Assembly (NCBI GenBank): GCA_963812015.1
Contig: CAWETI010000002.1
Coordinates: 1,440,001-1,504,000, forward strand
DNA from: an uncultured delta proteobacterium
Lineage (GTDB): Bacteria; Desulfobacterota; Desulfobaccia; Desulfobaccales; 0-14-0-80-60-11
Direction: 5' to 3'
Length of the DNA stretch: 64,000 nt
Notes under the pieces: model-generated
Seen by the model: only the letters and a program-made list of their open reading frames with translations
Database searches by the model: none
Told to the model about the DNA's origin: nothing
Made by a program: the position numbers and the translations under genes
Part shown: positions 1-64,000 of the stretch, piece by piece
Numbering within the stretch: position 1 is the stretch's first letter
Layout of the letters: every line of letters begins with the position of its first letter

Positions 1-1290
1 GCCAAACACCCGAGAAAAAATCGCCTCGACATGGCGGAAATAGCGGTTTAGATCAAAGATCGCCGCGACCTCCGCAGCGCTGAGGTGCTGGCCGATCTCG
101 GGGTCGGCCTGAACTCGTTGGGCGAATTCGCCCCCTTCCTGCCAGACCAGCATGGCCGGGCGCTGCACCAGCCGGTAGGCCGCGTCCCGGGGAAGGCCCT
201 TGTCGATGAGGGCCAGGAGCAGCGACTGGGAGAAGACCAGGCCCCGGGTTAATTTGAGATTGGCGGCCATGTTCTCCGGATAGACCTGGAGATTTTTGAG
301 GAGGCGGGTGAGCCGGGCCAGCATGAAATCCAGGAGCACGGTGCTGTCCGGGGCGATAACCCGCTCCGCCGAGGAGTGGCTGATGTCCCGCTCGTGCCAC
401 AGGGCGACGTTTTCCAGGGCCGTCAGGGCGTTGCCCCGGAGCACCCGGGCCAGGCCGCAGAGGTTTTCCGAGAGTATCGGGTTGCGTTTATGGGGCATGG
501 CCGACGAGCCCTTCTGGCCGGCGGCGAACATCTCTTCCGCTTCCCGCACCTCGGTGCGCTGCAGGTGGCGAATCTCCAGGGCCACTTTTTCCACGCTGGC
601 GCCGATCAGGGCAAGGGTGAGAAAGTATTCGGCATGCCGGTCCCGCTGGATGATCTGGGTGGAAATGGGCGCAGGCGTGAGCCCCAGACGGCGGCAAACC
701 CCGGCTTCCAACTCCGGGGGCAGATGGGCGAAGGTGCCCACCGCGCCGGAAATTTTCCCCACCGCGATGCTCTTTCGGGCCGCCTCCAGCCGGGTCCGCT
801 GCCGCTGAAACTCGGCGTACCACAAGGCGAATTTCAAGCCCAGGGTGATGGGCTCGGCATGCACCCCGTGGGTCCGACCCACCATGATCTGGTCTTTGAA
901 GGCGAAGGCCTTTTCTTTAAGCACGGCCAAAAGATCATCCAGATCGGCCAGCAAGAGGTCCGCCGCTTCGGTCAGGCGCAGGCCCAGGGCGGTGTCCAGC
1001 ACATCCGAAGAGGTGAGGCCGAAGTGGAAGTAGCGGCCGTCCTCCTCAAGGCCGGCGGCCACCTGGTCCACAAAAGCGGCCACGTCGTGGTGGGTCTTGG
1101 CCTCGATCTCCAGGATGCGCGCCACGTCGATCCTGGCCTTCCCGGCGGCCCGGGTCGGCACCTCCTTAGGGATGAGGCCGCACTCAGCCATGGCCTCCAT
1201 GGCGGCCAGCTCCACCTTGAGCCAGCTGGCAAATTTGTTCTCTTCGGTCCAAATCCGAGCCATGACCTCACGGCTATATCGGGGAATCAT
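1..1290 (-). CDS. purB: Adenylosuccinate lyase (3' end runs off the window by a few codons)
   Basis: Manual translation from ATG 1290: MIPRYSREVMARIWTEENKFASWLKVE..., signature GSSAMPHKRNP, C-terminal YFRHVEAIFSRVFG at the window edge. Absent from the ORF track because the stop is outside the window. Confidence 0.95.
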   Translation of the reverse strand, partial: MIPRYSREVMARIWTEENKFASWLKVELAAMEAMAECGLIPKEVPTRAAGKARIDVARILEIEAKTHHDVAAFVDQVAAGLEEDGRYFHFGLTSSDVLDTALGLRLTEAADLLLADLDDLLAVLKEKAFAFKDQIMVGRTHGVHAEPITLGLKFALWYAEFQRQRTRLEAARKSIAVGKISGAVGTFAHLPPELEAGVCRRLGLTPAPISTQIIQRDRHAEYFLTLALIGASVEKVALEIRHLQRTEVREAEEMFAAGQKGSSAMPHKRNPILSENLCGLARVLRGNALTALENVALWHERDISHSSAERVIAPDSTVLLDFMLARLTRLLKNLQVYPENMAANLKLTRGLVFSQSLLLALIDKGLPRDAAYRLVQRPAMLVWQEGGEFAQRVQADPEIGQHLSAAEVAAIFDLNRYFRHVEAIFSRVFG

Positions 1291-1602
1291 GCTTCACCTC
1301 ACGTAAAAAAATATCATCGGTTGAAATGCGGAGGCCGGACCACGGGGCCCGGGCCGCCGGCCGCCCCCAGGCTCAGTCGCCTGGCAAAAGACCGACGTCT
1401 GATTATAATCAGAAAAGCGCGGTGGGCGGTAAGAGAATCTGGCCGCAGGGCAAATAATGCCGATTTCTGAAGACCGGAGAGTTGACGCCGAATCCGGGAA
1501 ACTATACTGTTCAGGGTAGATGAGATAAATTAAACGCGTTGACCATCAGGCGCGAAGTCTGGGATTTGTCTCTATCTTGCCGGAAGAAATCTTGAGGTCG
1601 CC

Positions 1603-2265
1603 ATGCCCGGTTGGGGAGAAATTTTTGCCGATCCCGTGATGCAGGGCCGGGAGCCCGAACCCGAGCTTATCGCCCTGATCCCGGTAATGCGAGCGGCCGG
1701 CTGCCGCCGGCTGCTGGACGCCGGTTGCGGCGTCGGCCGTCACCTGCTGCCCCTTCTCCAGGCTGGTTTCCTGGTCTGGGGCGTGGATTGTGACAGCCAG
1801 GTGCTCCGTCTCCTCAAGGACCGCCTGGCAAACGCTGATGTGGCGGTGGCCGGACCGTATCTGGCCCAGGCCGACCTCAACCGCCTGCCTTTCGCCTCCG
1901 GGGCCTTCGACCTGGTAGTGTCCATCAAGGTCATCAACCACGGCCATGCCGCCATTTTCCGGGACTATTGTCGGGAGCTGGACCGGGTCCTGAAACCTGG
2001 CGGACGTCTGTTCATCATGGTTTCCCCCTGGGAGTTCGCCGAACTGGTCAGGCTGCCCCAGACCCGGGAGCTGGAGCCCGGCACCCTGGTGGACATCGCT
2101 ACCCCTGATGGCACCCTGGTGCACCACTTTCCCACCCCGGAAGAACTTCGGGAACAGTTTCCCGGCTATCAGGCGCACCGCTGGGAGACCGTCCGGGTCC
2201 CCATCCCCTTCATGGAGAACGTGGAGATGCCGCAGCTGATTTTTTGGGGAGAAAAGGTGAGGTAG
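1603..2265 (+). CDS. Class I SAM-dependent methyltransferase
   Basis: Motif I LLDAGCGVGRH, post-II LPFASGAFDLV, RVLKPGG; GAGG RBS upstream. Confidence 0.85.
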   Translation: MPGWGEIFADPVMQGREPEPELIALIPVMRAAGCRRLLDAGCGVGRHLLPLLQAGFLVWGVDCDSQVLRLLKDRLANADVAVAGPYLAQADLNRLPFASGAFDLVVSIKVINHGHAAIFRDYCRELDRVLKPGGRLFIMVSPWEFAELVRLPQTRELEPGTLVDIATPDGTLVHHFPTPEELREQFPGYQAHRWETVRVPIPFMENVEMPQLIFWGEKVR

Positions 2266-2336
2266 AAGTAAGCAGTAAAAAGTGAGCAAATGTGGTTTTT
2301 TTCTGGCCCCTAAAACCTAAAACCTGACCCCTAAAT

Positions 2337-3392
2337 ATGACCGACCAGAGAGAACCCTCCATCCTCGAAACCCGGCATCAAGGCCTGAGGGTGATTATCC
2401 TCAACCGCCCCCGGGTCCTCAATACCCTTAACCGGGAAATGGTCCGGCTCCTGCAGTCGGCGTTGGACGAGGCTCTGGCCGCGGACGACGTACGCCTGGT
2501 GGTGATCGGCGGCGCCGGGGACCGGGGTTTCTGTGCCGGGGGCGACCTCAAAGAGCTGACCCGGGCGGTCCAGGATGGCGAGGTGCACCTGGCCGACCAG
2601 TTCTTCCGGGAGGAGTATGCCCTGGACCTCCTGATCCACCGGTTCCCCAAGCCGGTGGTGGTCCTGGCCCACGGCGTCACCATGGGGGGCGGGTTGGGCC
2701 TGGCCGCGGGGGCGGACCTGGTCGTGGCCACCGAAGCCACTCGCATGGCCATGCCCGAAACCCGCATCGGCTTCTTCCCGGACGTGGGCGCCACCGGCTG
2801 GCTTTTCGCCAAGTGTCCCCCGGGCTACCCCGAGTACCTGGCCCTGACGGGCTATGAGCTTTGGGGGGCCGAATGCGTCCGGCTGGGGCTGGCCACGCAT
2901 CTGGTGGATTCGGCCCGGTTGCCCGAACTTCGGGAGGCGCTCAAAAATTGTGCAGTGGGGCTTGCCGCAGATAAGCCCAAAGCGGTGGCGGAACTGGAAC
3001 TGGTGCTGGCCCCCTTCACCCGCCGGGATATTCCGCCAAAGCCCGAGTTGGACGTATGGGTGGCGGAGCATTTTGCGGGGAAGAGGTCTCTTCGGGAGAT
3101 CATGGCCGCCCTGAATCAGTGCAGCCTGGAAATGAAGCTCTGTGAGGACGTGTGCCGGCGCCTGGGGGAGCGCTCCCCCACGGCCCTGGCCGTGACATTG
3201 CAGCTCCTCCGGGCCAATGAGGGGCGGCCCCTGCCGGAGGTCTTCGGCCGGGAGGCCCTGGCGGCCCACTTCCTGATCAGCCATCCCGACTACCTGGAGG
3301 GCATCCGGGCCCGGATCATCGACAAGGATGATCAGCCCCGCTGGCAGCCTGCCACCGTCGAGGCATTGGGACCCATGGCCACAGGGTTTTGA
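2337..3392 (+). CDS. Enoyl-CoA hydratase/isomerase family, 3-hydroxyisobutyryl-CoA hydrolase-like
   Basis: LNRP..LN, FCAGGD, FFREEYALD, MGGGLGL, AMPETRIGFFPDVG, EGIRARIIDKD..PRW. Confidence 0.88.
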   Translation: MTDQREPSILETRHQGLRVIILNRPRVLNTLNREMVRLLQSALDEALAADDVRLVVIGGAGDRGFCAGGDLKELTRAVQDGEVHLADQFFREEYALDLLIHRFPKPVVVLAHGVTMGGGLGLAAGADLVVATEATRMAMPETRIGFFPDVGATGWLFAKCPPGYPEYLALTGYELWGAECVRLGLATHLVDSARLPELREALKNCAVGLAADKPKAVAELELVLAPFTRRDIPPKPELDVWVAEHFAGKRSLREIMAALNQCSLEMKLCEDVCRRLGERSPTALAVTLQLLRANEGRPLPEVFGREALAAHFLISHPDYLEGIRARIIDKDDQPRWQPATVEALGPMATGF

Positions 3393-3547
3393 GGGGAGGG
3401 TGGGGGCATGATATCTAACTATTTAATAATCCAGGTAAATAAACCTTTAGCAAAAGGGGGCTTAACAAAAGCTTTCAGAAATCGGGGCGGATTATTATTA
3501 TGTAATTCGGGGAATACGTTGTTAGAGGAAGAAAAGCGAGGGAGCTT

Positions 3548-4321
3548 ATGTCGTATCAAACCATTCTGTTGGAACAGGAGTCCGGAGTTGCCACCATCAC
3601 CTTCAACCGCCCGGACAAGCTCAATGCCCTGAGCCACGAGATGCTGGCGGAGTTCAAGGATGCCGTGGACCGGGTGAGCCGGGACCCCGGGATCCGGGTG
3701 CTCCTCCTCACCGGGGCCGGCCGGTCCTTCATCGCCGGGGCGGACATCAAGGTCTTTCTGGAGTTTGATCCCCTGGCGGCCCGGCAGTTCGCCCGGTCGG
3801 CCCACGAGACCGGCTTCAAGCTCGAGGCCCTGGACATCCCGGTGATCGCCTGCGTCAACGGTTTTGCCCTGGGGGGCGGCCTGGAGATGGCCATGGCCTG
3901 CGATTTCATCTATGCCGCGGACACCGCCAGGCTGGGCCAGCCGGAAATCAACCTGGGGATCATCCCCGGCTTCGGCGGCACCCAGCGCCTGTCCCGTCTG
4001 GTGGGCAAGGGGGCGGCCAAGGAGTTGGTCCTCACCGGCCGCATGCTGGACGCGGCGGAAGCCAAAGCCCTGGGGCTGGTGGCCCAGGTCTTTCCCGCCG
4101 ATACCTTCATGAGGGAATGCCGGAAAGTGGCCCGGTCCCTGGCGGCCAAGGGCCGGGTGTCTTTGGGCGCCGCCAAGCAGGCCATCGACCGGGGTTTCGA
4201 CCAGGACTTGCGAAATGCCTGCCTTCTGGAGGTGGACGCCTTTGCCCTGTGCTTTGCCTCTCCGGACGCCCACGAAGGGGCCAGGGCCTTTCTGGAGAAG
4301 CGCCAGCCGCGGTTTGCTTGA
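3548..4321 (+). CDS. Enoyl-CoA hydratase (crotonase)
   Basis: NRPDKLNAL, FIAGADI, NGFALGGGLE, GQPEINLGIIPGFGGTQRL; GGGAG RBS. Confidence 0.92.
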   Translation: MSYQTILLEQESGVATITFNRPDKLNALSHEMLAEFKDAVDRVSRDPGIRVLLLTGAGRSFIAGADIKVFLEFDPLAARQFARSAHETGFKLEALDIPVIACVNGFALGGGLEMAMACDFIYAADTARLGQPEINLGIIPGFGGTQRLSRLVGKGAAKELVLTGRMLDAAEAKALGLVAQVFPADTFMRECRKVARSLAAKGRVSLGAAKQAIDRGFDQDLRNACLLEVDAFALCFASPDAHEGARAFLEKRQPRFA

Positions 4322-4373
4322 ACCATGAGTAGGAACAGAGCGGAGGCTAATAGTGGGCCACCCAGGGGGCTTG

Positions 4374-4453
4374 AAAATCCCCCCTTCCCCCCTTTAGGAA
4401 AGGGGGGGGATCAGAAAGTCCCCCTTTAACAAAGGGGGATTTAGGGGGATTTT
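4374..4453. repeat. REP-like palindromic intergenic element (CCCCCTTT-nn-AAAGGGGG units), copy 1
   Basis: Two C5T3/A3G5 hairpins inside outer inverted ends AAAATCCCCC/GGGGGATTTT; the same family occurs at 6816 and 11099. Confidence 0.8.
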
Positions 4454-4550
4454 ACCATTCCCGATAAAGCCGGTGGCGACACTGCCCCATCCTTGCGGCG
4501 GGGCCAGAATTCCAATACAATCGAGAAAAACTCTGACATGAGCCTATCTT

Positions 4551-5636
4551 ATGCCTGATAGCAACCGCAAACCCACCCGGCCCATCTTTATCGGCCCGGT
4601 CCAGATCGGCGGCGGGGCCCCGGTGGTGGTGCAAAGCATGACCAACACCGACACCCGGGAAGTTGGGGCCACCCTGGCCCAGATCCAGCGCCTGGCCGCG
4701 GCGGGCTGCGAAGTGGCCCGCCTGGCCGTGCCCGATAAGGAGGCGGCCCAAGCCTTCGGGGAGATCAAGCGCGAGAGTCCGCTGCCCCTCATCGCCGACA
4801 TCCACTTCAATTACCGTCTGGCCCTGGCGTCTTTGGAGGCGGGGGCCGACGCCATCCGCATCAATCCCGGCAACCTGGGGGGGGCCGAAAAAACCCGGAT
4901 CGTGGTGGAGGCCTGCCGGGAGCGGGGCGTGCCTCTGCGCCTGGGGGTGAACGCCGGCTCCCTGGAGGCGGACCTCCTGGCCCGCTACGGCGCGCCCAGC
5001 GCCGCCGCCATGGCGGCCAGCGCCATGCGCTGGGTGAAGCAGTTCGAGGACTGGGGCTTCTTCGATTTCAAGATTTCCCTGAAATCGTCCGATGTTTTGA
5101 CGACCGTGGCGGCGTATGAGGAGTTGTCCCGCCAGACGGACTACCCCCTGCACCTGGGGGTCACAGAAGCCGGGGGCCTCATTGCCGGCACGGTGAAATC
5201 CGCCCTGGGCATCGGTATGCTGCTGGCCAAGGGCATCGGCGACACCATGCGGGTGTCCCTCACCCGTGACCCGGTGGAAGAAATCCGGGTGGCCTATGAG
5301 ATCCTCCGGGCCCTGCAGCTTAGGGAACGGGGGGTGGAACTCATCTCCTGCCCCACCTGCGGCCGCTGCCGCATCGATCTCTTCTCCCTGGCCGAGGAAG
5401 CCGAACGGCGGCTGTTGGCCGTGACCGCCCCCATCAAGGTGGCCATCATGGGCTGTGTGGTCAACGGCCCGGGGGAAGCCCGGGAGGCCGATGTGGGGAT
5501 TGCCGGGGGCGCCGGGGTGGGCCTGTTGTTCAAAAAAGGCGAAGCTGTACGCCAGGTGCCTGAGCATGACCTCCTCCGGGTCTTGCTGACGGAAGTGGCG
5601 GCCCTCACCGGCGAGGCGGTGGAACTGCCCGAGTAA
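4551..5636 (+). CDS. ispG: (E)-4-hydroxy-3-methylbut-2-enyl-diphosphate synthase
   Basis: VQSMTNTDT, IADIHF, RINPGN, PLHLGVTEAG, SCPTCGR, MGCVVNGPGEA. Confidence 0.97.
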   Translation: MPDSNRKPTRPIFIGPVQIGGGAPVVVQSMTNTDTREVGATLAQIQRLAAAGCEVARLAVPDKEAAQAFGEIKRESPLPLIADIHFNYRLALASLEAGADAIRINPGNLGGAEKTRIVVEACRERGVPLRLGVNAGSLEADLLARYGAPSAAAMAASAMRWVKQFEDWGFFDFKISLKSSDVLTTVAAYEELSRQTDYPLHLGVTEAGGLIAGTVKSALGIGMLLAKGIGDTMRVSLTRDPVEEIRVAYEILRALQLRERGVELISCPTCGRCRIDLFSLAEEAERRLLAVTAPIKVAIMGCVVNGPGEAREADVGIAGGAGVGLLFKKGEAVRQVPEHDLLRVLLTEVAALTGEAVELPE

Positions 5637-6169
5637 GGGTTAATTGACGGCCGCAGGCTTTACCATCAATCCGATTTCCCTGCCTAAGCAATACTTGGCG
5701 CATTCCCTCCCCGTTGGCGTTGTCCGCCGGGGTTGACGCCTTGACCCCCTAAAGCCCAAATTAAGCAATTTGGAAGGTGAAAACCAGGGATAGCCTGATT
5801 TACTTGAGGCTGGTTTCAAGAGAATAATCGAATTCAAGTATTCTGGAAGAGGTGGGATGAGGGCGCCGCGGGTCACAAGGACAGGAAACCCCTGAGAAAT
5901 TCCTTGACAATTCGAGTAAAAGCCCTTAACCGTAGCATATGACGTTGTGATAACGCCCGGCATTACTTGGCGATACAACAGAGTTGCACCTGTCCAACGG
6001 CTTCAGGCGGCGGGGACATCTTAACAGGTTTTGGTCTCGTTGCCTCATCACCACGATGTAGAGGCAGTGTTCCCGTCAGGTATGATTTAAACGTCATAAA
6101 CTTTATTGAGTGAACCGCGGTTGGCGCGGCAAGCAGGTTAATTCGCGAGGATCGAAAGGGGGGGCTCAG

Positions 6170-6610
6170 ATGAGGATAGTGGCCTTAATTATCGGGATTA
6201 TGTTGGTTTCAGCCGGCGTCGTGGGAGCTATTGACACGCCTAGTCGGACTGTACCCCCGGCCATGCCTGAGGTCATAGATGGTGTCCCCTATACGGGCGT
6301 CATCCAAAACAAAACCAGTTACGAGGTGTCGATCCCATCGGATAATAGCGATGCCACCCTGATTATTCCGCCACATGGGTGGATAGAGTATACCATCTGG
6401 ACCCACCAGTTTGACGTAGCAGCCTACCACAATGGCGACCCGTTTTATTGTCTGAAACTAATCGCCAATCCCCAGGCGTATACCTTCAAGTGCAAAAAAT
6501 ACGATTTCATGGCGGAGATCGTCAAACCGGAGCCGGTGCGGAAGTATAAACCCATGAAAAAGCGGCGCATTAAAAGAAAACCGAAAAGCGATGATGCAGA
6601 GTTAGGGTAG
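6170..6610 (+). CDS. Hypothetical secreted protein with a basic C-terminal tail
   Basis: ATG 6170 after a G-rich RBS; signal-peptide-like N-terminus MRIVALIIGIMLVSAGVVGA; no recognised domain. Confidence 0.6.
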   Translation: MRIVALIIGIMLVSAGVVGAIDTPSRTVPPAMPEVIDGVPYTGVIQNKTSYEVSIPSDNSDATLIIPPHGWIEYTIWTHQFDVAAYHNGDPFYCLKLIANPQAYTFKCKKYDFMAEIVKPEPVRKYKPMKKRRIKRKPKSDDAELG

Positions 6611-6815
6611 CAACGCCCGATACGCCGATTTTGTGTTGAAACTCCGAGGGGAAGCAGGCAGATTACTGGCCGGCTTTCCCTCTTGCTTTGCACCCCAGTC
6701 TTCCTTAGCCGGCTTCACGCCAAGGCGCACTCAAAGAATTGCAGAACGCGAGGTTCGGGGCGCACCTAGTGGCGTGTTTCAGAATTAAAGTAACAAGGTA
6801 AAAACCGGTCTTTTA

Positions 6816-6899
6816 CCCCCCTTTCCTAAAGGGGGGCCAGGGGGGATTTTTATAAGAGTTTGAAATCCCCCTGAATCCCCCTTTTTCAAAGGGGGACTT
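6816..6899. repeat. REP-like palindromic element, copy 2
   Basis: CCCCCCTTTCCTAAAGGGGGG...AAATCCCCCTGAATCCCCCTTTTTCAAAGGGGGACTT, between convergent genes. Confidence 0.8.
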
Positions 6900-7036
6900 A
6901 ACCTGCCAGGTCTGGTGCTCCCAGCCTGCATTTATGTCCATCTAATCATGCAACACTACACCTAGGGGTGCGCCCAAAGCGGGGGGACACGCAGGTCAGC
7001 CCCTGCAATACATTGCGGTTGGATGGCGCATCCGCC

Positions 7037-7708
7037 TCAAACCGGCCGGGTCACCGCCCGACTGAGGTTTTGCAGGATGTCCAGGTAGACCTCCGAGTAG
7101 TTCAACCTTCCCTGGCGGATGGCGTAGAAGGCATTCAGCATCAGGGACGCCACCATGAGATTGGCGAAGAGCAGTTGGGGGGCCCCGGCCGCCATAAGTT
7201 CCTCGCATGACAGGGTGGCGGGGTTCTGGTCCTGGGGGTCGGCAATCTCCGGATGATAGCGGCTCAGGGACGGGGTGAGGTCCTGGCCCCCCTGGCGCAC
7301 GTAAACCTGGACGTTGCCGTCCTCATAGTCGTTGCCCCCGGAAATGAGGGTGAGGTCGGCAAGGGAGGCGGCATGGCGGCTGACCAGGTTACGGGAGGCG
7401 TGGTTGTCCACCATCAGGAAGACCACCTCCCCCTCGCCGATCAACCGGGCCACGTTGTCCTCCGTGACATATTCCGGGGCCGCCCGGAAGGCGATGACTT
7501 CGAACTCCTGCGCCAGTTCCAGCGCCTTGACCTCGGCCTTGTTGCCCAGGCGGGAGAACGCCTGGCGGGCCGCGTTGCTGCGCTCAAAGCGGTCGCCGTC
7601 AATGAGGGTGAGACGGGCCCTGACGGCGGAATATTGCAGATAGCGGCAGAGAAAGGGGAGCAGGGCGCAGCCGATGCCGCCGATGCCGATTGCCTTGATC
7701 TCTAACAT
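7037..7708 (-). CDS. ThiF/E1-family adenylyltransferase (PRTRC-ThiF-like)
   Basis: Rossmann IGIGGIG, IDGD.FE.SN..RQ, NKAE, VDN, C-terminal LSCEE (candidate catalytic Cys) and LFAN; no MoeB-type CxxC pairs. Confidence 0.88.
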   Translation of the reverse strand: MLEIKAIGIGGIGCALLPFLCRYLQYSAVRARLTLIDGDRFERSNAARQAFSRLGNKAEVKALELAQEFEVIAFRAAPEYVTEDNVARLIGEGEVVFLMVDNHASRNLVSRHAASLADLTLISGGNDYEDGNVQVYVRQGGQDLTPSLSRYHPEIADPQDQNPATLSCEELMAAGAPQLLFANLMVASLMLNAFYAIRQGRLNYSEVYLDILQNLSRAVTRPV

Positions 7709-7792
7709 ACAGAAGCTCCTTGAGGTATGCCCGGAACCGGGGAACGACTGCTGATCGCCGGCTGAAAGGTATTGAGAAAAGTCCGGTTCGGG

Positions 7793-8455
7793 TCAAGGGC
7801 CGAACTCGATGGGCCGGGGCAGGGGAGTCACTTTCCGACCCACTTCCCCGGCCCAGTCCGCCTCAGGCGGCGTCTCCTCCCAGGGGATGGGATAGGGTGA
7901 GAACAGGTGCTCCGGGGGAATTTGCCCCCGAAACCCTTGGACCACCACGGAGCAGGACAGGGTGAGTTCGCGGTCCAGGTTGCCGATGGTAAGGTGAAAG
8001 CCGTCTTCGAAGCGTTCGTCCTGCCAATCCCTGAGGGAGTGAAACGCGTCCAACCCGGCATGGCTGTGGATGGTGCCCAGGCGGGTGAGTCCCGCCGGGA
8101 ACTCCCTGACCTCGTAATCGCAATGGCCACCCCCCACGGTCTGGTGGGGCACGACCAGTTCGTAGGTCCGGGTGGCTTCCCGCCAGGCCAACAGAACCAC
8201 GGCTTCGCTTTCGTAGCGGGTATAAACGGCCCGGAAGAAGGCCACGGCCCGGAGCAGCAGGGCGGCGGGCAGGGGAGGGGCGCTCAGGCGGATATCGGGC
8301 CCCTGGGACTCGAGCCAGGGAATGCCCGGGGCCGGGACCACAGCCTCAAAGAAGGGAGTCCGTTTCACCAGGAACAACCCATCCCGGGTGAGGAGATAAT
8401 AGATGGTGTCGGCGGGCGGGGAATAATCCCGGTCTTTCAGATAAATGGGTAACAT
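7793..8455 (-). CDS. JAB/MPN+ metallopeptidase (PRTRC protein A / Prok-JAB-like)
   Basis: Complete JAMM motif: upstream E (ESEAVV) and HSH-x7-S-x2-D (HSHAGLDAFHSLRD); N-terminal YLLTRDGLFL segment. Confidence 0.88.
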   Translation of the reverse strand: MLPIYLKDRDYSPPADTIYYLLTRDGLFLVKRTPFFEAVVPAPGIPWLESQGPDIRLSAPPLPAALLLRAVAFFRAVYTRYESEAVVLLAWREATRTYELVVPHQTVGGGHCDYEVREFPAGLTRLGTIHSHAGLDAFHSLRDWQDERFEDGFHLTIGNLDRELTLSCSVVVQGFRGQIPPEHLFSPYPIPWEETPPEADWAGEVGRKVTPLPRPIEFGP

Positions 8456-8605
8456 GCAGTTTTGGGGCAGGCTAGGGCTCTCATAAAAATTTTACCGGTT
8501 GATGGGTTTCTCCCGGGAAGTATGGCCAGTGATCGTCGTTGGGGCCATCTGCCAACCCGTGAGGTTTGCACTCCCCGACCGGCCGGAGTTTCGACCTGAA
8601 ATATT

Positions 8606-8920
8606 TCAGAAGCATGTGGGTGCGATGAACACCAGGAGCCGGATTTGCGTATGGGCCTTGAGACCGTGGGGTTCGGCCACCGGCATGATCTGGGTCTGTC
8701 CGGCCCTGGCCGGCATTGCATGGGCGCCGGTAAACTCGCCTTCCCCTTCCAGGATGAGGAGGGCGACGTCCGAGTCGGCGGGGTGGGAATGAACCGGCAA
8801 TTCCTGCCCGGGCTCAAAGTTGAAAGCCAGTACCCGCAGATTGGGAGAATCATAGAGAAGTTCCCGATAAGGCTTGTCAGCAGTGAATTTGTCCACTTTC
8901 GCCAAGTCAATGAGGTTCAT
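8606..8920 (-). CDS. Cupin domain protein
   Basis: FEPGQELPVHSHP...LILEGEGEF...PVAEPHGL; GGGAGG RBS. Confidence 0.88.
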   Translation of the reverse strand: MNLIDLAKVDKFTADKPYRELLYDSPNLRVLAFNFEPGQELPVHSHPADSDVALLILEGEGEFTGAHAMPARAGQTQIMPVAEPHGLKAHTQIRLLVFIAPTCF

Positions 8921-9141
8921 CTAGCCTCCCGCGGCCCTCAGCCGAAAAACATCTGCCTCCACCGGCCAGTCGTCTCCCGGTCACGGGGCCATGAGGCCTG
9001 GAGCGGAAGCCTGAAATTCCTCCGAGGTTCCGCCCGCGCCCGGGATAACCCTGGGCGGGGGTGAACGGTAATCTCCGATCAGGTGGATAAGTTTCTGAAA
9101 TCATAAATTTTTCGGCAAGTTTTGTCAATCCTGGCCAAGGT

Positions 9142-9591
9142 CTAAAACGCCTTCCTGCTATCCAGGAGCAGGGTGACGGGCCCGTCATTGATGAGACCCA
9201 CGTCCATCATCTGGCGAAAGCGACCGGTGGCCACCCTGAGGCCGAAGCCGGACATAAACTGGACCAGGTCCTCGTAGAGTTTTTCCGCCACTTCCGGGGT
9301 GGCCGCGGCGTCGAAGGAGGGGCGCCGCCCCTTGCGGCAATCACCCAGGAGGGTGAACTGGGATACCAGAAGAACTTCAGCCTTGAGGTCCAGAAGGGAA
9401 AGATGCATCAGGCGCCCGTCCCCGGCAAAAACCCGGAGGTGCGCCAGCTTTTGGGCCAGGGCGGCCACGTCACCGGGGCCGTCATCCTGGGCCACCCCCA
9501 CTAAAACCAACAGGCCCACGCCGATCCTGGCAACCTCTTCCTCATTTACCCGGACCCAGGCCTCTTTGACCCGTTGCACCACCGCCCGCAT
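9142..9591 (-). CDS. dtd: D-aminoacyl-tRNA deacylase
   Basis: MRAVVQRV, SQFTL, KGRRPSF, NDGPVT motifs. Confidence 0.96.
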   Translation of the reverse strand: MRAVVQRVKEAWVRVNEEEVARIGVGLLVLVGVAQDDGPGDVAALAQKLAHLRVFAGDGRLMHLSLLDLKAEVLLVSQFTLLGDCRKGRRPSFDAAATPEVAEKLYEDLVQFMSGFGLRVATGRFRQMMDVGLINDGPVTLLLDSRKAF

Positions 9592-9870
9592 ACCCATCCC
9601 CCCAGCGTCTCTGATGACGCTATCATAGCATCACCGGCGGGCCGATGCCAAAAGCTTATCTCGGTCACCGCCGCCCCTTGCCTATCAGCCAGGCTAAATA
9701 AACCTCAGCAATCGTGTCAAGATGGAGCAGTTTTCCCTGAAAACCCAGCCGGCCGCTATCCCCCTTGCCGGGGAAATCTTCCCGCGCCTGCGTTATAGGA
9801 TTGTGTTATCGGGTATGGGTATGATAAGTTTAACAAGCAAACCTCTAAACAGGAAATCGATCCCGGCATC

Positions 9871-10464
9871 ATGGCTTCCACCCCCGTTTCCCAGGCCAAT
9901 CTCACCATACCCAACGTCATCACCCTGGTCCGTATTATCCTGACTCCCCTCTTCATCATTTTTTTGATCCAGGGATATTATCAAAAAGCGCTGGCAGTAT
10001 TTCTGCTGGCTGGATTGAGCGACCTGGCGGACGGTCTCATCGCCCGGGTCTGGCACCAGAAATCCCGCCTGGGGAGCTACCTCGATCCCCTGGCGGACAA
10101 AATCCTCATGGCCGCCAGTTTCGTCACCTTGAGCATTTACCGGGAGATCCCTTCCTGGCTGACGGTGGTGGTTCTCAGCCGGGATGTAGCCCTGGCCCTG
10201 GGGGTGGTGATCTTTCGCCTGGCGGATATCCCTCTGGTGGTCAGGCCCTCCCTGGCGGGCAAATGGACCACCACCTTCCAGGTGAGTACGGTGTTCCTGG
10301 TGCTGGTGGGCAAGCTCTGGCCCGTTCCGCCCCTGGTATTGGTGGCCTTTTTCTGGGTGACCGGTATCCTGACCACCGTCTCCGGGATAGGCTACCTCTA
10401 TGGCGGGATCAAGATGATGAACGCGTCCCAGGGAAATGGCTCCCGGGGGGACAGCCGTGGCTGA
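9871..10464 (+). CDS. CDP-alcohol phosphatidyltransferase (PgsA-like)
   Basis: IPNVITLVR, DLADGLIAR...GSYLDPLADK signature. Confidence 0.92.
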   Translation: MASTPVSQANLTIPNVITLVRIILTPLFIIFLIQGYYQKALAVFLLAGLSDLADGLIARVWHQKSRLGSYLDPLADKILMAASFVTLSIYREIPSWLTVVVLSRDVALALGVVIFRLADIPLVVRPSLAGKWTTTFQVSTVFLVLVGKLWPVPPLVLVAFFWVTGILTTVSGIGYLYGGIKMMNASQGNGSRGDSRG

Positions 10465-11011
10465 AATCATCGACCTGGAACGCTTCCGGTCGAAGATCGC
10501 CGCGGACCAGGGGTTCCGCTCCTGGCTGGCTCGCTTCCAGGAGCAATTCGGGCCCGACACCCGGCTGCAGGATCTGAGCCCGTCCACCCTCCTATACCTG
10601 GCCACTCCGGGGGAGGAGAACCTCTACGTCTTCTTCGACCTGGTAATGGGGGCCCAGGGACTGGGGGGATCGGTGCGCTTCCGCCTGGATGACCTGGATA
10701 ATGACGTCAAGATGAAGATTATGGACACCGCCTTTGCCTTGGTGGATCGGGTGCGGTTCGAAGTCATGCGCCGCCTGGGATGGGTGGCGGCGGAGCCGGA
10801 GGCGGATGCCCCCATTATCGAACTGGTGCGCCGGGCCTGGCGTCAAGGGGCCAAATTTGGCCAGGATTCCCCGGTCCTCGCCCCGGACTATCCGGATTAC
10901 CCGGCCTATGCCCGCCTCAACCCCATGGACCGGGTGGTCTTTCTGCGCCGGCTCATTCCCCGGGCAGTAGTCTCCTTCCGCGCCCTGGTGGAACCAGCTT
11001 CGCCGGAATAA
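10457..11011 (+). CDS. Hypothetical protein
   Basis: Probable GTG start overlapping the upstream gene end (MAEIIDLERFR...); host-like codon usage. Confidence 0.7.
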   Translation: MAEIIDLERFRSKIAADQGFRSWLARFQEQFGPDTRLQDLSPSTLLYLATPGEENLYVFFDLVMGAQGLGGSVRFRLDDLDNDVKMKIMDTAFALVDRVRFEVMRRLGWVAAEPEADAPIIELVRRAWRQGAKFGQDSPVLAPDYPDYPAYARLNPMDRVVFLRRLIPRAVVSFRALVEPASPE

Positions 11012-11098
11012 CCCCTTTTCTTCTCCTTGCCGTTCTCTGGCGTCTTCATCCCGGCAGTATTATTCCTCGGGTTCAACCATGCTTATAGAACCTGATTG

Positions 11099-11192
11099 AA
11101 ATCCCCCTAAATCCCCCTTTTGCAAAGGGGGACTTTCTCAGGAATCCGGCGCAGTTCCCTCCTTTGACAAAGGGGGGATAGGGGGGATTTTT
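11099..11192. repeat. REP-like palindromic element, copy 3
   Basis: AAATCCCCCTAAATCCCCCTTTTGCAAAGGGGGACTTT...CCTTTGACAAAGGGGGGATAGGGGGGATTTT, between convergent genes. Confidence 0.8.
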
Positions 11193-11303
11193 CTCTGAGG
11201 GGTCAGGTGAAAAAAGTCATCGGTTAATTGCCCAGATTAATATCTTTCGGGAGGCGGTGGAAGCAGCCTTATTGGCCCCTCCCCCAGATCCGGATGTGGC
11301 TCT

Positions 11304-11846
11304 TCACCACCAGAATTCGGGGTAGCGGCGCCGGGGGGCCAGGTTGTTGACCAGCAGGGCCACCACCAGCATGACCAGGGCGCCCGCGGCCACGGGCACC
11401 AGGGCGTAGAGATAGCCCAGGTTGGTCACCTTGGGGCCGCTGATCACCGCGATGAGGGCGGTGGCGCCGCCCGGAGGGTGGAGGGTCTTGGTGGCGTGCA
11501 TTACGGCGATGCTGGTGGCCACCGCCAGGGCCGCAGCCAACCAGAGATTGGGTTCAAGGAGCTTGAAGGCGGTCACCCCGATGAGGGCCGAAATGACGTG
11601 GCCGCCCAGGAGGTTGCGGGGTTGGGCCAGGGGGCTCTTGATGGCCCCGTAAATGAGCACCGCCGAGGCCCCGAACGAGCCGATGATCATGACCAGGTCG
11701 GTCTTATCCATGAAGCCGTAATTAATATAGGCCACCGCGGCGATCCCCAGGAAGCCCCCCAGCCACGACCAGAAAATTTCCGCCAGGCCGACCCCGGGGG
11801 GACTCTGGGTGGTGCCGGTCATCTTGCGGAAGTAAGCCCTGATCAT
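11304..11846 (-). CDS. HPP family membrane protein
   Basis: GSFGASAVL, SPLAQPRN..GGH, LHPPGGATAL. Confidence 0.93.
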   Translation of the reverse strand: MIRAYFRKMTGTTQSPPGVGLAEIFWSWLGGFLGIAAVAYINYGFMDKTDLVMIIGSFGASAVLIYGAIKSPLAQPRNLLGGHVISALIGVTAFKLLEPNLWLAAALAVATSIAVMHATKTLHPPGGATALIAVISGPKVTNLGYLYALVPVAAGALVMLVVALLVNNLAPRRRYPEFWW

Positions 11847-12454
11847 GACACTTTCCTCCCCATGGTGGCCTTAACGATGTCCCCCCGGGATACCAGGCCC
11901 AGGAGGCGGCCGGCCGGGTCGGTGACCGGAGCCCGGTTGATGCCCCGGTCGGTGAGCAGGGCGGCAATGGTCCGCACCGGGGTGTCCGGGGCCACGGTGA
12001 CGGCCGGGGAGGTCATGATGTCCGCGGCCAGGGAGCGCTTTATGGGCAGGGCCACGCAGCCTTTGGTTTTCAGGCAGCCCGCCACCAGGCTCATGAAGTT
12101 CTTGGGTTCTGTGACTCCCATGTGGGTCAGGAAATCTTTTTCCGAAATGACCCCCACCACCTTATGTTCGGCGTCCACCACGGGCAGTCCCGACACCCCC
12201 CGCCGGCCCATGGCGGCGGCCACTTCGGCCACCGGCGTGTCGGGATTGACCGCGACCACGTCGGTGGTCATGATCTCGGCGGCGGTGACCTCCCGGCTCA
12301 AGCGCTCCAAGGCGTGTTGAAAGGCCAGGCGGTAGAGCTCTTTAAAATCAGCCGGGGTGATATCCAAGTACCCCGGGATGGCGCGCATGGCCTCGTAGAT
12401 ATCTTCGTCTTTGAGCTCAATGCCAGCCGGGAAATCCTTCAAATTATCAGGCAT
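11843..12454 (-). CDS. CBS domain protein
   Basis: GYLDITPADF N-terminus plus two CBS repeats (IMTTDVVAV...LPVVD; IMTSPAVTV...PVTD); stop overlaps the HPP start (ATGA). Confidence 0.9.
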   Translation of the reverse strand: MPDNLKDFPAGIELKDEDIYEAMRAIPGYLDITPADFKELYRLAFQHALERLSREVTAAEIMTTDVVAVNPDTPVAEVAAAMGRRGVSGLPVVDAEHKVVGVISEKDFLTHMGVTEPKNFMSLVAGCLKTKGCVALPIKRSLAADIMTSPAVTVAPDTPVRTIAALLTDRGINRAPVTDPAGRLLGLVSRGDIVKATMGRKVS

Positions 12455-12629
12455 GGAATACCCCTTCCTGGCCACAGGCCGGAAAGCCTGTCACCAATTG
12501 TTGCGGGTCTATTGGGAAAAAATAACCATGATTCGCGATTGTTCCACCTTAATTTCCTGATACTATGGGGGGAAATTCAATGCCTCAAGAAAAAATTAAG
12601 CAAGTTATATTTCGGTTTAAGGGTTTTTT

Positions 12630-14420
12630 ATGGATGGGAAGATAACACGGCTGATCAAACGCCGCATCGCCCCGGACCGTTATGGCTGGTCCGGCCATTT
12701 CCGTTGGCCGCTCATGAGCATTGCGGTGGGCGTGGTCTCCGGCTTGGGGGCCATTCTCTTTGAAGTACTCTTGAAAAATGCACTCTACTATTTATTGCAT
12801 CTGCCCACCGGCTTCATAGAACCGGTAAAAGGGATGAATGCGGCAGCCGTGGCCGCCCTGGCCGGGACCCAATCCTGGCTGGTTCTTGTTATTCCCGCCC
12901 TGGGGGGGCTGATATCGGGGCTTCTGGTTTTTTTAATCGCCCCGGAAGCGGAAGGGCACGGGACCGATGCCATGATCGAAGCCTTTCACCGCCGAGGCGG
13001 CTATATTCGTAAACGGGTACCGCTGGTGAAGATTGTGGCTTCCGCTCTTACCATCGGCAGCGGCGGTTCCGCCGGCAAAGAAGGCCCCATCGCCCAGATC
13101 GGGGCGGGTTTTGGCTCTTTCTTTGCCACGATTTTAAAACTCAAACCCCGGGACCGGCGCATCCTGGTGCTGGCGGGTGCGGCCGGCGGCATCGGGGCCA
13201 TCTTCCATGCGCCCCTGGGGGCGGCGCTCTTCGCCCCGGAAGTACTCTACCGGGAAACGGAGTTTGAATCCGAGGCCATTTTACCCTGTATTGTCTCCTC
13301 CATCGTAGCTTCCTCCATCTTTGACCAGTATTTCGGGCGAACTGCCCTCTTTTTCCCGGGGCCGGTGGATTTCGCACCGGTGGAGCTTTTGCCCTACGCC
13401 ATCTTTGGGCTGGTATGCGCCCTGGTGGGCTACCTTTACGTGAAGCTGTTCTATGACGTGATCCGGGACCGGTTTTTTAGGCGAGTGCCGATTCCCATTT
13501 CTTTGAAACCCGCCTTGGGAGGACTGATGCTGGGCGTTATCGCCTTCTATTTGCCGCAGGTGATGGATGGCGGTTACGGCTGGGTGCAGACGGCCCTGGA
13601 GGGCAAGATCTTCTGGGGCACCATGTTGCTGCTGGCCCTGGCAAAAATTGTGGCCACGTCCTGCACTATCAGTTCCGGAGGGAGCGGCGGCGTCTTTGGC
13701 CCGTCGGTCTTCATGGGGGCCATGCTGGGTGGCGCCTTTGGCTTTCTGGGGCATCAACTGGCGCCGGGTTGGGTGATCCACCCCAACGCCTTTGTCCTGG
13801 TGGGCATCGGCGGCTTCTTCGCCGGGGTGGCCAAGGTGCCGGTGGCCTCCATCATTATGTCTTGCGAGATGTGCGCCAGCTATACCCTGCTGGTGCCCCT
13901 GATGTTAGTGTCCACCATCTCTTATCTGTTGTTGGGCAAGGTCAGCCTCTATGAAAAACAGGTGGTGGACCGGCTAGCCTCTCCGGCCCATATGACCGAG
14001 TTTGCCCGGGAGATATTGGAACAGATGCAGGTGGCCGAGGTGGTCAAACCTCGTAAGGTGACCACAATCCCCGAAAATATGCCCCTGGATCAGCTCATTC
14101 AGGTGGTCACCCACTCCAGTGAAACCTATTTCCCGGTAGTGGATCAAACCGGCCGGATGACCGGGATCTTCTCCATTAACGATATCCGGGAAGTGATGTT
14201 CGAGGCGAGTCTGGGCCATCTGGTGGTGGCTGAAGATGTGGCCACCCTCAACGTGGTGCGGGTCTTCGGAGACGATTCTTTGCAGGAAGCCCTGGATAAG
14301 ATGGTCCGGTTGAACGTCGATGAATTGCCGGTGGTGGAGGCAGAGGCCCCGGAAAAAATTGTCTCCATGATCTCCAAACGGGAGATCATCGGTTACTACC
14401 ATTCCCAGGGGAAGTCCTAA
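12630..14420 (+). CDS. ClC-family chloride channel/transporter with C-terminal CBS pair
   Basis: GHGTD, GGSAGKEGP (gating Glu), GGSGGVFGPS; C-terminal CBS repeats. Confidence 0.92.
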   Translation: MDGKITRLIKRRIAPDRYGWSGHFRWPLMSIAVGVVSGLGAILFEVLLKNALYYLLHLPTGFIEPVKGMNAAAVAALAGTQSWLVLVIPALGGLISGLLVFLIAPEAEGHGTDAMIEAFHRRGGYIRKRVPLVKIVASALTIGSGGSAGKEGPIAQIGAGFGSFFATILKLKPRDRRILVLAGAAGGIGAIFHAPLGAALFAPEVLYRETEFESEAILPCIVSSIVASSIFDQYFGRTALFFPGPVDFAPVELLPYAIFGLVCALVGYLYVKLFYDVIRDRFFRRVPIPISLKPALGGLMLGVIAFYLPQVMDGGYGWVQTALEGKIFWGTMLLLALAKIVATSCTISSGGSGGVFGPSVFMGAMLGGAFGFLGHQLAPGWVIHPNAFVLVGIGGFFAGVAKVPVASIIMSCEMCASYTLLVPLMLVSTISYLLLGKVSLYEKQVVDRLASPAHMTEFAREILEQMQVAEVVKPRKVTTIPENMPLDQLIQVVTHSSETYFPVVDQTGRMTGIFSINDIREVMFEASLGHLVVAEDVATLNVVRVFGDDSLQEALDKMVRLNVDELPVVEAEAPEKIVSMISKREIIGYYHSQGKS

Positions 14421-14450
14421 AGCAAAGCCGCGATCAAAGCGCAGAAGAAG

Positions 14451-14492
14451 AAATGGGGAAATGAGCCGCATCGGGCCATTTCCCCATTTTTT
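14451..14492. terminator. Probable bidirectional intrinsic terminator between the ClC gene and the iscS-like gene
   Basis: AAATGGGGAAATG ... CATTTCCCCATTT stem followed by a T-run; flanking genes converge. Confidence 0.7.
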
Positions 14493-15664
14493 TAGCCGGT
14501 GCGCTCCTTCTTGTAGAGGGGCGACATCTCCCGCAGGGTCTGGACGATGCCCGGCAACACCTTGATCACTTTGTCAATATCAGCCTCGGTATTATCCATG
14601 CCCAGGGTGAAGACCAGGGTGCCCTGAGCCAGGGCGTGGCCCAGGCCGGTGCCGATGAGCACGTGAGAGGCGCGCAGCGATCCGGAGGCGCAGGCGGACC
14701 GGGTGGCCACGATGATGCCTTCCTCGTCCAGCATGAGCACCAGGCTTTCGCCCTCGACATATTCCACCGAGACGGAGAGGAGATGCGGCAGGCATTGGGT
14801 GGGATTGCCGTTGATTCTGATTTCAGGGATGCGCTCGGCCAGCCCCTTGGTCAGGCGGTTCTGGAGGGCCTGGATGCGAGGCAGACGTTCGGGCATCTCC
14901 AGGCGGGCCCTCTCCGCGGCCACGCCCAGGCCCACGATGCCGATTAGGTTCTCCGTGCCGGCCCGGCGTTTGTTCTCCTGGAGGCCGCCGTCGATGAGGG
15001 GCCAGATGGGCGTGCCCTTGCGGACGTAGAGCGCCCCGACTCCTGGGGGGCCGTAGAACTGGTTGGCCGCCAGGCTCAACAGGTTTACCCCCAACTCCTG
15101 CACGTCCACGGGGATAATGCCGGTGGCGGCCACCGCGTCGGTATGCATCACCACCTTGTGCTTCTTGGCGATGGCGGCGATTTCGGCGATGGGTTCGATG
15201 GTGCCGATCTCATTGTTGGCCAGCATAATGCTGATGAGGATGGTTTCGGGCGTTATGGCCTTCTCCACCGCGGCCGGGTCCACCATGCCGTATTTATCCA
15301 CATCCAGGGAAGTGACCCGATAATCCAGGAGGCGGAGGGTCCGGAGAGAATTCAAGACCGACTTGTGCTCGATATTGGAGGTGATGATGTGGCGACCCTT
15401 CTCCCGGAGCCCGATGGCGATCCCCTTGATGGCATGGTTGACGGACTCGGTGCCGCCGGAGTTGAATACCACCTCTTTGGGGTCGGCGTTGATCAGGGCG
15501 GCCACCTGCTCCCTGGCCTGTTCCAGGGCCTGGCCGGCCGGCAGCCCTATCTGGTGTTCGCTGGAAGGGTTGCCGAAGACGGTATTAATATAATTGATCA
15601 TCGCCTCCTTCACCATGGGGTGAAGAGGCGTGGCAGCTAAATGGTCCAGATAGATTACACCCAT
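14492..15664 (-). CDS. iscS: IscS/NifS-family cysteine desulfurase homologue with degenerate PLP site
   Basis: FGNPSS, SGGTES.N, IEH, ANNEIG, RAGTEN and SACASG are present, but SxHK is replaced by AANQ, DAVQ by DAVA and LRFS by LVFT. Confidence 0.85.
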   Translation of the reverse strand: MGVIYLDHLAATPLHPMVKEAMINYINTVFGNPSSEHQIGLPAGQALEQAREQVAALINADPKEVVFNSGGTESVNHAIKGIAIGLREKGRHIITSNIEHKSVLNSLRTLRLLDYRVTSLDVDKYGMVDPAAVEKAITPETILISIMLANNEIGTIEPIAEIAAIAKKHKVVMHTDAVAATGIIPVDVQELGVNLLSLAANQFYGPPGVGALYVRKGTPIWPLIDGGLQENKRRAGTENLIGIVGLGVAAERARLEMPERLPRIQALQNRLTKGLAERIPEIRINGNPTQCLPHLLSVSVEYVEGESLVLMLDEEGIIVATRSACASGSLRASHVLIGTGLGHALAQGTLVFTLGMDNTEADIDKVIKVLPGIVQTLREMSPLYKKERTG

Positions 15665-15694
15665 GAGAATATCCTCATTTCCCGGCCTGGGACA

Positions 15695-16216
15695 TCAGTG
15701 GTCATGCTCATGGGGTATATCCTTCCCACAAAAAATGCACATAGGAGAATCTTCCTCCACCTGCTTCGAACAATAGGGACAGTAGCAGCCTTCGCGTTCA
15801 TGCTTGTGGTGGGGCTCCTTGTCCAGGTCGGTTTCAGGAACTTTCCCGGCTTTGCGGTCCAGGTAGTTCTTGATGGCCGAATGCAGGGCATCGGCTCCCA
15901 GGTTGGAACAGTGGAGCTTGTTGGGGGGCAGACCGCCCAAAGCCGCGGCCACGTCCGCATTGGTAATCTTCATGGCCTCCGGCAGGGTTTTGCCCCTAGC
16001 CATTTCGGTGATCATGCTGGAAACCGCGATGGCGGCGCCGCAGCCGAAGGTCTTGAACTTGACGTCGACGATGCGGTCATTCTCAACCTTGATGTACACA
16101 TTCATCATATCCCCGCACACGGGGTTGCCAACTTCGCCCACCCCATCGGCGTGGATAATTTCGCCCACATTGCGAGGATTCTTAAAGTGATCCAGTACTA
16201 TTGGGGAATATGCCAT
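15695..16216 (-). CDS. iscU: IscU/NifU-type Fe-S scaffold with C-terminal Cys/His-rich extension
   Basis: DHFKNPRNVG, GNPVCGD, FKTFGCGAAIA, LPPNKLHCS; tail CYCPYC...CIFC...HEHDH; GGGAG RBS before ATG 16216. Confidence 0.92.
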   Translation of the reverse strand: MAYSPIVLDHFKNPRNVGEIIHADGVGEVGNPVCGDMMNVYIKVENDRIVDVKFKTFGCGAAIAVSSMITEMARGKTLPEAMKITNADVAAALGGLPPNKLHCSNLGADALHSAIKNYLDRKAGKVPETDLDKEPHHKHEREGCYCPYCSKQVEEDSPMCIFCGKDIPHEHDH

Positions 16217-16482
16217 GTTCTTCTCCCATTCAGGTGAGTTCAACAAAATTTTTCTCGTATATTATAGTAAGATTTATCAGGTTGAGGGTCAAGTGGAACC
16301 GCTCCCGGCCCCGGGAATTCTTTGGATAAAGGCGCTTTTTCCTTCAGGGCGGCGCCTGAACTCAAAAGGTGAAAAAGGCGCGCAATTTTGCTGAATAACC
16401 GGGGCAATCCAGGTACAATCGTCATTAAAGAGGCGCCCGGCGCCCCTCTTGCATCCTCTCATCAACCTCACCGAGGCCTGCT

Positions 16483-16995
16483 ATGCTGATACCCTGCTCC
16501 CGGGCCCAGGCCATCTTTGCCGCCCAAGGCGTCAGGCTGGACCGCCACACCCCGGGCTTCATGGTCTGGGACGAACACGGCGGCACCTATGTCCTCCGGG
16601 TGGAGGAACTGGCGGCCACGGAAGTCGTCTCGGACGAATCGGCAACCGGCATCCTCTTGGAAATCCCTCTGTCTTCCCGGGAGACCCTGAGACGCGACCT
16701 GGAAGAGTTCGCCGCGCAGCAACAGCTCCCCCTGGCCCCGCCGTCGGGTCCGGAACTGGCGGAAGCGGTCATCCTGACTGCCTGCCATCTACCAGGGCAG
16801 AATCTGTTCATTTTTGCCGAAGAGCCGGAGGTGGTGGCAAGAAGACGCGGGGAAACCCTGGAAATCGCGGTATCCGGTACGTTTAAGGCCCGGCGAGTTC
16901 CCTGCCAGGCAACCGACCTGGTCATTCACCTCACCAAGGCCGCCATGGCCAGGTTAGTCGCCTTGGTCCTCAGCCTGGCCCGGGCCGGGGATTGA
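16483..16995 (+). CDS. Hypothetical protein
   Basis: 170-aa ORF with host-like codon usage, divergent from iscU; no motif recognised. Confidence 0.6.
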   Translation: MLIPCSRAQAIFAAQGVRLDRHTPGFMVWDEHGGTYVLRVEELAATEVVSDESATGILLEIPLSSRETLRRDLEEFAAQQQLPLAPPSGPELAEAVILTACHLPGQNLFIFAEEPEVVARRRGETLEIAVSGTFKARRVPCQATDLVIHLTKAAMARLVALVLSLARAGD

Positions 16996-17086
16996 GAAGC
17001 GGACCGGTGCGTCCGCCTTCACGCATACCCCCGGTGCGCCATGCATGGCGTCCGCCATGGCAGGCCCTGGCGAAATGAGAGGTTAT

Positions 17087-17770
17087 ATGATGCACATCTT
17101 GGGGAGTTTGATCATGGTAATGGGGATCATGCTGTTTTTTCCGTCCGGTGGCCAGGGAGCGGAGGCGATCAAACTGCCGCCGCCGGCCAAGCAGGGGGGC
17201 ATGGCGCTGGCGATGGCGCTGGAGGCCCGGCGCACGGTGCGCCGCTTTGCGTCCCGGCCCCTGGACCTGGCCCAGATTTCCCAACTCCTGTGGAGCGCCG
17301 ACGGCCTCAGCGACGCCCAGGGCCACAGGACGTCGCCCTCCGCCGGGGCCACCTACCCCCTGGACCTTTACCTAGTGGTGGGGGAGCGGGGGGTGCCGGA
17401 TCTTCCCACCGGGATTTACCATTATCTGGTGGCGGAACATGGGCTGAGGCTCCTGGCCCCGGGTGACAGCCACGCGGCCGTGGTCCGGGCCTGCCTGCAC
17501 CAGACCTGGATGGCCGAGGCCCCGGTGATGGTGGTGATCGCCGGGGAGTACCGCCGCTGCACCAATCGGTACGGGGAGCGGGGCCTCCGTTACACCCACA
17601 TGGAATCCGGGAACGTCAGCCAGAACCTGTTCCTGGCCGCCGAGGCCCTGGGTCTGGGGGCCGGGATCGTCGGGGCCTTCGAGGATAAGGCCCTGGCCCG
17701 GGTTTTGAACCTGCCTCCGGCCCATGAGCCCCTGTTGGTCATGCCGGTGGGGTATAAGCAGGAAGGGTAA
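17087..17770 (+). CDS. SagB/ThcOx-family (nitroreductase-fold) dehydrogenase, paralogue 1
   Basis: RRTVRRF, QISQLLWSA, RTSPSAGATYP, HMESGNVSQN..L.AEALGLG; hydrophobic N-terminus. Confidence 0.88.
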   Translation: MMHILGSLIMVMGIMLFFPSGGQGAEAIKLPPPAKQGGMALAMALEARRTVRRFASRPLDLAQISQLLWSADGLSDAQGHRTSPSAGATYPLDLYLVVGERGVPDLPTGIYHYLVAEHGLRLLAPGDSHAAVVRACLHQTWMAEAPVMVVIAGEYRRCTNRYGERGLRYTHMESGNVSQNLFLAAEALGLGAGIVGAFEDKALARVLNLPPAHEPLLVMPVGYKQEG

Positions 17771-17779
17771 TAACCAAAA

Positions 17780-19672
17780 TTGAAGCTCACCGCCATCAAA
17801 TCGAGGGCCATTGGGTATCGGTTTGGATTAGGCGATGGAGTGCCACTGAAATTCACCCCATTGAAAGTCCTCAGGTCGAATGGGGGCCATGGGACTGTTG
17901 ACGATACCCCCAATCTCACCTGGATTTTCCTTCTCTTTTTTGTATCCGCTAGTTTTCTGGCGTTCTCGTCCGTCCTGTCCTCGTTCTTCTTGTCGGATGA
18001 TTTTTGCCTGATAAGTTTAATCCGGGCAAGAGGTGCCTTCGGGATGTGGACTCGGAACAGTAACTTTTTTCGCCCGATCATTAGCCTGAGTATTTTTCTC
18101 GATCATTATTTGTGGGATTTAAATCCACTGGGCTACCATTGCACCAATATCTTTCTCCATGGCTTAAACTCATTTTTGGTTTGCCAGATATTATTAATTA
18201 TAATGAATAGATCTGCGACCAACAGTAAGGAAAGGGTAATTCCATTTTTTGCAGGATTGTTGTTCTTAGTTTTGCCATGTCATGCCGAATCAGTTGCGTG
18301 GATATCAGGCCGCACTGATGTAATTGCCACATTTTTTATGTTAATAAGTTTTTATATGTATTTATATTTTAATTCATATAGCAAAAAATATTTCCTTTAC
18401 ATTTCCATTTTATCATTTATCTTGGCTTTATTGTCAAAGGAGTCAGCTATAACAATGCCTGCTATAGTATTTCTTTTAGCAGTTTATCTTTATTTGACAA
18501 GTTTAGGTAAATATAGCGATATGCGTCGATTAATATTTATCAATTCTCCATATTTTTTAATAATCCCAGTTTATTTGTTACTCAGGTATGTATCCATAGG
18601 GGCTCTCCTGGGGGAGTTCGGGCCTAACATTTTTTCACAATTGAATTTTACAATCTTCTTGGAAACCATTGGCTCACAGTGTGCCAAGATCATTTTACCC
18701 TTAACGTTATTGAAATATTTTAATAATTATTGGGGGAGTTATCATCTTTTTCTCCCGGTTTGGTATATAGTATTAATTATTTCTGCATTGATTGTTTCCA
18801 TTTTAGTGGTAATGATAATAAAAATAAATATATTTAATGTATTGTCCGATGCAGTAAAAAATGCGTTGTTGTCTGGTGTCTTGCTTTCCATGTTTATATT
18901 ATCATTAATCCCTGTTATTGGCATGCCTATCTCTTTAACTGACAGTCAGAGTGATCGCTACGCTTATCTTCCGTCAATATTTCTAATTATATTGGTTGTG
19001 TTATTTATTAAGACCGTTTTTAGAAAGAAACGCTATTCTATAGTGTTATTAACTATTATTACTTCTTTATATAGTTATGCATTGGTCCAAGCCAATGTAA
19101 ACTGGAAAATTGCCGGGACCATATCACAAGATATTGTCAATAAGTTGGTGGGATATGATAAGTGTGACCATCTTTTTGTGATTAATATTCCCGACAATCT
19201 CAACGGTGCCTATATCTTTCGCAACGGCTTGGATTACGCCATTCCCCTTTTTATGCCAGCACCTCCTTATAGCAAGTTGATAGTTGTTTCATTCCAAAAT
19301 CTTTTCAGTGAAACCGAGGATATTCGAGTAAATTGCCGCTCGGACATGATTTCGGTGGCATTCAACCATTCCTCTGCAAGCAGGACGAGCAATCCGGATT
19401 TTTGGATCAACCGCAACCTTAATGCCGACGGCAATCACCCGGCGCACATCCCCTCTGGAGGTTCTTTTCAGACCCCCCTCTATGGAATTTCCGGATTTGA
19501 ACCCACTGGCTACCAGATAAAGTTCACACACCTTGGCAACCAGGATCGGGTGGCCTATTTCACCCAAGGACGGTTAACTGATTTAAGCTGCCCGCTCTAT
19601 AGCGAGTTCAGGACCCCACCAACAGATCAAGGGCAACTTGCCCACCTGGCGGGGCTGGCAGGCCGCCGGTGA
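17780..19672 (+). CDS. GT-C-fold polytopic membrane glycosyltransferase (ArnT/PMT/TMTC-like); start uncertain
   Basis: SDDF, FRPI, PLGYH..N..LH, HAESVAWISGRTD, LLSKESA, DRYAYLPS; many TM segments; strongly AT-rich core. Confidence 0.78.
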   Translation: MKLTAIKSRAIGYRFGLGDGVPLKFTPLKVLRSNGGHGTVDDTPNLTWIFLLFFVSASFLAFSSVLSSFFLSDDFCLISLIRARGAFGMWTRNSNFFRPIISLSIFLDHYLWDLNPLGYHCTNIFLHGLNSFLVCQILLIIMNRSATNSKERVIPFFAGLLFLVLPCHAESVAWISGRTDVIATFFMLISFYMYLYFNSYSKKYFLYISILSFILALLSKESAITMPAIVFLLAVYLYLTSLGKYSDMRRLIFINSPYFLIIPVYLLLRYVSIGALLGEFGPNIFSQLNFTIFLETIGSQCAKIILPLTLLKYFNNYWGSYHLFLPVWYIVLIISALIVSILVVMIIKINIFNVLSDAVKNALLSGVLLSMFILSLIPVIGMPISLTDSQSDRYAYLPSIFLIILVVLFIKTVFRKKRYSIVLLTIITSLYSYALVQANVNWKIAGTISQDIVNKLVGYDKCDHLFVINIPDNLNGAYIFRNGLDYAIPLFMPAPPYSKLIVVSFQNLFSETEDIRVNCRSDMISVAFNHSSASRTSNPDFWINRNLNADGNHPAHIPSGGSFQTPLYGISGFEPTGYQIKFTHLGNQDRVAYFTQGRLTDLSCPLYSEFRTPPTDQGQLAHLAGLAGRR

Positions 19673-19801
19673 TGCGGCTTTTTTTCCCAAGGGGCTGGCA
19701 TCGGCACATTACGAGAACTATCTTCCTAATGGATAGGGCGAGAGGTTGAGCGGGCGGTGGCCCTTACGCCGCTAAAATTTATGGGGACAGAGGTTCAGCG
19801 A

Positions 19802-20476
19802 ATGAAAATCAGGTTTAGTCTGGTCATGGCCCTGTGGTTCACTCTGGTCAACTTGAGCGCCGGGTTCGGCGCCGAGGCCGTCAAGCTGCCGGCCCCGGCC
19901 ACGAAGGGCACCGTATCGGTGGAGGAGGCTTTACAAAACCGGCGTTCCACGCGACGGTTCGCCAACCGTTCCCTGGAGCTGGCGCAAATCTCCCAACTGC
20001 TGTGGGCTGCGGACGGGGTCAATAATCCCCAGGGGAAAAGGACTGCGCCCGCCGCCCGGGCTGCCTATGCCGTGAACCTCTACCTGGTGGTGGGGGATCG
20101 GGGCGTGACCAACCTGGCCCCGGGCATTTACCGTTACCTGGTGGCGGATAATACCCTGGAACCGGTGGCCAAAGGCGAGTTCCGCCCCGGGGTGGCCAAG
20201 GCTTGTAATTCCCAGGCCTGGATGACCGAAGCCCCGGTGATGGTGGTGATTACGGGGGATTACGCCCGCTGTGCGGTCAAGAATGGGGATAAAGCGCAGA
20301 TGTATACCCACATGGAGTCCGGTTTTGTCGCCCAGAACCTTTTCCTGCAGGTGGGGGCCCTGGGGCTGGGATCCGGAATCGCCGGGGGATTCAATGACAA
20401 GGCCCTGGCCCAGGTCCTGAAACTCCCCCAGAACGAGGTTCCCCTCCTGGTGATGCCGATGGGGTATAAAAATTAG
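19802..20476 (+). CDS. SagB/ThcOx-family dehydrogenase, paralogue 2
   Basis: RRSTRRF, QISQLLWAA, RTAPAA, HMESGFVAQN; aligns by eye with 17087..17770; GAGG RBS. Confidence 0.88.
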   Translation: MKIRFSLVMALWFTLVNLSAGFGAEAVKLPAPATKGTVSVEEALQNRRSTRRFANRSLELAQISQLLWAADGVNNPQGKRTAPAARAAYAVNLYLVVGDRGVTNLAPGIYRYLVADNTLEPVAKGEFRPGVAKACNSQAWMTEAPVMVVITGDYARCAVKNGDKAQMYTHMESGFVAQNLFLQVGALGLGSGIAGGFNDKALAQVLKLPQNEVPLLVMPMGYKN

Positions 20477-20531
20477 GGGTCAGGGATCAGGGGCCAGCCA
20501 GAATTATCTTGTCATCCCTGGCCCCTGAACC

Positions 20532-20969
20532 CTATTTCTTGGAAAGATGAATATAAGTGCACAGCCCCTTGGCCACCAGGCGGTCGGCCTGGCGCACCTC
20601 GAATTCCCCCAGGGAGATGGTGCGGCCCCGCTTGGCGATGTGGGCCTCGGCGGTCACGTCCCCATCCCTCACCGCCCCCAAAAAGTTGATCTTCATCTCC
20701 ACCGTGTTGAACATTTCCCCCTCCGGCACCAGACTGTAGAGGGCGAAGGCCACGGCCTCATCCGCCAGGGCGGCGATGACGCCACCTTGCAGGAGGCCGA
20801 TGGTGTTGGCCAGTTCGGGTTTGAAGGGCAGCAGGAAGCAGGCATAACCCTTGCCTAATTGGGGAACCTGGATGCCGACAAACTTGATAAAGGGATTGGC
20901 CGCCAGTTTTTTCCGGATGGCGGCTTCCAACTCCGGGGCTAAAGGTTCGATGCTTACCTTCATGGACAT
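20532..20969 (-). CDS. PaaI-family (hotdog) thioesterase
   Basis: NTIGLLQGGVIAALADEA, TVEMKINFL, KRGRTISL. Confidence 0.9.
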   Translation of the reverse strand: MSMKVSIEPLAPELEAAIRKKLAANPFIKFVGIQVPQLGKGYACFLLPFKPELANTIGLLQGGVIAALADEAVAFALYSLVPEGEMFNTVEMKINFLGAVRDGDVTAEAHIAKRGRTISLGEFEVRQADRLVAKGLCTYIHLSKK

Positions 20970-21269
20970 TCTCCCCATGCACTGAAATAATTGTCCGGTG
21001 GGGAGGCCGTCCCTGGCCGCCGTCAGGCAATCCACCGGCTGCTTGGGGCGGCGGGCCCGGAGGCCTGCGCCACCGGCTTATGGCTCTTATGAATAGAGAA
21101 AACCATACCACAGGCAGGGCGCCGGCGCCACCGGCCCGAAGTTACCATTGCAGCGGGTAGGGCGGCTCAAGGGGAAAAACGGTGGCCAGGCCCTATCGCA
21201 CTATCGCCTGGGGGGCAAATTTTTTATAATATATAAATAATCTGAGAAAACTTAATCAGGAGTCATCCG

Positions 21270-22034
21270 ATGAAAATCGCCATCAGCGGCAAAGGCGGGG
21301 TGGGGAAAACCACCCTGGCGGCCCTTTTGATCAATTATTTCCGGAGCCAAGGGAAGAAGGTGCTGGCGGTGGACGCCGACCCCGACGCCAACCTGGCCCT
21401 GGCGCTGGGGGTTTCCGATCCGGAGAACATCATCCCCTTGAGCCAGATGAAAGAGATGATCGCGGAGCGCACCGAGTCCAAGCCCGGGTCCATGGGGGGC
21501 TTTTTCAAGTTTAACCCCAAGGTGGACGACATCCCGGAGAAATTTGCCCGGGAAATCGACGGCATCAAGCTCATCGTCATGGGGGGCGTCAAGAAGGGTG
21601 GCAGCGGCTGCGTCTGCCCCGAAAGCGTGCTGCTCCGCACCCTGGTGACCCACATGGTGCTCCTCCGGGATGAAGTGGTGGTCATGGACATGGAGGCGGG
21701 GATCGAACACCTGGGCCGGGCTACGGCCCAGGGGGTGGACCGCCTCATCATCGTGGTGGAACCGGGGCGCCGCAGCATCGAAACCGCCATGCACGTGAAA
21801 GATTTGGCCGGAGACCTCGGCCTCAAAAAGGTGGCGGTGGTGGGCAGCAAGATCCGCAGCGCCTCCGACGAAGAGTTCCTCCGTAAGAATCTGCCCGATT
21901 TTCCCATCCTGGGATTCATCCCCTTTGATGACCAGATCATCGAAGCCGACCTGAAGGGGCGGCCGCCGTACGAAGCGGTGCCGTCGCTGCTTAAGGTGGC
22001 GGAAACCATCGGCCAGAGCCTCAGCGAGACCTAA
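21270..22034 (+). CDS. cooC: CooC/AcsF nickel-insertion ATPase
   Basis: MKIAISGKGGVGKTT, DADPDANL, GSGCVCPE (CxC Ni site), DMEAGIEHLGR. Confidence 0.92.
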   Translation: MKIAISGKGGVGKTTLAALLINYFRSQGKKVLAVDADPDANLALALGVSDPENIIPLSQMKEMIAERTESKPGSMGGFFKFNPKVDDIPEKFAREIDGIKLIVMGGVKKGGSGCVCPESVLLRTLVTHMVLLRDEVVVMDMEAGIEHLGRATAQGVDRLIIVVEPGRRSIETAMHVKDLAGDLGLKKVAVVGSKIRSASDEEFLRKNLPDFPILGFIPFDDQIIEADLKGRPPYEAVPSLLKVAETIGQSLSET

Positions 22035-22045
22035 ACAAAATTCTG

Positions 22046-22209
22046 GGGAAAAAGGCGAAAAGGGGAAAAGGCGAAGAGGGAAAAGCAACCGCATAGCTTC
22101 TCATTTCGGAACCAAGGCGCCTTATTGCTCACCGGCTACTTTAAAAGATGCATAAATTTATGATCTTTTTCATTTCCTTTTCGCCTTTTACCCTTTTCGC
22201 CTGTTCCCC
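22046..22209. repeat. Inverted pair of short tandem octamer-like repeats (AAAAGGCG/AAAAGGGG and complement)
   Basis: 22046-22085 purine units and 22174-22209 complementary pyrimidine units; same family at 42191-42385 and 46680-46746. Confidence 0.65.
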
Positions 22210-22226
22210 CGTGCTTTAATACGCCC

Positions 22227-23465
22227 ATGCCCCCTAAGCCCCAGGCCAACCTGACCCGGTCCCTCAAGTTTCTGGTGGTCGCCGTCCTTTACTTCGCTGA
22301 AGGGGTGCCCTTCGGGTTTGTCTACACCACCCTGTCCTACTACCTCCGCAGCCGGGGCGTGCCCCTGGAGCAGATCGGCATCCTGAGCCTCCTGGGCCTG
22401 GCCTGGAGCCTCAAGGTCTTGTGGAGTCCCCTGGCGGACCGTTTCGGCTCCCGGGCGGCCTGGCTGGTGCCGGCCCAGGCCCTGGTGGTGGCCAGCATGC
22501 TTGGCCTGGCCTACCTGGCTAACGCCCCCATCACCCTAACGTTCTGGGTCCTGGTGGGGGTCTTGTGCCTGGCCTCGGCCACCCAGGACTTGGCGGTGGA
22601 CGCCTACACCATCGACCTCCTGGATACCGATGAACTGGGCATGGCCAACGGTATCCGCATCGGGGCTTATCGGGTGGGCCTCATCGCCGCGGGGGGCGGG
22701 GTGCTGATCCTGAGCGACCTGGTGGGCTGGAGCCCCACCTTCGTGGGGGTGGCCATCATTATGGCCGCCCTGGCCCTGACCGTGGTGGCGTTCAGCCCCT
22801 TTCACCGGGCCCGGCCCGAAGTAGCCCGGGCCCAAACCGGCAAAGGCCTCGGCCAGATTAAAGAGTCATTCCAAGGGCTGATGCGCCATCCCCACATGGG
22901 GGCCATCATCGCCTTCATTCTGGCCTATAAGGCCGGGGACGCCTTACTGGGGGCCATGATAAGCCCCTTCTGGCGGGACCTGGGCTTTTCGGGCACCCAG
23001 TTCGGGGTGGCCTCCATCATCATGGGGAAAGTCCCCGCCATCCTGGGCGGGTTCCTGGGGGGCATCATCACGGCCCGCTGGGGCATCAGCCGGGCCTTAT
23101 GGCTCCTGGGCATCTTCCAGGCCTGCTCCATCCTGGGCTACTGGGCCGCGGCCCTGCCGGGCGCCTGGCATTACACCATTTACCTGGCCACCCTGATAGA
23201 AAACCTGGCCGGCCAGATGGGCTCCGCCGCGTTCATGGCCTTCCTCATGTGCCTGTGCGATAAACGCTATAGCGCCTCCCACTATGCCTTCCTGTCCATG
23301 CTCTTCGGCCTGAGCGGCCGCCTGTGCGGCTACCTGGGGGGCTGGGCCGCGGCCTATTTCGGCTACGCCACCTTCTTCTTCCTGAGCTTCCTCATCGCCT
23401 GGCCCGCCTTCGCCCTGCTCCCCTGGGTCCTGCCCGTGATCCGCAAGATCGAGGGGAGAGAATGA
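22227..23465 (+). CDS. AmpG-family MFS muropeptide permease
   Basis: LYFAEGVPFG, WSLKVLWSPLAD, SATQDLAVDAY, YKAGD; about 12 TM segments. Confidence 0.88.
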   Translation: MPPKPQANLTRSLKFLVVAVLYFAEGVPFGFVYTTLSYYLRSRGVPLEQIGILSLLGLAWSLKVLWSPLADRFGSRAAWLVPAQALVVASMLGLAYLANAPITLTFWVLVGVLCLASATQDLAVDAYTIDLLDTDELGMANGIRIGAYRVGLIAAGGGVLILSDLVGWSPTFVGVAIIMAALALTVVAFSPFHRARPEVARAQTGKGLGQIKESFQGLMRHPHMGAIIAFILAYKAGDALLGAMISPFWRDLGFSGTQFGVASIIMGKVPAILGGFLGGIITARWGISRALWLLGIFQACSILGYWAAALPGAWHYTIYLATLIENLAGQMGSAAFMAFLMCLCDKRYSASHYAFLSMLFGLSGRLCGYLGGWAAAYFGYATFFFLSFLIAWPAFALLPWVLPVIRKIEGRE

Positions 23466-23712
23466 TTGAAGGGAGGGCGGGATCAGTGCTGCCCGGCAGG
23501 CATTTTGCACCCAGGGTTAAGCGGGTACATTGAAGGAATGTAGCCGCACGCTTTAGCCTGTGCCACCAAAGATTTTTCTTGAAGAGGGGAGTCCTCGGAA
23601 TACCCAGGATAGCCGGGATACGGGCTTGTTAGTTAATGTGAACGTCATGTTATCTCCGGTGCGTCACCTGGTGGCCTCCCCAAATACCCAACCTCCTGAG
23701 ATTCCTAATATA

Positions 23713-23741
23713 TTGCAATCCTAGCCCTAGGGGGCTATACT
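23713..23741 (+). promoter_or_regulatory. Sigma70-type promoter for prmA (possibly leaderless)
   Basis: TTGCAA-17 bp-TATACT directly before ATGs at 23742 and 23748. Confidence 0.55.
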
Positions 23742-23747
23742 ATGCTT

Positions 23748-24641
23748 ATGGCTCAAGAAACCTGGATTGAGGTGCGCGTTCTCGTGCCTGCCCGGATGCA
23801 GGAGGAGGCCTCCCTGTTTCTTACCGATTTCAGCGGCCGGGGAGTGATCATCGAGGAGGACAACGTCCCGGCGGGCGGTGTGGTCATCCGGTCTTATTTC
23901 CGGCCGGAGGAGTATGGCGACTGGCAGCGGCAAGAGTTGCAGGACTATATTAAGCGCCTCAGCGGCTATGAGCTCTATCCCCTGGGCCTGGAGGTCCGCC
24001 AGGTGGCCGAAGAAGACTGGGCCGAAGCCTGGAAGGCCCATTTCAAGCCCTTAAAGGTGACGGATCATGTGGTCATCCGGCCGCCTTGGGAGGAATACGC
24101 CGCCCAACCGGGCGAAACGGTGATCACCATCTACCCCGGCATGGCCTTCGGCACCGGTCGCCACGCCAGCACCCTGTTGTGCCTCAGGGCTCTGGAGCAG
24201 GTGTGGGAGGCGCGCCTGCCCCGGGCCGGTGGCCCCTGGCAGGTGCTGGACGTGGGCACCGGCACCGGCATCCTGGCCCTGGTGGCGGCCCGCTATGGAG
24301 CCGAGGTGCTGGCCATCGACCTGGACCCGGAGGCCGTGGCCGCGGCCTTGGAAAACGTGCGTCTGAACAATCTGGTTGACCGGGTGTATGTGGAGGAAAC
24401 GCCCCTCGCCTCACTGCGGCAGCAGTTCGGCCTCATCCTGGCCAACATCACCGCCCCGGATTTGCTCCAACTGGCCGAGGCCTTGACCGCCCGGCTGTTG
24501 AGCGAAGGCGTCTTGATCATCTCCGGGTTCCTGGCCGAAGACGTCCCGTCCCTTTTAAGTCGTTACCAGGGGCTGGGCTTGCACCAGACCGGGTTCCTTA
24601 CCCATGAGGATTGGGGCGCCTTGATTTTCCGACGTCCTTAA
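23748..24641 (+). CDS. prmA: 50S ribosomal protein L11 methyltransferase (alternative start 23742)
   Basis: EEDWAEAWKAHF, PGMAFGTGRH, VLDVGTGTGIL, ANI, ISG. Confidence 0.93.
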   Translation: MAQETWIEVRVLVPARMQEEASLFLTDFSGRGVIIEEDNVPAGGVVIRSYFRPEEYGDWQRQELQDYIKRLSGYELYPLGLEVRQVAEEDWAEAWKAHFKPLKVTDHVVIRPPWEEYAAQPGETVITIYPGMAFGTGRHASTLLCLRALEQVWEARLPRAGGPWQVLDVGTGTGILALVAARYGAEVLAIDLDPEAVAAALENVRLNNLVDRVYVEETPLASLRQQFGLILANITAPDLLQLAEALTARLLSEGVLIISGFLAEDVPSLLSRYQGLGLHQTGFLTHEDWGALIFRRP

Positions 24642-24706
24642 CCATTGACCGCAAAACTTGCGGCTCCGACGACAGCCTGTCGCCGGCTTGAGAATAAGGG
24701 GATTCC

Positions 24707-25036
24707 ATGAAAGATCTATTGCACAAGGCGTGGCTTTTTGGCGCGGGGGTGTTCGATTTCACCAAGGATAAGGTGGAGGCCCTGGTGGAGGAAATGGTGC
24801 AGCGGGGCGAAATCACCCAGCAAGAGAGCTCCGAGACCGTAAAACAATTGTTGACCAAGGCCCAGGAGGCCCAGCAGGCCATGGTGGAGAAGACCAAGGA
24901 ACTGGTGCATAAGGCCTTGGCGGAAACAAAATGTGCCAAAGCTGCTGACCTGGCGGCCCTGGGAAAACGCGTAGCCGCGTTGGAGAGGGAGATTCAGCGC
25001 TTAGAGGAAATGATGCGGGAAGTCAGCGGCGAGTAG
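24707..25036 (+). CDS. Phasin-like / PHA-regulator-family coiled-coil protein
   Basis: GAG..DFTKDKVEALVEEMVQRGEI and C-terminal LGKRVAALE pattern. Confidence 0.7.
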   Translation: MKDLLHKAWLFGAGVFDFTKDKVEALVEEMVQRGEITQQESSETVKQLLTKAQEAQQAMVEKTKELVHKALAETKCAKAADLAALGKRVAALEREIQRLEEMMREVSGE

Positions 25037-25081
25037 GGTGGATATCACCCGGAACCGATCGCTAAACCCTATTGCCAGACC

Positions 25082-25810
25082 ATGCGCCGATTCTATGCCC
25101 CGCCGGAACATTTTCAAGGCAACGTGGTGACCCTGGACCCGGAGGAGACCTTTCACCTGGCCCGAGTCCTGCGCCTTGCGGTGGGGGCCTGGGTGGAGGT
25201 CTGCGACGGCCAGGGAGGGAATTTTGCGGCCCGGGTGGCTACCCTGGAACCCCGGGGGGCCACGCTTTGCATCATGGAAAAGCTGGACCCCTGGGGAGAG
25301 TCGCCTCTGCCCCTGGTCCTGGGGATCGGCCTGGCCAAAGGGGAGGCCCTGGATGAGGCCGTTCGCCAGGCCACCGAGATGGGGGTGAGCCGGATTTTTC
25401 CCTTCATCTCGGAGCGGTCGGAACGGCTCCCCCCGGAGCGGGTGGTGCGGCGCCGGGAACGCTGGCAGCGTCTGGCCCGGGAGAGCATCAAGTCCTGCCA
25501 GCGGTCGTTGCTGCCCGGGATCGAGGCGCCTCGGGATTTTGCGGCGGCGCTGGAAGGGCCCGAGGAGATCAAACTCATCTTCTGGGAAGAAGAGCGGGGC
25601 GGGGGGCTCAAGTCCTTTCTCGAGCTGCCCCGGCCCCGGGACGCCAGGATTCTCATCGGGCCGGAAGGAGGGTTTTCTCCCCATGAGGCGGACCTGGCCC
25701 GGGAGGCCGGCTTTCACGTGGTGAGCCTGGGGCCCCGCCGTCTCAAGGTGGCCACCGCGGCCCTGGCGGCCATCACCTTGGTGCAGTATGCCTGGGGGGA
25801 CCTGGCCTGA
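25082..25810 (+). CDS. rsmE: 16S rRNA m3U1498 methyltransferase
   Basis: HLARVLRL, QATEMGV, IGPEGGFS, SLGPRRL. Confidence 0.93.
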   Translation: MRRFYAPPEHFQGNVVTLDPEETFHLARVLRLAVGAWVEVCDGQGGNFAARVATLEPRGATLCIMEKLDPWGESPLPLVLGIGLAKGEALDEAVRQATEMGVSRIFPFISERSERLPPERVVRRRERWQRLARESIKSCQRSLLPGIEAPRDFAAALEGPEEIKLIFWEEERGGGLKSFLELPRPRDARILIGPEGGFSPHEADLAREAGFHVVSLGPRRLKVATAALAAITLVQYAWGDLA

Positions 25811-26730
25811 TGGCCGTCGACCTCCCCTACCGGGATCTCAATTCCTACCTGAAAGGTCGGTTCGGCGAGCGGATCCAGAAAATCACCCTGGATGCCGGGC
25901 TGACCTGCCCCAACCGGGACGGCCGGGTGTCCACCGGCGGTTGCCTCTACTGTAACGCCCGGGGCTCCGGCACCGGCGCCTGGGACCGGGGCCAGGACCT
26001 ACCGGCCCAAATAGCGGCGGGCCTGGAGGGCATGACCCGGCGCTACGGGGCGAGGCGGTTCATCGCCTATTTCCAAAGTTTTTCCAATACGTATGCGCCC
26101 CTTGCCAGGCTCCGGGAGCTCTACGAGGCCGCCCTGGCCTGGCCCCAGGTGGTGGGTCTGAGCATCGGCACCCGTCCGGATTGCCTGGCGGATGAGGTTC
26201 TGGACCTACTGGCCGGCTATGCCCGGGACCGGCTGATCTGGCTGGAGCTGGGGCTGCAATCCGCCCATGACGCGACGCTTGCGCGCATTAATCGGGGGCA
26301 CGACGTGGCTTGCTTCACCGAGGCCGCAAGCCGGGCCGCGGCCCGGGGCCTCCCGGTGGTGGCCCACGTGATTTTGGGACTGCCTGGAGAGGGCCCCCGG
26401 GAAATGACCGCCACCGCCGCCTATCTGGCCCGGCTCCCCTTGCAGGGGGTCAAAATCCACTTGCTCTATGTCATCAAGGATTCCGCCCTAGCTCGGCTGC
26501 ATGGGGACGGAAGGTACGTCTGCCTCACCGAAGACCAATACGTCAATCTTGTGGTGGACTTCATCGAACGGCTCCCTCCCCACTTGGTGATTCACCGGCT
26601 CACCGGCGACCCTCATCCCGAGGAGTTGGTGGCACCGGCCTGGTGCCTGGATAAATTCCGGGTTCTGCAACGCATCCGGGAGGAATTTGCCCGCCGGGGC
26701 ACACGCCAGGGGAGCCGGTGGGAAGGCTGA
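25810..26730 (+). CDS. TIGR01212-family radical SAM protein (YhcC/YtqA-like)
   Basis: TCPNRDG...GGCLYC, YFQSFSNTY, IGTRPDC, ELGLQS, HRLTGD. Confidence 0.92.
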   Translation: MAVDLPYRDLNSYLKGRFGERIQKITLDAGLTCPNRDGRVSTGGCLYCNARGSGTGAWDRGQDLPAQIAAGLEGMTRRYGARRFIAYFQSFSNTYAPLARLRELYEAALAWPQVVGLSIGTRPDCLADEVLDLLAGYARDRLIWLELGLQSAHDATLARINRGHDVACFTEAASRAAARGLPVVAHVILGLPGEGPREMTATAAYLARLPLQGVKIHLLYVIKDSALARLHGDGRYVCLTEDQYVNLVVDFIERLPPHLVIHRLTGDPHPEELVAPAWCLDKFRVLQRIREEFARRGTRQGSRWEG

Positions 26731-26930
26731 CCGGCGTCAAGATTTCTCGCCTGGAGCTAGTCTTGCTTTTTTCTCGCCACGTCCGGCATTTTTCTCCTGG
26801 GGATATTGGCGCTCCTGGGATATATTTACCTTGATCCGGTGCGGGAGCGGTTTTACCAGGCAGTCCTCCACCGGGCGGATGCGCGCCGTGATGAACGGCG
26901 CCGGCGTAAAGGAATTTATATGTCATCGCC

Positions 26931-27746
26931 ATGGCTGGCCTGATGGATAACCCGGACAAGAAGGGAGCTCCCGAAGCCTGGATTACGCTGGAAACCCAGG
27001 GGAGTCTCTGGTGGAAGAGCAAGTCGGCGACCTGGGGTTTCCTGGCCCTGGTCCTTTTATGTCTGGGGCTGTTTTTCTGGGGGTTTCACTACCGCGGCCT
27101 ACTGTGGGGCCAGGTGTGCTATTACTCCGGCCTCTGTGCCGACAAGCAATGGATCAAATCCATCCTCGAAGCCGCGGGGCCCCTGGCGCCCCTCATATTC
27201 ATCGTGATCCAGGCCCTCCAGGTGGTGCTGGCCCCCATCCCCGGGGAAGCCACCGGCTTCGTCGGCGGCTACCTGTTCGGCGTCCCCCTGGGCCTGTTCT
27301 ACTCCACTCTCGGGCTGACCCTCGGCTCGGTGGGCGCCTTCCTCATAGCCCGCTGGCTGGAAGAACACTACGTGGCCCGCTGGATCCCCAAGGAAATCCT
27401 CCAAAAATTCGACTTCCTGATGGAGCGCCAGGGGGCCCTGATTTCTTTCATCCTCTTCCTGCTACCCGGTTTCCCCAAGGACTACCTCTGCTTCGTCCTG
27501 GGCCTGAGCCGCATGCCCTTCAAATTATTTCTGCTGATCAGCACTATCGGGCGGATTCCCGGAACCCTGCTCTTAACCCTCCAGGGGGCCAAGGTTTACG
27601 AGGGCGACTATTACAGCACTCTGGTCATCCTGGGGCTGTGCCTGGTCTTCATCGTGGTCCTGGGGTACTACCGGGCGGCGGTGTACCGGTGGATAAGGCG
27701 CTTTGACCATCCCGAAAACCAGGCGCCGGGTTCGGGCAACTCATAA
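26931..27746 (+). CDS. TVP38/TMEM64 (DedA/VTT) membrane protein
   Basis: IQALQVVLAPIPGE..GF.GGYLFG, LLPGFPKDYLC, GRIPG. Confidence 0.88.
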   Translation: MAGLMDNPDKKGAPEAWITLETQGSLWWKSKSATWGFLALVLLCLGLFFWGFHYRGLLWGQVCYYSGLCADKQWIKSILEAAGPLAPLIFIVIQALQVVLAPIPGEATGFVGGYLFGVPLGLFYSTLGLTLGSVGAFLIARWLEEHYVARWIPKEILQKFDFLMERQGALISFILFLLPGFPKDYLCFVLGLSRMPFKLFLLISTIGRIPGTLLLTLQGAKVYEGDYYSTLVILGLCLVFIVVLGYYRAAVYRWIRRFDHPENQAPGSGNS

Positions 27747-27817
27747 GGTGGGGGGAGGGCCGGGGCGGGTGACCCTGGTGCCCTCCTGCAGAAATATGCT
27801 TATCAAGGGAGCAAACC

Positions 27818-28834
27818 ATGGTAATGGATTCTGAAGGCGGTTTTGATCAAATTATGGCCATGGCCCGGGGGTTCCAGGTCTCTAAAATGCTTATGGTGGC
27901 CGTGGATCTGGGCCTGTTCGATTTCCTGGCCGAACCTAAGAGCGCGGTGGAGACCGCGGCCTGGCTGAAGGCCGACCACCGGGCCACCGGCATCTTCTTG
28001 AACGGCCTGGCGGCCCTGGGTATCCTGGACAAGGGCGTGGACTACTTCCGAAACAGCGCCCTGGCCTCCCGCTACCTGGTGCGGAGTTCGGAAAATTACC
28101 GGGGGGCCATCATCAAGCACATGGAACACACCTGGAAACGGGGCTGGGAAGACCTGCACCAAACGGTTCTGGTGGGTCATCCCCCGGAAGTGGACAAGGA
28201 AAAATGGGTGGATAGCCGACCCGAACGGGACGAAGCCGAGGTCCGGTCCTTCATCTGGGGCATGCACGCCATCGCCCGGGACCTGGCGCCCACCGTGGCG
28301 GCCCGGCTGGATCTGAAGGGCGTGCGCCGTCTGTTGGACCTGGGCGGCGGCCCGGCCACCTATGCCATCAACTTTGCCCAGGCCAACCCGGAACTTAAAG
28401 CCACCGTCTTCGACCTGCCCATGCCCATTGAGATCGCCCGGGAAAATATCGCCAAAAACGGCCTGACGGATCGGGTGGACACCCTGGCGGGAAACTTCCT
28501 CCACGATGACATCGGCACGGGCTACGATTTCATCTGGATCTCCCAGATCCTCCACAGCCATGACGAGGGGCAGTGCAAGCTCATCATCGCCAAGGCGGTG
28601 GCCGCCCTCACTGCCGGGGGCACCCTGGCCATCCAGGATTTCTATCTCAACGCCGACGGCGCCAGCCCCAAGGGCGCGGCCATGTTCGGGGTGCATATGC
28701 TGGCCGTTACCCCCCGGGGCCGGGCTTATACCCACGGCGAGGTGGCGGAGTGGATGCAGGAGGCGAGGCTGGCGGCTCCGGAGTTCATCGAGAGCGGTAT
28801 GGACGCCAGCATTTTGGTAGCAAAAAAGCCGTAG
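27818..28834 (+). CDS. O-methyltransferase (dimerisation plus methyltransferase_2 domains)
   Basis: AVDLGLFD, LLDLGGGPA, VFDLP, GNFL, SQILH. Confidence 0.88.
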   Translation: MVMDSEGGFDQIMAMARGFQVSKMLMVAVDLGLFDFLAEPKSAVETAAWLKADHRATGIFLNGLAALGILDKGVDYFRNSALASRYLVRSSENYRGAIIKHMEHTWKRGWEDLHQTVLVGHPPEVDKEKWVDSRPERDEAEVRSFIWGMHAIARDLAPTVAARLDLKGVRRLLDLGGGPATYAINFAQANPELKATVFDLPMPIEIARENIAKNGLTDRVDTLAGNFLHDDIGTGYDFIWISQILHSHDEGQCKLIIAKAVAALTAGGTLAIQDFYLNADGASPKGAAMFGVHMLAVTPRGRAYTHGEVAEWMQEARLAAPEFIESGMDASILVAKKP

Positions 28835-28919
28835 GGGGGCAGTAAGTTACCGGGCGAAAAGGATGCCTTTCTCGGATGTAGTCAACCGGGCAGTAAAAAC
28901 TTAGACCGGATGGACCTCT

Positions 28920-29309
28920 TTATGCCGATTTGGGGCGATCGGGGCTATTTTGCCAGGGCCAGCGTCCGGTGATCTCCAGTTCCAGGGCAAAGCTCAGAAA
29001 GGTTAGAATTACTACCAAAAGCGCCAATATCCCCAGGTCCAGGTAGGTAGGACCAACCGCCACCGTGCCGACGATATCGGAAGCAATGAGAAATTCCAGA
29101 CCCAGCAGGATGGCCTTGCCAAAATCGCTGCGAAATCTCCGATAACAATCGTCCAGGGCTCCCTCTTTGATGACCCGCACGACAAAGATGATGGTGGTGG
29201 TTACTGCACCCACCACGATGATGCCAATGGCAATGGATTCGATTCCCACTGCGACCCATTTGATCAACTGATCGAAGCCCTCGAAGCCTCTGCTTGCGCC
29301 CACCATCAT
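28920..29309 (-). CDS. DUF1622 membrane protein
   Basis: GKAILLGLEFLIASDI..TV, FLSFALELEITGRWPWQ. Confidence 0.88.
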   Translation of the reverse strand: MMVGASRGFEGFDQLIKWVAVGIESIAIGIIVVGAVTTTIIFVVRVIKEGALDDCYRRFRSDFGKAILLGLEFLIASDIVGTVAVGPTYLDLGILALLVVILTFLSFALELEITGRWPWQNSPDRPKSA

Positions 29310-29376
29310 GCAGTCCCCGCCAATGATAATTTTCTCTAATCTGCTGCGCCTACCAGGTTAAGTTTTTGTCAGCCCT

Positions 29377-30294
29377 TTATTCTTTGCTCCCTTGCCCCAA
29401 CAAATCTGTCAGCGCCGCCTCAATGCTGGGGAAGTTGAACATGAAACCTGCGTCCAGCAGCCGTTTGGGCAAGACCATTTGCCCCGTGAGCAGGGTGTCG
29501 GCAAATTCCCCCAGCATCAGGCGCAGCATGAATCCCGGGGCCGCCAACCAGGTGGGTCGGCCCAAGACCCGGCCCAGGGCCCGGGTCAGGTCCCGGTTGC
29601 GCACCGGGTGGGGAGCGGTGAGATTCACGGGGCCGGAGATTTCCGGGTGCGACTGGATGAACCGGAAGGCCCGGGCGTGGTCCTGCTGGTGAATCCAGGA
29701 GAACCACTGGAGCCCGGAGCCGATGGGTCCCCCCAGGAATTTCTTGAACATCGGGACCATCTGACCCAAGGCCCCGCCGTCCTTGCCCAGGACGATGCCG
29801 AAGCGGGTGACCACCACCCGGACCCCCAAATCCTGGGCTTTCAAGGCCTCGGCCTCCCAGTTTTTAGCCACCTCACCCAGGAAGCCGGCATCCGGCGGGG
29901 AATCTTCGGTGAGGACCTCCTCCCCCCGGGGTCCGTAGTAACCCACCGCCGAGGTGCTGCAGAAGAGCTGCCGCCGGTCCCCCGCGGCCAGGGCGGCCAC
30001 CAGGTTACGGGTGGTGCTCACCCGGCTTTCAAAGATTTCCTTCTTATGGGCTTCGCTCCAGCGGGTGAAGATGGAGGCCCCTGCCAGATTGATGATCCAG
30101 TCATGCTCCGGCACCGCCGCCATCCAGAGTCCCGCCTGGGTGGGATCGCCCGTGAGTAAGCTGATCCCGGCCGGGGCCGGAACCGGGGACTGGGCTCTGC
30201 GGCTGAGGATGGTGATGGTGTGGCCCGTCTGGGCCAGTTCCCGGGACAGATAGGTGCCCACAAAACCGGTGCCGCCGGTCATGAACACTTTCAT
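29377..30294 (-). CDS. TIGR01777-family NAD(P)-dependent epimerase/oxidoreductase
   Basis: TGGTGFVG, INLAGASI..RW, SAVGYYG, GSGLQWFSWIH. Confidence 0.92.
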   Translation of the reverse strand: MKVFMTGGTGFVGTYLSRELAQTGHTITILSRRAQSPVPAPAGISLLTGDPTQAGLWMAAVPEHDWIINLAGASIFTRWSEAHKKEIFESRVSTTRNLVAALAAGDRRQLFCSTSAVGYYGPRGEEVLTEDSPPDAGFLGEVAKNWEAEALKAQDLGVRVVVTRFGIVLGKDGGALGQMVPMFKKFLGGPIGSGLQWFSWIHQQDHARAFRFIQSHPEISGPVNLTAPHPVRNRDLTRALGRVLGRPTWLAAPGFMLRLMLGEFADTLLTGQMVLPKRLLDAGFMFNFPSIEAALTDLLGQGSKE

Positions 30295-30546
30295 GATGGC
30301 TGTCCTCGCTTTTTCCGGCGGGGCGGGGATCAGGGCGGGGCTCTCAACCCGGCACTCCATGCCCACTCCTGGAGACGTGCCCTCCGCCCAGTTTCATGAA
30401 AATTAACCATCAGGAACGGGTGGGGCAAGCATTTGGGACTCGGTCTGGTGGGACAGAAAGCATGGCCGTGGCGCTTCGCGATATTATGAGCGCCGCGGCC
30501 CCGAGGCCAGGTTCAATGAGCGCCGCGGCCGTGCCCAGCCGCAAGA

Positions 30547-31143
30547 TCACGTGGCGCCGGCGGTTTTCTTCCCCAGTTCCCTGGCTCCTAAAGCGATGAT
30601 AATATAAGACCAGCCGCTAAAAATCATTTCAATGGCCACAAACAGGCCGATCACCCAAAATCCCGACACCGGCCAGCGGGCCAGGATCATGAAGCCCAAA
30701 ATAATGGCGGCGATGCCCCCGATCAGAGGCCAGCCCCAGTTCTTGACGCGTCGTAGCTGAAAGGCCATGATGATGCGCACCACCCCGATGCCCACCAAGG
30801 CCCCGGCGATGAGCAGGGTGAACAGGGTTGAGGCCACCAGCGGGTCGGCCATGATGCTGAGGCCCGCCAGCACATACAGGATGGCAATGATCACGTGCCA
30901 CAGGACACTCTGCCACCCCCGGCATTTGAAGGTTTGAAAGATCTGGACCCCGCCGCCGATAAGCAGAAGGACCCCGAAAATAAACACGGTGGCCAGGGTC
31001 AGCCAGATGGTCATGCCCAAGCCGATGGTTCCCAGGATCACCAGGAGAATGCCCTGGGCCAGGAGCCAGCCCCAGTTATGGATCAGGTCCCCAAAGACCT
31101 CAGAGGGAACTAGAGCTTGTAATGATTCGGTGCCATTAGTCAT
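30547..31143 (-). CDS. HdeD/DUF308 membrane protein
   Basis: WGWLLAQGILLVILG...WP.SG.WVIGLFVAIEMIFSG; about six TM segments. Confidence 0.88.
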   Translation of the reverse strand: MTNGTESLQALVPSEVFGDLIHNWGWLLAQGILLVILGTIGLGMTIWLTLATVFIFGVLLLIGGGVQIFQTFKCRGWQSVLWHVIIAILYVLAGLSIMADPLVASTLFTLLIAGALVGIGVVRIIMAFQLRRVKNWGWPLIGGIAAIILGFMILARWPVSGFWVIGLFVAIEMIFSGWSYIIIALGARELGKKTAGAT

Positions 31144-31361
31144 TCTTCCGCCTCCTCAAACCTGCGATATGTTCAGAATATAATTACTTCTTCTCTATCG
31201 GCCAGTGGTGGCGGAAAGTTAAAGTTGAGAAACCACAACCAACCGCCAGTCCAGGATAATTAAGACATTTACCGGTAATGCGCAGACAAAATCGAGGTTC
31301 TGACCGGATGGTTTATTAAGCGTCCCAGGAGCCATCTCACTGGCCAAGGGGTGCACGCATC

Positions 31362-32606
31362 TCAGGACTGGAAGAAGGAGGTCACCACCATCAATAACGT
31401 CAAAATGATCAAAATCACCACAGTGACCCAGGAGATGACATTATAACCCCAGTTATTGACATAGTCGCCCATGAGATCACGGTTGTTGACCAAGAGCAAC
31501 ATAAAGATCAGGACAAAGGGCAGCATCACCCCGTTGACCACCTGGGACCAAAACATCACCGCAATGAGAGGCATATTCGGGATGAGGATCACCCCGGCGC
31601 CGATGATTATGAGCAAGGTATAGAGCCAATAAAATACCGGTGCCTCTTTCCAGGAATGATTGATACCCGCCTCGAGGCCGAAGGCCTCGCAAGTGAAATA
31701 CGCGGTGGACAGAGGGAGAATGGAAGCCGAAAACAGCGAGGCATTCAACAGGCCGATGGCAAAGAGGGTGGAGGCCCAGACCCCGGCCAGAGGGGCCAGG
31801 GCCAGGGCGGCTTCTTTGGCGTTTTCTATCTTAATTCCATGTAGATGAATAGTGGCGGCGCATGCCACAATAATGAACATGGCCACGAAGTCACACATAA
31901 AACAACCTAAGATATTGTCCAGCCTAGAATAGCCGTAATCTTTGACGGTGATGCCTTTTTCCACCACCGCGGACTGAATGTAGAACTGCTGCCAGGGGGC
32001 GATGGTGGTGCCGATCACTCCCACCAGGATGATAATGTAGTTGGCACTGAAGCTGAAGCTGGGGACCAACAGATCAGTGGCCACAAGGCTCCAGTCGGGT
32101 TTAGCCATAATCCCGGAAGCGACATAACAGAAGTAAAAAAGGCATGCCACCAAAAAAATCCGCTCCACGAACTTGTATGTTCCGCGCAGTACGAACCACC
32201 AGATGAAAAGGGCTCCCAAGGGAACCGAAATATACTTGCTCACCCCGAACAACTCCATACTGGCGGCGACTCCGGCAAATTCGCAGATGACGTTGCCCAG
32301 GTTTCCCAACAACAAACCCAACATGGCGAAAAAGGTGATCCGGACGCCGAAGCGCTCCCGGATCAAGTCCGCCAGGCCCTTGCCAGTAACCACACCCATG
32401 CGAATGCATATCTCCTGAACCATGATCAGGACTATGGTCATGGGGATGATCGTCCAGAGTAGTTTGTACCCGTAAGAGGCACCCGCAATGGAGTAGGTGG
32501 TAATGCCGCCGGCGTCGTTATCCACGTTGGCGGTGATGATGCCGGGACCCAATATAGCAAGGAAAATCCAAAATCTCCGGGATAAATTGGGCATTCTGAG
32601 GTTCAT
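31362..32606 (-). CDS. NRAMP-related divalent metal (probably Mg2+) transporter
   Basis: GPGIITANVDNDAGGI.TYS..GA.YGY, GTTIAPW; lacks the DPGN motif of classical MntH; under M-box control. Confidence 0.88.
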   Translation of the reverse strand: MNLRMPNLSRRFWIFLAILGPGIITANVDNDAGGITTYSIAGASYGYKLLWTIIPMTIVLIMVQEICIRMGVVTGKGLADLIRERFGVRITFFAMLGLLLGNLGNVICEFAGVAASMELFGVSKYISVPLGALFIWWFVLRGTYKFVERIFLVACLFYFCYVASGIMAKPDWSLVATDLLVPSFSFSANYIIILVGVIGTTIAPWQQFYIQSAVVEKGITVKDYGYSRLDNILGCFMCDFVAMFIIVACAATIHLHGIKIENAKEAALALAPLAGVWASTLFAIGLLNASLFSASILPLSTAYFTCEAFGLEAGINHSWKEAPVFYWLYTLLIIIGAGVILIPNMPLIAVMFWSQVVNGVMLPFVLIFMLLLVNNRDLMGDYVNNWGYNVISWVTVVILIILTLLMVVTSFFQS

Positions 32607-33901
32607 TATTTCTTGCCTCCCATTGCCGAGCGCTTGCTGACGAAAAAGTTGGCAAAGGTCTCCAGGCTACCGCGGTCGGGAACGAGCATCTCCAGGACGT
32701 CGTCCATCGTGATGATGCCCAGCATCTTGAGGTCATCGTCGACCACGGGAATGGCAAGAAGATTGTACTTGTTGACGATCTCGGCGACTTCCCGGTCGGA
32801 CTCCTGGGGAGAGACCGACAATATCCGGGTCTGCATCAGATCCTCAAGTTTGGTGTCGGGCTCGGCCATGATGAGTTCCCGCAGGGACAGGGCCCCGATC
32901 AGGGTCTCGTCTTCCTTTAACACATAAAGATAATAAATGGTCTCCGCTTCCGCGGCCAGGGTGCGCAATTGGCTGATGGCCTCCGCGGCGGTGCTATTCG
33001 GGGACAGAGCGATGTATTCCGGAGTCATCAGGGCCCCGGCGGTGCCTTCCTCGTAATCCATCAACTCCCGCACTTCCTGGGCTTCTTCCGGCTCCATCAG
33101 GTTCAGGAGTTCGTCGGATTTTTCTTCCGGCAGTTCCGCTAAGAGGTCCGCGGCTTCATCGGGGGGCATCTCTTCCAACAGGTCCGAAGCCTGCTGGCTG
33201 TCCATGTGTTCCAGGATTTCAATCTGGGTATCCAACTCCATTTCGGCGAAGGCCTCGGCCGCCACCTCCACGTCCAGGTCTTCGATAAAGTCGGCCCTTT
33301 TCTTATAATCCAGGTCCTCGATGATCTCCGCCAGGTCGGCCGGGTGGAGTTGATCCAGCTGCTGTTTTTCCTTCCGAAGCATCAGACTGGCGGTCTTATC
33401 TTCCGGATGTTGGATGAATTCCCACCAGACCAGGTGATTTTCCAGCCGGCGAAAGAGAAATTCCACCCCCAACCGTCGGGCCAGACCTCGCAAGCCGATA
33501 TCCACCGCGTTGAGGAGGAGGTGTGGCTGATCCCGGCCCTGGAGCCAGAAGAGCTTGATATCATTGACCCGGACGACCTTGGAGCCCTTCAAGTCAATGA
33601 TCTGCTTGTCCATGAGCCACTTGCCCATGTAGATTTCATCGGGTTGCAGAGGCACCAGGGCGCTCTCATCCAGTTCGTGCAGCAGGCTGATATGGGTGGC
33701 ATCGATGCGGGCCACCTGGTCTACCGGGATGAGTTTCTGGGTGCCCCTGGCGTATTTGATCCCGGTCACCCGGGGGGTGTCGCCTTCCCAACGAATGGCC
33801 AGGTCGCGGAATTTACCCACCTGGCGGCCATGGTGATCATGAATGGGTTTCCCCTGGATTTGGCTGAAAAAAAATTCCCCCATAACCCTGATTTTTTCCA
33901 C
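32606..33901 (-). CDS. MgtE intracellular-domain plus CBS protein without the MgtE membrane domain
   Basis: PRC-like N-terminus (DKQIID..G.KVVRVND), LHPADLAE, MPPDEAADLL, TAGALMT, YYLYV, GIITMDDVLE; ends 23 aa later with no TM helices. Confidence 0.88.
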   Translation of the reverse strand: MEKIRVMGEFFFSQIQGKPIHDHHGRQVGKFRDLAIRWEGDTPRVTGIKYARGTQKLIPVDQVARIDATHISLLHELDESALVPLQPDEIYMGKWLMDKQIIDLKGSKVVRVNDIKLFWLQGRDQPHLLLNAVDIGLRGLARRLGVEFLFRRLENHLVWWEFIQHPEDKTASLMLRKEKQQLDQLHPADLAEIIEDLDYKKRADFIEDLDVEVAAEAFAEMELDTQIEILEHMDSQQASDLLEEMPPDEAADLLAELPEEKSDELLNLMEPEEAQEVRELMDYEEGTAGALMTPEYIALSPNSTAAEAISQLRTLAAEAETIYYLYVLKEDETLIGALSLRELIMAEPDTKLEDLMQTRILSVSPQESDREVAEIVNKYNLLAIPVVDDDLKMLGIITMDDVLEMLVPDRGSLETFANFFVSKRSAMGGKK

Positions 33902-33934
33902 GGGATACCCTCCTTGAGGGAAGTATGGCCCAAT

Positions 33935-33966
33935 AAAAAAGGCCTTGCCACGCGGGTGGAAGGCCT
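33935..33966 (-). terminator. Intrinsic terminator of the M-box expression platform
   Basis: Minus strand AGGCCTTCCAC-CCGC-GTGGCAAGGCCT followed by a T-run. Confidence 0.75.
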
Positions 33967-33992
33967 CGAAAGGACAATAGGCAAACGACCTT

Positions 33993-34150
33993 CCTCACTC
34001 GTGGAGCTTTGGCACTGCATAACGTAGAGTCGATATACTCAGCCACATTAAGTAAAACCTTAAGCCGGCAGTACCTGTTCGGCCCATTGGCGTCTCTCGA
34101 CGTTTCTGGGCAGTGGCCTGTATTTATGCAGGAGCCTCGCCTAACTGAGG
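33993..34150 (-). ncRNA. M-box (ykoK) Mg2+ riboswitch
   Basis: Minus strand GTTAGGCGAGGCTCCTG...CTGCCCAGAAACGTCGAGAGACGCCAATGGG...TAAGGT...TAATG...CAGTGCCAAAGCTCCACGAG matches the recalled ykoK consensus; upstream of an MgtE-domain gene. Confidence 0.92.
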
Positions 34151-34355
34151 TTAATTTACTTTATGCCAGGGAAAAACATCTGTCAACCGGGGAATCCCAA
34201 TCTGAAAACCCAAATGATTAAATCACCAAAAAGGAACAATACCCTCATAAAATACCAGACAGATGACTTTAGAGGGCGGCGCGGTTGGCTGTAAGTTGGA
34301 AATCATACCGTTTTTCCTTATACTTAATGATGAGGAAAACTATCCAGGAGTTCTC

Positions 34356-36950
34356 ATGCCCTTGAAAGGCATTTCGTATCGGTTCATGATGGCCCTAGCC
34401 ATGGTGGTGGTTTTGGTCCCCCCCTGGCCGGTCCGGGCCCAGGCGGCGCCACCGGAGAAACTGGAGAAAGGGGCGGCCCAGTCCCAGACCCTGCTCCAGG
34501 GATTTGAGGCCGGCATTACCCACTTACAAGAGGACCTCAAGGGGTGGGAATCCCGGCTGGTGGCCGCCGCCGACAAGGTGGCCCAGACCACCCAAGAGAT
34601 GGACCATCTCCAGGTTGCCGTGGCCTCACTGAAAGCCACCATGGTCCTGCAGAAGCTTCCCCTGCCCCGGGTGCAGGAGCTCCTGGCCGCCTATGCCGGT
34701 CAAGAAAAGGAACTCAGGGGGAAAATCAAGGACCTGAGCCAGGAGATCGACGCGCTCAAGCAAGACCAGCAAACTCAACTCAGCTTGCAAAATGCTTTGA
34801 GGGTGCAGCTCAATATTATTCAGGCCAAAGAACCCGCCGCCCTGCCCCCGGAGCTGGAACCGGCCTTCTTGCATTACCTGGCCCTGGCGGGGGTTAGGGA
34901 CGCCCTGGTGGTCCGGGTGCTGGACCAACTGGAACAACAGCGCCGGCTTCTGCAGCAGGAGCAGGAACTCCTCGTCGGCCTGGAGCCCCCATTGAAGCAA
35001 CTGGAGGACGCCTGGAAGACCGAACTTCTGAAACGTCCGCCGGAAGCGGTGCCCCTCTGGCAACAAGTCCCCCGGGTGTGGCAGAACCTGGCCACCATAC
35101 CGGCACGGGGCTGGGAATGGCTCAACGACCTTATAAAGTCGGGACGCCTGAGCGCTTTTATCTGGCGGCATCTGGCCCCCATCATCGGCCTGCTCGGCTT
35201 CATCGTGCTATTGGCGTGGAGCACCCGGCGGCTCAACGACCTGGTAACCCGGCGCGTTCAGACCTGGACGGCGCGGGCGGAAGATTCCCACCTGCTGTCC
35301 CTTTACATCCTGGGACAGACCTTGGTCGGTAACTTGTTTGGCCTGGGCCTGATTTTCTGGCTGGGCCTGTTTTTCTGGACTTTTAACCTGTTGGCCTCCG
35401 ACCCGGGGCAGTTAATTCTCGCGCTTCTGGTCACGCTCTGGGCCCTGCGCCTGGGCCTCCAAACGGTTCAAAGGTTTTTTGCCGGCCAGGTTGGGGGGGG
35501 CATCCTGACCCTTGCGCCGGACGTCGCCAGGTTTTACCGCCGCTCGTTGAAACTTTTTCTGGTGTATCTCTGTCTGGGCTTTTTCGGTCTCAAAAGCTCC
35601 GGTCTGCTGGATTTTCCCGAATCCAGCCGGCTGTTCCTGGAGCATTTTTTCCTGTTAGGCGTCCTGGTCTGGGGCTGGTGGCTTTTGCGCCGTCCCTACC
35701 TGACCCGGCTCTTGCCGGAGCTGTCGGATCCGATTTGGCTGCACCGGCCTTGGGTGAGCCTGTTCCTGCGGGGACTGGTGCTATCCCTGCTGGCGGTCAT
35801 CATCCTGGCTGACCTCCTGGGATTTCAAAACCTATCCCTGTACCTGACCCGGGCGGCCGCCTGGACTCTGCTCGCCGCGGTGCTCCTGTGGTTCCTGTGG
35901 TTGATGGGGGAGACCATCATCCGTCATCTCCTCCATCCGGAAGCAGGCCGGGCTACCTGTCGCTTCCCGGAAAAGGTCGAGCTGATCGAGAGGGTCTACA
36001 GCTTCAGCCGCTGGGCCTTATCCCTCATCCTGGGGGTGGCCGTGGTCCTGTGGTCCCTCAACTCCTGGGGGATCACCCCCCCACAGGTGGCCTGGGCTTT
36101 TCGCTGGATGACCTGGGGTGCCACCCTGGGACCGGTGAAGTTGACCACCCTAAGCGTCATCGGCGTCATCCTGGCTCTGTATCTGGGGTTCTTCCTGTCC
36201 CGGGTGGTGCGCAGTCTCATGATGATGCGTATTTTCCCCCGCACCGCCCTGGACCCCGGGGTGCAGTACACCATCTCCACCACCGTGCACTACGTCATCC
36301 TGATCTTGGCAGGGTTGGTCGCCTTGAACATTTTGGGATTTCCCCTGACCAACCTGCTCCTGGTGTTAGGTGCCCTGGGCGTGGGGATCGGCTTCGGCCT
36401 CCAGAACATCTTCAATAACTTCCTCAGCGGTCTCATCCTCCTGTTCGAGCGACCCATCAAAGTGGGGGACATGCTGGTGATCGACGGCCAGTGGGGCCTG
36501 GTGAAGGAGATCCGGGTCAGGAGCACTATCTTTGAAACCTTTGACCGGTATGTCATGATAATCCCCAACTCGGAGTTGATCTCCAATAAAGTCCTCAACT
36601 GGACCCATTACGGGGCGGGCATCAACCGCCTCACCTTGAAGGTGGGGATCTCCTACGGTTCAGACGTGCGCCAGGTGACTCGCCTGCTCAGCGAGGTTTG
36701 CCGGGCCAACCCCCGGGTGGTGGCGGCGCCGCCGCCCCAAATCACCTTCCAGGCCTACGGCGACAGTTCCCTGGACTTCACCATCTGGGTGTACCTGAAA
36801 ACCCCCAGCGACCGCAATCGGGCCACTCATGAGCTGAACAGCGCCATCTTTGAGGCCTTTAACGAGCACGGCATCGAAATTCCCTTTCCCCGGCGGGACC
36901 TCCACATCAAAGAATGGCCGGAGGCCTTGGAGAAGAAGGGCGACGGTTAG
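34356..36950 (+). CDS. Large MscS-family mechanosensitive channel (MscK-like, N-terminal coiled coil)
   Basis: GALGVGIGFGLQNIFNNFLSGLILLFERPIKVGD, IPNS, GDSSLDF, IEIPFPRRD; AGGAG RBS before ATG 34356. Confidence 0.92.
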   Translation: MPLKGISYRFMMALAMVVVLVPPWPVRAQAAPPEKLEKGAAQSQTLLQGFEAGITHLQEDLKGWESRLVAAADKVAQTTQEMDHLQVAVASLKATMVLQKLPLPRVQELLAAYAGQEKELRGKIKDLSQEIDALKQDQQTQLSLQNALRVQLNIIQAKEPAALPPELEPAFLHYLALAGVRDALVVRVLDQLEQQRRLLQQEQELLVGLEPPLKQLEDAWKTELLKRPPEAVPLWQQVPRVWQNLATIPARGWEWLNDLIKSGRLSAFIWRHLAPIIGLLGFIVLLAWSTRRLNDLVTRRVQTWTARAEDSHLLSLYILGQTLVGNLFGLGLIFWLGLFFWTFNLLASDPGQLILALLVTLWALRLGLQTVQRFFAGQVGGGILTLAPDVARFYRRSLKLFLVYLCLGFFGLKSSGLLDFPESSRLFLEHFFLLGVLVWGWWLLRRPYLTRLLPELSDPIWLHRPWVSLFLRGLVLSLLAVIILADLLGFQNLSLYLTRAAAWTLLAAVLLWFLWLMGETIIRHLLHPEAGRATCRFPEKVELIERVYSFSRWALSLILGVAVVLWSLNSWGITPPQVAWAFRWMTWGATLGPVKLTTLSVIGVILALYLGFFLSRVVRSLMMMRIFPRTALDPGVQYTISTTVHYVILILAGLVALNILGFPLTNLLLVLGALGVGIGFGLQNIFNNFLSGLILLFERPIKVGDMLVIDGQWGLVKEIRVRSTIFETFDRYVMIIPNSELISNKVLNWTHYGAGINRLTLKVGISYGSDVRQVTRLLSEVCRANPRVVAAPPPQITFQAYGDSSLDFTIWVYLKTPSDRNRATHELNSAIFEAFNEHGIEIPFPRRDLHIKEWPEALEKKGDG

Positions 36951-37098
36951 GAAGGGCTGCCCGTAGGACTAGGGCTGCCGGATATCGGGAGTTTTTTCAG
37001 GGAAGGGGAGGACGGCTCACGCCTGGGGGGCGACCGCAGAAGGCTCGAGTGCCCCAGGCCGGAGGCCCTTTATTTAAACTGTCGGAGGTGAAACCGGC

Positions 37099-37956
37099 TT
37101 ATTCAACCGTCACGTTTTGGGATTTGGTCTTATAGGATCTGACCTCGATGATCTTGGGCCGGGGGCGGCGGGGGGTGTCCGCAGGTTTCTCCGCCTGGAG
37201 GTCTTCTGACTTGCTTCCCTTCTGGCGCGTTTTGGCGCCTTTCCCGGGGGTGGCAGGGGCAGCCTTGGCGTTGTCTTTGGGGGCGTTTACTGCCTGGCTC
37301 GGTCCCCCATAGGTTCCCATCACGTTGGTGACAAAGACCTGGGTTTCCTGATAGGGCGGAATGGCGCCGTACTTGGCCACGCTTTCCGGCCCGGCGTTAT
37401 AGGCGGCCACGGCCAGGGGCACATTGTGCTGAAAGCGGTCCAGACAGCTCCGCAGGTATCCCACCCCGCCGGCGATGTTCTGTTCCAGGTCAAGGGGGTC
37501 CCTCACTCCCATGAGGGCGGCGGTGCCGGGCATGAGCTGCATCAACCCCTGGGCTCCTTTGGGTGACACGGCGGTGGCATTGAAGCCCGATTCGTGGCGC
37601 ATCACGGCCCGCACCAGCGAGGGGTCAACCCCGTATAATTGAGCATATTTGTGGATCAGGCCCTCCACCCGGGGATCCCTGGGGCTTAAGGGTCCCTTAA
37701 CGGTAGATACGCCCGGCTGCCCACAAACCCGCGGCCAGACCCGGGTTTTGTTATTGAAAATATAGACTTGCACTTCCCGGCCCAAAAGCTCGTAAAGGGT
37801 GTCTTCCGAGCCCTGAGTTTTCTTGGCTGGCTTGGCGTCAGGGTTTTCAATGACCAGGCTGCCGTCCCGGGACAGGATCTTGGCGGCGGCCAGGGCCGAA
37901 CCCGCCAGCGGGGGCAGAGCCAAAATCACGGACAGGATAAATATTACTCTCCGCAT
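37099..37956 (-). CDS. Lytic transglycosylase (SLT domain)
   Basis: AVMRHESGFN..AVSPKGAQGLMQLMP, AAYNAGP, ETQ.FV; signal peptide. Confidence 0.92.
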   Translation of the reverse strand: MRRVIFILSVILALPPLAGSALAAAKILSRDGSLVIENPDAKPAKKTQGSEDTLYELLGREVQVYIFNNKTRVWPRVCGQPGVSTVKGPLSPRDPRVEGLIHKYAQLYGVDPSLVRAVMRHESGFNATAVSPKGAQGLMQLMPGTAALMGVRDPLDLEQNIAGGVGYLRSCLDRFQHNVPLAVAAYNAGPESVAKYGAIPPYQETQVFVTNVMGTYGGPSQAVNAPKDNAKAAPATPGKGAKTRQKGSKSEDLQAEKPADTPRRPRPKIIEVRSYKTKSQNVTVE

Positions 37957-38313
37957 AACTTATATTTTATTCGCTATTTATGGGTTTTTGTCAAGAACGA
38001 ATTGCGCAGGCAGGTAATTTTATCCCAGGCAAAGGTCGCCCTTATTGTCGGATTCAGGTCAATTGTCGTATGAGCAACCCGTCGTGTCTATCGGCAATGC
38101 TGTGGGTGGCCCGGGACCGTCTTCTTGCCCCCCGCTTCGAGACTCCTGCCGCATTATTATTTGCATAAGCTCATAACAACAGGAAGTTCAACTTATCAAT
38201 AATCTTACAAAATAATCTTAATGGCCTCCAGAAAGATTGTTTGTCAGATGAGATAAGGTGAGGTAATATTCAACGAGCACCTTTAGTCAGCCCTCGACCA
38301 TGGATGGTCCGGC

Positions 38314-40746
38314 ATGCTTTCCCCGGTATCGTACGACAGCCAGCAAAAATTAACCCCCGATCCCCAGGGGCCGCACCCGCCGGGCTGCATCCTGGGGGCC
38401 CGACCAGTGGGTCGACCCCTGGTACCCGTGACCCTGGCCCTGATGGCGGGGATTGCCGCCCCGGCCTGGGGCCTGCACCTGCCGTCGATCTGGCTGCTGG
38501 GGGGGGCGCTGGCTCTCTGGGGCGCCTTGGCCCTCCTCTGGTGGCAACGGCGTCCGGCCCGCTTCCTGCCCCTGATCTTTTTCGGGCTCCTGGGAGTGGC
38601 TTTCTCCCAACAGGCCTGGCAGCCGGATTTTCCGGCCTGGCACCTCAATCACCTGCCCGAAAACCAAAATTTGACCCTGTGGGGCCACCTGAGCCGGCCC
38701 AGCAAGCTCGGGGAGGGACAGGTTCAGCTTTTTGTGGAGACCGAGGCCTGGCGGAGTCCCTGGGGCTGGCGCCCGGCGACCGGGAATCTCCTGGTGGTGG
38801 CGCCGGTGCCGGAGCCTCCGCCGGTGGGCACCGGCCTGGTGATCCGGGGGCGCCTCCACCCACCCCGGATGCTGCACAACCCCGGGACGTTCAATCGCCC
38901 CCGCTACCTGGCGGCGGACGGGATTTTCCGGGAGATGCGGCTTCCGGATCAGGATCGCCTCACCCTTCTGGCCTCAAGGGAAGCCTATCCCTGGAGCGAG
39001 AGGCTCCGCGGCGGCATTCGGCAGCGCTTGCGGGAGCTGGACCCGGCCGGCCGGGCCATCTACCTGGCCATGCTCCTGGGGGACCAGGGCGAGATCACCC
39101 AAGAGATGCGCCATAATTTTGCCCGCACCGGCACCAGCCACCTGCTGGTCATCAACGGCCTGCACTTAGGCATGGTGGCCGCGGTCACCTATTTTCTCAG
39201 TTTTTGGCTCCTGCGGCGCTTTCCCTGGCTCCTGGTGCGCCTCAACGTGGTCAAGACCGCCACCCTGCTGTCGGCCATCCCGGTGGTGTTCTATGCCTGG
39301 GTGGCCGGGGGGTCGCCCTCCACCCAGCGGGCCGAGGTCATGGTGCTGGCCTACCTCCTTTTGGTCTTCCTGGGGCGCCCCGGGGAAGTCTGGAGCGCCC
39401 TGGCCCTGGCGGCCCTGGTCATCTTGAGCCTCGCCCCCCTCCGCCTCTTTGCCATCTCCTTCCAGCTCTCTTTTGTATCAGTTGCTGCCTTGGCTTACAT
39501 AATCCCTCGAATGGTTTCCCGGCTGGAGGGAGCTACCGTTTATCTATCCTCGTACTTGAGTACACGCTTGAGGTTATGGGCCTTAGAGTGGTTATTGGTT
39601 TCCATAGTGGCCACTCTGGCCACCTGGCCCTTGGTAGCCGCTTACTTCCAAGTGACATCCCTTTACGGTTTCATGGTTAATTACGTGGTCATTCCCCTGG
39701 TCCTGCTCCTGGCCCTGCCGTTGGGGGAGGCCGCGGTCTTCGCCCAGGCCGTTTCTCTGACTCCGGTGGCCGATGTCCTGCTCTGGGTGGGAAAACTCCC
39801 CCTGTGGCTGGGCTATCAGGTGATCCAGTGGGGGGCCAAGGTTCCCGGCAGCGCCATCATCATGCCCACCCCCACCTGGCTGATGATCGCCGCCTACTAT
39901 GTCATCCTGATCCTGGTGTTGGCGCCCCGGCGCACCTACCTGACCTGGACCGGGGCGGCCCTGGCGGGTTTGGTGTTGGTGACGGGCGCGGCCCTGCCCC
40001 TGGCCACGGTTCCCCAGGCCCTGGAGGTGACCTGCCTGGACACTTTCGGTGGGCTCCAGGGGGTGGTGGTGAGCCCCGAGAACCGGCGCCTGGTGGTCTC
40101 GGCCGCGGCGCCGACCTGGCCGGGAGCACCGGCGCCGGGATGGGGGCCGTTGCCGGGATACTGCCATTGGCGGCAATTCCGGCGCCTTGACCTGGCGATC
40201 GCCTTGAACCTGAGCGAGGCTAACGCCGGGGAACTGTTCACCCTGGACCAGCAGTTCAGCGTGGGGTCATGGTGGTATGGACTTCGGGGGCGGGAGGGGC
40301 CGAATTATTGGGAATTGTGGAATTACCTGGGGGATAGGAAGAGGCTGCCCCGGTCCCTGGAGCAGGGCAGCCCCCCGGCCGCCATGGGCAGTGTGGACTT
40401 GAAGTATGTGAAGCTGGCCGCGGACGCGCCGCCGGCCCTGGAAGTCGCCTATCAAGGCCGCCGGGTCTGGCTCATCCCGCCGGTGGGGGGGCTTACGGCT
40501 GACGATCTCCCAGCCGTGGCCGGCCCCCTGGAGGCGCTGGTTCTCCCCGCCGATCTGGCCGCCCCCGGGGACCGCAAATCCATAATGGACCGCCTGAACC
40601 CCCAGCGGGTGGTCATCTATGGCGACCCCAGCCGGTCCGGCGCGGCCCGGACCCCCTGGCCGGTGCCCTGCCAGTTCACCCGGGAGGGGGCGGTGAGCCT
40701 CTACCTGGCCGCCTCCGGGGTAACCGCCCGTCAGTGGCGGCCGTAA
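38314..40746 (+). CDS. comEC: ComEC/Rec2 competence membrane protein
   Basis: N-terminal OB-like region (NPGTFN), GTSHLLVINGLHLG, PSTQRA.VM, SFQLSF; degenerate C-terminal beta-lactamase-like domain. Confidence 0.88.
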   Translation: MLSPVSYDSQQKLTPDPQGPHPPGCILGARPVGRPLVPVTLALMAGIAAPAWGLHLPSIWLLGGALALWGALALLWWQRRPARFLPLIFFGLLGVAFSQQAWQPDFPAWHLNHLPENQNLTLWGHLSRPSKLGEGQVQLFVETEAWRSPWGWRPATGNLLVVAPVPEPPPVGTGLVIRGRLHPPRMLHNPGTFNRPRYLAADGIFREMRLPDQDRLTLLASREAYPWSERLRGGIRQRLRELDPAGRAIYLAMLLGDQGEITQEMRHNFARTGTSHLLVINGLHLGMVAAVTYFLSFWLLRRFPWLLVRLNVVKTATLLSAIPVVFYAWVAGGSPSTQRAEVMVLAYLLLVFLGRPGEVWSALALAALVILSLAPLRLFAISFQLSFVSVAALAYIIPRMVSRLEGATVYLSSYLSTRLRLWALEWLLVSIVATLATWPLVAAYFQVTSLYGFMVNYVVIPLVLLLALPLGEAAVFAQAVSLTPVADVLLWVGKLPLWLGYQVIQWGAKVPGSAIIMPTPTWLMIAAYYVILILVLAPRRTYLTWTGAALAGLVLVTGAALPLATVPQALEVTCLDTFGGLQGVVVSPENRRLVVSAAAPTWPGAPAPGWGPLPGYCHWRQFRRLDLAIALNLSEANAGELFTLDQQFSVGSWWYGLRGREGPNYWELWNYLGDRKRLPRSLEQGSPPAAMGSVDLKYVKLAADAPPALEVAYQGRRVWLIPPVGGLTADDLPAVAGPLEALVLPADLAAPGDRKSIMDRLNPQRVVIYGDPSRSGAARTPWPVPCQFTREGAVSLYLAASGVTARQWRP

Positions 40747-40837
40747 GGTTCATGCCAAGTTAAGATCTCGCAACCAGGTTTTGAGAGGGGGGCCGGGGGA
40801 AGCCCTTACGAAAAAATCCCCCGACCTCAAAGGTTTT

Positions 40838-41002
40838 TCAGCTCTTCCGGGAGGTCTTGGGCATGAAGTGGCTCATTTGTTGCTTCACTTCAACGGAGTT
40901 GCACTTGGGGCAAATGATGCGGCCGGCCTCGTATTCCGTCAGGCTCATGATGCGCATAAATTCTGCCCCACACTTGACACACACATATTCATAGGTCGGC
41001 AT
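40838..41002 (-). CDS. FmdB-family zinc-ribbon protein
   Basis: MPTYEYVCVKCG...CPKCNS; AGGAGGAG RBS. Confidence 0.9.
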   Translation of the reverse strand: MPTYEYVCVKCGAEFMRIMSLTEYEAGRIICPKCNSVEVKQQMSHFMPKTSRKS

Positions 41003-41322
41003 GGCACTCCTCCTGATTCGCAAGATAATAATTCACTAATAATAATAAGAGCTTGTCCGGCTGAAGGCAAGGGCTGTCCCCGGGCGGGGAGAAAAGTTTG
41101 CCCCAGACGGGGGGACGGGTAGGAGGCCGGAAGGTCATTATCGCCTTGATAAATCATTGCCGGACCCCAGCGCCCCTCAATTTTGTGATAAAAACTTGGT
41201 TGCGGAAAGAACGATATCTTCAACGGGGTTTTAACTTCTCCCTGTTTATAGAAGGGGCCTTTCCTACTTCGGACTAACGATCGCTCCTTTTAAAATCTCT
41301 CGCTGATTTTGGCAGTTACCTG

Positions 41323-42180
41323 CTATGGTCTGCCTGCTGGGAGAAGCGGGGTCCCCGGCACCAGGCTTCGGGCCACCAGGAGGTTGTACCATTCATAGCT
41401 CTGGTGCGGTTTCGGGGTCTCCATGATGGCGGCTTCGGCTTTGAGCCAGGGATGGGAAAGCAAGTGCCGCAGGCCCGTGAGGCCGATGGCGCCTTGGCCC
41501 AGGTGCCAGTGGCGGTCCCGTCGGGAATTGCAGGGGAGCCGGGAGTCATTGAGATGGATGAGCTTCACCGCGTCCAGTCCCGGGCCCCGGGCCAGTTCCG
41601 CCAACAGCCGCGCCACCCCCTGAGGACTGCTCAGGTCATACCCGGCGCCGAAGGCGTGGGCCGTATCCAGGCACAATCCCAGGGGTACGCCGCTCAAGGT
41701 GATGATCCGTTCCAGGTGCTGGAAACGCCAGCCCAGTTCCCGGCCCTGCCCAGCAGTATTTTCCAGGAGAATGAGGGGGGGCGGCGGTACCTGGGACACC
41801 GCCAGGGCCAGGGCCCGGGCCACCGGTGCGAAGCCGGCCTCCCCCAGGGGTCCATGGCCGGGGTGCACCACCAGGTAGTCGGCTGCCAGTTCCCGGGCCA
41901 GAACCAGTTCCCGCCACAACCTCTCGGTGGATAAGGCATAGAGGGCTGGGTCAGCGGAGGCCAGGTTAGGCAGGTAGCCGAGATGCACCACCAGAGGCCC
42001 CAGCCCGGCCTGACGCCGGGCCCGGCAAAAATCTCGGACCGCCGCGGGGGCCACCGGGCGCCATTTCCAGCCCCGGGGGTTCTGGATAAAGATTTGGAGG
42101 GCCTGGCAGCCCAAAACCTGGGCCTGCTGGACCGCCCGCCGCAAAGACCCGGCGATGGAGAGATGAAAGCCTAAGCGCAT
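41323..42180 (-). CDS. nfo: Endonuclease IV (deoxyribonuclease IV)
   Basis: GFHLSIAG, QIF..NPR, VVHPG, LLENTAGQG, CLDTAH, IHLNDS, DRHWHLG, METP. Confidence 0.93.
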   Translation of the reverse strand: MRLGFHLSIAGSLRRAVQQAQVLGCQALQIFIQNPRGWKWRPVAPAAVRDFCRARRQAGLGPLVVHLGYLPNLASADPALYALSTERLWRELVLARELAADYLVVHPGHGPLGEAGFAPVARALALAVSQVPPPPLILLENTAGQGRELGWRFQHLERIITLSGVPLGLCLDTAHAFGAGYDLSSPQGVARLLAELARGPGLDAVKLIHLNDSRLPCNSRRDRHWHLGQGAIGLTGLRHLLSHPWLKAEAAIMETPKPHQSYEWYNLLVARSLVPGTPLLPAGRP

Positions 42181-42190
42181 GATTAAAGCA

Positions 42191-42385
42191 GGGCGAAAAG
42201 GCGAAAAGGGAAAAAGGCGCATAGGGAATGAAAATAATGAATGATCATGGGAAGCATCCCTTTATTAACCAGTGAATTTAGAGGGCGAAAATGACGAATA
42301 TGGGGCCTCGATTCAGTCCTGGCAATGATTTCCTGAGGCTGCGACTTTCCCCTTTCGCTTCTTCGCCTTTTCCCCGCTTCGCCCC
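42191..42385. repeat. Inverted pair of octamer-like tandem repeats between nfo and lptG
   Basis: GGGCGAAAAGGCGAAAAGGGAAAAAGGCG (42191-42219) and complementary units (42346-42385). Confidence 0.6.
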
Positions 42386-42467
42386 AAAATCTTTTCAGCC
42401 AATGCGCCCGGCGGGTCGGTGGGGTGAAGTAAGTGAAAACTACCAAAATTTCTGATATATAAACAGC

Positions 42468-43571
42468 ATGAATTCCCCCGTGCTTCACCGTTCTCACATC
42501 CTGGAAAACTACGTGGGTCGGGAGTTCCTCAAGCTCATGGGGCTGAGCCTGGTGACCTTCGTGTCCCTGTTCATCGTCGTGGATTTCTTTGAAAAGATCG
42601 ACCGTCTGGTCCGGGCCCAACTGGGAGCGGGAGCACTCTTGGAATATCTTATCCTCAAGCTCCCCTTCGCCATCGGCCAGGTTCTCCCCGCCGCAGTCTT
42701 GCTGGGGGTCATGTTGACCTTCGGCCTCATGTCCCGATCTCACGAAACCATGGCCATCCGCACCTCCGGACTGAACATCCTATCCCTGATCCGGCCGACC
42801 ATCATCTGGTCCGGAGGGGTGGTTCTGCTCCTCCTGGCCCTGAATCTCTACCTGATCCCCTGGAGCCAGGGCCAGCTCGACCTGTTCTGGCAGACCCAGG
42901 TGGACAAGAAGCCGCCCCGCGACCTGCACAACATCGAACACTTCTGGTACAAAGGCGACCAAGCCATCTATAACATCGTCATGTTCCGGAAAGATATCCA
43001 GACCCTGGAAGGGGTAAAAATTTATCTCTTTGACCGCCAGTTTCACCTGGTGCAGATCATCGCCGCAGCCCGGGCCCAATGGCAGGGTGACCACTGGCGG
43101 TTCTCCCAGGGCTATGTGCAGTTCTTCGACCCAACCACCGGCGCCGTCACCGGGGAGAAGTTCCAGCAGCGGGACCTGGTGCTCACGGAACACCCCAAGG
43201 ACTTTGCCGACCTGGAAAAAAAAGTTACGGAAATGGATGTGGGTGAGCTCTATCTCTACACGGAACGCCTGGAGCGGGATGGCTATAAATCCACCCCCTA
43301 CCGGGTGGACCTCTACAGCCGCTTTTCCCTGTCGATGACCCCGTTGATCCTGGTAATTCTGGGTCTGGGGTTGGCCCTGCGCCATGAACAGATTCACCTC
43401 ACCTCCATGGTGGCAGTGGGTTTGGGGCTCTTGTTCGGATATTGGCTGTTTTTTGGATTCTGCGCCTCGTTCGGCCAGGCCGGCAGCATTCCTCCGCTGT
43501 TGGCCGTCATCGCCCCTCACCTGGCCTTCGGTGCGTTGGCCGTGGCGCTGCTTCGCCAGGTGACCAGGTAA
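42468..43571 (+). CDS. lptG: LPS export ABC transporter permease LptG (LptF/LptG family)
   Basis: YVGREFL N-terminus, LPAAVLLG, E..AIRTSGL, periplasmic middle region, three C-terminal TM segments. Confidence 0.85.
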   Translation: MNSPVLHRSHILENYVGREFLKLMGLSLVTFVSLFIVVDFFEKIDRLVRAQLGAGALLEYLILKLPFAIGQVLPAAVLLGVMLTFGLMSRSHETMAIRTSGLNILSLIRPTIIWSGGVVLLLLALNLYLIPWSQGQLDLFWQTQVDKKPPRDLHNIEHFWYKGDQAIYNIVMFRKDIQTLEGVKIYLFDRQFHLVQIIAAARAQWQGDHWRFSQGYVQFFDPTTGAVTGEKFQQRDLVLTEHPKDFADLEKKVTEMDVGELYLYTERLERDGYKSTPYRVDLYSRFSLSMTPLILVILGLGLALRHEQIHLTSMVAVGLGLLFGYWLFFGFCASFGQAGSIPPLLAVIAPHLAFGALAVALLRQVTR

Positions 43572-44050
43572 CCTGCCCCTCAGGGTCGCGACCTCCCCAG
43601 GTTTTCATTCCCCGGTCTGCCGCCATTGGTAAAATGCTGACTTTTTCTCCAGCCACGACGAAAAAGGGGATTGAGGCCGGCTGATGGCCGGCGTCACCGA
43701 CTAGGACTAAAAGCCGTGTTATTTAAACCGGATAAACCATTGGGCGGCTGAATCCCCGAGGGATCCCGCCGTCATCTCTGGTGACGGGGTGGGATACTTT
43801 TGAGAAATGTAAGGATAGACCAAGGTTTTTTTAACATTTTTATTGTCATCCTCCGGGATTTTGTGCTATCAAGGGGAAACTGTAACCTCGGGTGTATACG
43901 GGCTTTGGGATTAAATCGAGAGCCGTTCGCCGGGGGACAAAAACAACTTAAAGGGGGGATGGGCGTCGGGGTACCCATTTTCCGAAATTTTGGGCGCATC
44001 GTTAATGGTCAGGTAGTTAACCGTCAACCAGGAGGAAGGGAGAGAGAGTT

Positions 44051-44323
44051 ATGACCAAAGCAGAATTGATTGCGCAAGTGGCTGGAGAGGCTCAGGTAAG
44101 GAAGGTGGACGCGGAAAAGGCCATCAACAGCTTGATCAGGATTGTTTCAGCGGCTCTTAAGAGCCAGGGCCGTTTGGCTTTGGCCGGCTTCGGCACCTTT
44201 ATGGTAACGGAGCGCAAAGCCCGGGAAGGCCGGAATCCCCAGACCGGCAGCCCCATCAAGATTCCCGCCACCAAGGTGGTAAAATTTAAACCTGGGAAAC
44301 AGCTGAAAGATTCCGTTAAGTAG
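44051..44323 (+). CDS. HU-family DNA-binding protein
   Basis: MTKAELI, GFGTF...RKAREGRNPQTG..I.IPA...FKPGK.LK. Confidence 0.95.
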   Translation: MTKAELIAQVAGEAQVRKVDAEKAINSLIRIVSAALKSQGRLALAGFGTFMVTERKAREGRNPQTGSPIKIPATKVVKFKPGKQLKDSVK

Positions 44324-44741
44324 GGCGCCAGGGCCAGGATCGTTCCGACTGTATACCCAGGGGTAACTCTCTGGGGCAGGCAGCGGATCAAGACCGCGGG
44401 ATCTCAGCCGGCTCCCCCCGGTGGAACCCGGAAAGGTTGGAACGGCCTGGAGGCGAAACCTACTCCAAAGATCAAGGCAACAGCGGCAGTTCCGGCGAGA
44501 TGATACGCTTGGTCGGCTTGAGGCCGCGTTTGCTCTTGAGGTTTTTTCGGGGGCACAAACCCCATACGGGCAGGATGCGTGACATCCAAGGAGCGGATTG
44601 GTCACCGCCGAATTCAGTTAAGAACTAGTTATGTATCCGGGTATCTAAGCGTACTGGGCCATGTTCCGGCCCGGAACGCACGTTGACCCATTCATCACCC
44701 CCACAACCCCATCACCGATCGGATTGGATTTAGAGTTGACG

Positions 44742-44773
44742 AGAGGGCGGGAAAATACCGGTTCCCGCCCTCT
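44742..44773. terminator. Hairpin immediately downstream of selA
   Basis: AGAGGGCGGGAA/TTCCCGCCCTCT 12-bp stem; no clear U-tract. Confidence 0.45.
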
Positions 44774-44775
44774 TA

Positions 44776-46194
44776 CTATGTGAGGTCCGCCATCGCCTCC
44801 GAAAGGGCGGCCATTAGGGCCTCCTGATCCCCGGGCAGCATGGTGCGCAGGTCCAGCAGCACCACCCCGTGTTCTACCCGGGCGATGACCGGGGTACTGG
44901 CCTGGCGCAGCCGGACTTCCAGGTCCTGGGGGGCCAGGGGGGGGGCGGTGAGGGCCAGGGCCCGACTGGCCAGGGGGGCCTGGGGCAGGGACCCGCCGCC
45001 GGCCCGGGCTTCGCTGCTCACCACGTTTACTTTCAGACGGGACCCGAAGCGGCGCCGCAGTCGCCGGGCCAGGCTTCGGGCCTGGCGGTCCAACTCCGCC
45101 ACCGGCCGGGTCAGCATCCGAAGGGTCGGGATCTCCGCCAGGGCCCGGGGCTCCTCCAGATAGAGGCGCAGGGTGGCCTCCAGGGCCGCCAGGGTCATCT
45201 TGTCGGGACGCAGGGCCCGGGTCATCGGGTTGTTGCGTAAGGCCCCCACGACTTCCCGGTTCCCCAGGATCAAACCGGCCTGGGGCCCGCCCAGGAGCTT
45301 GTCGCCGGAAAACAACACCAGGTCGGCGCCGGCCTTCAGGGTTTCCTGGACCGTGGGCTCCTTTTCCAGGCCGTACCGGCTCAAATCCACCAGGCAACCG
45401 CTCCCCAGGTCTTCCACCACCATCAGCTCGTACTGCCGGCCCAGGGTTACCATTTCCGCCAAGGTCACTTCGTGGGTGAAGCCCATGATGCGGAAATTGC
45501 TAGGGTGGACCTTGAGGAGGACGGCGGTCTCGGAGGTGATGGCCTTCTCGAAATCCTTGAGATAGGTCTTGTTGGTGGTGCCGACCTCCCGGAGGATGGC
45601 GCCGCTGGCCGCCATGATCTCCGGCATGCGGAAAGAGCCGCCGATTTCCACCAGTTGGCCCCGGGAGATGATCACTTCTTTGCCCGGGGCCAGGGTGTTG
45701 AGGGCCAGAAGCACCGCGGCGGCGTTGTTGTTGACCACCAGGACCCCCGGGGCACCGGTGAGTTCTTGCAGCACCCCTTCCAGATGATCCTGGCGGGACC
45801 CCCGGGCCCCTTGGGCCAGGTCGTATTCCAGGGTGTTGTAGTGGCTGGCCACCTCCAGCAACTGCGCCAGGCAGGCCTCACTTAGGGGCGAGCGTCCCAA
45901 ATTGGTGTGGATGACCACCCCGGTGGCGTTGACCACCCGGCGCAGCGACGGTTTGGCCGCGGCCGCCAGGGCCTCATGGAGGTCCCGGAGCAGGGCCGCC
46001 TCGTCCAGTTGGGGGGGCAGAGCCTCCGGGAGCGTGGCGTTGATGGTCCGGCGCTGGGCCTCCAGGACCCGGCGCACCACCGATGCGGCCAGGGACCGGG
46101 GCAGGGGCCCCACCGCCGAGGCCAGTTCAGGGTGGCGCAGCAATTCGTCCACTTGGGGCAGCTGGCGCAAGAGGTTAACCCGGGTGTGCTCCAT
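44776..46194 (-). CDS. selA: L-seryl-tRNA(Sec) selenium transferase
   Basis: NATGVVIHTNLGRS, VVNNNAAAV, SRGQLVEIGGSFR, EVGTTN, DLGSG, FSGDKLLGGPQAG; AAGGAG RBS before ATG 46194. Confidence 0.95.
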   Translation of the reverse strand: MEHTRVNLLRQLPQVDELLRHPELASAVGPLPRSLAASVVRRVLEAQRRTINATLPEALPPQLDEAALLRDLHEALAAAAKPSLRRVVNATGVVIHTNLGRSPLSEACLAQLLEVASHYNTLEYDLAQGARGSRQDHLEGVLQELTGAPGVLVVNNNAAAVLLALNTLAPGKEVIISRGQLVEIGGSFRMPEIMAASGAILREVGTTNKTYLKDFEKAITSETAVLLKVHPSNFRIMGFTHEVTLAEMVTLGRQYELMVVEDLGSGCLVDLSRYGLEKEPTVQETLKAGADLVLFSGDKLLGGPQAGLILGNREVVGALRNNPMTRALRPDKMTLAALEATLRLYLEEPRALAEIPTLRMLTRPVAELDRQARSLARRLRRRFGSRLKVNVVSSEARAGGGSLPQAPLASRALALTAPPLAPQDLEVRLRQASTPVIARVEHGVVLLDLRTMLPGDQEALMAALSEAMADLT

Positions 46195-46475
46195 GAGACG
46201 CTCCTTTGCACTTCTTTGTATCTTTGTAAGCGAATATGCCACCCTGACACGGGTCTGTCAAATGAAAGGACGCCGGCGCACCGGAACCGGGCGGGACTTG
46301 TGCCGGGCCCGGGCCGCTTGAAACCGTCGGCGATTCAGGGGCAAACCCTTTGATATCCGCATGAAATCGGCAAAGAAGCGCGGGTGCAGCGGCACAACCA
46401 GGAAAGCAGGCTGGCCCATTCCTGAGGGCGCGGTCGATCTCCGGGCGGAAGGGTGGTTACCGGCGGAACAACCCA

Positions 46476-46746
46476 CCGGCTGGAAGCCGGTGCCGTCAGA
46501 ACTTTTCACCCTAGCGCTCCTCCCGGGGTAGCAGAAAATTTGCGGTTAGGCCGGGGAGAGGCGGGCACGGAGGCCCGACCCACCCTTACCGGGCCGGCAC
46601 AGGCGAGACGCCTGTGCCACTAAAGGAAGGAGGGTAGCAGAGGAGGGGGAGGGGGCCAGAACAGGAAGAAAACATGACGGGGAAAAAGGGGAAAAGATTT
46701 GGGGGGAAAAGGGAAAAAGGCGAAAGGGCGAAAAGGGGGAAAAGGG
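46476..46746. repeat. Cluster of REP-like hairpins and octamer repeats upstream of selA
   Basis: CCGGCTGGAAGCCGGTGCC (also at 52329-52347), CACAGGCGAGACGCCTGTG (related to 52285-52298), and AAAAGGGG/AAAAGGCG units. Confidence 0.55.
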
Positions 46747-47174
46747 TAGACCAAGGATTGAGCTGACCGCCATCAAATCGAGATCAGATTAACTCTGATC
46801 TCGTGGACAAAAATTTACCATGCCGGCAGGGGCGGCAATGAAGCTATGATAAGGATATCAATGACTTCTTATGGGTGGTTGAACTGCGTAATATATAGCA
46901 GTGAGCGATACTTTAACACCCTCATGCTTTTGCAACCTCGGGCCTACCATTTTCAGGGATCGGATATCTGGATGACCTGCTCCCCAAAATTTTCAGGTTC
47001 CATCAGATGCCTCGTCTCATTAGCAATCAGCCCCCGACCAGATAAAAGCGACCCGGGAACCTGGGCACTTTCCGTAGTATTCTGGTGCGAAAATCAGGTA
47101 TTTCCTCTCCCATTAATCAGAAAGTTCCCGGATTTCTTTTATTGCCTCAGGGTATTAAATAATAGGCAAATAAT

Positions 47175-47255
47175 ACAGAAAAAGCCAAACCCGTCGTGAG
47201 GCGGGGACGGAAAGCCACGGGTCTCAATTAAACGAGAAAGCCGGGTTGCCTGGGA
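47175..47255 (+). ncRNA. c-di-GMP-I (GEMM-I) riboswitch
   Basis: AGCCAAACCCGTCGTGAGGCGGGGACGGAAAGCCACGGGTCTC...GAGAAAGCCGGGTTGCC matches the recalled GEMM-I pattern, deltaproteobacterial type. Confidence 0.9.
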
Positions 47256-47281
47256 CTTCCACAGGTGATCCGGCTTTTTTT
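47237..47281 (+). terminator. Terminator overlapping the 3' strand of the GEMM aptamer
   Basis: AAAGCCGGGTTGCCTG pairs with CAGGTGATCCGGCTTT, followed by a T-run. Confidence 0.8.
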
Positions 47282-47306
47282 ATGCCTAAAGAGAAGGAGT
47301 AACATA

Positions 47307-47630
47307 ATGAAAACCTTAGTTAGATTGCTTATGACGAAAGCTTCAATCTGCGGGGGGGCGGCGGTCGCAATCCTGATCCTGTTGGGTGCCGCCGCTTATG
47401 CGGATGAGGCTGCACCGACTGGTAACGCCCCGGATGGGTACATATTTACCCTTAACCGAAAGACAGCGGAGACCTTCTACGAGATGAAAGAACAGAGGGT
47501 TAAAGCAGTCCAGTCGCAAAAAGACAAGGAAGAAGAAAAACTCAGTGAACAAAAAAAGATGGCGAAAGTCGATAAAATTCAGCGTAAGACCGGACGCACG
47601 GCTACTTCTTGGCAGCTCATGAACCGGTAG
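47307..47630 (+). CDS. Hypothetical exported/membrane-anchored protein downstream of the riboswitch
   Basis: AAGGAG RBS; hydrophobic segment ending AAAYA-DE; charged helical C-terminus. Confidence 0.7.
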   Translation: MKTLVRLLMTKASICGGAAVAILILLGAAAYADEAAPTGNAPDGYIFTLNRKTAETFYEMKEQRVKAVQSQKDKEEEKLSEQKKMAKVDKIQRKTGRTATSWQLMNR

Positions 47631-47671
47631 TTTATCTGGTCATCGGAGCGGATAATTAAGGAGGGCATAAC

Positions 47672-47959
47672 ATGGCTATTAATGACGTTAATTTAGACGC
47701 GCAGCCGCTCAGCACCCATGAATTACACTCGCCAGCCGTGACACGAACTGCCCTTGAGACGAATCATGGGGCAAACCATCTAAGCCAATTCCCAAGGAAA
47801 TGCAAGAAACAAACTTCGGACGAAGAATTGGAGGAGGCGCGGAGACTCGGTTGTTACAGGGTGTTACCTTCAGTTTTAGGGCCGCATGAGAAGGTGAGAA
47901 CGTTGGATGAACTGCTCAAGGATATCGATGAGGAGGTGCGACAGGCATTGATAATATAG
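47672..47959 (+). CDS. Hypothetical protein
   Basis: AAGGAGG RBS; 95 aa; no motif recognised. Confidence 0.55.
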   Translation: MAINDVNLDAQPLSTHELHSPAVTRTALETNHGANHLSQFPRKCKKQTSDEELEEARRLGCYRVLPSVLGPHEKVRTLDELLKDIDEEVRQALII

Positions 47960-48034
47960 GACAAGATCGGGAGAACGAAGATTTAGACTCTTTTCCCTGA
48001 GCACCACTAGGATATTTGCGGGGAGGGTGAGAAA

Positions 48035-48229
48035 ATGAACGAAAATGGGAAGTGGAATGTTGTTGCCGTGTATATGGAAAGCCCACTATATTTCACCATG
48101 CCGCTGCGTAAGAGGTTGGAATTGGTTAACCGACAGCTCTTCTACAATAATACCCGTGAAGATTTGTTATATTGGGTTAAAACAGGTTGTTTCAATCCAT
48201 CATTAAGGGCAGGGCATGGGGTAAGATAG
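48035..48229 (+). CDS. Small hypothetical protein
   Basis: GGAGG RBS; 64 aa. Confidence 0.5.
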   Translation: MNENGKWNVVAVYMESPLYFTMPLRKRLELVNRQLFYNNTREDLLYWVKTGCFNPSLRAGHGVR

Positions 48230-48524
48230 TCTCGAGAAATACTCTTCCTTCGTTATCGGCCCCAGGAATATCCCCCCTACCTGGGGCTAATTTTTCCATG
48301 GTTAAAGCCGTATAAGAAGCAAATTGATAAATGAGAAGAACTTGCCACTATCAACAAATTCTTAGAAAATCCAAATAATTGAAGGTATGATCGGCATAAC
48401 GAAAGGGGTTTCTGGTGGGGGGCAAGCAGAGCGTCATGGCAGACAGCCGGGAAGACGGCATAGGGCATAGGCAGACGTGAAGGGGCCGGGGGCGGCGGTT
48501 GGATCTGATCTGAGGTCCGGCAGG

Positions 48525-49577
48525 TTATTTTATCAGGTTGGCGATTTCGCTATCCGACAGGTCGTAGATGCCGCAGCCGACCACCAGGTCCTCTCCATCA
48601 ACCTTGCACAATTTTACAAAGGAAACCTTGTGAGATGACTTTGACTCTCCCGGCTTGGGCCACCAATAATCCACCCACCCCGATCCCTTTTGTTGGGCGA
48701 CCTGGTTGAACTCGGCGAATATCGGTTTGCCATGGCTGTCCTTCCAGCCCAGTTGATCCTTGCCTTCCAAGTCGGCCTTGACGGGATGCATCAGCATCAC
48801 CCCTTTCAGGTCATTTATCCAGATATAGGTGCCGGAAAAGACGAATTCACTCTTTTTGCCTTTGAACTTCGGGAAAGCCGCCTTGCCTTCTTTTTCCAGC
48901 AGGGCGCAGGCCTGATTGACCTTATTGATGACCATGTCGCTGGTGGCTCGGGTGAAGTCGGTCTTGACGATGGCCGCCTCGGTCTCTTGGGCCAGTTCCT
49001 TGGGCGTCTCTTGGGACATAATCAGCTTATCAACCTGGTCGTCCGGCAGATCGTAAACGCCACTACCCACGACCATATCCTGTCCATCAACCTTGCACAA
49101 TTTGACATAGGAAATTTTGCGGGATGGACTGGGCTCTCCCGGCTTGGGCCACCAATAATCCACCCAGCCGGCGCCCTTTTCTTTGGCCATCTTGTTAAAT
49201 TCAACGAATAGCCGTTTGTCATGGTTGTCTTTCACATTGATGATCTCCATCCCTTCCATCTGGGGGATGGCGGGATGCATGCGCATTACCCCTTTCAAGT
49301 CATTGACCCAGATATAGGTGCCGCAGAAAATAAACTCACTGTCTTTGCCTTTGAATTTCGGGAATGCTGCCGTCCCTTCCTTTTCCAGCAGGGCGCAGGC
49401 CTTATCGACCTGGGCCTTAATCAAGGCGAAAGTGGGTTTGTTCTTGGCGCTGGCCGCACATGCCGCCACCGTCTCTTTTTGCAGTTCCTCCGGAGTTTTC
49501 TGGGCCTGGGCCCCTAGAGGTTGAAGGATGAGCAGCGCGAAACAACAGCCTATCGCTAGTCTGCCGATAGGTTTCAT
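48525..49577 (-). CDS. Periplasmic tandem Cache (sCache_2-like) protein
   Basis: Signal peptide plus two internal repeats (ACALLEKEG.AAFPKFKG..SEF..GTYIW.NDLKGVM.MHP...GWVDYWWPKPGE...K.S.VKLCKVDG). Confidence 0.88.
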   Translation of the reverse strand: MKPIGRLAIGCCFALLILQPLGAQAQKTPEELQKETVAACAASAKNKPTFALIKAQVDKACALLEKEGTAAFPKFKGKDSEFIFCGTYIWVNDLKGVMRMHPAIPQMEGMEIINVKDNHDKRLFVEFNKMAKEKGAGWVDYWWPKPGEPSPSRKISYVKLCKVDGQDMVVGSGVYDLPDDQVDKLIMSQETPKELAQETEAAIVKTDFTRATSDMVINKVNQACALLEKEGKAAFPKFKGKKSEFVFSGTYIWINDLKGVMLMHPVKADLEGKDQLGWKDSHGKPIFAEFNQVAQQKGSGWVDYWWPKPGESKSSHKVSFVKLCKVDGEDLVVGCGIYDLSDSEIANLIK

Positions 49578-51832
49578 GACAGATTTTCCTCACGCCTTGG
49601 CAAGGACACGACGCGTTGCGCCCGGGATGCTTCTCGTAACTTCAAGTTAATCAGGATCATGGCAATCTGCTCGACCACGGTTGAGAGAAGCTGTTGAGTA
49701 ATTTCCTTGGGTCGTTCGGCCAGGGTTTCGGGGAGCGCGCCATTTTGCCGGCTCTGGCGGAGGTGGAATACGCCCAAGGTCTCTCCCTGAGCCACAATAG
49801 GCCAGCATTGGTAACTGGACGGCAAGTCCGGCGGTAAATGCTGGCAGAGGAGGTGGGCGCCGGTGTCTTCCACCGAATAAGGTCGGCTGCGCCGCAGGGC
49901 CCAACAATCATCCCGGTCGAACACTTGCTCCTGGGGCGGAGACTCTCCCCAGACACCGGCAACTTCAAATTTGTCATTGAAGTCCGAAGATACATATATC
50001 CCACCGGACAAGTCAGGAAATAAGCGTTGCATATATTTGCCGATAACCGGGACGGAGTCTTGGAATTTTTTGCAGCCTTGGAGGAGATCTCCCATTTCAC
50101 TCAAGAGGCTAATATTATTCGCCAACATCTGGTATTTCAGCTCACCCCGGCGCAGTTCCTCTTGAACGAGCTGATGCGAGATGAATTCGCCGCCGTGGGA
50201 CGGATCCGAAGCGGCGATACGGGCAACTTTGTAGGATGTTGCATCCCAGGATACATAAAAGCCGACCAGGGCGAGAACGAAAGCGAGCATGGCGCCGACA
50301 CCCATCAGCCGATAAAAAGGAAGGGCCTGAATGGAGCCGAAATGGAACAGCGTCCACCCTTCCATTAATATAGGCTGAGTGTAGGCCATCATGGTCTGCC
50401 CGGCAAACTGATAATCTTTGCCATCCACCGGCATCTGCATCAGGATGGGAGGGAAAGGGCCAGGGCCGAATTGTCCGGAAGCCTTCACTTCCTTGACGGT
50501 CGATTCATCCATCGGCCACAAGCTATGGAGGACATCGGCGGGCTGATTGGACAAAACGATAATGCCATGGGAGTCTGCCAGAAACGTAAGGGAGTCGGGG
50601 TCAAAGGCGTTTTTTAACTCGCCGGATGTCCGGATTATCCGTTTGATTACCGCCACCCCGATAATAACACCCCGCTCATTTCGAACCGGGCAACTGGTAT
50701 AATACCCTAAATCCTTGGAGGTTACCCCCAAGGCAAAATAACGACCTTGCAACCCTAGAGACGCTTGCTTAAAATAAGGTCGGAAGCCATAGTTTTTTCC
50801 AACAAAACTATCTGGTTGGCTCCGATTAGAGGAGGCAATGGTTATCCCTTTGAGATCCATGATATAGCAAACACCGTAACCCTCTTCCGTTTGACTGTAA
50901 CGGTCAAGTAGCTCACTAGCCCTGGCGATGAGGGATAAATCGTTGCTGTTAGTCAGGGCGTTAAAGACTCTCGTTGATCCGGCCATCAGCTGGACAAGAC
51001 GATCGGCTTTTTCCATTTCATTGTCGATTATTTCTTTGAGACGTTGGACGGTCCTTTGGTTCTTAGCCAATAGATTGCTGGAAGCCTTATTGCCAAAATA
51101 GTTGATCCCCGAGCTCCCCACTATTCCAACTACAGCGATACAAATCAATCCGATAGTGGCCCCAGAGGTTACTTGGCGATATATCTTTTGAGCCCGGCTG
51201 TCCATCTCACGAATCTTAGCACTCTGGCAGAGGTGCCAGAGGCAGGCGGCTAGACCGATGCCCAGGAGGGTCCGAATTAATTGGATGGGAACTCCCGCGG
51301 CCGCGATAAAAGACGCGGAATTATCAACAAAGCAGGAAGCCAGGGCAAAGAGGACCATGATGACGCCAATCACCGTTAAGGTTTCTTGCCCCTTGGAAGA
51401 CGTTGGCGTCGTGTTAAATATGGTCCAGGCAGCCCACAGACCCCCCACCAGACTCAAACTAAAAATCACATCATCAAGGCCGGCGGCGCCGGTCAGTTTT
51501 CCCACCAGAAGGAGGCCCGCCAAAGGAGGATAAATCCACCACCATGGAACCGGGCGTTCGGCAGTAATACTACCGAGTCGGGCAAATTCTATGAGGAATA
51601 TTAAGGATAAGAACAGCAGGGCGGAGCTCACCTGAAGGTGCCCCTGCATCATCTGGTGGAGCATGGGTAAACTCAGTAATTCGTAAATCCCCCGACAGCA
51701 GGCAAACAGCCCGAACCAGGTCCACGGCAGGAGCCGATTGGTCCGCCGATTTAGGATGGGGGTCAGCCCCCCCACCAATAAGAACGCCAGACCACAAATT
51801 AAATAAAGAAGATCCAGTTGAGTTTCGAACAC
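49574..51832 (-). CDS. Membrane sensor: multi-TM N-terminus, DctB-like dCache, GAF; no catalytic output domain
   Basis: IASSN..QPDSFVGKNYGFRPYF...GRYFALGVTS (dCache); DDCWALRR...CWPIVAQGETLGVFHL (GAF); GTG start with GGAGG RBS. Confidence 0.82.
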   Translation of the reverse strand: MFETQLDLLYLICGLAFLLVGGLTPILNRRTNRLLPWTWFGLFACCRGIYELLSLPMLHQMMQGHLQVSSALLFLSLIFLIEFARLGSITAERPVPWWWIYPPLAGLLLVGKLTGAAGLDDVIFSLSLVGGLWAAWTIFNTTPTSSKGQETLTVIGVIMVLFALASCFVDNSASFIAAAGVPIQLIRTLLGIGLAACLWHLCQSAKIREMDSRAQKIYRQVTSGATIGLICIAVVGIVGSSGINYFGNKASSNLLAKNQRTVQRLKEIIDNEMEKADRLVQLMAGSTRVFNALTNSNDLSLIARASELLDRYSQTEEGYGVCYIMDLKGITIASSNRSQPDSFVGKNYGFRPYFKQASLGLQGRYFALGVTSKDLGYYTSCPVRNERGVIIGVAVIKRIIRTSGELKNAFDPDSLTFLADSHGIIVLSNQPADVLHSLWPMDESTVKEVKASGQFGPGPFPPILMQMPVDGKDYQFAGQTMMAYTQPILMEGWTLFHFGSIQALPFYRLMGVGAMLAFVLALVGFYVSWDATSYKVARIAASDPSHGGEFISHQLVQEELRRGELKYQMLANNISLLSEMGDLLQGCKKFQDSVPVIGKYMQRLFPDLSGGIYVSSDFNDKFEVAGVWGESPPQEQVFDRDDCWALRRSRPYSVEDTGAHLLCQHLPPDLPSSYQCWPIVAQGETLGVFHLRQSRQNGALPETLAERPKEITQQLLSTVVEQIAMILINLKLREASRAQRVVSLPRREENLS

Positions 51833-52356
51833 GTATTTGACCTCCCGGGCTAAGTTGGTACCGATACTGATAACTTTAAAGCGATAAATAATGGATTTTT
51901 AACGAGATTATAAGTAGGGAAACCCTAATTTATCGGTTCTAGAAACCCCAATATCCGAAGAAATTTCTACTGATGGTTAGACAGCGTCTTGAGATAAAAT
52001 TAGTTCAGGGCTAACAGTGACCTTCCTTTTATGGCGCCTGCCCCTGAAGGCTTCTTTTGCTGGCGCGGGTTTTTAACCTGGGCCAACTAATGATAATTAT
52101 TCAGCAATAGATGGGTATACTTCCCGGCTAGTCATCCGTCGCTGAGGAAAAATATCAAACCCCAGGTCCAGCCGCGAGATAAGAAAAATTCGGCGTGGCG
52201 GAGCATGGGGGAATCCCAGCCTCACCCCGGACAGATGCGGACGTGGGCTTTCGGCCAGGGGCGGCGGTTATGCATTTATGAACCCAGGCGAGACGCCTAA
52301 GCCACCGTTCCCCAATAAAGAGGAAACCCCGGCTGGAAGCCGGTGCCACGGGGGAC

Positions 52357-52384
52357 TTGACCGAAGGGTTTTTTATCGTATAAT
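52357..52384 (+). promoter_or_regulatory. Upstream sigma70-type promoter of the tRNA-tuf operon
   Basis: TTGACC-16 bp-TATAAT. Confidence 0.6.
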
Positions 52385-52467
52385 AAACGATTCCCCTGGG
52401 CCGCGGTAAGAGTTACGGACGGCCAGGCAGCCGGCGGGACCCCGGGGTGAGTTTTTCAGAAAAAACA

Positions 52468-52496
52468 TTGACAATCTTTCCATGGCCTCATACACT
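52468..52496 (+). promoter_or_regulatory. Sigma70-type promoter of the tRNA-tuf operon
   Basis: TTGACA-17 bp-TACACT with an A-rich upstream element. Confidence 0.72.
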
Positions 52497-52545
52497 TATA
52501 AAGTTAAAATTTGGGCAGTTCTGGCCTGGGAATATGGGGCACGAG

Positions 52546-52620
52546 GCTGGCGTAGCTCAATGGTAGAGCGCCTGATTTGTAATCAGGGGGTTGCGGGTTC
52601 GAGTCCCATCGCCAGCTCCA
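52546..52620 (+). tRNA. tRNA-Thr(TGT)
   Basis: Cloverleaf; anticodon arm CCTGA-TTTGTAA-TCAGG; encoded CCA. Confidence 0.96.
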
Positions 52621-52642
52621 GGGGGGCATATTTTTTCAGTCT

Positions 52643-52727
52643 GGAGAGGTACCCGAGTGGCCAAAGGGGACGGGCTGTAAACCCGTTGGCGTAGCCTACG
52701 GAGGTTCGAATCCTCCCCTCTCCACCA
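52643..52727 (+). tRNA. tRNA-Tyr(GTA)
   Basis: ACGGG-CTGTAAA-CCCGT, long variable arm, CCA. Confidence 0.96.
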
Positions 52728-52742
52728 TCATAGCCTCAGGAG

Positions 52743-52818
52743 GCGGGAATAGCTCAATGGCCAGAGCGTCAGCCTTCCAAGCTGAGGGTTGCGGGTTCGA
52801 GTCCCGTTTCCCGCTCCA
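52743..52818 (+). tRNA. tRNA-Gly(TCC)
   Basis: TCAGC-CTTCCAA-GCTGA, CCA. Confidence 0.96.
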
Positions 52819-52823
52819 CTTGA

Positions 52824-52900
52824 GCCCACGTAGCTCAGTTGGTAGAGCACATCCTTGGTAAGGATGAGGTTCACCGGTTCGATCCCGGTCGTGGGCTCCA
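52824..52900 (+). tRNA. tRNA-Thr(GGT)
   Basis: CATCC-TTGGTAA-GGATG, CCA. Confidence 0.95.
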
Positions 52901-53053
52901 TTTACCTTAAGGAAATAGCGTTGCCGCCGGTTCAGGCGGTGAGATAAAGCCGGAAGTCCCCCGCTCCCCGGGGCCGAGTTTTTGGTACTTTTTGCAAGTT
53001 TTGCAAGTTTTGTAAGTTTTATAAGTGGGCTAATCAAGTTTCGGAGATGTGAC

Positions 53054-54247
53054 ATGGCCAAAAAGAAATTTGAGCGGAAGAAGCCGCACGTGAATGTAGG
53101 GACGATTGGTCATATCGATCATGGCAAGACGACCTTGACCGCGGCCATCACCAAGCATTTGGCCAAGAAGGGATGGGCGTCGTACATTCCCTTTGACCAG
53201 ATCGACAAGGCGCCGGAAGAAAAAGAGCGGGGCATCACCATCGCCCTGGCCCACGTGGAGTACGAGACCGCCAACCGGCACTATGCCCACGTGGACTGCC
53301 CGGGTCACGCCGACTACATCAAGAACATGATCACCGGGGCGGCCCAGATGGACGGGGCGATTCTGGTGGTGGGGGCGGATGACGGCCCCATGCCCCAGAC
53401 CCGGGAGCACATCTTGTTGGCCCGTCAGGTGGGCGTGCCCTTCATCGTGGTCTTCTTGAACAAAGTCGACCTGGTGGACGACCCGGAACTCATCGAGCTG
53501 GTGGAGCTGGAGCTGCGAGAGCTTCTGTCCAAGTACGAATTTCCCGGGGACGACATTCCCATCATCAAGGGCAGCGCCCTGAAGGCGTTGGAGTCCGAGG
53601 ATATCAACTCGCCGGAGGTCAAACCCATCTTCGAGCTGATGGAGGCTTTGGATACTTACATTCCGGAGCCGGTGCGGGACGTGGACAAGCCGTTCCTGAT
53701 GCCCATCGAGGACGTGTTCACCATCAGCGGCCGGGGCACGGTGGTCACCGGCCGGTGTGAGCGGGGCCAGATCAAGGTGGGCGAGGAAGTGGAGATCGTC
53801 GGTTTCGCCCCCACCCAGAAGACGGTGTGCACCGGGGTGGAGATGTTCCGGAAGACGCTGGATTACGGTCAGGCCGGGGACAACGTCGGTCTGCTGCTCC
53901 GGGGCATCAAGAAGGACGAAGTGGAGCGGGGCCAGGTGGTGGCCAAGCCGGGGTCGATCACGCCCCACACGCGGTTCAAGGCCGAGGTGTACGTACTGAA
54001 CAAGGAGGAGGGCGGGCGGCACACGCCGTTCTTCACCGGATACCGGCCGCAATTTTATCTGAGGACCACGGACGTCACCGGGGTGGCCACGCTGCCCGAG
54101 GGAGTGGAGATGGTGATGCCCGGGGACAACGTGTCCATGGAGGTGACGTTGATCACCCCCGTGGCCCTGGAAAAAGAACTCCGTTTCGCCATCCGGGAAG
54201 GCGGCCGCACCGTGGGCGCCGGCGTGGTGAGCGAAATCATAGAATAG
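53054..54247 (+). CDS. tuf: Elongation factor Tu
   Basis: [52 protein letters not shown]. Confidence 0.99.
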
Positions 54248-54322
54248 TTTGTAAGAGATATCGTCAGCGCCGGGGGCGAGGAAGCTCGTTATACGGCGAC
54301 ATGAGAAATCCTGGAATAAATT

Positions 54323-54472
54323 ATGAGAGATATCGTTACCTTAGCCTGTACGGAGTGCAAGCGTCGGAACTACACGACCACCAAGAACAAGCGGCGGACG
54401 CCGGATCGGCTTGCCTTTCAAAAGTTTTGTTCTTTCTGTCGGACCCATACCCTGCATCGAGAGAGCAAGTAG
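54323..54472 (+). CDS. rpmG: 50S ribosomal protein L33 (zinc-binding form)
   Basis: Manual translation: [49 protein letters not shown]. Confidence 0.96.
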
Positions 54473-54480
54473 GGAGAGAC

Positions 54481-54557
54481 AGGCCAGTAGCTCCAACGGT
54501 TAGAGCGCCGGTCTCCAAAACCGGATGTTGGGGGTTCGAATCCCTCCTGGCCTGCCA
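54481..54557 (+). tRNA. tRNA-Trp(CCA)
   Basis: CCGGT-CTCCAAA-ACCGG, CCA end; canonical position between rpmG and secE. Confidence 0.96.
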
Positions 54558-54752
54558 GATAGGGTGTGAGACATGGGACCAAGGGGTCGGTAGGTGAGTA
54601 TCCACCATCTAACCGCACATAGATTCTCTCCTTGAATTCCCTTAACGGAGGTGCTCCAGGGTTAAAGCGGACCAGCCTGGATCAGTCCTGGGCCTGTGGC
54701 CCGGCGGCGGGGTGGCGGGCTCATTCGTGTAAGGGGAGCAAGTGAAACCGGT

Positions 54753-55073
54753 ATGAAAAAGATTAAGACCAAACCCAAAACGACCCTGAAAGAAGCCGGT
54801 GGCGACTCTCCCCGGGGACAGGTGGCAAAGATCAGGGCGGGCAAAGCGCGTCCCGGGTGGTTCACCAAGGTGCCGCCGGTGAAGCAGTATTGGGCCCAGA
54901 CCAAGGACTTTCTGGTGGAAGCGGTCCAGGAGCTGAAGAAAACCACCTGGCCGAATCGCAAGGAGACTTTGGGAACCACGGGGGTGGTCCTCATCCTGGT
55001 GTTCATCCTGGCGGGGTATTTGGGGTTGGTGGATTTCCTCCTGTCCCATTTCGTCCAGTATTTTATTCACTGA
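54753..55073 (+). CDS. secE: Preprotein translocase subunit SecE (start uncertain)
   Basis: ELKKTTWPNRKET followed by a single TM helix; synteny. Confidence 0.9.
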   Translation: MKKIKTKPKTTLKEAGGDSPRGQVAKIRAGKARPGWFTKVPPVKQYWAQTKDFLVEAVQELKKTTWPNRKETLGTTGVVLILVFILAGYLGLVDFLLSHFVQYFIH

Positions 55074-55090
55074 GGCAAAAAGGCCAGACC

Positions 55091-55621
55091 GTGTCCAAAA
55101 AGTGGTACATCATCCATACCTATTCGGGCTTTGAGCAGAAAGTCAAGGACGCCATAATGGAGCGGGCCCGTTCCCGGGGTCTGGAAGACCTGGTGGAACA
55201 GGTGCTGGTCCCCACGGAGACGGTGGAAGAGATGGTCAAAGGGGAGCGGAAGCTCTCCTCCCGGAAATTTTACCCAGGGTATATCCTGGTGCACATGGAG
55301 ATGACCGACGAATCCTGGCACCTGGTGAAAGACACCCCCAAGGTGACGGGCTTTATCGGCAGCAAAGAAGAGCCGGTGCCCATCCCCGAGGAAGATGCCC
55401 AGAAGATCATCGCCCAGATGCAGGAAGGGGTGCTCAGGCCCAAGCCCAAGATCAAGTTCGAGACCGGGGACAAGGTCCAGGTGACCGACGGGCCGTTTAC
55501 CAATTTCACCGGGGTGGTGGACGAGGTGCGGCCGGATCGGGGCCGGGTGCGGGTGATGATCAGCGTGTTCGGGCGGCCGACGCCGGTGGAGCTGGAGTTT
55601 ACGCAGTTAGAAAAGATATAA
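55091..55621 (+). CDS. nusG: Transcription termination/antitermination factor NusG
   Basis: GTG start; WYIIHTYSGFE, YPGYILV, GPF, SVFGRPTPVELEF. Confidence 0.97.
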   Translation: MSKKWYIIHTYSGFEQKVKDAIMERARSRGLEDLVEQVLVPTETVEEMVKGERKLSSRKFYPGYILVHMEMTDESWHLVKDTPKVTGFIGSKEEPVPIPEEDAQKIIAQMQEGVLRPKPKIKFETGDKVQVTDGPFTNFTGVVDEVRPDRGRVRVMISVFGRPTPVELEFTQLEKI

Positions 55622-55704
55622 ATGCCTTGCCTTGGCGTCTTGGCCTTTCGGGTGATTTTTCTCGCAAAGGCGCAAAGGCGCAAAGGCGCGGGGAGTTGAG
55701 ATAA

Positions 55705-56130
55705 ATGGCCAAGAAAGTAATCGCCCAGATCAAATTGCAGATTCCGGCGGGGCAAGCCAACCCGTCGCCGCCCATCGGTCCGGCCTTGGGGCAGCACGGG
55801 GTCAATATCATGGAATTCTGCAAAACTTATAATGCCCGCACCGCCGGTCAGGAAGGGACCATCATCCCGGTGTTGATCACCGTGTTTGCCGATCGCTCCT
55901 TCACGTTTGTGACCAAGACGCCGCCGGCGTCGGTCCTGATCAAGCAGATGGCCCAGGTGGCCAAGGGCGCCAAGGAGCCCAGCCGGGAAAAGGTGGGGCA
56001 GATCACCCGGGCCCAGTTGGAGGACATCGCCCGGCAGAAGATGCCGGATCTGAACACCACCAACCTGGAAATGGCCATGCATAGCATCGCCGGGACCGCC
56101 CGGAGCATGGGCATCGAGATTGTTGAGTAG
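55705..56130 (+). CDS. rplK: 50S ribosomal protein L11
   Basis: [29 protein letters not shown]. Confidence 0.98.
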
Positions 56131-56223
56131 CAGGGGTCAGGGCTCAGGGACCAGGGGCCAGAACCAAAGCTGACCCCTGATCCCTCACCCCTAACCTCTG
56201 TATTAAAAGGGAGAGTGATACCG

Positions 56224-56934
56224 ATGGCCAAACATGGCAAGCGATATCGGGAGGCCGCCGCGAAGGTGGACCGCAATCAACGCTATCCCTTCCAGGACGC
56301 CGTCAACCTTGCATTGGAGGTATCCTCCAGCAAGTTTGACGAAACCGCGGAGATTGCGGTGGCCCTGGGAGTGAACCCCCGCCACGCCGACCAGATGGTT
56401 CGGGGGGCGGTGGTTCTGCCCAATGGGCTGGGTAAAACCGTGCGGGTCCTGGTGTTCGCCAAGGGAGAGAAGGAAAAAGAAGCCTTAGATGCCGGCGCCG
56501 ATTATGTGGGGGCCGAAGACCTGATAGAACGCATCAAGGGAGGCTGGCTGGATTTCGACAAGGCCGTGGCCACCCCGGACCTCATGGGCACGGTGGGAAA
56601 GATCGGCAAAATATTAGGTCCCCGGGGGCTGATGCCCAACGTCAAGGTGGGGACCGTCACCTTTGAGGTGGCCAAGGCAGTAAGTGAACTCAAAGGCGGC
56701 AAGGTGGAGTTTCGGGTGGACCGGGCCGGAGTGGTGCATGCCCCCATGGGCAAGGCCTCCTTCGGGGCGGAAAAGCTCCTGCAAAACCTGGCGGCCTTCA
56801 TGGATACCCTGCTCCGGCTGAAGCCCACCACCAGCAAAGGCACATACCTGAAGGGCATCCATCTGAGCACGACGATGGGTCCGGGAATTCCCGTAGACAC
56901 CAGCGACGTTAAGAACCTGGTTCGCCTGCTGTAA
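56224..56934 (+). CDS. rplA: 50S ribosomal protein L1
   Basis: [27 protein letters not shown]. Confidence 0.98.
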
Positions 56935-56946
56935 AGGAGGAGTGGG

Positions 56947-57627
56947 GTGCGTAAGCAAGAAAAAGCCGAAATCGTCCAGGCAATCCAGGAGAAGGTGTCG
57001 AAGTCGCAAATCGGCATCCTGACGGATTTCAAAGGCCTGAAGGTAGAGGATATGACCCGCCTCCGGCGGCAGCTTCAGGAGACCGCCGGTGAGCTCACCG
57101 TGGTGAAGAACACCCTGCTCCGGCGCGCCGCGGCGGGTGATTCTGCCATCAGCCCCCTGATGCCGCACTTCACCGGCCCCAATGCCCTGACCCTGGGGTA
57201 CGAAGACCCGGTGGCGGTGACCAAGGTGCTCATCAAGTTTGCCCAGGATAAACCGATGCTTTCGATCAAGGCGGGGGCCCTGGGGGGCCAGGCCTTGTCG
57301 TTCAAGGACCTGGAAGCACTGAGCAAGCTACCGGCCCGGGAAGTGCTGCTGGGCCAACTGCTGGGCGTGCTGCAGGGCGTGCCCACGGCCCTGGTGACCG
57401 TTTTGGCCGGGGTGATCCGCAACCTGCTCAACGTGCTGGTGGCGTTGAAAGACCAGAAAGCCGAGTCGGAGCAGGCGGCCCCCGAAGCCGCGGCGGCCCC
57501 GGCGGAAACGGCAGGTTCCGAGGCTGAGGCCGCGGCCCCGGCCGAAGCTGAGGCCCCCGAGGCCGAAACCGCGCCGGCCGAGCCCGAGGCGGCGGCCCCG
57601 GCGGATAAGCCGGAAAGCGGCGAGTAA
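56947..57627 (+). CDS. rplJ: 50S ribosomal protein L10 with Ala/Glu/Pro-rich C-terminal tail
   Basis: [29 protein letters not shown] start with AGGAGG RBS. Confidence 0.95.
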
Positions 57628-57722
57628 GGGCGTTACCTAAAGAGAAGGCTACGGCGAAACACGCAGCCGAAATCATAGCAACATCTGGGACACTATTTGC
57701 TTGAGGACAAGGAGGAACAGAG

Positions 57723-58106
57723 ATGAGCATTTCACGTGCTGAGGTAGTCGACTACCTGGCCAATATGACGGTGCTGGAGCTTTCCACGCTCATCAAGGAG
57801 CTGGAAGAAAAGTTTGGGGTGTCGGCGGCGGCCCCGGTGGCGATGGTCGCGGCGGGCGGCGTAGCGGCGGAGGCGGCTCCGGCGGCGGAAGAGCAAACCG
57901 AGTTCGACGTGGTCCTGACGGTCTGCGGTCCTAACAAGATCCAGGTGATCAAGGAAGTCCGGGCCGTGACCAGTCTTGGCCTCAAAGAGGCCAAGGAAGC
58001 GGTGGAGAATGTGCCCACCACTTTGAAAGAAGCCATTTCCAAGGCAGAAGCTGAAGAAGTCAAGAAGAAGTTGGAAGCTCAGGGAGCTACCGTCGAAATT
58101 AAGTAG
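57723..58106 (+). CDS. rplL: 50S ribosomal protein L7/L12
   Basis: [35 protein letters not shown]. Confidence 0.98.
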
Positions 58107-58140
58107 TCCCTGAACTTCGGCCATCCTTCAAGGAGTATCC

Positions 58141-61100
58141 ATGGCCAAAGCATTATCGCCTTTACGGGTGTATCGAAAGAACTTCGGCAAGATCGAGCGG
58201 GTGATGGACATTTCTAATCTCATTGAGATGCAGAAAGAGTCCTATCACCGCTTCTTGCAAAAAGACGTGGAACCTGAGGCGCGCTCGGATTACGGCCTCC
58301 AGGGAGTGTTCAAGAGCGTCTTTCCCATTCGGGATTTCAGCGGGGTCTGCTCCCTGGAATTCGTCGAGTACGGTTTGGGTGACCCCAAATACGACGTGGA
58401 CGAATGTCAGCAGCGGGGCATGACCTTTGAAGTGCCCATGAAGATACGGGTGCGCCTGGTGGTCCACGATCTGGGTCCGGACTCCAAAGTCCAGACCATC
58501 CGGGACATCAAGGAGCAGGAGATCTATTTCGGCACCCTGCCTTTAATGACCGAGCACGGCACCTTCATCGTCAATGGCACGGAGCGGGTGGTGGTGAGTC
58601 AGTTGCACCGTTCCCCCGGTCTGTTCATTGACCATGATCGGGCCAAGATTCACTCTAGCGGTAAAATCATCTACTCCGCCCGGTTGATTCCGCTCCGGGG
58701 CTCCTGGATCGATTTCGAGTTCGATCCCAAGGATATCCTCTACGTGCGCATCGACCGGCGGCGCAAGTTTCCCGCCACCATTCTCCTGAAGGCGTTGGGC
58801 TACTCGACGGAAGAGCTTCTTAACTTCTTTTATAAGACCCAGCGGGTGCATCTGGAAGGCGAGACCTTCCAGCAGGCCTTCGTCCCGGAGCTGCTGGTGG
58901 ACAAAACCACGACCACCGACATCCCCGATCCCAAGAGCGGGGATGTCCTGATCAAGAAGGGCAAACGGCTGACCCCGGCGTTGATTCAAAAAATGAAGCG
59001 GGCCGGGGTGGAGTCCATCAGCGGGAGCGCCAGCGACCTGGTGGGCCGGGTGGTGGCCCATGACATCCTGGACCCGGAGAGCGGCGAAGTTCTGGCCCAG
59101 TGCAACGAGATGCTGGCCCAGGATAAGATCGAGCAGTTGCAGGCCCGGGGCATCAAGGAGATCGACCTGCTGTTCATCGACGGGGTCAATACCAGCCCCT
59201 GTCTCAGGAACACCCTGGTGGCGGACAAGACCGGGACCATCAAAGAAGCCGTCCTGGAGATTTACCGCCGCTTGCGGCCCAGCAATCGACCCAACGACGA
59301 AGTGGCCACCAGTTTCTTCCAGAATCTCTTTTTTAATCCGGAATATTACGATCTGTCGCCGGTGGGCCGGCTGAAGTTGGACCTGAAACTCAGGCCTGAA
59401 GAAGAGCGTTTGCCTCTGACCAAGACCACCCTGGACAAAGAGGACATTCTCCTGGCGGTGCGGGAGCTCATCACCCAGAAGGACCGGGAAGGACCCGTGG
59501 ACGACATCGACCACCTGGGCAACCGCCGGGTCCGGGCCGTGGGCGAGCTGCTGGAGAACCAGTTCCGGGTGGGCCTGGTGAGGATGGAGCGGGCCATTAA
59601 GGAACGCATGGCCATCCAGGACCTGGACACCCTGATGCCCCACGACCTGGTGAACGCCAAGCCGGTTCAGGCGGTCATCAAGGAGTTTTTCGGCACCTCC
59701 CAGCTCTCCCAGTTCATGGATCAGACCAACCCCTTGAGCGAAATCACCCACAAGCGGCGTCTGTCCGCCCTGGGACCAGGGGGTCTGACCCGGGAACGGG
59801 CCGGGTTCGAGGTGCGGGACGTACATCCCACCCACTACGGCCGCATCTGTCCGATTGAGACCCCGGAAGGTCCCAACATCGGGCTCATCGTGTCGCTCTC
59901 CACCTTCGCCCGAGTCAATGAGTTGGGGTTCATCGAGACCCCCTACCGGGTGGTGGAAAAGGTGGAAAAGGGCGCCAAGGTGGGAACCCGGGTCACCAAG
60001 AAGATCCGGTATCTGAGCGCCCTGCAAGAAAGCGATAAGGTCATCGCCCAGGCCAACGCCCCCCTGGACGAGAAAGGCCGGTTTCTGACGGAGATGATCG
60101 AGGCCCGGAAAAGCGGCGAATACATTACCGCCAACCCCGCCCAGGTGGACTATATGGACGTGTCCCCCAACCAACTGGTGAGCGTGGCGGCCTCCCTCAT
60201 TCCCTTTCTGGAACACGACGACGCCAACCGGGCCCTGATGGGTTCCAACATGCAGCGCCAGGCGGTACCCCTCTTAACCAGCAGTTCGCCCTTGGTGGGG
60301 ACGGGCATGGAAGGCGTGGTGGCCCGGGATTCCGGGGTCACGATGGTGGCCCGGCGCCGGGGTTTTGTGGAGGACGTTGATTCCACCCGGATCGTCATCC
60401 GGGCGTCGGAGCCCGGCAAGGGGGGCAACGGCTCCCCGGTGGACATCTACAAACTGACGAAATTTCAGCGGACCAATCAGAATACCTGTTTCAACCAGCG
60501 TCCCATCGTGATCCCGGGGGACCTGGTGGAGAAGGGCCAGATCATCGCTGACGGTCCGGCCACCTCCATGGGTGAACTGGCCCTGGGCAAGAACGTCATG
60601 GTGGCCTTCATGCCCTGGGGCGGCTACAATTTTGAAGACTCCATTCTGGTGAGCGAGCGCTTGATCAAAGACGACGTCTTCACCTCGATCCACATCGAAG
60701 AGTTCGAAGTGATGGCCCGGGACACCAAGCTGGGCAAAGAAGATATCACCCGGGATATCCCCAATGTGGGGGAAGACGCGCTGGGCAACCTGGATGAAAG
60801 CGGCATTATCCAGCTGGGTTCGGAAGTGCGCCCCGGTGACATCCTGGTGGGCAAGATCACCCCGAAGGGGGAGACGCAGCTCACCCCGGAAGAGAAGCTG
60901 CTCCGGGCTATTTTCGGCGAGAAGGCCGGGGACGTGAAAGACACGTCGCTCAGGGTCCCCCCGGGGATCGAAGGCGTGGTGATCGACGCCCGGGTCTTTT
61001 CCCGGAAGGGCGTGGAAAAGGATGACCGCAGCCGCTCCATCGAAGATGAGGCGGTGGCCAAGCTGCAGAAGGACCAGGCCGACGAGATCGCCATCATCAC

Positions 61101-62298
61101 CCAGACCTTCCGCCAGAAGCTGAAAGACTTGGTGGTGGGCCAGAAGGTAGCCGACAACCTGGACGACGAGCGCACCGGCAACACCTTCATGCATGCGGGC
61201 GAGGCGGTGCCCCCGGAACTGGTGAACAAGCACGCCCTGGAATTCTGGCGCCACGTGTCCTTCCAGGAACCCGGCATCGAAGACCAGGTGGACCAGACCT
61301 TGGATCGCTACCATGACCAGATCCAGTTGGTGACCATGGTATTTGACGCCAAGCTGGGCCGGCTCCGGAAAGTGGACGAGCTGCCCCCCGGGGTAATCAA
61401 AAAGGTCAAGGTGTTCGTGGCCATGAAGCGGAAGCTGGCCGTGGGCGACAAGATGGCCGGCCGCCACGGCAACAAAGGGGTGGTATCCCGGATTATGCCG
61501 GAAGAAGACATGCCTTATTTTGCCGATGGCACGCCGGTGGACATCGTCCTCAACCCCCTGGGGGTCCCCTCCCGCATGAACGTGGGCCAGGTGTTGGAGA
61601 CCCACATGGGTTGGGCTTCCCATGCCCTGGGGAAAAGCATCGGCGAGATGATCGATAAATTCTACAGCCTGGATTCCATCCAGACCCGGCTGAAGCGGAT
61701 CCTCAATCCCGATGCCACCCTGGGCAAAGAGATCGATTCCCTGGATTACGACGAACTCCGGGAAATCTGGGCAAAACATTACCAGGACGGCATTCACATG
61801 GCTTCGCCGGTCTTTGACGGGGTAACGGAAGATGAGGTCGAGGCCTATCTGGCGGAGGCAGGGCTGCCCACCGGCGGCCAGGCGCGCCTGAGGGACGGCC
61901 GCTCCGGGGAGGAGTTTGACCGGGACGTGACCGTCGGGGTGATGTATATGATGAAACTCCATCACCTGGTGGCCGACAAGATCCATGCCCGGTCCATCGG
62001 CCCCTACTCCCTGGTGACCCAGCAGCCTCTGGGCGGCAAGGCCCAGTTCGGCGGCCAGCGTCTGGGGGAAATGGAAGTCTGGGCCCTGGAAGCCTATGGC
62101 GCAGCCTATACCCTGCAGGAATTCCTGACGGTAAAATCGGACGACGTGGCCGGCCGCACCCGCATGTACGAAAAGATCTTCAAAGGCGAATACGATTTGG
62201 AGGCGGGGCTGCCGGAATCCTTTAACGTCCTGGTGCGGGAGCTCAAGAGCCTGGCTCTTAATGTGGAGCTTCTGAAAAAGGACAAGGACAAGTCCTGA
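58141..62298 (+). CDS. rpoB: DNA-directed RNA polymerase beta subunit
   Basis: [48 protein letters not shown]. Confidence 0.99.
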
Positions 62299-62305
62299 GG
62301 AATAG

Positions 62306-64000
<1,695 letters not shown>

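Follow-up and report, generated by a model that had tools for sequence, protein, structure and literature searches.

Bacterial systems in which an E1-like adenylyltransferase, an E2-like protein, a JAB peptidase and a ubiquitin-like protein (Ubl) occur together have so far been studied, as far as the available texts go, as compact and mostly mobile operons, several of which are antiviral. For example, Bil (BilABCD) and CBASS Cap2/Cap3 are anti-phage conjugation systems according to the available text of PMC10557695 and PMC10097602. For Bub, the accessible portion of PMC11601596 gives oxyester intermediates, a peptidase-E1 fusion without catalytic Cys, and a serine protease. The PRTRC cassette equals operon type 6d of Iyer, Burroughs and Aravind 2006, in the extracts of that paper at hand (PMC1779556). 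The same extracts place PRTRC/type 6d relatives on ICEs and plasmids, and list as type 6d features an E2-like protein whose conserved Cys is followed, toward the C-terminus, by an absolutely conserved His; a JAB-N domain in which an Arg and a Trp are strictly conserved; and an additional alpha-helical protein.

In a literature search outside subscription journals, no paper was found on a chromosomal system that comprises AAA, E2-like, JAB, E1 and Ubl proteins. Later work by Burroughs, Iyer and Aravind is said to treat E1 and prokaryotic RING families. Here, a JAB-E1 gene pair was analyzed in a window of 64,000 nucleotides, i.e., the whole stretch of DNA under study, to which positions without a contig name refer. 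The pair is probably one of three scattered loci of a predicted five-part system (Ubl, E1, E2-like, JAB, and AAA ATPase) for conjugating the Ubl to proteins. Judged by sequence, this system appears nearest to the PRTRC/type 6d operons, and several of their hallmarks are missing from it.

Results

The JAB and E1 genes

The first-pass annotation had described two co-oriented genes 84 bp apart, and the open reading frames bear this out, with the JAB stop codon ending at 7793 and the E1 ATG at 7708:

7793-8455, minus strand, JAB/JAMM metalloprotease gene, ORF of 220 aa
7709-7792, minus strand, JAB-E1 spacer of 84 bp, in which an AGGAG ribosome-binding site precedes the E1 ATG by 8 nt
7037-7708, minus strand, gene for a short stand-alone E1-like adenylyltransferase (ThiF-type), ORF of 223 aa

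The JAB protein is laid out as an N-terminal alpha+beta domain of ~75 aa, the JAB core, and a conserved C-terminal region with a P-x-E-W motif. Its catalytic and zinc residues form the complete motif seen at first pass (E84 ... H130-S-H132-x7-S140-x2-D143), and all five motif residues (E84, H130, H132, S140, and D143) are invariant among 34 aligned family members. In this alignment, the invariant residues of the N-terminal domain are P14, G26, and L48; unlike the type 6d JAB-N domain as presented in the available text, the region holds no invariant Arg or Trp, and R176 and W201, which are conserved, come after the JAB core. The protein ends in a lineage-specific tail, ...VTPLPRPIEFGP, which within the lineage is kept as ...PIEFG(P/T), with Gly one residue before the end, and which shows no conservation outside the lineage in the 34-sequence alignment. 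Against Pfam Prok-JAB (PF14464) the protein reaches 22.2 bits, short of the cut-off of 25 that several other family members pass (26-34 bits), and its best NCBIfam match is PRTRC_A (TIGR03735) at 28.2 bits, with a cut-off of 101.8. A profile built from distant cassettes only matches it at 209 bits. No PADLOC model matched at E <= 0.1, and the JAB profile retrieved only weak MPN matches from PDB sequences, BilC among them (E 0.062).

The E1 belongs to the E1-like adenylyltransferase superfamily (Pfam ThiF, PF00899, 57.3 bits; cut-off 28.1), and its ATP/Mg motifs are intact (GxGGxG, D37/D39, N45/R48/Q49, K57, and D101/N102). Across 15 sequences, G8, G10, G11, G13, D37, D39, R48, K57, and D101 are invariant, as is C168, which lies in the lone C-terminal SC motif that the earlier reading had picked out. 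The protein is a single domain in which zinc CxxC pairs, a rhodanese domain, and a fused E2 are all absent, in agreement with the earlier remark on the missing CxxC pairs. Its best NCBIfam match is PRTRC_ThiF (TIGR03736), at 45.4 bits with a cut-off of 144.75, while MoeB/ThiF equivalogs give at most 42 bits (cut-offs 152-450 bits) and the closest solved relative is MoeB at 46.6 bits. PADLOC yielded a weak BilD match (24.5 bits) and matches to E1-E2 models of at most 16 bits. A profile made from cassette E1 sequences only gave 294 bits, and did not match the separate canonical ThiF of the same genome, which has a ThiS-domain match about 9 kb away. The assignment to a PRTRC-like JAB plus short E1, rather than to a MoeB/ThiF sulfur enzyme, thus stands, with PRTRC cut-offs not reached; the grouping with MoeB, ThiF, or TcdA enzymes that had been named as counter-evidence was not found.

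Genomic setting, selection, and expression

The pair is neighbored by ispG, a gene for a 166-aa secreted-looking protein (hyp166), a cupin gene, dtd, and a CDP-alcohol transferase gene. The flanks contain no Ubl-sized gene, no E2 gene, and no mobile-element genes; near the pair there is no tRNA and no Rfam family above its gathering score. The GC content of the pair (0.63) is similar to that of its flanks. The cupin gene upstream of JAB was considered as a part of the system and rejected: it is missing at some loci that hold the pair, and present in two relatives without it (G016 and G018). In four relatives (G003, G022, G015, and G007) the JAB-E1 spacer holds insertions of 1.2 kb to 21 kb.

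Values of dN/dS were obtained for five genes and are 0.154 for JAB and 0.155 for E1, compared with 0.131 for dtd, 0.157 for ispG, and 0.161 for the cupin gene. Since the pair equals its housekeeping neighbors in this respect, it is not a decaying remnant, and the relaxed selection raised at first pass as a counter-argument was not found. Four wetland metatranscriptome runs yielded contigs, 88-99% alike, over both JAB and E1, one of which bridges the spacer (7649-7813); these contigs, being blind to strand, level, and single transcript, and coming from libraries in which DNA is possible, give a weak hint that JAB and E1 are expressed in relatives.

Partner genes elsewhere in the genome

A genome-wide search for beta-grasp and E2 proteins, as proposed at first pass, was carried out on 62,898 six-frame ORFs with profiles from distant cassettes only. 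The Ubl, E2-like, E1, and JAB profiles found exactly one match each, under default hmmsearch filters that very weak extra copies could escape. The earlier statement that Ubl and E2 are lacking therefore holds for the flanks of the pair and fails for the genome, where they are found, together with an AAA ATPase, at two other loci:

C3:380259-380543, beta-grasp Ubl gene (profile match 80 bits, E 4e-22)
C2:415105-415962, E2-like gene (profile match 184 bits, E 1e-53)
C2, directly upstream of the E2-like gene, Cdc48/PAN-like AAA ATPase gene (PF00004, 80 bits)

The Ubl precursor of 92 aa ends in ...GEKG followed by the four-residue tail RDAD, and the C-terminus of its family consists of an invariant G-x-K-G and 0-17 unconserved residues. 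Its predicted structure is a beta-grasp, for which the best Foldseek matches are a ThiS-like protein, MoaD, SUMO, Caldiarchaeum ubiquitin, and NEDD8 (probability 1.00); the match to ThiS itself is weak (19.9 bits, cut-off 22.5).

In an alignment of 17 E2-like sequences, C125, which follows N-L/V, is invariant, and no His is invariant anywhere. On its own, the E2-like protein goes unmatched in Pfam, NCBIfam, and PADLOC (for both this protein and the Ubl, none at E <= 0.05 in NCBIfam and none at E <= 0.01 in PADLOC), and its profile matched no PDB sequence; weak matches to Prok-E2_D occur in two relatives only. The structure predicted for it (pLDDT 80) shows a likeness to the E2 fold that is weak in absolute terms: UBC, UEV, and RWD folds make up most of the best 40 of 48,161 chains in VIA-align, with a best Z of 5.1 that is under the level the tool calls clear, and BubB at Z 3.5. 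The best match in a Foldseek search of the PDB is likewise an E2 (E 0.068), with none at E <= 0.001. For the AAA ATPase, the best NCBIfam matches are CDC48 and PAN, all far under their cut-offs, and PADLOC gives weak IetA matches.

Core genes (ispG, dtd, and rpoZ) surround all three loci, no defense or mobile genes are nearby, and none of the loci contains a rhodanese, cysteine desulfurase, or thi/moa/cys gene, which extends what had been reported around the pair. A 251-aa gene (hyp251) directly upstream of the Ubl gene was rejected as a part or target of the system, being present in 37 of 41 relatives, including system-free ones, and missing from the distant cassettes.

Distribution among relatives and distant cassettes

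Each gene was searched for in one set of 41 relatives from 13 genera, in which the numbers of genomes with a match were:

JAB, 19 of 41
E2-like, 20 of 41
Ubl, 17 of 41
E1, 17 of 41
AAA ATPase, 18 of 41
hyp251 (control, next to the Ubl gene), 37 of 41

The five system genes are confined to four of the 13 genera (g1, g5, g6, and g8), all of one family (f1), and are absent from the 14 genomes of family f2. Of the f1 genomes with a completeness of 90% or more, the whole set is present in 12 and wholly absent from five, and one (G016) is partial, with only an intact E1 and a broken E2-like gene; this E1, which comes from a small contig, could be a contaminant. Apart from the G016 E1, the pair is never found without the other parts in genomes of this completeness. 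The sites themselves are empty in system-free relatives, namely, that between hyp166 and the cupin gene in G016 and G018, that between a response regulator gene and TlpA in G002, and the Ubl site between hyp251 and rpoZ in G002, G016, and G018. Synteny is vertical over four genera. The relatives are not independent of one another, so a small number of gains or losses may account for the all-or-none pattern.

Related loci were retrieved with 10 JAB-family sequences. In a MAG of another lineage, one cluster (L055) carries the AAA, E2-like, JAB, E1, and Ubl genes in this order, with a pirin gene on the opposite strand between JAB and E1. AAA homologues also lie within the cassettes L056 and L067. 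Altogether, only four of about 14 distant cassettes examined have the AAA gene, so the AAA ATPase may be accessory or an unrelated neighbor. The cassettes read showed no conserved helical partner. JAB was matched in seven of 401 sampled genomes of the phylum, and the distribution over phyla is patchy, with relatives in CPR, Planctomycetota, Gammaproteobacteria, and one archaeon. One distant cassette (L074) adjoins a reverse transcriptase gene and many small ORFs; CPR cassettes are flanked by housekeeping genes (L21, MreC, PBP2, and HtrA).

Comparison with described conjugation systems

With PRTRC/type 6d, as set out in the extracts at hand, the system shares a stand-alone JAB that has an additional alpha+beta domain at its N-terminus, a short stand-alone E1, an E2-like protein with a conserved Cys, and a small beta-grasp Ubl whose C-terminal Gly is conserved. 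It differs in that neither JAB (28.2 vs 101.8) nor E1 (45.4 vs 144.75) reaches the NCBIfam cut-offs, and in that the E2-like protein has no PRTRC_B or Prok-E2_D match of its own and, compared with type 6d in those extracts, no invariant His after its Cys. In the loci read, no alpha-helical protein or ParB partner was seen; the pair is flanked by ispG, cupin, and dtd genes with no ParB-related or PRTRC B-F partners seen beside it, and a Cdc48-like AAA ATPase is added. The setting is chromosomal, vertical, and dispersed, whereas PRTRC is, in the text available, a mobile-element cassette.

The available descriptions of Bil and CBASS Cap2/Cap3 share with the present system a bacterial E1/E2/JAB-type machinery that conjugates a protein C-terminus, and a slight likeness to Bil is seen in the BilD match of E1 (24.5 bits) and in BilC among the weak PDB matches of JAB. 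Unlike in those systems, E1 is not fused to E2, there is no CD-NTase and no effector, and there are neither significant PADLOC matches nor a defense-island setting. Bub, so far as its source is available, likewise has a bacterial Ubl, E1, E2, and deconjugating peptidase; here, in contrast, E1 and the E2-like protein keep an invariant Cys, and the peptidase is a separate JAMM enzyme. A Ubl, an E1, a JAMM isopeptidase, and a Cdc48/PAN-type ATPase in one organism are also common to the archaeal and eukaryotic Ub/SAMP-Cdc48/proteasome axis, as outlined in the accessible part of PMC4895103. Taken as a class, the system appears to be a chromosomal, vertically inherited, and dispersed variant of a Ubl conjugation system with an AAA partner.

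Discussion

The probable five-part system draws its support from genes that are each present once in this genome, that have been gained or lost jointly in relatives, and that are contiguous in one MAG. In the proposed mechanism, JAB would cut RDAD off the 92-aa Ubl precursor, leaving Gly88 at the end for E1 to adenylate before holding the Ubl as a thioester on C168. The Ubl would then move to C125 of the E2-like protein and on to lysines of targets, while JAB would also reverse conjugates, and the Cdc48/PAN-like ATPase would likely recognize or unfold tagged proteins. We infer from gene linkage only that the AAA ATPase may be coupled to the Ubl tag. The fuller picture, in which a JAMM-matured Ubl, a minimal E1, and a divergent E2 hand tagged proteins to a Cdc48/PAN-like unfoldase in a chromosomal Ubl/Cdc48 pathway, is a tentative one and, as a whole, more doubtful than probable. 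Judging by its vertical inheritance, its housekeeping-like selection, and its position among core genes, the system would seem to serve cell physiology rather than to be a mobile defense cassette.

The same five parts could instead provide immunity against phages or mobile elements, like CBASS Cap2/Cap3, Bil, and Bub, and have become fixed in the chromosome. Such an origin would fit the ICEs and plasmids that carry the nearest described relatives (PRTRC/type 6d; PMC1779556, in the extracts at hand), the patchiness over phyla (JAB matches in seven of 401 sampled genomes of this phylum), the reverse transcriptase and small ORFs beside L074, and the weak IetA matches of the AAA ATPase. It is nevertheless improbable, given that JAB, the E2-like protein, and the Ubl are unmatched in PADLOC and E1 has only its weak BilD match, that the three loci lie among core genes away from defense and mobile genes, that synteny is vertical across four genera with housekeeping-like dN/dS, and that even the CPR cassettes have housekeeping flanks. 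Mec+ is the maturation protease of CysO, and by analogy the E1 and the small beta-grasp protein might work together in sulfur carriage or biosynthesis, as a pair of the ThiS/MoaD/CysO type does, with JAB as a maturation protease only. JAB-plus-E1 pairs in sulfur pathways are indeed described in the available extracts of Iyer 2006 (PMC1779556), and the sub-threshold ThiS match of the Ubl and the MoeB kinship of E1 point the same way. A sulfur role is nonetheless very improbable: the genome has its own canonical ThiF that the cassette-only E1 profile leaves unmatched, E1 stays at or below 42 bits against the MoeB/ThiF equivalogs, no rhodanese, cysteine desulfurase, or thi/moa/cys gene occurs at the three loci, and sulfur transfer leaves no role for the E2-like protein, which has an invariant Cys and is inherited together with the pair.

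Least probable of all is a self-contained two-gene module on an unconventional substrate (e.g., the tail of JAB itself), or a decaying remnant, both of which had been entertained at first pass in view of the local absence of Ubl and E2. The JAB tail, kept within the lineage with its Gly one residue from the end, would suit the former; it was rejected as an E1 substrate because it is unconserved beyond the lineage, whereas the G-x-K-G end of the Ubl is conserved. A minimal system of this kind becomes unnecessary with a Ubl, an E2-like protein, and an AAA ATPase co-occurring in the same genome, and the pair is never alone in genomes at least 90% complete, the G016 E1 excepted. Decay is ruled out by dN/dS of about 0.15, and what survives of the remnant idea is only that an ancestral cassette broke up. 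The other early suggestion, a Ubl encoded elsewhere as the substrate of the pair, gains support from the C3 Ubl gene, which co-occurs with the pair in relatives.

A general caution from this case is to look through the whole genome before an 'orphan' E1/JAB pair is named a minimal system. The chemistry predicted here is the same as that of the mobile operons, but it comes with vertical inheritance, housekeeping-like selection, and genes at three chromosomal sites together with a Cdc48-like ATPase. If the parts cooperate, they would offer a tractable five-protein set for asking what Ubl tagging does in ordinary bacterial physiology, and also whether tag-directed unfolding existed in bacteria outside pupylation. 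If true, the Ubl/Cdc48 pathway would give bacteria a counterpart to the Ub-Cdc48/proteasome axis of eukaryotes and archaea; it would be unrelated to pupylation, and its genes would be scattered in the manner of a regulon instead of staying together in a mobile cassette.

The JAB-E1 gene pair in the window

Two open reading frames encode a JAB/JAMM protease and a ThiF-type E1 enzyme, namely:

7793-8455, minus strand, JAB, 220 aa
7037-7708, minus strand, E1, 223 aa

The first-pass annotation described this pair accurately as co-oriented, 84 bp apart, with a complete JAMM motif (E84, H130-S-H132, S140, and D143), an E1 without CxxC pairs, and no mobile-element genes in the flanks. The JAMM residues do not vary among 34 sequences of the JAB family. 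An AGGAG lies 8 nt 5' of the E1 ATG, and C168 is the single conserved cysteine of the E1. The flanks contain ispG, a gene for a 166-aa secreted-looking protein (hyp166), cupin, dtd, and a CDP-alcohol transferase gene; the GC content of the pair resembles its surroundings, and neither a tRNA nor an Rfam match above gathering score was found near it. Just 3' of E1 (window 6816-6910), two G/C-run hairpins, CCCCCTTTGAAAAAGGGGG and CCCCCCTTTAGGAAAGGGGGG, gave only chance-level miRNA/sRNA matches to Rfam and may represent a terminator or a REP-like element. Elsewhere in the window, the GC content falls sharply to 0.34-0.47 at about 17500-19500, against about 0.62 for the genome, and this stretch looks like a foreign insert.

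The proposed PRTRC-like subtype was recovered by HMM comparison. The sole NCBIfam match of the JAB is PRTRC_A (28.2 bits versus a cut-off of 101.8) and the top match of the E1 is PRTRC_ThiF (45.4 bits versus 144.75), scores so far under the cut-offs that the pair falls outside these families. For the E1, MoeB/ThiF equivalogs follow closely, yet far under their own cut-offs. The JAB scores slightly below the Pfam Prok-JAB cut-off (22.2 versus 25 bits), the E1 exceeds the Pfam ThiF threshold (57.3 bits), and PADLOC returned only a weak BilD match for the E1 (24.5 bits).

Cassettes in distant lineages

When 1.84 billion representative proteins were scanned with HMMER for the JAB family, 2,258 matched at E <= 0.001. 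C-terminal zinc-ribbon or RING-like extensions are frequent among them, and many members of 500-600 aa (homologues P0272, P0286, and P0328) have zinc-ribbon segments at the C-terminal end, where weak Prok-RING_1-like matches fall. Such segments, which the window JAB lacks, may be built-in E3-like modules.

Distant loci were examined in CPR groups, Planctomycetota, and MAGs of a gammaproteobacterium, a member of the Melioribacteraceae, and a woesearchaeote, and a cassette of E2-like protein, JAB, E1, and a small Ubl-type protein recurs in them. The E2-like protein (240-370 aa, sometimes as 2-4 paralogues) matches Prok-E2_D weakly and at two loci; the E1 has 223-235 aa and its gene commonly overlaps that of the JAB by a few bases; the small protein matches ThiS weakly and ends in G-x-K-G. 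The JAB outgroups nearest to the window (46-47% identity) are those of loci L053 and L055, where a 577-618-aa AAA ATPase is encoded immediately 5' of the E2-like gene. AAA homologues also occur within the cassettes of loci L056 and L067, which brings the number to four of about 14 cassettes examined. The full five-gene set forms one cluster in L055:

4391-6124, AAA
6128-6904, E2-like
6983-7657, JAB
7778-8713, opposite strand, pirin gene
9165-9896, E1
9893-10192, Ubl

The E2-like gene is multiplied in L056 (867-6980, four paralogous matches) and L067 (5026-6888, two), all 5' of one JAB-E1-Ubl set. In the Melioribacteraceae locus (L074), 5259-5720 encodes a tandem di-Ubl with both units ending in G-x-K-G; a reverse transcriptase and a RuvB-like ATPase are encoded nearby amid many small ORFs, a context that looks mobile.

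Ubl, E2-like, and AAA genes elsewhere in the genome

Profiles built from the distant cassettes only were run on the complete set of 62,898 ORFs from six-frame translation of the window's genome, and each gave exactly one match. The window proteins were matched by the E1 and JAB profiles (294 and 209 bits); in this genome-wide search the cassette E1 profile missed the canonical ThiF on contig C3, which, together with the low equivalog scores, sets the window E1 apart from ordinary MoeB/ThiF enzymes, as had been suggested. The other parts are:

C3:380259-380543, Ubl, profile match of 80 bits
C2:415105-415962, E2-like, profile match of 184 bits
immediately 5' of the E2-like gene on C2, AAA ATPase, 583 aa, PF00004 at 80 bits

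The genome holds single copies of Ubl, E1, E2-like protein, JAB, and AAA ATPase, and the absence of Ubl and E2 noted in the first-pass annotation is a local one.

The Ubl has 92 aa and ends in ...LAGEKG-RDAD. G-x-K-G is invariant across the Ubl family. Either a stop codon comes next or the protein runs on for 1-17 residues without conservation, as in a precursor whose processing leaves glycine at the C terminus. The predicted model is a beta-grasp, with a ThiS-like protein, MoaD, SUMO, Caldiarchaeum ubiquitin, and NEDD8 as top Foldseek matches. In the E2-like protein (237 aa as called), Cys125 is invariant and follows an N-L/V turn at a distance of a few residues. The model of this protein (pLDDT 80.3) appears weakly consistent with an E2 fold: the top Foldseek match is an E2, at E 0.068, and UBC/UEV/RWD folds make up most of the top 40 rows of a VIA-align search of 48,161 chains (best Z 5.1). 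The best NCBIfam matches of the AAA ATPase are CDC48 and proteasome-activating nucleotidase, all far under cut-offs. No solved structure among those searched is close to any part of the system.

Co-inheritance of the five genes

Close homologues of JAB and E1 are numerous (75-95% identity) and are labeled as from Desulfobaccales, Syntrophobacterales, or Thermodesulfobacteriota MAGs. Among 41 relatives in which each gene was searched, JAB occurs in 19, all of one family, E2-like in 20, AAA in 18, and Ubl and E1 in 17 each. The matches of all five are confined to the same four of 13 genera searched, and the sister family (14 genomes) has none; across the phylum, JAB occurs in 7 of 401 sampled genomes. 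Within the family, 12 genomes at least 90% complete have all five genes and five have none (G002, G018, G019, G020, and G023). Another, G016, has nothing but an E1 on a small contig and an E2-like gene interrupted by two stop codons; this E1 (C158:146-814) is intact and 79% identical, and represents either a contaminant or the only part still surviving. Partial sets occur in three fragmented genomes of 73-86% completeness (G006, G009, and G017).

JAB and E1 lie in the conserved order dtd - cupin - JAB - E1 - hyp166 - ispG. AAA/E2-like and Ubl are 5-12 kb apart in one region in most relatives, usually ordered E2-like <- AAA <- TlpA (<- U32) / FMN reductase -> thioesterase -> hyp251 -> Ubl -> rpoZ. 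The window's genome has this region divided between two large contigs (C3:374-387 kb and C2:409-422 kb) with the break between TlpA and the U32 peptidase, which is due either to rearrangement or to a join made during assembly. A HicB-like antitoxin gene and two small ORFs lie between Ubl and rpoZ in this genome only (L076 6662-7813). Genomes without the system have all three sites empty: hyp166-cupin (seen in G016 and G018), response regulator-TlpA (G002), and hyp251-rpoZ (G002, G016, and G018). As a control, hyp251, the neighbor of Ubl, occurs in 37 of the 41 relatives irrespective of the system. The relatives are non-independent, and few events may underlie this pattern. Even so, nothing argues more strongly for joint action of the parts than its all-or-none character at three separate sites.

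G003 and G022 carry insertions of about 1.2 kb in the JAB-E1 spacer, G015 has one of about 11 kb, and the two genes are 21 kb apart in G007. Since insertions split JAB from E1 in relatives, tight physical linkage is not required. The spacer seems to attract insertions: it holds a low-GC stretch with short ORFs in G003 (L017 6800-8000), an ORF of 498 aa that matches DUF483 weakly in G022 (L021 6798-8294), and, directly after JAB in G015, a 539-aa ORF without Pfam match (L013 4562-6181). The pair shows no relaxation of selection: over eight orthologues, JAB has a pairwise Nei-Gojobori dN/dS of 0.154 and E1 one of 0.155, like the neighbors dtd (0.131), ispG (0.157), and cupin (0.161). The pair had been read as a minimal system using a Ubl encoded elsewhere, or as a remnant of a larger cassette. 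The distant Ubl is borne out by the gene on C3; the minimal system and the remnant are contradicted by the other parts in the genome, and the remnant also by the maintained selection.

Relation to known systems

The nearest described kind is the PRTRC cassette (type 6d), in which a Ubl ending in Gly is combined with an E1, a JAB that has an additional N-terminal domain, and an E2-like protein whose Cys is conserved (Iyer et al. 2006, PMC1779556). In the present system, the JAB family lacks the conserved Arg/Trp of the N-terminal region, the E2-like family has no invariant His beyond its Cys, no alpha-helical or ParB partner is seen in the loci examined, and an AAA ATPase and a chromosomal, dispersed, vertically inherited state are added. 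Bil and CBASS (PMC10557695 and PMC10097602) are set apart by their fusions, effectors, and defence context, and Bub (PMC11601596) by its oxyester chemistry and serine protease. The five-part set was not found described in a literature search, most subscription journals being outside its scope.

Proposed mechanism and significance

By analogy with established E1/E2/JAMM chemistry, the JAB would remove the RDAD tail of the Ubl, and the E1, presumably homodimeric as MoeB is, would adenylate Gly88 and then form a thioester on C168. The Ubl would next be carried by C125 of the E2-like protein, from which it would reach lysines of target proteins; the JAB would reverse the modification, and the Cdc48/PAN-like ATPase would act on the tagged proteins. 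The overlap of JAB and E1 genes in distant cassettes may explain why the pair stayed adjacent after the cassette broke up. The system is of interest for a possible bacterial Ubl-to-unfoldase logic and for the regulon-like dispersal of its genes.
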